From IMG/VR virus record IMGVR_UViG_2548876700_000022, positions 1 to 2,771 of that record: a stretch of 2,771 bases of DNA; one strand, written 5' to 3'. Under the pieces are notes generated by a model that saw only the letters and a list, made by a program, of their open reading frames with translations, did no database searches and had not been told where the DNA came from. The translations under genes were made by a program, and so were the position numbers. Source of the stretch: a virus. Lineage: Duplodnaviria > Heunggongvirae > Uroviricota > Caudoviricetes. Positions 1 to 2,771 of the stretch are shown one piece after another. Numbering within the stretch: the stretch's first letter is position 1; each line of letters starts with the position of its first letter.

Positions 1-267
1 ATGCGCAGAAAAGAGTCAAACGTTAGCAGTTTGCTGGAACTCACCAATTTTGAGGTAAGCTATTCTCTGGTTACCAATGAAGTTTACTTGTCTGCATCCT
101 TCACTGATAACATGGCCTGTATACCAAACTGGCCCTTACAAGAATTTCCGGATCAACTAATATGCATTTCTCGAGCAAAAGCTGTTGCCCTAATCGAAGA
201 GCTCCAGAAGACCATCAACTATATGGATGCAGGAATAGATCGAAGTTCAGGTAGCCTTCTCCAGTAG
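1..267 (+). CDS. hypothetical protein; possibly the 3' portion of a longer ORF entering from upstream of the window
   Basis: Open frame from window position 1 to TAG at 265-267 (88 codons). Same strand as, and 58 bp upstream of, the 326-973 gene, so it may be co-transcribed. Moderately AT-rich. No recognisable motif. The ATG at position 1 may be coincidental, since the frame may continue upstream. Confidence 0.35.
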   Translation: MRRKESNVSSLLELTNFEVSYSLVTNEVYLSASFTDNMACIPNWPLQEFPDQLICISRAKAVALIEELQKTINYMDAGIDRSSGSLLQ

Positions 268-325
268 CTGACGAGTTTTATAATAATTTGATATATATAT
301 CGTTCAATATTAGCGAGTACTTATA

Positions 326-973
326 ATGAGTGAATTTAGTAATCTTTTAAATAGCATACCTGGATGGTTATCCTCCTCCCTCACAGCTCTAGTTGGTACT
401 CTTATTGGCGGATGGTTTACCCTAAAAGGAGTGACCCAACAAGCTAAGCTGTCTAAAGTAGAGACAGAAAGAGAATCCCTTGAATTACAACTTTCAGTAT
501 TAAAAGGAGTTAAGGGAGAAGTTTTCACCCTAATCAATTTATATAATAAAAGGATGAAAACACACATTGATAATATAAAACCGGGACAAATGTTGATTCT
601 CACATTCCCTGTAGGGGATGATAATTTCACATTCTATGAGCAAAATGCGAATGTCATTGCAAAACTAAATGATTCTGCTAGAGACTCAATAATTAACATA
701 TACACATATTCACGCTCATTAATACAATCATTTAAAGGAAACAACAAACTCATTGAGGATTATGAAAAAATCCTTATTGGCATGGCAGACAATAACAAAG
801 ATAAAACCATGTATAAGAGATTACATGATGCAAAAATAAATGTAATGGTAGATTATGCTCAAGGGATAAAAAATATTGATGCAGAGCTAAGAGATGCAGT
901 CAATAAGGGATTCGACATTATCGACCAAGAAGTAAAGTCACTACAAATGAAATTAAACAAATTAGCTTCATAG
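326..973 (+). CDS. hypothetical membrane-anchored protein (single N-terminal TM helix plus helical/coiled-coil region); AT-rich cargo gene and candidate phage-exclusion/defence effector
   Basis: 648-nt ORF with ATG at 326 and TAG at 971-973. Residues about 11-33 (IPGWLSSSLTALVGTLIGGWFTL) form a hydrophobic helix. The rest is hydrophilic and rich in K/E/D/N with heptad-like spacing. The gene is very AT-rich and uses rare ATA/AAA/AAT codons, contrasting with the adjacent invertase. Weak SD-like GAGT about 8 nt upstream. Function is unknown from sequence alone. Confidence 0.7.
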   Translation: MSEFSNLLNSIPGWLSSSLTALVGTLIGGWFTLKGVTQQAKLSKVETERESLELQLSVLKGVKGEVFTLINLYNKRMKTHIDNIKPGQMLILTFPVGDDNFTFYEQNANVIAKLNDSARDSIINIYTYSRSLIQSFKGNNKLIEDYEKILIGMADNNKDKTMYKRLHDAKINVMVDYAQGIKNIDAELRDAVNKGFDIIDQEVKSLQMKLNKLAS

Positions 974-1022
974 AATGCTCCACTCCCTGTTCAATATTTT
1001 TACAAGCTTATCAGCCAACCGC

Positions 1023-1047
1023 AGCACGTTCTTGCATACGACGTGCT
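1023..1047. terminator. putative bidirectional intrinsic terminator hairpin between convergent genes
   Basis: AGCACGT (1023-1029) and ACGTGCT (1041-1047) are exact reverse complements, forming a 7-bp stem with an 11-nt loop. It is followed on the + strand by a T-containing tract (GGTTTCATTTAT). It sits in the 80-bp gap between the stop of the 326-973 gene and the stop of the invertase gene. Confidence 0.35.
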
Positions 1048-1053
1048 ACGGTT

Positions 1054-1608
1054 TCATTTATCTCCGACCGGAAACTTCTTATACAGTGTCGATATACCAA
1101 CATCATAGATGATCGCCACCTTCTGGCGAGGAACGCCTGATGCAATTAATCGTCCGGCCTGCTCCCATTGTTCTGGTGTAAGTTTGGGGCGACGTCCACC
1201 AATTCGTCCCTGTGCGCGAGCTGCTTCCAGTCCAGCTTTTGTTCGTTCAACAATCAGTTCACGCTCCATTTCAGCCAGGGCACCCATCACATGAAAGAAA
1301 AAGCGCCCCATTGGGGTACTGGTATCAATTGAATCCGTCAGACTACGAAAGTTGATGCCTCGTTCGCGCAACTCCTCCACCAGCACGACAAGATGCCGCA
1401 TACTGCGCCCCAGTCGGTCCAGTTTCCAGACCACCAGCGTGTCACCTGCCGATAATGTCCTGAGCAGCTTTTTCAGTCCTGGTCTGTCGGACTTTGTACC
1501 GCTTATCTTGTCTTCAAAAATCAGCTCACATCCTGCACAGTTCAGCGCATTACGTTGTAGATCGGTATTCTGGTCATTTGTTGATACACGTACATAGCCA
1601 ATAAGCAT
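1054..1608 (-). CDS. pin: serine recombinase, Gin/Pin/Cin/Hin-family DNA invertase
   Basis: Translation MLIGYVRVSTNDQNTDLQRNAL...DTLVVWKLDRLGRS...MGRFFFHVMGALAEMERELIVERT...GRIGGRRPKLT...IYDVGISTLYKKF has the hallmark small serine recombinase catalytic domain (Ser9 in YVRVST, codon at 1582-1584) and a C-terminal HTH. At 184 aa it matches the family size. I place the start at the ATG at 1606-1608 (MLIGY), preceded by a GGGGA SD-like sequence, rather than the ORF-track ATG at 1642-1644. The 12-codon extension MASFLLLPGEFN has no SD and is absent from family members as I recall them. The pin symbol is from memory of e14 Pin and is not verified. Confidence 0.93.
   Translation of the reverse strand: MLIGYVRVSTNDQNTDLQRNALNCAGCELIFEDKISGTKSDRPGLKKLLRTLSAGDTLVVWKLDRLGRSMRHLVVLVEELRERGINFRSLTDSIDTSTPMGRFFFHVMGALAEMERELIVERTKAGLEAARAQGRIGGRRPKLTPEQWEQAGRLIASGVPRQKVAIIYDVGISTLYKKFPVGDK
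1515..1590. promoter_or_regulatory. putative Fis-dependent recombinational enhancer embedded in the 5' coding region of the invertase gene
   Basis: In the Hin, Gin and Cin systems the Fis-bound enhancer lies within the first roughly 100 bp of the invertase coding sequence. The corresponding region here encodes VSTNDQNTDLQRNALNCAGCEL. Exact Fis sites are not determinable by eye, so the bounds are approximate. Confidence 0.35.
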
Positions 1609-1634
1609 GTTAAATTCCCCTGGTAAAAGCAGGA

Positions 1635-2033
1635 ATGATGCCATTTGCTTGTTATTTCTTCATTTTCATAAACGTTGGTTTGGGAGAAGCGGCGAAAAGG
1701 GATGTGGGCACAGGAGATAATCAGATACCGGATATGGGAGCATTCGCTTCTGGTTCGGGATGGTTCAGGCTACCAGGTGGATATATTGTTCAGTTTGGCA
1801 CTTTTGCAGGAAACACGACCCGCTTTATCAGTGGACACTTCCCTATACCATTCCCTAATCAGCCGATGGTTTCAGTCAGTGTTATGTCTGATGCCGTTCA
1901 GTCAGACCCGTCGATTCCTGCCCCGCAGGTTTTGTCTGTAAATTTTGAACATATCAGTAATTCAGCGTGGCGTGTGGCAACCAGTGATATCTCACAGCAA
2001 TACAGATTCAGTTATATTTCGATAGGACGGTAG
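1635..2033 (+). CDS. side tail fibre protein, variable C-terminal receptor-binding segment (Stf/S-variable part); gene segment without its own start
   Basis: Open frame ending at TAG 2031-2033, 2 bp before the tfa start codon, which is the typical coupled Stf-Tfa arrangement. The functional coding part most likely begins at the crossover site (about 1663-1677) and is fused to a constant N-terminal part only after inversion. The ATG at 1635 from the ORF track falls in the invertase promoter region and is probably not a real start. The sequence is Gly/Ser/Thr-rich (GAFASGSGWFRLPGGYIVQFGTFAGNTTRF), consistent with fibre-tip domains. Confidence 0.6.
   Translation: MMPFACYFFIFINVGLGEAAKRDVGTGDNQIPDMGAFASGSGWFRLPGGYIVQFGTFAGNTTRFISGHFPIPFPNQPMVSVSVMSDAVQSDPSIPAPQVLSVNFEHISNSAWRVATSDISQQYRFSYISIGR
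1663..1688. other. site-specific recombination crossover site (gix/pix/cix-like), left boundary of the invertible tail-fibre segment
   Basis: TTTTCATAAACG-TT-GGTTTGGGAGAA is a 12-2-12 imperfect inverted repeat, with 8 of 12 positions palindromic around a central TT. It contains the AAAC..GGTTT core typical of Gin-family crossover sites. It lies about 55 bp from the invertase start codon and inside the tail-fibre reading frame, where it encodes FINVGLGE, as is typical for Mu G, P1 C and e14 P segments. Confidence 0.65.
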
Positions 2034-2035
2034 AA

Positions 2036-2476
2036 ATGCAGAAATATATTTTCAGTGCCGATAAAAATGCGTTTTTCCCTGTGGAGCTTAAAATCGCTTA
2101 TCAGGAATCCGGCGAATGGCCCGATGATGGAATCGAAATTGACGACACTGTTGCTGCCGAATTTATGAAGGAAGCACCAGAAGGAAAATACAGAGGTGTC
2201 ATCGACGGAATGCCTGCATGGATTGATATTCCACCGCCAACTCATGAGGAACAAATTGCCGCAGCCGAACTGAAAAAGCAGCAATTGATTAATCAGGTCA
2301 ACGAATACATAAACAGTAAGCAATGGCCTGGTAAAGCGGCGATTGGTCGCCTGAAAGGTGAGGAACTGGTGCAATATAATTTGTGGCTGGATTATCTGGA
2401 CGCACTGGAGCTGATCGATACTTCCGGTGCGCCAGATATTGAATGGCCTACGCCTCCGGCAGTTCAGGCCAGATGA
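2036..2476 (+). CDS. tail fibre assembly protein (Tfa/U family chaperone)
   Basis: 146-aa ORF with an AGGA SD-like sequence 8 nt upstream of the ATG at 2036. It follows the fibre segment immediately. The C-terminus LWLDYLDALELIDTSGAPDIEWPTPP matches the conserved C-terminal motif of Tfa-type chaperones and resembles the C-terminus of the convergent ORF at 2448-2771. Confidence 0.85.
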   Translation: MQKYIFSADKNAFFPVELKIAYQESGEWPDDGIEIDDTVAAEFMKEAPEGKYRGVIDGMPAWIDIPPPTHEEQIAAAELKKQQLINQVNEYINSKQWPGKAAIGRLKGEELVQYNLWLDYLDALELIDTSGAPDIEWPTPPAVQAR

Positions 2477-2771
2477 CGTCCGGCGCTGTGCTGGTATCTG
2501 TTGCCGTCACCGCGTCAATATAATCCAGCACAGCGTTAAGTCGGGTGTTTTCTGGCTGCGTCAGCTTCCGCCCGGCCTGTAATTTCAGTTGAATCAGACT
2601 GATGGAAGCCATTGCAGCATCAATCAGCGACTGGCGCTTTACTTCTGCCGCGTCTAGTGCGGCGCTATGCTGTGCCTCGGTATCCGTCACCCATTTCTCA
2701 CCATCCCATTTATCGTATGGCGTTAATGGGGCGATAGTGGTTGTATTTTCAGGGTAATCACCCGGAACTGT
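2448..2771 (-). CDS. alternative tail fibre assembly protein (Tfa'/U' family), partial; 5' end lies beyond the window
   Basis: The - strand frame is open from the window edge (2771) to the stop at 2448-2450. The translation ...YDKWDGEKWVTDTEAQHSAALDAAEVKRQSLIDAAMASISLIQLKLQAGRKLTQPENTRLNAVLDYIDAVTATDTSTAPDVIWPELPEA has the typical Tfa N-terminal DGEKWV motif and the shared C-terminal LDYIDA...TS.APD..WP motif. The ORF-track start at 2690 is a GTG and is internal; the true start is upstream of the window. Confidence 0.8.
   Translation of the reverse strand, partial: TVPGDYPENTTTIAPLTPYDKWDGEKWVTDTEAQHSAALDAAEVKRQSLIDAAMASISLIQLKLQAGRKLTQPENTRLNAVLDYIDAVTATDTSTAPDVIWPELPEA

Follow-up and report, generated by a model that had tools for sequence, protein, structure and literature searches.

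The window analyzed here, i.e., the complete stretch of 2,771 nucleotides from an IMG/VR virus record (IMGVR_UViG_2548876700_000022, Caudoviricetes), represents the end of a temperate phage genome. It comprises two small genes, referred to below as the 88-aa and the 215-aa gene, a candidate terminator, a serine invertase gene, and a set of tail-fibre genes (Table 1). Related loci used for comparison are cited by their numbers (L001, etc.).

Table 1. Features of the 2,771-nt window
Feature	Position	Strand	Remarks
88-aa ORF, complete CDS	1-267	+	88 codons, TAG at 265-267; promoter and LexA box located outside the window
Spacer	268-325	+	58 nt, AT-rich (24% GC), between the 88-aa and 215-aa genes
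215-aa cargo gene (WP_001288816.1)	326-973	+	Swappable cargo located between the 88-aa and invertase genes
Hairpin	1017-1053	+	13 bp, interrupted, T-rich tail after it; candidate terminator of the 88-aa/215-aa unit; -22.6 kcal/mol, z -2.83
Serine invertase, Pin/Gin type	1054-1608	-	Resolvase and HTH_7, E 1.6e-51; convergent with the 88-aa/215-aa unit
Tail-fibre C-terminal segment, alternative	1635-2033		Gp53-like_C match
Tail-fibre assembly gene 1	2036-2476	+	Convergent with assembly gene 2
Tail-fibre assembly gene 2	2448 to beyond 2771	-	Convergent with assembly gene 1

In the RefSeq annotation of E. coli O55:H7 CB9615, the first gene corresponds to WP_001253101.1 (88 aa, hypothetical) and the second one to WP_001288816.1, both being located directly after yfhH and ahead of pinE and the tail genes. 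Positions 1-1000 of the window were matched in 125 out of 5,426 complete E. coli genomes with identities between 95% and 99.7%, in every case on the chromosome. An earlier reading of the window, made from the sequence only, had described an ORF open from base 1 and located 58 bp upstream of the 326-973 gene on the same strand, which is correct. It had also attributed a shared AT-rich composition to both genes. This is correct only in part, the GC content being 33.3% for the 215-aa gene, 42.7% for the 88-aa gene, and 48.5% for the rest of the window. The Rfam search of the window yielded no match.

The ORF at positions 1-267 is a real and complete small gene, and the ATG at base 1 is the start used throughout its family. 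This ATG is the annotated start in RefSeq, and HMM searches with the protein gave an end-to-end match to PHROG 17793 (function unknown; residues 1-88 vs. positions 1-88 of the 91-position profile, E 2.3e-43), which was also matched by the homologues from the phages Fostie and YeP1. No model of Pfam (E <= 1), NCBIfam, or PADLOC (E <= 1) matched the 88-aa or the 215-aa protein. Homologues of the 88-aa protein, 87-91 aa in length and starting at the equivalent place, were found in Escherichia, Salmonella, Citrobacter, Klebsiella, Enterobacter, Yersinia, and Ewingella. A HMMER search over 1.84 billion representative proteins recovered only 33 clusters for this family, all of them stand-alone proteins of about 88-aa size and none of them a fusion. 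Where dS was unsaturated, dN/dS amounted to 0.04-0.08, and the gene is thus under strong purifying selection.

The earlier reading had regarded this ORF as possibly truncated by the window edge, and the frame is indeed open in E. coli for 53 further codons (159 nt) upstream of base 1, to an ATG, with a second in-frame ATG located 12 nt upstream of base 1. Moreover, some metagenome gene callers report extended forms of 136-145 aa, several of them 140-145 aa, that run through the promoter and the LexA box. A true protein of ~141 aa whose N-terminus was cut off by the window edge is nevertheless scarcely credible, because in-frame stops immediately precede the Met of the SEN34 homologue, the nearer upstream ATG is not conserved (TCGGAT in L026), and the extension contains the gene's own promoter, i.e., the conserved -35, -10, and LexA box. 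In homologues, the extension is missing or interrupted by stops, and the family alignment as well as the PHROG profile begin at the Met encoded at base 1. In many RefSeq E. coli genomes carrying the sequence, the ORF was left unannotated by PGAP. Furthermore, remnants of 45 aa showing 80% identity to residues 3-47 and lacking the LexA box were observed in L074-L076 (6001-6135), where the other strand contains a second match, which is weak; these are probably decayed or rearranged copies of the gene.

Comparison with CB9615 revealed a ~41-kb E. coli prophage residing in yfhL, in which the 88-aa gene occupies the first position inside the attL end. The prophage is flanked by an 18-nt direct repeat, AATTGTGATATGTGTGAA, representing the att core, one copy of which lies within a 5' fragment of yfhL (L001 7773-7790) and the other within the intact yfhL adjoining a tyrosine integrase gene (L082 32625-32642). 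The distance from attL to the start of the inward-reading 88-aa gene is 210 nt. In excised or phage forms (SEN34, Fostie, YeP1, BUCT709, and nine IMG/VR contigs, one of which, L018, is the E. coli phage itself), the end or start of the integrase gene was found 324-476 nt upstream of the 88-aa gene, across attP, the distance in YeP1 being 1312 nt. Four integrase types, in either orientation, occur beside the gene, and many IMG/VR prophage predictions start exactly at it. Accordingly, the att-proximal place of the late/tail arm is constantly held by the 88-aa gene.

In CB9615 (L001 7744-7791, L082 32595-32855), the insertion affects the 5' end of yfhL, the 18-nt core corresponding to approximately codons 11-16. 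At attR, the prophage supplies a substitute promoter and N-terminus for yfhL (MSLLITKRCI vs. MALLITKKCI), and at attL the original yfhL promoter and the first 16 codons remain, pointing toward the 88-aa gene. Several distant family members (L099 1337-1603, L100, and L101 3001-3258) have no LexA box and directly follow a tyrosine integrase gene of the same strand or overlap its end. They may thus be transcribed together with the integrase gene and be connected with integration or excision.

The regulatory region of the 88-aa gene was read from near-identical relatives (L001, L018, and L020, with 97-99% protein identity). In close relatives, a TTGACT -35 element and a LexA box are located just upstream of the base-1 ATG (~-62 to -13), the box being CTGTACATAATTACAG in the three near-identical loci and lying 12 nt from the ATG. 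The order in CB9615 is TTGACT (7939-7944), a 17-nt spacer, GACCAT, and then ACCTGTACATAATTACAGTC (L001 7969-7988), whose core, CTGT-N8-ACAG, is that of a LexA box. The -10 element of E. coli (GACCAT) is weak, and a simple promoter scan did not list this promoter. The strict box pattern occurred only once across the CB9615 prophage and its flanks.

To what extent this operator is a family trait was evaluated for 54 related loci with >=100 nt of upstream sequence. The pattern CTG-N10-CAG was detected within 70 nt of the start in 51 of them, compared with 3.2% of random 70-nt windows taken from the same loci, and the three loci without a box are the 45-aa remnants mentioned above. TTGAC was located <=40 nt upstream of the box in 46 of the 51 boxed loci. 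In total, 24 distinct box sequences were obtained, scoring between 14 and 18 of 20 against the consensus TACTGTATATATATACAGTA. Family-wide, the box starts 1-3 nt past the -10-like hexamer and ends 11-19 nt ahead of the ATG. An alignment of 13 diverse upstream regions showed CTGT, CAG, and TTGA/C to be invariant or nearly so, with freely varying flanking positions, and the arrangement of TTGAC(T/C), 17 nt, -10-like hexamer, and box to be conserved. Even members of ~30% identity keep a near-consensus box (L096, TACTGTATATAAAAACAGTA; L097 and L098, TACTGTATATAAAAACAGGC), and a few distant members do not possess it, namely L099-L101, located directly after the integrase gene, and L094 and L095, featuring other upstream sequence. 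Since the box was present in 51 out of 54 related loci vs. 3% of the control windows, the 88-aa gene is very probably repressed by LexA and induced in the SOS response. The L096 member (3001-3267; box 18/20) resides within ~3 kb of a SRAP (YedK-like) gene and a umuC/umuD-like gene pair, and hence in the company of further SOS genes.

The second gene encodes a protein whose model (pLDDT 82) shows a moderately hydrophobic N-terminal helix (Kyte-Doolittle 19-residue maximum of 1.35) followed by long helices, and which matches generic four-helix bundles only. The spacer in front of it is devoid of terminator-like structure (z +1.72), and a consensus promoter scan of its plus strand, performed on the near-identical L001 copy, detected no promoter for the 215-aa gene. 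Given the unstructured spacer, this missing promoter, and the hairpin after the 215-aa gene, co-transcription is the most economical assumption, and both genes are probably transcribed together from the putative LexA-controlled promoter in the lineage of the window. The hairpin was not flagged by a simple terminator scan, which required a loop of 3-8 nt and was run on L001, a sequence divergent from the window at this place.

The proposal that both genes form a two-gene cassette was examined by means of their distribution. The 88-aa gene was present in 129 complete E. coli genomes and the 215-aa gene in 80, all 80 having the 88-aa gene in front. Wherever the 215-aa gene was present in E. coli genomes and phage-type loci, the 88-aa gene preceded it by 58-60 nt. 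Conversely, the 215-aa gene was lacking in 49 of the 129 genomes and in about 50 of the 60 IMG/VR loci carrying the 88-aa gene, occurring in only nine of the latter (the search for loci with the 88-aa family yielded 3 loci in species-representative genomes and 60 in IMG/VR). Members of the 215-aa family with 63-75% identity are also widespread in Enterobacterales beyond these phages. Among 15 loci from Enterobacter, Dickeya, Providencia, and Klebsiella (64-73% identity), homologues were found in unrelated contexts, and no gene of the 88-aa family was located within 4-5 kb of them. The Enterobacter homologue resides in an islet beside HigBA, where the similarity to the window is confined to the coding sequence and the spacer is dissimilar; the Dickeya homologue belongs to an ICE-like region with CcdAB; and that of Klebsiella lies beside an integrase gene in an element.

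Because each gene occurs without the other, the pair is not an obligate sensor-effector system. From the proposed cassette, adjacency, the 58-nt gap, probable co-transcription, and co-inheritance within the lineage stand, and obligate pairing does not. The suggested sensor role, or membership in a known two-gene system, found no counterpart among the PADLOC, Pfam, and NCBIfam models. It is therefore very unlikely that the two genes constitute a dedicated system of sensor and membrane effector, e.g., a defence or abortive-infection pair. The common strand, the short spacer without a terminator, the consistent precedence of the 88-aa gene, and the exchange of both genes between phage lineages as one block (see below) would fit such a system; against it stand the many 88-aa genes followed by an unrelated gene or directly by the invertase gene, the 215-aa homologues of four other genera lacking an 88-aa relative, the absence of PADLOC matches for both proteins, and a break of homology with sister prophages at position 282, i.e., between the two genes.

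As a solitary gene in mobile contexts, the 215-aa family was also encountered in L009-L014, L085-L087, L088-L090, and L091-L093. In a Providencia prophage (L088-L090 4001-4657), the homologue is located 3' of cI (S24 type) and a gene with an HSDR_N domain, corresponding to the position of rexAB in lambda. This location gives a hint that the family may be expressed in lysogens and serve in exclusion or defence.

Judging from the related loci, the 215-aa gene is one of many interchangeable cargo genes occupying the slot that the 88-aa gene and the gene of the tail-fibre invertase delimit. It was the next gene in nine IMG/VR loci and in L001. At the same place, a gene for a 281-284-aa protein was found in six IMG/VR loci as well as in L002 and L007, the invertase gene itself within ~30 nt in about 20 loci, DinI on the same strand 11-44 nt downstream in seven loci including Fostie and YeP1, and small ORFs on the minus strand in others. 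Further cargo comprised AT3 acyltransferases (O-antigen) with or without an SGNH domain, a hexapeptide acetyltransferase together with HtrL/YibB, a PagK-like protein, a DUF1353 protein, a lipoprotein, and an IS3 element. Many of the cargo genes are separated from the 88-aa gene by 300-650 nt or are oriented against it. Since PADLOC gave no match for four alternative cargo proteins and the identifiable cargo is mostly of the lysogenic-conversion type, a classification of the slot as a 'defence hotspot' was not adopted.

Pairwise comparisons delimited the exchanged segments. In relation to a sister prophage carrying a 282-aa cargo at the same yfhL site, homology covers positions 1-282, breaks off, and resumes at position 1342 inside the invertase gene. 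Cargo-less phages align with the 88-aa gene and the invertase gene, positions 326-973 being absent. Compared to a Salmonella-type phage (L029 6100-7000), a block from ~100 to ~1000 of the window is 92-98% identical, and its flanks reach 66-74%; the spacer and the 215-aa gene therefore moved as a unit with the 3' two-thirds of the 88-aa gene. The left crossover is thus located inside the 88-aa gene, indicating that this gene serves as a homology anchor for cargo exchange. The alternative cargo of 281-284 aa (L002 3133-3978, L007 4569-5417, L019, and L021-L025) belongs to the same yfhL prophage lineage and starts 305 nt past the 88-aa gene, and its protein had no match in Pfam or PADLOC. Along with this cargo, an invertase remnant of 85-116 aa is present.

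Variable 'moron' cargo slots are known from prophage ends by tail-fibre invertases, namely mcrA/pin in e14 and com-mom/gin in Mu. Similarly, the variable slot described here adjoins the invertase/tail-fibre module on one side and the prophage end on the other; unlike in e14 and Mu, its att-side border is a conserved small gene under putative LexA control. A search of the literature did not find a description of such an att-side, LexA-controlled small gene bounding a cargo slot.

The 88-aa protein (9.9 kDa) is acidic, with a pI of 4.6 (family median 4.9), possesses no hydrophobic segments, and is a soluble, cytoplasmic phage protein. Its fold was confidently predicted to consist of three beta-strands and a C-terminal helix, residues 1-11 being disordered in the model. 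Since the predicted monomer has little hydrophobic core, the working form is probably dimeric or oligomeric, with another protein as its binding partner. The predicted fold weakly resembles the COMM domain, known from eukaryotic COMMD and bacterial COMMD-like proteins, with a sequence identity of 8-20%; however, the N-terminal helical HN domain of COMMD proteins is missing, and the Pfam COMM model did not match. A PDB sequence search returned nothing better than E 0.44, and a Foldseek search of BFVD with the model gave no match at E <= 0.001. A study on the origin of COMMD proteins warns that the likeness of CT584/Cpn0803 and Whirly/Pur-alpha to COMM is superficial only (PMC13392464), and the same proteins were among the structure matches of the 88-aa protein. 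Its COMM likeness is a resemblance and not a membership.

SOS-controlled small proteins have been described for other phages. Tum of coliphage 186 is an antirepressor-DinI fusion expressed from the p95 promoter, which features a LexA site over its -10, and in the tumA-tumB arrangement of PSP3, TumB represents DinI and directly follows tumA (PMC3121763). The 88-aa family shares with Tum (186) and TumA-TumB (PSP3/Fels-2) the encoding of a small phage protein outside the immunity region, with a LexA box close to the (in the 88-aa family, putative) promoter -10. As for TumA-TumB, DinI is encoded immediately 3' of the family gene in the seven loci that include Fostie and YeP1, a place occupied in the window by the 215-aa gene. 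In contrast to the three strands and helix predicted for the 88-aa protein, the N-terminal sequence of Tum/TumA looks helical by eye, and the genomic positions differ, the 88-aa gene residing beside attP and Tum of 186 near cos and the replication genes. Homology to Tum/TumA was rejected, as PHROGs 189, 1993, and 37919 showed no cross-hits with PHROG 17793 at E <= 0.1.

The antirepressors GfoA, GfhA, and GftA of Salmonella Gifsy phages are protein-binding dimers of 70-90 aa, which are directly controlled by LexA and encoded in an operon with a DinI homologue (PMC3121763). The 88-aa protein corresponds to them in size class and LexA-box layout, whereas the gene order is reversed in Gifsy, with dinI first, and the Gifsy repressors are short and non-cleavable, compared to a LexA-family repressor in the prophage of the window. 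Homology to GftA (PHROG 4847) was likewise dismissed, the hhalign probability for a diverse 88-aa family alignment vs. GftA being 0.3%; SEN34_55 belongs to PHROG 340. Regarding the cognate repressors, the prophage of the window encodes a 207-aa 'LexA family protein' (CI, WP_000049986.1) and YeP1 a LexA-like one, and Fostie possesses a CI of 130 aa and SEN34 a short repressor. An antirepressor function could not be deduced from the repressor type, since the family was found with both cleavable and short repressors. Besides its LexA-boxed 88-aa gene, SEN34 harbors a Gifsy-type dinI, a 77-aa gene, and a 200-aa gene in the nin region (L081 13614-14849), and this phage may therefore contain two separate SOS-controlled small-protein loci.

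Based on the comparative sequence data, the window most probably starts with a complete, LexA-controlled, att-proximal phage gene that is followed by swappable cargo. The more comprehensive explanation, in which this gene additionally specifies an SOS-triggered modulator, is favored with somewhat less certainty. In a healthy lysogen, LexA bound downstream of the putative sigma-70 promoter (TTGACT, 17-nt spacer, -10-like hexamer) would keep the 88-aa gene off, and DNA damage would switch it on through RecA-stimulated cleavage of LexA. The transcript would then probably extend across the 58-nt spacer, include the 215-aa gene, and stop at the hairpin, and the 88-aa gene would at the same time represent the constant flank and recombination anchor for cargo exchange. 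Its acidic, probably dimeric or oligomeric product would bind a protein target. By analogy with the LexA-controlled small phage proteins Tum/TumA and GfoA/GftA, the product would most likely be triggered by the SOS response and modulate either prophage induction or the RecA/LexA response, as an antirepressor-like or DinI-associated binder.

With respect to the individual functions, it is possible, albeit tentative, that the 88-aa protein is a LexA-controlled antirepressor that acts on the repressor of its own or a co-resident prophage and triggers induction, as Tum/TumA and GfoA/GftA do. The regulatory layout and size class agree with this, as do the DinI genes directly downstream in Fostie/YeP1-type members, resembling PSP3 tumA-tumB, and the short Fostie CI without a cleavage domain. 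Moreover, antirepressors are known that act in trans on non-cognate repressors, and the phage of one of them, FsoA, has a cleavable repressor (PMC3121763). The LexA-like, cleavable repressors of YeP1 and of the window's prophage speak against it. Further objections are that sequence homology to known antirepressors was not found, that SEN34 has its own Gifsy-type operon of dinI and a small gene, and that the 88-aa family tracks no single immunity module. A modulator of RecA and the SOS response acting together with DinI is a more doubtful candidate. Still less likely, the 88-aa protein is an accessory factor of integration or excision, or its gene is mainly a leader, with the SOS promoter driving the cargo and the attP position mattering rather than the product. 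The gene always adjoins attP and the integrase gene, whatever the integrase type, its copy in L099-L101 directly follows the integrase gene and has no separate promoter, and tightly spaced next genes such as DinI and the 215-aa gene would inherit LexA control. On the other hand, ordinary excisionase genes are present beside the integrase gene in these phages, strong purifying selection and the confidently predicted, conserved fold point to a working product, and many cargo genes are 300-650 nt away or oriented oppositely. Returning to the SOS-triggered modulator, a speculative generalization would be that PHROG 17793 comprises previously unrecognised LexA-controlled effectors with a COMM-like dimer fold, possibly the third sequence-unrelated solution for SOS coupling in Enterobacterales after Tum and GfoA/GftA, encoded by a gene at the attP edge that places cargo such as DinI or the 215-aa gene under DNA-damage control.

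The gene was already contained in databases as encoding a hypothetical protein, and SOS-controlled small phage proteins are known as a kind. The family described here is unrelated to these in sequence, differs in its predicted fold, and is characterized by its place next to attP and to a cargo slot, and the literature search retrieved no paper that mentions WP_001253101.1 or WP_001288816.1 or comments on the 88-aa gene. This unnamed family features a conserved putative LexA operator and a fixed place on the attP side in temperate phages of E. coli, Salmonella, Citrobacter, Klebsiella, Enterobacter, and Yersinia, irrespective of integrase and immunity type. If the LexA control holds true, these prophages add a DNA-damage-inducible gene to the SOS regulon of their hosts, and in the lineage of the window probably also the putative membrane protein of 215 aa. 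The carriers include EHEC/EPEC strains such as O55:H7, O103:H2, and O45:H2. As a candidate for a new antirepressor or SOS modulator, the 88-aa gene bears on antibiotic-triggered prophage induction.

The two borders of the slot, i.e., the 88-aa gene and the invertase gene, could furthermore be used to mine accessory genes. The invertase gene is at the same time part of a Pin/Gin-type invertible tail-fibre switch covering positions 1054-2771 of the window, which consists of the invertase, the alternative C-terminal segment, and the two convergent assembly genes. A 20-nt crossover site, AAACGTTGGTTTGGGAGAAG, was located at positions 1670-1689, and its inverted partner (L001 11513-11532) lies 1.84 kb away in CB9615, past the end of the window.

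What the first reader, a model, noticed from the sequence alone, without database searches (positions are those of the whole stretch)
268..1053. Sharp compositional boundary between the cargo locus and the prophage invertase
The DNA left of about 1000 is conspicuously AT-rich, with an (AT)5 run at 291-300 and a TATAAT at 279-284, while the invertase and tail-fibre genes to the right are near 50% GC. The switch coincides with the convergent gene junction and hairpin at 1023-1047, suggesting an insertion boundary of foreign DNA next to pin. The AT-rich intergenic region at 268-325 probably holds the promoter of the 326-973 gene, with TATAAT at 279-284 as a candidate -10 and no convincing -35.
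Basis: seen in the sequence. Interest (0 to 1): 0.5.

Follow-up and report, generated by a model that had tools for sequence, protein, structure and literature searches.

The report
AT-rich cargo gene beside prophage invertase
The sharp drop in GC content left of position ~1011 is real and marks the edge of a 734-base, single-gene cassette of unknown function, sitting in a swappable accessory slot next to the pin invertase at the end of an E. coli prophage; related prophages carry known anti-phage defence genes at this position.

Summary
GC is 33% in 283-1016 and 48.6% in 1017-2771. The best single change point falls after 1011 (LLR 23.6; the highest of 300 shuffles was 10).

Comparative genomics puts homology breakpoints at the same place. 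On the right they fall at 1011/1012 or 1016/1017, at the foot of a conserved hairpin (1017-1053) that belongs to the pin module.

ORF1 (1-267, 42% GC) is part of the conserved prophage arm. This arm lies 210 bp from the phage/host junction inside yfhL. The mobile unit is therefore 283-1016, carrying one 215-aa gene (326-973).

- **Slot contents elsewhere:** McrA, PD-T4-3, Olokun, or an unrelated 281-aa gene. All are AT-rich.
- **The 215-aa protein:** it matches no known family. It is predicted with high confidence as an N-terminally anchored four-helix bundle and is under strong purifying selection (dN/dS about 0.06).
- **Its homologues:** they sit in accessory or defence slots of other mobile elements.

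The gene is most likely an uncharacterised defence or exclusion gene. The promoter proposal is unproven: the TATAAT straddles the left junction and has no usable -35. The (AT)n run is length-polymorphic. This is an ordinary kind of feature, with a modestly interesting cargo.

The parts
1..267 (+). ORF1, 88 aa. A conserved gene of the prophage's terminal arm, not part of the swappable cassette. Function unknown.
   Evidence: Matches phrog_17793 (unknown function) at E = 2e-43. There is no Pfam, NCBIfam or PADLOC hit. It is present in 125 of 5426 complete E. coli genomes, 80 of which also carry the cassette. GC is 42.7%. The phage/host junction inside yfhL lies 210 bp to its left.
268..282 (.). 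Last 15 bases of the conserved arm. The left recombination junction lies between 282 and 283.
   Evidence: In alignment with O111:H11 strain 8D and FDAARGOS_144, identity runs through ...GAGTTTTATA and then diverges completely. The megablast partial matches listed end at 282, except one that ends at 65.
279..284 (+). TATAAT hexamer, a candidate -10 element. It is a hybrid across the left junction (TATA|AT).
   Evidence: Read directly from the sequence. The alternative allele has TATACT. No -35 with at least 4 of 6 matches lies at 16-18 nt. The hexamer count in the window is not significant.
283..1016 (+). AT-rich single-gene cassette of 734 bp and 33.0% GC. This is the unit that differs between otherwise homologous prophage ends.
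   Evidence: The left breakpoint is 282/283. The right breakpoints are 1011/1012 and 1016/1017. The change point is at 1011. The cassette occurs in 80 of 5426 complete E. coli genomes, always as a single chromosomal copy.
291..300 (.). (AT)5 tract, length-polymorphic between strains.
   Evidence: Among the 60 of 80 genomes listed, inferred from match lengths, n = 4 in 1, n = 5 in 35, n = 6 in 21 and n >= 7 in 3. One search confirms n = 5, 6 and 7 by alignment. The tract lies in the spacer of weak promoter-like sites on both strands.
326..973 (+). ORF2, 215 aa. It has an N-terminal hydrophobic helix (about residues 13-33) followed by a helical bundle. It belongs to an uncharacterised family and is a candidate anti-phage defence or exclusion protein.
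   Evidence: - No hit in Pfam, PADLOC, PHROGs, NCBIfam or PDB sequences.
- 216 hits at 90% clustering and 452 clusters at 50% identity.
- AlphaFold2 gives pLDDT 96.2 and an all-helical model.
- The ORF is intact in 9 of 9 alleles read, with dN/dS about 0.06.
- Its GC is 33-35% in Enterobacter, Providencia and Dickeya too.
1017..1053 (.). Conserved hairpin immediately 3' of pin, with 13-nt arms and an 11-nt loop. It is a module-boundary element and a probable transcript end or insulator between the convergent genes.
   Evidence: - Inverted repeat I4; folding z-scores of -5.6 (- strand) and -3.8 (+ strand).
- Shared with prophages that carry other cargo.
- 89% of cells are paired in 7 variants, against 24-43% for slid controls. 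Covariation is not above shuffles.
- The same hairpin forms the 3' end of the Rfam CssrB sRNA model, but the hit is below threshold.
- The tail is T-rich only on the + strand (GGTTTCATTTATCT).
1054..1608 (-). pin (pinE-type serine DNA invertase), 184 aa. This is the conserved right flank of the slot.
   Evidence: Pfam Resolvase at 1.6e-51 and HTH_7 at 4.4e-13. RefSeq annotates it as pinE. GC is 49.9%.
1675..1690 (+). Pin crossover site (TTGGTTTGGGAGAAGC), the edge of the invertible tail-fibre segment. Context only.
   Evidence: 15 of 16 bases match the e14 P-segment inverted repeat quoted in PMC12529663. Homology with related prophages ends just after it.

Best explanation
The compositional step at about 1011-1016 is the right-hand edge of a 734-bp AT-rich accessory cassette (283-1016). 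The cassette occupies a variable slot at the extreme end of a temperate prophage of about 42.6 kb integrated in E. coli yfhL. The slot lies between a conserved terminal gene (ORF1) and the 3' end of the pin invertase gene.

**Shown**
- The slot is bounded on the right by a conserved hairpin that travels with pin.
- Different prophages that share pin carry different, always AT-rich, cargo there. Three of these cargos are established anti-phage systems: McrA, PD-T4-3 and Olokun.

**Inferred**
- Cargo is exchanged by illegitimate or short-homology recombination, not by a site-specific mechanism. The breakpoints differ from case to case (1011/1012, 1016/1017, about 1052 in e14, and about 1346 inside pin in the O111-type allele). 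No flanking repeats, transposase or integrase accompany the cassette.
- The low GC is a property the gene keeps in every host. This is typical of mobile defence or moron genes.

**The cargo gene**
ORF2 encodes a 215-aa protein with an N-terminal hydrophobic anchor helix that runs into a four-helix bundle. It is a stand-alone gene with no conserved partner and is under strong purifying selection.

My best guess for its function is a prophage-expressed, membrane-associated anti-phage factor, acting by superinfection exclusion or abortive infection and protecting the lysogen. This is an inference from genomic context only.

**Expression (not shown)**
The gene could be transcribed from the AT-rich 268-325 region or by read-through from ORF1. 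The conserved hairpin probably stops this transcription from running antisense into pin.
For: **Boundary**
- GC values and the change point at 1011.
- Homology breakpoints at 1011/1012, 1016/1017 and 282/283.

**Position inside a prophage**
- The host/phage junction lies in yfhL, 210 bp left of the window.
- The integrase and an intact yfhL lie about 42.6 kb away in O103:H2 strain 12009.

**Slot contents elsewhere**
- McrA in K-12 e14 and ECONIH5.
- PD-T4-3 in SZQ1 (E = 2e-140).
- OloA/OloB in Ceylon31 (E = 4e-111 and 3e-207).
- A 281-aa unknown gene in O111 8D and FDAARGOS_144, and ISKpn26 in OkiPb01696.
- These protein cargos are 36-44% GC, against 49-50% for pin.

**Breakpoint inside pin for the O111-type allele:**

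**The gene is functional**
- Intact in 9 of 9 alleles, with dN/dS 0.06-0.09 at dS up to 0.18.
- Homologues of 62-75% identity and the same length occur across Enterobacterales.

**Contexts of homologues**
- A P4-like satellite, directly after the integrase and next to an Mrr-type nuclease (Serratia).
- Prophage ends abutting icd, the position of mcrA in e14 (Proteus and Citrobacter).
- After a cI-like repressor and an HSDR_N gene in a lambdoid prophage (Providencia).
- Next to HigBA (Enterobacter) and near CcdAB in an integrative element (Dickeya).
- Next to the integrase of a phage-like element (Klebsiella).

**Published background**
- The int-psu slot of P4-like satellites is a defence hotspot (PMC9122126).
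- 6 of 8 randomly chosen unknown loci from P4 hotspots protected against phages (PMC13586616).
- DNA invertases are common in phage variability hotspots (bioRxiv 10.1101/2024.10.15.618418).
Against: - There is no experimental or homology evidence for any function of ORF2. It matches nothing in PADLOC 2.0.0, Pfam, NCBIfam, PHROGs or PDB.
- The fold matches are generic helical bundles.
- The hydrophobic segment is only moderately hydrophobic (Kyte-Doolittle mean 1.35 over 19 residues), so membrane anchoring is not certain.
- The known defence cargos were found in e14-like prophages at other chromosomal sites. These share pin and the hairpin, but they are not the yfhL prophage. The only alternative allele seen in the yfhL prophage is another unknown gene.
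- I found no related prophage with an empty slot, so 'insertion' cannot be told from 'replacement', and the direction of change is unknown.
- No promoter is demonstrated.
- The hairpin lacks a clean U-tract, and its covariation support is not above shuffles.
Confidence: 0.8

Rival explanations
1. The AT-rich gene is a lysogenic-conversion or fitness moron with a role unrelated to phage defence, for example envelope modification, signalling, or a host-interaction factor. The boundary is still a mosaic joint, but 'defence' is the wrong label.
For: - There is no similarity to any defence family.
- The best fold matches are four-helix-bundle sensor domains of chemoreceptors and TorS, plus DUF3829, which hints at ligand binding.
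- Prophage terminal slots also carry non-defence morons. In the Citrobacter locus the neighbours are umuDC, dinI and an acetyltransferase.
Against: The homologues repeatedly sit next to restriction nucleases and toxin-antitoxin pairs. They also occupy the P4 integrase-proximal hotspot and the e14 mcrA position. Three of the four protein cargos seen at the pin slot are validated defence systems.
Confidence: 0.3
2. The low GC comes from the protein's amino-acid composition (Lys, Asn, Ile and Leu rich) or from ordinary gene-to-gene variation within a phage, not from a separate origin. On this view there is no insertion boundary.
For: - ORF2 is rich in L, K, I and N.
- All the prophage genes in the window have lower codon adaptation than the neighbouring host genes: 0.48-0.59 against 0.64-0.75.
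Against: - GC3 is 29%, against 42-45% in the flanking phage genes, so the bias is also synonymous.
- Homology with related prophages stops at the compositional change point.
- The gene keeps 33-35% GC in hosts whose flanking DNA is 40-58% GC.
Confidence: 0.03
3. The ORF1-ORF2 segment is a decaying remnant of an older element left at yfhL. Incoming phages recombine with it through pin, so ORF2 is hitch-hiking and not selected cargo.
Against: - ORF2 is intact in all 9 alleles read, with dN/dS about 0.06 at dS up to 0.18.
- In O103:H2 12009 the arm is part of a complete-looking 42.6-kb prophage with its integrase, flanked on the far side by an intact yfhL.
Confidence: 0.12
4. The (AT)n tract is a slipped-strand switch that tunes or phase-varies ORF2 expression by changing the spacing of a promoter.
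For: - The tract length varies from 4 to at least 7 units among strains.
- In (AT)7 alleles a + strand site TTGATA-16-AATATT appears. It has a 12-nt spacer in this window.
- A - strand site TTGAAC-16-TATTAT is in register at n = 5 and n = 6.
Against: - Five to seven dinucleotide units is short for high-frequency slippage.
- The promoter-like sites match only 9 of 12 positions and occur at the rate expected by chance in this AT-rich DNA.
- Variation between strains does not show switching within a strain.
Confidence: 0.1

Closest known systems
The pinE-mcrA end of cryptic prophage e14 (E. coli K-12)
   Same: The architecture is the same. The invertible tail-fibre segment is followed by the pin invertase, then an AT-rich stand-alone accessory gene, then the attachment site. 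In e14 mcrA is 38% GC against 49% for pinE. McrA is a type IV restriction enzyme that acts against phages.
   Different: The integration site differs (icd in e14, yfhL here), and so does the cargo. e14 does not share the 1017-1053 hairpin sequence; homology with e14 begins only at about 1052, at the pin stop codon. Here a further conserved gene (ORF1) lies between the cargo and the attachment site.
Phage 'morons' in the sense of Juhala and Hendrix, as cited in bioRxiv 10.1101/2024.10.15.618418
   Same: It is an extra gene between conserved phage genes. Its base composition differs from the flanks, it lies in a region with its own AT-rich upstream DNA, and a hairpin follows it.
   Different: An autonomous promoter and terminator are not demonstrated. 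The hairpin belongs to the neighbouring pin module and not to the cassette. No empty-slot relative was found.
[quoted passage not shown] 2022, PMC9122126; PMC13586616)
   Same: A fixed slot between conserved genes near the element's end holds rapidly swapped cargo, much of it anti-phage. A homologue of ORF2 lies directly after the integrase of a P4-like satellite, next to an Mrr nuclease.
   Different: The element here is neither P2 nor P4. The slot is defined by pin and a terminal ORF. ORF2 is not among the systems named in those papers as far as I could read them.
The gin-mom right end of phage Mu (from my own knowledge, not tested here)
   Same: The invertase gene is followed by an accessory DNA-modification or anti-restriction function at the extreme end of the genome.
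   Different: Mu transposes and has no attachment-site integration. mom is regulated by com and Dam. There is no sequence relationship.
Four-helix-bundle sensor domains (chemoreceptor and TorS ligand-binding domains, DUF3829)
   Different: Sequence identity is 5-12%, there is no Pfam 4HB_MCP hit, and there is no second transmembrane helix or output domain. The resemblance is generic for helical bundles.

Membership tests
Phage moron / accessory cassette | Base composition distinct from the flanking phage genes | tested here: met
   33.0% GC in 283-1016 against 48.6% in 1017-2771 (p = 6e-13) and 42.2% in 1-282 (p = 0.007). GC3 is 29% against 42-45%.
Phage moron / accessory cassette | Present in some related phages and absent or replaced in others, with discrete homology breakpoints | tested here: met
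   Breakpoints are at 282/283 and at 1011/1012 or 1016/1017. 80 genomes carry the cassette. The listed ORF1-only genomes carry a 281-aa gene instead, or an IS in one case. No empty slot was seen.
Phage moron / accessory cassette | Own promoter and own terminator | tested here: inconclusive
   The consensus scan finds no + strand promoter-like site in 268-325. TATAAT 279-284 has no adequate -35 and spans the junction. The downstream hairpin is shared with prophages that carry other cargo, so it belongs to the pin module.
Anti-phage defence hotspot cargo | Slot between conserved genes whose other occupants are known defence systems | tested here: met
   PADLOC identifies McrA (mREase_IV, 7e-203), PD-T4-3 (2e-140) and OloA/OloB (4e-111 and 3e-207) immediately 3' of pin in other E. 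coli prophages. These are e14-like prophages at other chromosomal sites.
Anti-phage defence hotspot cargo | Protein belongs to a recognised defence family | tested here: not met
   ORF2 has no PADLOC 2.0.0 hit. Across 77 family members only scattered hits with E above 1e-4 appear. Databases newer than 2023 could not be searched.
Anti-phage defence hotspot cargo | Confers resistance to phage infection | not testable with these tools
   This needs plaque assays with the cloned gene and with a deletion mutant.
Rfam RF02799 CssrB (Shigella sRNA) | Covariance-model score at or above the gathering threshold (76 bits) over the full 180-nt model | tested here: not met
   The score is 37.2 bits at 1020-1076 (-). 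Only the terminal hairpin and about 10 nt align, and 129 model positions are missing.
Serine DNA invertase (Pin/Gin/Hin/Cin), right flank | Resolvase catalytic domain plus C-terminal HTH_7, next to a crossover site and tail-fibre gene segments | tested here: met
   Resolvase 1.6e-51 and HTH_7 4.4e-13. The crossover site at 1675-1690 matches the e14 repeat at 15 of 16 positions. Gp53-like_C and Caudo_TAP genes follow.
Intrinsic (Rho-independent) terminator, for hairpin 1017-1053 | GC-rich stem, short loop, then a U-tract | tested here: inconclusive
   The stem is stable. The tail is an interrupted T-run on the + strand only (GGTTTCATTTATCT). The - strand tail is not U-rich.
Promoter phase variation by dinucleotide repeats (as in the Haemophilus hif (TA)n promoter; from my own knowledge) | Repeat tract inside the -35/-10 spacer of a functional promoter, with length changes switching expression | tested here: inconclusive
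   The tract is polymorphic, with n = 4 to at least 7. It lies in the spacer of sites that match only 9 of 12 positions and occur at chance frequency. Promoter activity and switching were not testable.

The most novel reading that the evidence does not exclude
ORF2 founds an unrecognised family of single-gene, membrane-anchored four-helix-bundle anti-phage or superinfection-exclusion proteins. The family has about 450 clusters at 50% identity. It moves as an AT-rich one-gene cassette between the accessory slots of unrelated mobile elements: pin-adjacent prophage ends, the P4 integrase-proximal hotspot, lambdoid immunity regions and integrative elements. Its expression might be tuned by a polymorphic (AT)n tract in the upstream region.
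Probability: 0.4. Interest if true: 0.55.

Novelty: new member of a known kind. Interest (0 to 1): 0.35.

Why it matters
The boundary itself illustrates a well-known rule: mobile, AT-rich accessory genes sit in fixed slots at prophage ends. By itself it adds little.

The result does three useful things:
- It defines the exact cassette (283-1016).
- It shows that the slot 3' of pin-type invertases acts as a defence hotspot in E. coli prophages, holding McrA, PD-T4-3 and Olokun.
- It nominates a compact 215-aa protein family, with no annotation anywhere, as a testable candidate for a new single-gene phage-resistance function.

The family is widespread in Enterobacterales, strongly conserved and confidently modelled, so a simple cloning and plaque-assay experiment could settle the question.

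Tried and rejected
- **Family searches for ORF2** in Pfam, PADLOC, PHROGs, NCBIfam and PDB sequences, for the single protein and for a 77-member alignment, found nothing meaningful.
- **Promoter scans** of the window, the upstream arm and two allelic variants gave no + strand site for this allele, and overall counts were at chance level.
- **Mobility signatures.** Among the short repeats found in 1-1200, only one 10-nt direct repeat pair brackets ORF2 (GTTCAATATT at 302-311 and 989-998). It is compatible with chance and is not conserved in homologous loci. No transposase or integrase accompanies the cassette.
- **Hairpin covariation.** Two pairs change on both sides, but this is not above the shuffle control.
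- **Phage collection.** No sequenced phage carries the cassette. The closest records, such as vB_EcoM-611R5, are prophage-derived, include host genes and carry the 281-aa allele.
- **Literature searches** by protein accession and locus tag found nothing. A search for CssrB found nothing relevant.
- **Rejected idea: ORF1 and ORF2 form a two-gene system.** ORF1 is kept with a different downstream gene. In the eight other genera examined, no gene is conserved next to the ORF2 homologue, judging by gene size and Pfam content.
Full report
**1. What the window is**

The 2771-base window comes from an E. coli prophage. The same DNA lies, at more than 99% identity over 1-1053, in strains such as O103:H2 12009, ETEC H10407, IAI1 and O55:H7 CB9615.

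In those genomes the host gene yfhH is followed by the first 48 bases of yfhL. Homology with K-12 then stops, and window position 1 lies 210 bp further on. In O103:H2 12009 a tyrosine integrase and an intact yfhL follow about 42.6 kb downstream. The window is therefore the integrase-distal end of a yfhL-integrated prophage.

The gene order in the window is:
- ORF1 (1-267, +, 88 aa)
- a 58-bp spacer
- ORF2 (326-973, +, 215 aa)
- an 80-bp spacer containing a hairpin
- pin (1054-1608, -)
- the pin crossover site (1675-1690)
- tail-fibre and tail-fibre-assembly gene segments

**2. The observation**

GC by segment is 42.2% in 1-282, 24.1% in 268-325, 33.3% in ORF2, 33.0% in 283-1016, 49.9% in pin and 48.6% in 1017-2771.

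A one-change-point likelihood scan puts the switch after base 1011, with LLR 23.6. In 300 shuffles the mean was 2.6 and the maximum 10.0. Fisher's test for cassette against right flank gives p = 6e-13.

The bias is also synonymous. GC3 is 29% in ORF2 and 42-45% in ORF1, pin and the tail genes. Neighbouring host genes have GC3 of 53-61%. Codon adaptation to those host genes is lowest for ORF2 (0.42). The other phage genes score 0.48-0.59 and the host genes 0.64-0.75.

A weaker step lies near 275 (22 of 500 permutations reach it).

Its arms are 1017-1029 and 1041-1053. It folds far better than shuffled sequence on both strands.

**3. Where the real junctions are**

*Right side.* Prophages that share pin but carry other cargo lose homology with the window at 1016/1017 (strain SZQ1) or 1011/1012 (strain Ceylon31). 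K-12 e14 and ECONIH5 share only pin itself, from about 1052. The hairpin therefore belongs to the pin module, and the cassette ends at its foot, exactly where the composition switches.

*Left side.* 125 of 5426 complete genomes contain ORF1, but only 80 contain ORF2. The listed partial matches stop at base 282, and one stops at 65, where ISKpn26 is inserted. In the two 282-stop genomes I fetched, the match is followed by 301 bp and an unrelated 281-aa gene. In that allele the right junction lies inside pin, at about window 1346, so the 3' half of pin is gone.

The exchangeable unit is thus 283-1016, 734 bp with one gene. ORF1 is part of the conserved arm.

The breakpoints differ from case to case. 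No flanking repeats or recombinase genes accompany the cassette. This points to illegitimate or short-homology recombination and not to a dedicated insertion mechanism. That step is inference.

I found no relative with an empty slot, so I cannot say whether this allele arose by insertion or by replacement.

**4. What occupies the slot elsewhere**

Immediately 3' of pin, other E. coli prophages carry:
- McrA, the type IV restriction enzyme of e14
- a GIY-YIG protein identified by PADLOC as PD-T4-3 (E = 2e-140)
- the two Olokun genes OloA and OloB (E = 4e-111 and 3e-207)
- the 281-aa unknown gene

These cargos are 36-44% GC, next to a pin of 49-50%. The position behaves as a defence hotspot.

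[quoted passage not shown] It also notes that DNA invertases are frequent in phage variability hotspots (bioRxiv 10.1101/2024.10.15.618418).

**5. The cargo gene**

ORF2 has no hit in Pfam, PADLOC 2.0.0, PHROGs, NCBIfam or PDB sequences. A scan of 77 diverse family members also finds nothing.

It is nevertheless a real, conserved gene:
- 216 clusters at 90% identity include proteins of 62-75% identity and the same length in Dickeya, Salmonella, Enterobacter, Yersinia, Providencia, Morganella, Serratia, Proteus, Klebsiella, Citrobacter and others.
- A full HMMER scan finds 452 clusters at 50% identity, mostly about 200 residues long.
- All nine E. coli alleles I read are intact. Between the diverged alleles dS reaches 0.18 while dN/dS is 0.06-0.09.

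AlphaFold2 with a 77-sequence alignment gives pLDDT 96.2. The model has a helix from 13 to 82 whose first 20 residues are hydrophobic (GWLSSSLTALVGTLIGGWFTL). A loop region follows, then helices 116-154 and 160-214. This is an N-terminally anchored helical bundle.

The hydrophobic segment is moderate in strength (Kyte-Doolittle 1.35). Lysines follow it (K34, K41, K44), which by the positive-inside rule would put the bundle in the cytoplasm. This is inference.

**6. Context of the homologues**

The gene always travels alone:
- **Serratia:** directly after the integrase of a P4-like satellite (Ogr/Delta, AlpA, Ash, D5-type primase), next to an Mrr-family nuclease gene. This is the position of the published P4 int-psu hotspot.
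- **Proteus and Citrobacter:** at the end of a prophage abutting icd or an icd fragment, the place mcrA holds in e14.
- **Providencia:** after a cI-like repressor and an HSDR_N gene in a lambdoid prophage.
- **Enterobacter:** in a small islet beside HigB/HigA.
- **Dickeya:** in an integrative element near CcdAB.
- **Klebsiella:** beside the integrase of a phage-like element.

Its GC is 33-35% in all of these, whatever the surrounding DNA (40-58%).

Taken together, the gene is a self-contained accessory module that frequents defence slots. My preferred reading is an uncharacterised anti-phage or superinfection-exclusion factor, at about 0.4 probability. A non-defence moron function remains a serious alternative.

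**7. Promoter, repeat and hairpin**

*Promoter.* The consensus scan finds no + strand sigma-70-like site in 268-325. The total number of sites in the window (9) is close to the shuffled expectation (6.0 +/- 2.8). The region upstream of ORF1 also gives nothing.

By eye its best -35 is TTCTCC, at 3 of 6 matches. The hexamer is split by the left junction, and the other allele reads TATACT. If it is a promoter, most of it belongs to the conserved arm and it would drive whatever cargo sits downstream. This cannot be decided without transcript mapping.

*Repeat.* The (AT)n tract is polymorphic. By match length, n = 4 in 1 genome, 5 in 35, 6 in 21 and at least 7 in 3, among 60 of the 80 genomes.

It lies between a TTGATA and an AATATT that come into a 16-nt register only in (AT)7 alleles. 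It also lies between a - strand TTGAAC and TATTAT that are in register at n = 5 and n = 6. These are weak, chance-level matches. I record them as a lead, not a finding.

*Hairpin.* It is conserved across prophages with different cargo. In 7 variants 89% of cells are paired, against 24-43% for slid controls. Its two compensatory pairs do not exceed the shuffle control.

Its T-rich tail is on the + strand, so it would terminate ORF2 transcripts before they run antisense into pin.

The same hairpin forms the 3' end of the Rfam CssrB model, a Shigella sRNA on the pin strand. The hit scores 37 bits against a threshold of 76 and covers only the hairpin. The window does not contain CssrB. The hit is at most a hint that this hairpin can mark a transcript end on the pin strand.

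**8. Verdict**

It is imprecise about the extent of the cargo, since ORF1 is not cargo. It is unproven about the promoter.

The phenomenon, an AT-rich accessory cassette in a prophage-end hotspot beside an invertase, is a known kind. This cassette is a new member, with an unannotated but conserved, confidently modelled and experimentally tractable cargo protein.

Noticed in passing
window 291-300: The (AT)n tract varies in length among the E. coli genomes that carry the cassette (n = 4, 5, 6 and at least 7). It sits in the spacer of weak promoter-like hexamer pairs on both strands, and their spacing changes with n.
   Followed up: partly
window 1020-1076 (-): A sub-threshold Rfam hit to CssrB (RF02799, Shigella sRNA), 37.2 bits against 76. 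Only the terminal hairpin of the model aligns, so the hairpin 3' of pin is the same one that closes that sRNA model.
   Followed up: partly
window 1675-1690: The Pin crossover site TTGGTTTGGGAGAAGC matches the e14 P-segment repeat at 15 of 16 positions. Homology with related prophages stops just after it. The tail-fibre C-terminal segment at 1635-2033 and the two opposed tail-fibre-assembly genes (2036-2476 + and 2448 onward -) are therefore part of an invertible host-range segment.
   Followed up: partly
window 302-311 and 989-998: An exact 10-nt direct repeat, GTTCAATATT, brackets ORF2. Each copy lies 18-19 nt inside a cassette end. It is compatible with chance in this AT-rich DNA and is not conserved in homologous loci.
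   Followed up: partly
window 1-267: ORF1 (88 aa, phrog_17793, unknown function) is conserved at the extreme prophage end in 125 genomes, whichever cargo follows. Its role is unknown and I did not study it further.
   Followed up: no
L004 6569-7414 and L005 6568-7413: The alternative allele at the same slot is a 281-aa protein (37% GC) with no hit in Pfam, PADLOC or NCBIfam. It is a second uncharacterised hotspot cargo, and its acquisition removed the 3' half of pin.
   Followed up: partly
L002 10054-11843, L027 1358-1516, L029 1357-1613: In several strains the ORF1-ORF2 arm is joined through a truncated pin to a different tail module (a GH55 protein and e14-like ymfQ/baseplate genes), to IS1, or to non-phage genes. 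pin therefore acts as a recombination joint between unrelated prophages or remnants at yfhL.
   Followed up: partly
L028 630-1295 (strain A34): This ORF2 allele has an 18-bp duplication at the 5' end (MSELLIMSEFSN...), giving a 221-aa product. It also diverges from the window just 3' of the hairpin.
   Followed up: no
window 1609-1644: The longest pin ORF starts at ATG 1644 (196 aa), but RefSeq annotates the start at 1608 (184 aa, MLIGYVRVS...). The 12 extra codons overlap the start of the 1635-2033 ORF on the other strand and are probably not translated.
   Followed up: no

Follow-up and report, generated by a model that had tools for sequence, protein, structure and literature searches.

Gene content of the window

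The window (the whole 2,771-nt stretch of DNA that was analysed) includes one end of a prophage, at which the genes ORF88, ORF215 and pin follow one another in that order, with pin convergent with ORF215 (Table 1). The initial annotation had picked out ORF215 as an AT-rich gene for a protein of 215 aa beside the DNA invertase gene, with a GC content of about one-third against about one-half in its surroundings. The measured values, 33% and 49%, agree with this estimate; expressed as fractions, GC is 0.333 in ORF215, 0.494 in the invertase gene and 0.46–0.54 in the tail-fibre genes. The difference extends to third codon positions (GC3 of 0.288 in ORF215 and 0.454 in pin), and rare codons are present in ORF215 in some number (7 ATA, 4 AGA and 6 CTA). 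The 58-bp spacer upstream of the gene (268–325) has a GC content of only 24%. The product is identical to WP_001288820.1, and the gene is 100% identical to the copy in locus L001, where pin is annotated as pinE with a length of 555 bp; a mechanical ORF call extends this gene to position 1644.

Table 1. Features at the prophage end in the window
Feature	Position	Strand	Evidence
ORF88, last gene at this prophage end; conserved gene left of the slot	1..267	+	phrog_17793 full-length, E 2e-43
Cassette leader, 43 bp; left exchange breakpoint at ~282/283	283..325	+	blastn against L054; composition; no sigma-70 consensus
ORF215 CDS, 215-aa membrane-anchored helical-bundle protein (predicted)	326..973	+	ORF call, ATG start, dN/dS, AlphaFold2 pLDDT 83.8
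Predicted TM helix, residues 14–33, WLSSSLTALVGTLIGGWFTL	365..424	+	hydropathy peak, glycine zipper, flank charge
Mainly non-helical connector (predicted), residues 83–115, with the most conserved motif FPVGDDNFTFYEQNA	572..670	+	alignment A1, DSSP of the model
Trailing spacer; right exchange breakpoint at ~1004–1017	974..1016	.	blastn against L011, L013 and L050; PADLOC on alternative cargo
pin-type serine DNA invertase, conserved right flank of the slot	1054..1608	-	Pfam Resolvase E 2e-51 and HTH_7

Pairwise dN/dS values for ORF215 are 0.06–0.09 among E. coli alleles and 0.09–0.16 in comparisons with the orthologues in Dickeya, Enterobacter and Klebsiella. Because all of these values lie at 0.06–0.16, ORF215 is a functional gene under purifying selection and not a chance ORF in AT-rich DNA. 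As the initial annotation had noted from the letters, the protein has no motif that assigns it to a known family: searches of Pfam, NCBIfam, PHROGs, PADLOC and PDB sequences gave no significant match, only scattered noise, and PDB sequence searches with the single protein and with a profile gave nothing meaningful. The PADLOC run, which had been proposed as a check, matched the protein to no known defence family. Scans of the plus strand in the 43-bp leader and upstream of the ORF215 ATG found no sigma-70 consensus, with counts no higher than those in shuffled controls, and a scan after the stop codon found no terminator consensus, again with counts not beyond those in shuffled controls.

The host prophage

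In strains with an identical or near-identical ORF215, the gene lies within an insertion between yfhH and yfhL, which are neighbours in K-12 with no insertion between them. The inserted prophage is myovirus-type, with baseplate J/gp47 and DUF2612 genes, the pin-type invertase and an invertible tail-fibre module. Its integrase is at the yfhL end, and the order of ORF88, ORF215 and pin is found at the yfhH end. The initial annotation had taken the element to be e14-like; this identity was rejected, as both the integration site (yfhH/yfhL) and the baseplate genes differ from those of e14. The left neighbour, ORF88, was found in 125 E. coli genomes, and hence occurs also without ORF215, and linkage of ORF88 and ORF215 was seen in E. 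coli only. One prophage that has been reduced to a remnant of ∼5 kb still carries ORF215 intact.

An exchangeable cassette in a defence hotspot

ORF215 is present in 80 of 5,426 complete E. coli genomes, and the baseplate module of the lineage is full-length in 331. Strain U1 carries this prophage at the same location, and there an unrelated gene of 281 aa separates ORF88 from pin. These observations sustain the earlier reading of ORF215 as horizontally acquired cargo in a variable slot, and comparison of the locus across related prophages confirmed that the slot is variable and that ORF215 is not a conserved core gene. The limits of the exchanged segment could be located by blastn. Homology between the window and the U1 prophage covers positions 1–282 and then stops, while homology to prophages with other cargo restarts at position 1017 (L011), 1004 (L013) or 1013 (L050). 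Therefore, from breakpoints at 282 and 1004–1017, the exchangeable unit is ∼720–735 bp and consists of ORF215 with the 43-bp leader and a trailer of 30–45 bp.

In other prophages, PD-T4-3, Olokun or a ThsB-like pair replace or accompany ORF215 at the right breakpoint. Related prophages have in the slot a full-length PD-T4-3 (PADLOC, E 2e-140) and Olokun (OloA, E 4e-111; OloB, E 3e-207; PADLOC), and in KOr019 genes for PDC-M50A and a ThsB-like TIR protein directly adjoin ORF215. In K-12 e14, the pin-adjacent slot is occupied by the gene for McrA, which is where the initial annotation had placed mcrA. Since its alternative and additional occupants are known defence systems, this slot, bounded by ORF88 and the 3′ end of pin, is a true hotspot of defence genes, and the earlier suggestion that such a slot carries anti-phage genes holds for McrA, PD-T4-3, Olokun and the ThsB-like TIR protein with PDC-M50A. 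Genes for an acyltransferase and a serine acetyltransferase are also found in the slot, and neither matches PADLOC.

ORF215 has the marks of a phage moron, being a discrete insertion of deviant GC content (0.33 compared with ∼0.49) that is missing from most prophages of its lineage. A useful comparison is gp15 of phage HK97, which reportedly has demonstrated exclusion activity. Like gp15, ORF215 is a single gene of deviant composition that is inserted among conserved phage genes, and it encodes a small membrane protein (predicted for ORF215); unlike gp15, to which it has no sequence relationship, it lies in a cassette with no detected promoter or terminator consensus.

A large family of solitary genes

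Close relatives of the ORF215 product occur across the Enterobacterales, with 62–75% identity and lengths of 215–223 aa; all are annotated as 'hypothetical' and none has a Pfam domain. Searched with a profile, 1.84 billion cluster representatives yielded 663 clusters, defined at 50% identity, with E ≤ 0.001, and 248 with E ≤ 1e-10. Members of this superfamily are nearly all 190–220 aa long, and a hydrophobic N-terminal helix is kept throughout. A set of 77 diverse relatives gave nothing consistent against Pfam and PADLOC, and no domains were detected in the N-terminal extensions of the longer relatives.

The genes of the family have a GC content of 33–37%, whereas that of their hosts ranges from 38 to 59%. 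Their genomic settings are varied. In Dickeya, a relative of ORF215 is carried on an ICE, near CcdAB and IS110; in Enterobacter, one lies in an islet adjoining HigBA, and in the Enterobacter cloacae complex the family gene has a fixed chromosomal position, seen in hundreds of contigs. Klebsiella has integrase-proximal relatives in small capsid-encoding elements, and SSU5-like phage-plasmids carry a relative with 31% identity. In a phage contig, the lysis and replication modules are separated by a member with ∼27% identity, which is on the opposite strand. One distant member has housekeeping genes on either side, and none of its called neighbours is a mobile-element marker. AT-rich genes that adjoin family members encode a PifA-like KAP NTPase, PDC-S18, an HSDR_N protein and DUF3800.

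Across 19 independent contexts, no recurrent neighbour and no conserved upstream or downstream partner was found, the gene being solitary, and neither CRISPR nor cas genes were seen beside family members. ORF215 is transferred among mobile elements as a single gene complete in itself. With three family members as queries, tblastn gave no match in 50,697 genomes of cultured phages. The family is large and uncharacterised, but proteins of this sort, small, membrane-bound and encoded in a prophage defence hotspot, are familiar.

Predicted architecture of the ORF215 protein

An N-terminal TM helix followed by a helical remainder had been proposed for the protein in the initial annotation, and both hydropathy and an AlphaFold2 model agree with this. 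The model, built from an alignment of 34 sequences, has a pLDDT of 83.8 (>90 for most of residues 50–215) and a pTM of 0.71. By DSSP, its helices span residues 13–82, in which the TM segment runs straight into the first helix of the bundle, 116–154 and 160–214. Residues 14–33 are the sole hydrophobic segment of the protein (Kyte-Doolittle 1.35).

The face of this helix is conserved. Small residues are found at positions 20/21, 24/25, 28/29 and 35 in 77–100% of 77 superfamily members, an arrangement that corresponds to a glycine zipper, a motif tied to tight helix–helix packing. We infer membrane insertion and oligomerisation of the protein. The mean number of K and R residues is 0.2 before the TM helix and 2.9 after it, the C-terminal flank having the higher number in 63 of 65 members, and the tail that precedes the helix has a median length of 11 residues. 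On account of this charge asymmetry of the TM flanks, the sequence predicts an N-out/C-in topology, in which an N-terminus of ∼13 residues would be periplasmic and an up-down helical bundle of ∼180 residues cytoplasmic.

The connector between the first and second helices of the model contains the most conserved part of the protein. The invariant columns of alignment A1 are F94, G97, D99, N100, F101, F103, Y104, E105, N107 and A108, and two of these, F101 and N107, hardly vary across the superfamily. The predicted fold itself is a generic helical bundle, to which de novo designed proteins are almost equally good matches.

Comparison with known membrane-acting and slot-associated systems

The closest architectural parallel is Csx28, the accessory membrane pore of type VI-B2 CRISPR, in which an N-terminal TM helix is joined to a cytoplasmic four-helix bundle, and which forms an octameric pore that depolarises the cell upon Cas13b activation (10.1101/2021.11.02.466367). 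The ORF215 protein has the same predicted topology and falls in the same size class (∼200 aa), a likeness of architecture only. In contrast to Csx28, it has no HEPN motif (Rx4-6H), there is no structural match to Csx28 among the matches listed, and its gene is solitary with no cas13b association. Of what would relate it to an octameric pore, only the conserved glycine-zipper face is seen.

Small TM-plus-helical proteins have also been validated as defensive in the screen of PMC13092281: DS-43, a single gene of 221 aa that was flagged there as Csx28-like, DS-13 (TMO1; 183 and 233 aa) and DS-40 (311 aa). Like the ORF215 product, these are small accessory-genome proteins of E. coli that begin with a TM helix, the rest being helical or coiled-coil, and DS-43 resembles it further in being a single gene of similar size. 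They differ from it in outcome, since in the same screen, by its tables, an ORF215 allele was scored as not defensive. The hhalign comparison of profile A2 with the DS-13A family profile A4 aligned the TM helix only, over 30 columns with a probability of 80%, and profile A1 gave a probability of 2% against DS-13A. The TM helix of DS-13A is Gly-rich and resembles that of ORF215. A shared 'NFxFY' motif in DS-13A, picked out by eye, was rejected, as the profile–profile comparison aligns the TM helix alone. DS-13 is moreover a two-gene operon with a second TM protein, whereas ORF215 has no conserved partner. Comparison of the ORF215 profile with DS-43 and DS-40 by hhalign gave probabilities of 2.5% and 1.8%, with no soluble-domain homology.

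McrA of e14, PD-T4-3 and Olokun share with ORF215 the pin-adjacent slot at a prophage end. They are nucleases or large two-gene systems whose role in defence is known or validated, whereas ORF215 encodes an unrelated small protein that is predicted to be membrane-bound. At most, then, the ORF215 protein works like Csx28 or the DS systems; it is a member of none of them.

A published phage challenge of a near-identical allele

An allele of ORF215 has already been published as a defence gene that was predicted but not validated. A main-text literature search by the accession WP_001288820 gave no match, the allele WP_001288814 appearing only in a supplement. In their Table S6, DeWeirdt, Mahoney and Laub (Science 2026, PMC13092281) give WP_001288814.1 the working name 'NADH' and no DS name, and class it as a 'Structural defense homolog' with a DefensePredictor log-odds of 7.52 and an HHblits log-odds of 3.08. 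This protein is the IAI1 allele, and it is identical to the window protein at 211 of 215 positions (98%). According to the same supplementary tables, MG1655 with pCV1-NADH was challenged with 24 diverse coliphages and the entry for defensive is FALSE. Candidates were cloned with ≤200 bp of upstream and ≤100 bp of downstream sequence on a low-copy plasmid with no promoter before the insert, as the paper's methods describe, and validation succeeded for 42 of 94 candidates overall and for 3 of the 8 structural homologs (PMC13092281). In Table S6, 'pBAD' is TRUE for the 'NADH' row, which contradicts the methods and the strain table; the strain table is followed here.

This negative result is the only direct test of the gene or a near-identical allele, and it is not decisive, for two reasons. 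First, expression of the cloned allele is not reported as verified, and the leader of the cassette is 43 bp with no consensus promoter, nor does the ≤200 bp of upstream DNA in the clone show one. As ORF88 ends 58 bp upstream of ORF215 and no consensus promoter was found, transcription of ORF215 could start beyond the cloned fragment, and the clone may have been promoterless. Second, most of the phages that can be identified in the plating tables of PMC13092281 (T-series, Bas, SECphi and lambda) are virulent, and K-12 served as host.

Proposed function

We propose that the ORF215 product is a stand-alone membrane-acting effector of defence or exclusion, a reading to which we assign a probability of roughly 0.4; that the gene is defensive in a broad sense has slightly less than or about an even chance. 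In the mechanism we favour, the cytoplasmic bundle, with its conserved motif FPVGDDNFTFYEQNA, would sense either a product of the phage or a change brought about by infection; the glycine-zipper helices would then pack into an oligomer, and the membrane would be perturbed so that infection is aborted or blocked. Such a mechanism would resemble those of Csx28 and the TM-plus-helical DefensePredictor systems by analogy, with no detectable homology. We infer both the sensing and any defence phenotype, and we consider the specific order of trigger and then permeabilisation to be on the unlikely side.

Counted for defence are the hotspot, the cassette, the cargo status, the mobility, the selection, the architecture and the independent DefensePredictor score. 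Counted against it are the negative phage challenge, the generic fold, the one member in a housekeeping context and the absence from 50,697 cultured phage genomes. An anti-phage or exclusion function had been advanced from context in the initial annotation. It is plausible, and DefensePredictor ranks the 98%-identical allele as defensive (log-odds of 7.5), while the activity itself was not borne out for that allele, which the supplementary tables score as not defensive against 24 coliphages. The same annotation had named the lack of a phenotype in phage challenge and toxicity assays as a reason to give up its proposal, and the published negative comes close to that outcome. The case is also one for caution, in that strong guilt by association and a high machine-learning score stand alongside a negative wet-lab test, and because the two coexist we put defence forward as a hypothesis.

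If ORF215 is defensive, a widespread and very compact family of single-gene membrane effectors would be added to the bacterial immune repertoire, and it would provide a simple model in which one TM helix and a helical bundle both sense and act. A more far-reaching version, which we think improbable, is that ORF215 is the first recognised member of a 663-cluster superfamily of autonomous single-gene membrane immune effectors, in which the bundle would sense and the glycine-zipper helix would assemble a pore, and that the screen missed it because it was not expressed or the phage panel did not suit. ORF215 would then be a sensor-independent counterpart of Csx28, a minimal cassette of ∼0.7 kb spreading between prophages, satellites, ICEs and phage-plasmids.

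Alternative explanations

ORF215 could instead be a non-defensive accessory gene, that is, a moron whose membrane-tethered product aids the host or the element through an envelope process, stress tolerance or competition between mobile elements, in a slot that merely tolerates insertions. The negative challenge of the 98%-identical allele, as tabulated in PMC13092281, is in line with such a role, and so is the presence of acyltransferase and serine acetyltransferase genes, cargo of a non-defence type, in the same slot. So too are the distant member in its apparent housekeeping context, the fixed position over hundreds of contigs of the Enterobacter cloacae complex and the lack of similarity between ORF215 and any known defence family. 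However, the spread of the gene is sparse and patchy, over many kinds of mobile element and with toxin–antitoxin and defence genes as neighbours, and this spread together with the high DefensePredictor score is typical of conflict genes and not of physiological ones. The protein also has no domain that would indicate a metabolic or envelope function. We judge the accessory role rather unlikely. Regardless of function, the pin-adjacent slot is a defence hotspot with exchange boundaries placed at the base-pair level in a common E. coli prophage lineage, and further cargo, for example the 281-aa gene of U1, can be sought there.

Narrow-spectrum superinfection exclusion is quite unlikely in our view. 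Here, a constitutive inner-membrane protein would use its glycine zipper to pack on a component needed for genome entry by temperate phages, with no cell death. The gene lies at a prophage end, the usual location of lysogen-expressed genes, with conversion genes of the acetyltransferase type adjoining it in some strains, and a protein that is predicted to cross the membrane once, with a conserved face for helix packing, would suit the task. Specificity for temperate relatives would also account for the negative test, in so far as its published tables describe it. Yet just ∼13 residues are predicted to be periplasmic, and the large, most conserved part of the protein would be cytoplasmic, where it is better placed for intracellular sensing. 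Members of the family on an ICE and in chromosomal islets have no phage of their own to protect, and Pfam and PHROGs gave no match to described families, exclusion proteins included.

A role in the life cycle of the prophage at the membrane, as a holin, an antiholin, a lysis-timing protein or an assembly factor, appears very improbable. Glycine-zipper TM helices are characteristic of pinholins, and the member with ∼27% identity adjoins a lysis cassette in its phage contig, but that member is on the strand opposite to the lysis genes. Most prophages of the same lineage are without ORF215, members are found on an ICE and in non-phage islets, the dead remnant of a prophage still has the gene intact, and the family is absent from the 50,697 cultured phage genomes. 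A protein of 215 aa with a soluble domain of ∼180 aa is also unlike known holins, and in the contexts examined ORF215 lies outside lysis cassettes.

Reversed topology would place the bundle in the periplasm on a signal-anchor helix, as a ligand-binding or decoy domain of the four-helix-bundle kind seen in chemoreceptors. The positive-inside signal contradicts this reading, which has very little probability. In sensors of the 4HB_MCP type, the periplasmic bundle lies between two TM helices, whereas the bundle of ORF215 is predicted to be cytoplasmic, with no second TM helix and no signalling module. The Pfam 4HB_MCP and DUF3829 models gave no match to the ORF215 protein, and 4HB_MCP (Tsr/Tar), TorS and DUF3829 have 6–11% identity to it.

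Cargo of the slot and its left flank

The gene under study, ORF215, lies in a variable slot between ORF88 and the 3' end of pin, which encodes a serine DNA invertase. At its yfhH end, the prophage has ORF88 as its outermost gene. ORF88 was found in more E. coli genomes (125) than was ORF215 (80), and RefSeq records frequently lack an annotation for it. The promoter from which the cargo slot is expressed may lie within ORF88.

Other cargo occupies the same site. The 281-aa WP_001039127.1 of E. coli U1 is unrelated to ORF215 and gave no match in PADLOC; it is a further candidate from the same hotspot. In E. coli KOr019, the breakpoint of the insertion that carries the PDC-M50A and ThsB-like TIR proteins maps to approximately position 1013 of the window, which is also where, in other prophages, the defence systems PD-T4-3 and Olokun meet pin.

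Features of the window and of the compared loci
Feature	Location	Strand	Remarks
ORF88	window 1-267	+	88 aa; full-length match to phrog_17793 (PHROG label: function unknown)
pin, mechanical ORF call	window 1054-1644	-	196 aa, start at 1644
Tail-fibre C-terminal segment (Gp53-like_C)	window 1635-2033	+	promoterless
TTCTCCCAAACCAACGTTTATGAAAA, candidate crossover site	window 1663-1688	-	between pin and 5' end of partial tail-fibre ORF
Tail-fibre assembly gene	window 2036-2476	+	
Second assembly gene	window 2448-2771	-	convergent; continues past window end
Imperfect inverted repeat, 23 nt	window 2484-2535		at convergence of the two assembly genes
WP_001039127.1, hypothetical protein	E. coli U1 locus (L054) 4069-4914		in place of ORF215, between ORF88 and pin remnant
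PDC-M50A protein (E 4e-26) and ThsB-like TIR protein (E 8e-43)	E. coli KOr019 locus (L050) 5088-6369		between ORF215 and degraded pin
106-aa protein with lipobox (LSGC)	Citrobacter pCAV1741-110 locus (L002) 8864-9184		after 31%-identity family member

Shortened and distant family members

In E. coli O55:H7 and other strains (P0118-P0120), the sole annotated product is 139-142 aa long. Since this product starts at Met77 and the DNA matches of those strains (hits H46 and H37) are 2 bp longer than the ORF215 query, the sequences suggest that these copies are frameshifted and have lost the TM helix.

A family member with 31% identity is found on SSU5-like phage-plasmids. On pCAV1741-110, this gene and that of the lipobox protein both lie on the strand opposite to their neighbours, which gives the pair the appearance of a small group of accessory genes related to the envelope. 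A closer relative (61% identity) lies on a 40%-GC contig of a metagenome bin labelled 'uncultured Bartonella sp.', where it adjoins a full-length PDC-S18 protein (E 2e-140).

A 98%-identical ORF215 allele was cloned as pCV1-NADH in the DefensePredictor study (PMC13092281). The 'pBAD' column of its Table S6 reads TRUE in every 'DefensePredictor hits' row examined, which conflicts with the Methods, where pBAD was used for only three constructs, and with the strain table (Table S11), which lists pCV1-NADH. The column label is probably misleading or shifted.

The pin gene and the tail-fibre module

The mechanical pin ORF is probably overlong by 12 codons: pinE in RefSeq is 555 bp, equivalent to window 1054-1608, and residue 14 of the 196-aa form is the first in the Pfam resolvase domain.

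The tail-fibre segment and the two assembly genes form an invertible tail-fibre module. TTCTCCCAAACCAACGTTTATGAAAA, with a central AAACC...GGTTT-like dyad, resembles the 26-bp crossover sites of Hin, Gin, Cin and Pin. The search pattern was taken from the window itself, so its exact match there is trivial; the site occurs as a single copy within the window and the inverted partner must therefore lie past position 2771.

Follow-up and report, generated by a model that had tools for sequence, protein, structure and literature searches.

DNA invertases of the Hin/Gin/Cin/Pin class act through an established mechanism of Fis-aided synapsis, cutting, 180-degree rotation and religation. In the G segment of phage Mu (Sc-Sv-U-U'-S'v-gin), the invertase gene lies outside the invertible segment, at the end opposite the constant part of the tail fibre, and the fibre tips, each paired with a chaperone of its own, form two convergent sets; the C segment of P1, inverted by Cin, has the same layout and logic. 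In the e14 element of Escherichia coli K-12, which carries the P segment (pinE, stfE', tfaE, tfaP, stfP), both orientations coexist in clonal cultures (PMC4272514; PMC12529663). The Pin-type tail-fibre switch described here is an already known, ordinary system that has been characterized in e14, Mu and P1.

We analysed a stretch of 2,771 nt (the window), which comprises the last 2,771 nt of draft contig AIAD01000297.1 (assembly GCA_000446095.2) and is 100% identical to positions 7966-10736 of locus L003. Positions 1054-2771 very probably represent the invertase-proximal part (∼1.1 kb) of an invertible tail-fibre segment, roughly 1.8-1.9 kb as a whole, in a temperate myovirus-type prophage beside E. 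coli yfhH. The original prediction had placed an invertase, a crossover site, a variable fibre segment and two convergent tail-fibre assembly (tfa) genes in this interval, and all of these were recovered there. Its comparison with the architecture of the e14 P segment is likewise borne out by a proximal crossover site identical to that of e14, by a Pin protein sharing 176 of 184 residues (95.7%) with PinE of K-12 e14, and by a truncated minus-strand tfa product that is 94% identical to residues 96-200 of TfaE.

The invertase gene pin (1054-1608, minus strand) is intact and encodes a 184-aa serine DNA invertase of the Hin/Gin/Cin/Pin class. It has the domain organization of a small serine recombinase, comprising an N-terminal resolvase domain with the nucleophilic serine (Pfam Resolvase, residues 3-135, E=1.3e-51) and a C-terminal helix-turn-helix (HTH_7, residues 138-180, E=3.9e-13), and the catalytic Ser9 lies within the motif YVRVSTNDQ (MLIGYVRVSTNDQ). 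In addition to its identity with PinE, Pin is ∼77% identical to Mu Gin, aligns to the Gin structure 3UJ3 over residues 1-181 (E=1e-95) and is assigned to PHROG 125 ("DNA invertase"). Residues specific to Fis/enhancer-activated invertases are K47, K/R48, K/R51, Q151, R154 and L155 in Hin (PMC3798978). Using a Pin-to-Hin numbering offset of -1, fixed by alignment to Hin (1HCR) and Gin, the corresponding residues of Pin are K46, K47, R50, Q150, R153 and L154. A protein identical to Pin is listed in 3416 blocks of a public assembly collection. A 196-aa ORF reaching position 1644 was considered as an alternative form of pin and rejected as an upstream extension only, the ATG at 1608 being the start used in relatives and in PinE.

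Upstream of pin lies a 26-bp crossover site of the pix type (1663-1688, minus strand; TTCTCCCAAACCAACGTTTATGAAAA on that strand), which comprises an outer half-site (1663-1674), a central dinucleotide (AA/TT, 1675-1676) and an inner half-site (1677-1688). Compared directly with K-12 e14 DNA, it matches the pinE-proximal site at 26 of 26 positions; it matches Mu gix at 17 of 26. It fits the imperfect palindrome with an AAACC/GGTTT core that characterizes the sites of this class. No second match occurs in the window, and none of 200 shuffled sequences gave one. The site lies 67 bp from the pin start, colinear with gix-gin of Mu, in which the site is also ∼67 bp upstream of the invertase start. 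A multi-inversion (Min-like) system was rejected, as no extra crossover site with three or fewer mismatches is present in the window or in L003, and each related locus has exactly two.

The spacer between site and gene (1609-1662) is the presumed pin promoter and leader region, based on alignment with e14 and Mu. A single substitution just before the start codon separates it from e14, and it is colinear with the Mu gix-gin spacer in a gap-free alignment. A consensus promoter scan found nothing in the pin-site spacer and nine promoter-like matches overall, against 6.0 ± 2.8 expected. On the plus strand, the same spacer supplies an ATG (1635) and a short leader (MMPFACYFFIFINV) for the pin-proximal ORF; the final codons of this leader fall in the outer half of the crossover site.

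A candidate Fis-binding recombinational enhancer was identified in the 5' end of pin (1524-1587) by a motif scan and by gap-free alignment with pinE and Mu gin. It contains two G-N13-C motifs (1573-1587 and 1524-1538; a degenerate motif with many weak matches in the scan) whose centres are 49 bp apart. This region is conserved in gin, and its proximal motif lies ∼96 bp from the middle of the crossover site; in the Hin system, the spacing from the site to the proximal Fis site is ∼100 bp (PMC3798978). Because Fis motifs are degenerate the enhancer remains a candidate. The residues listed above suggest that the switch in this strain is probably Fis dependent.

Reading away from pin on the plus strand, ORF 1635-2033 encodes 132 aa comprising the leader, with its own ATG, and a Gp53-like tip. 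The tip (1677-2033; Pfam Gp53-like_C, E=5e-9) represents an alternative C-terminal, receptor-binding segment of a tail fibre, and the reading frame runs uninterrupted through the crossover site inside the fibre ORF (codons ...AAC GTT GGT TTG GGA GAA..., junction ...ENL/GLGE...). It is paired with tfa (2036-2476, plus strand), encoding a 146-aa tail-fibre assembly chaperone (Pfam Caudo_TAP, E=1.4e-33; PHROG 188) that is TfaP-like, with 55% identity to TfaP by blastp. Converging on it from the right are the C-terminal 107 codons plus stop of a TfaE-like assembly chaperone (2448-2771, minus strand; Caudo_TAP, E=2.4e-26), the frame of which is open to the window end and which in relatives has a full length of 197-201 aa. 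A chaperone gene thus follows each tip, and the two convergent tfa genes overlap tail-to-tail by 29 bp at their 3' ends. An Rfam scan found no RNA family. For annotation purposes, the ORF beside pin is an exchangeable fibre C-terminus and not a free-standing gene.

Following the mechanism of this invertase class, we predict that Pin dimers would occupy the 26-bp site (1663-1688) together with an inverted partner within the tail-fibre gene, and that, aided by Fis at an enhancer in the 5' part of pin, these dimers would assemble into a synaptic tetramer. Cuts at the central dinucleotide, 180-degree rotation and religation would then leave the segment flipped. The crossover falls in frame inside the fibre ORF, so that each orientation would equip the constant N-terminal part of the fibre with a different one of the two receptor-binding tips, with the matching Tfa chaperone downstream, and inversion would probably change the host range of the phage.

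Neither the second site nor the constant fibre part is present on this draft contig, which ends together with the window: it stops 1083 bp to the right of the crossover site, inside the segment, and cuts the TfaE-like gene. A contig end in this position might also be expected if the switch were locked in this strain, the distal site or constant fibre part having been lost or the prophage truncated rightward to leave a remnant with an orphan invertase. Decay does occur among the relatives: the invertase of L002 is truncated (the gene is annotated at 315 nt only in phage vB_EcoM-611R5), the tfa genes of L015 are separated from its distal site by an IS (transposase) gene, and L016, L017 and L018 each carry three mismatches in one of their sites. 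Given that some relatives look disabled, any one strain could carry a frozen switch. For the present strain, however, we regard this as improbable: Pin is full length with its catalytic and Fis-contact residues all present, the proximal site is perfect, and the distal site has been kept in all 16 relatives. Repeats are a simpler explanation for the contig break, since tfa/stf-like sequence is multicopy in E. coli genomes (median 2 places per genome, up to 10), and draft assemblies tend to break within such invertible segments. The favoured reading is an invertible segment interrupted by the end of an assembly, in which an inverted TTCTCCCAAACCAAGGTTTTCGAGAG-type partner site probably lies to the right of window position 1688 and the switch is probably still active.

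The original prediction hinged on an inverted second copy of the crossover site to the right. Such a copy is found at every one of the 16 related loci, each of which has exactly two sites in inverted orientation, spaced 1.6-1.9 kb apart in 15 and 3.2 kb apart in L015. At those loci for which gene calls were examined, a tail-fibre gene following the baseplate genes contains the distal site. One relative (L013), which aligns colinearly with window 1054-2771 at 98.0%, contains the complete switch, its inverted second site being 1885 bp away in a 266-aa fibre gene after baseplate genes. Four others (L001, L002, L006 and L007) have this prophage at the yfhH locus too and share the layout of the window. 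The constant fibre part is present at the end of the tail/baseplate operon in these four and L005 (same locus), and in L011-L014 and L016-L020. In the window, the Gp53-like tip and TfaP-like chaperone adjoin pin and are uncoupled from the constant fibre part; expression is expected from the set with the TfaE-like chaperone, which lies to the right and is oriented towards pin. The predicted arrangement, in which a constant fibre part on the right drives the expressed minus-strand set, holds in the relatives that share the orientation of the window (L013, L001, L002, L006 and L007).

The segment inverts between isolates. E. coli O55:H7 DEC5B (L005) also carries the prophage at yfhH; its sequence matches window 1-1689 in the plus orientation and window 1670-2729 in the inverted one, placing the breakpoint of this natural inversion within 1670-1689, over the crossover site. 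When L005 was inverted in silico between the site centres, a single colinear alignment with window 1-2726 was obtained at 97.99%. In the 231-aa fibre of L005, a constant N-terminus of 113 aa continues in frame into the tip found in the window, with 116 of 118 aa identical when counted from GLGE. Among complete E. coli genomes, junctions of the window type are spanned in 119 and flipped junctions in at least 13, and of 10 loci found with an identical Pin, 6 have the orientation of the window and 4 are flipped. By analogy with the published e14 data, the population of the present strain may itself be mixed for orientation. A comparison of O55:H7 strains CB9615 and DEC5B as a simple flip was rejected because their cassettes partly differ, and the clean flipped pair is therefore the window and DEC5B.

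The set next to pin may be less than fully silent, as its fibre ORF begins with an ATG of its own and occupies the position that StfE2 has in e14. This raises an alternative in which ORF 1635-2033 yields a free protein able to block the receptors of other phages in the manner of StfE2, so that inversion toggles defence besides, or instead of, virion host range. StfE2 has been reported to block T2 adsorption (PMC12529663), and the ORF shares with StfE2 rebuilt from K-12 (125 aa, 32% identity, E=3e-11) the leader MPFACYFFIFINVGLGE and a leader-plus-Gp53-like architecture. The reported activity came from plasmid production of StfE2 (PMC12529663), however, and in the window the promoter scan found no promoter-like site before ORF 1635-2033, while AGGA is placed just 0-3 nt before the ATGs. 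Moreover, the tip domain is only 32% identical to that of StfE2, and any receptor specificity would therefore differ. We consider this alternative unlikely, and virion host-range switching is the simpler function because the prophage looks complete in relatives.

Two uncharacterized low-GC ORFs (1-267, 88 aa, and 326-973, 215 aa) are located just beyond pin, for which searches of PADLOC, NCBIfam and Pfam returned nothing. The slot beyond pin is a place of variable, often defence-related, prophage cargo: it carries mcrA in e14 and GIY-YIG and Dcm/EcoRII genes in Mu-like relatives, so that the two ORFs could also be defence genes. That they are undescribed defence cargo, and that the 132-aa pin-proximal ORF is made alone as a StfE2-like superinfection-exclusion factor of new specificity, is a combination we think unlikely. 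Exchange of tail-fibre tips on the virion remains the preferred function of the segment. Its meaning beyond correct annotation is modest, adding one more case of very widespread Pin-type tail-fibre switching.

Among described systems, the e14 P segment has both the gene order and the in-frame junction (...ALENLGLGE...) in common with the window, and relatives of the window carry an identical copy of the e14 distal site. The e14 StfP2 and StfE2 fusions were rebuilt from the K-12 sequence, the frame across the crossover being handled as for the L005 fibre. The two elements differ in their setting, e14 being a lambdoid remnant at icd whereas the element studied here lies at yfhH and is a prophage of the myovirus type, having genes for baseplate J, DUF2612 and spike proteins. 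They also differ in the second cassette, whose Gp53-like tip is 32% identical to the StfP tip and whose chaperone is 55% identical to TfaP, and in what lies beyond pin, with two uncharacterized low-GC ORFs in the window in place of mcrA. The orientation of the window is opposite to that of the K-12 e14 reference, the TfaE-like set being distal in the window. The Mu G segment has the same layout as the present locus, including the position of the invertase gene and the convergent tip and chaperone sets, but is larger (∼3 kb compared with ∼1.8-1.9 kb), and fibres of the kind found here are much shorter (∼230-280 aa). The Hin/hix flagellar switch of Salmonella uses the same recombinase class and site type, and Pin retains the residues associated with Fis/enhancer activation in Hin (PMC3798978). 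Hin, however, inverts a promoter together with its own gene, whereas the segment described here carries alternative coding ends and its invertase gene lies outside. In the PinQ/StfE2 system of recombinase-activated phage inhibition (Kirigo et al. 2025, PMC12529663), StfE2 resembles the pin-proximal ORF in sequence architecture, having the same leader followed by a Gp53-like C-terminal domain, although the tip is only 32% identical.

The region from 1054 to 2771 of the window carries one half of a tail-fibre inversion switch of the textbook Pin type, as the original prediction had proposed. All five of the elements it listed (an invertase, a crossover site, a fibre segment and two convergent tail-fibre assembly genes, tfa) are present in its open reading frames (ORFs) and intergenic DNA. 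The invertase gene, pin (1054-1608, - strand), encodes a serine recombinase of 184 aa in which a Resolvase (E=1.3e-51) and an HTH_7 (E=3.9e-13) domain are recognised; the protein is identical to PinE of the Escherichia coli K-12 element e14 at 176/184 residues and aligns over residues 1-181 with the sequence of the Mu Gin crystal structure (E=1e-95). A 196-aa version of the protein in the ORF list was rejected as an upstream extension. The catalytic Ser9 is present, as are K46, K47 and R50 (Hin equivalents 47, 48 and 51) and Q150, R153 and L154 (Hin equivalents 151, 154 and 155), and all six of the latter residues are those identified as specific to Fis/enhancer-activated invertases (PMC3798978).

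The crossover site (1663-1688, - strand) reads TTCTCCCAAACCAACGTTTATGAAAA, identical at 26/26 positions to the site beside pinE in K-12 (4606-4631 of the e14 locus, L008) and matching Mu gix at 17/26. A match to the crossover site occurred in 0/200 shuffled sequences, and no other site within 3 mismatches was found in the window or in the 10.7 kb of L003, the contig portion that ends with the window. The spacer between the site and the start of pin differs from that of e14 by a single substitution immediately ahead of the start codon, and can be aligned gap-free with the Mu gix-gin spacer. Two candidate Fis motifs of the form G-N13-C (1573-1587 and 1524-1538) fall within the stretch conserved with gin, the nearer of them ~96 bp from the centre of the crossover site; in Hin, the proximal Fis site is ~100 bp from hixL (PMC3798978). 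Because such motifs are degenerate, we regard a recombinational enhancer in the 5' end of pin as a candidate only.

The fibre-tip ORF (1635-2033, + strand) keeps its frame across the site (...F I N V G L G E A A K R D...), with a Gp53-like_C domain at its end. It is followed by tfa (2036-2476, + strand), whose 146-aa Caudo_TAP product is TfaP-like (55% identical to TfaP), and the 3' end of this gene overlaps by 29 bp that of a second, convergent Caudo_TAP gene for a TfaE-like chaperone (2448-2771, - strand; 94% identical to TfaE) that is open to the window end. Near the junction of the convergent genes is an imperfect 23-nt inverted repeat (2484-2535, 78% complementary), which arises at least partly because the two strands each encode the conserved motif at the Tfa C-terminus (LDYLDA/LDYIDA), and a terminator-like hairpin (2480-2494) lies just upstream of the repeat.

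The pin-proximal ORF begins at an ATG of its own and shares the leader MPFACYFFIFINVGLGE with e14 StfE; these features and the Gp53-like domain make it the positional and architectural equivalent of e14 StfE2 (32% identity). StfE2 produced from a plasmid is reported to block adsorption of phage T2 (PMC12529663, 2025), and a similar role here, either as a rival or as an addition to host-range switching, has a low probability. A promoter scan of the window found no promoter-like site for the ORF.

Whether the segment is an inversion switch was examined in relatives, as the partner site would lie beyond the contig end. We compared 16 related loci, comprising the prophage at yfhH, e14, and prophages of Mu-like type whose Pin protein is identical. 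Each of the 16 contains two and only two copies of the site, inverted relative to one another, the distal one reading TTCTCCCAAACCAAGGTTTTCGAGAG or a near variant, spaced 1.6-1.9 kb apart in 15 loci and 3.2 kb in L015. In those loci whose gene calls were inspected, it is within the - strand fibre gene following the baseplate genes that the distal site falls. L013 (CP099192.1) is colinear with window 1054-2771 at 98.0%, and its distal site is 1885 bp from the proximal site, within a 266-aa fibre gene. E. coli O55:H7 DEC5B (L005) carries the segment naturally flipped at the same yfhH locus: window 1-1689 aligns on the + strand (97.9%) and 1670-2729, at the segment's distant end, on the other strand (98.0%), the overlap of the two alignments falling exactly in the site core. 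Inverting this locus in silico between the central dinucleotides of both sites makes it align with window 1-2726 in one colinear piece (97.99%). The Gp53-like tip of the window is joined in frame in DEC5B to a 113-aa constant N-terminus (...ALENLGLGE...), forming a 231-aa fibre identical to the window segment at 116/118 residues from GLGE onward. Of the complete E. coli genomes, 119 span the junction found in the window (pin, site, window tip) and at least 13 span the flipped junction (constant part, site, window tip), and among 10 loci with identical Pin the TfaE-like gene is distal, as in the window, in 6 and beside pin in 4. The paired sites and natural flip of the relatives, together with the e14-identical site and near-identical invertase, support the predicted inversion-switch architecture, which is that of the e14 P segment.

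In the Hin, Gin, Cin and Pin systems, the invertase occupies two 26-bp sites in inverted orientation, an enhancer within the 5' end of its own gene activates the synaptic tetramer when Fis is bound there, and cleavage at the central dinucleotides followed by rotation of one subunit pair inverts the segment. By analogy, we predict that the window's segment inverts through this established mechanism. The TfaE-like chaperone gene of the window is distal and reads towards pin, and the Gp53-like tip and TfaP-like chaperone gene adjoin pin, an orientation opposite to that of e14 in the K-12 reference. Placed in this way, the + strand set would have no link to the constant part, and the set expressed from that part would be the one on the - strand, a point on which the original prediction agrees with every relative in the window's orientation. 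Clonal cultures hold e14 in both orientations (PMC4272514), with ~30% inverted in wild type (PMC12529663).

An exact match to the 146-aa Tfa protein led to contig AIAD01000297.1 (GCA_000446095.2; 175,351 nt), whose final 2771 nt (L003 7966-10736) equal the window at 100% identity and on which purL, mltF, tadA, yfhB and yfhH lie to its left. This position and these flanking genes place the window at one end of a prophage inserted beside yfhH in an E. coli chromosome. Its right edge (2771, L003 10736) is the contig end, inside the TfaE-like gene and 1.08 kb past the crossover site. The break was likely caused by multi-copy tfa/stf sequence, which is found at a median of 2 and a maximum of 10 places per E. 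coli genome; since the contig continues uninterrupted across the crossover site, heterogeneity of orientation is less likely to be responsible. At the same yfhH locus in complete genomes, a tail-fibre gene, DUF2612, baseplate J and spike genes follow rightwards, and vB_EcoM-611R5 (L002, ON470588.1), a related element that was submitted as the genome of a phage, also has terminase, head, sheath-like, lysis and repressor genes.

Between yfhH and pin are two ORFs with a GC content of 31-41%, compared with ~50% in the flanks. The first (1-267, + strand, 88 aa) matches PHROG 17793 alone, of unknown function, and the second (326-973, + strand, 215 aa) has an N-terminal hydrophobic stretch and no match in Pfam, PHROGs, NCBIfam or PADLOC. 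The same slot is occupied by mcrA in e14 and by GIY-YIG nuclease, Dcm methylase and EcoRII genes in Mu-like relatives, making both ORFs candidates for prophage defence cargo.

Individual switch copies decay, as some relatives show. In vB_EcoM-611R5 the invertase CDS (L002 3983-4297) is annotated at just 315 nt (104 aa), similarity to pin starts only at window 1342 and another ORF replaces the C-terminal part; its switch would need an invertase in trans. The prophage borders of this record are over-called, since one of its ends includes tadA, yfhB and yfhH, which are host genes. The L015 locus (2683-5946) is disrupted by an IS: a transposase gene (DDE_Tnp_1) separates its distal site from the tfa genes and lengthens the segment to 3.2 kb. 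L016, L017 and L018 have one site each with 3 mismatches; the switches of L015 to L018 may be locked or decaying. The invertase and cassette are also exchanged as a module between unrelated myovirus backbones: within a P2-like tail gene cluster (Ogr, gpD, gpU, tape measure, tube, sheath), a metagenome contig (L004 6820-8847) carries a Pin homologue, the same proximal site and a Tfa with 100% identity to the 146-aa protein of the window, and the identical Pin protein is also found in Mu-like prophages.

The recombination site of e14 is identical in sequence to that of the window and its invertase near-identical; the window's switch resides in a different prophage backbone and has one different tip/chaperone cassette.
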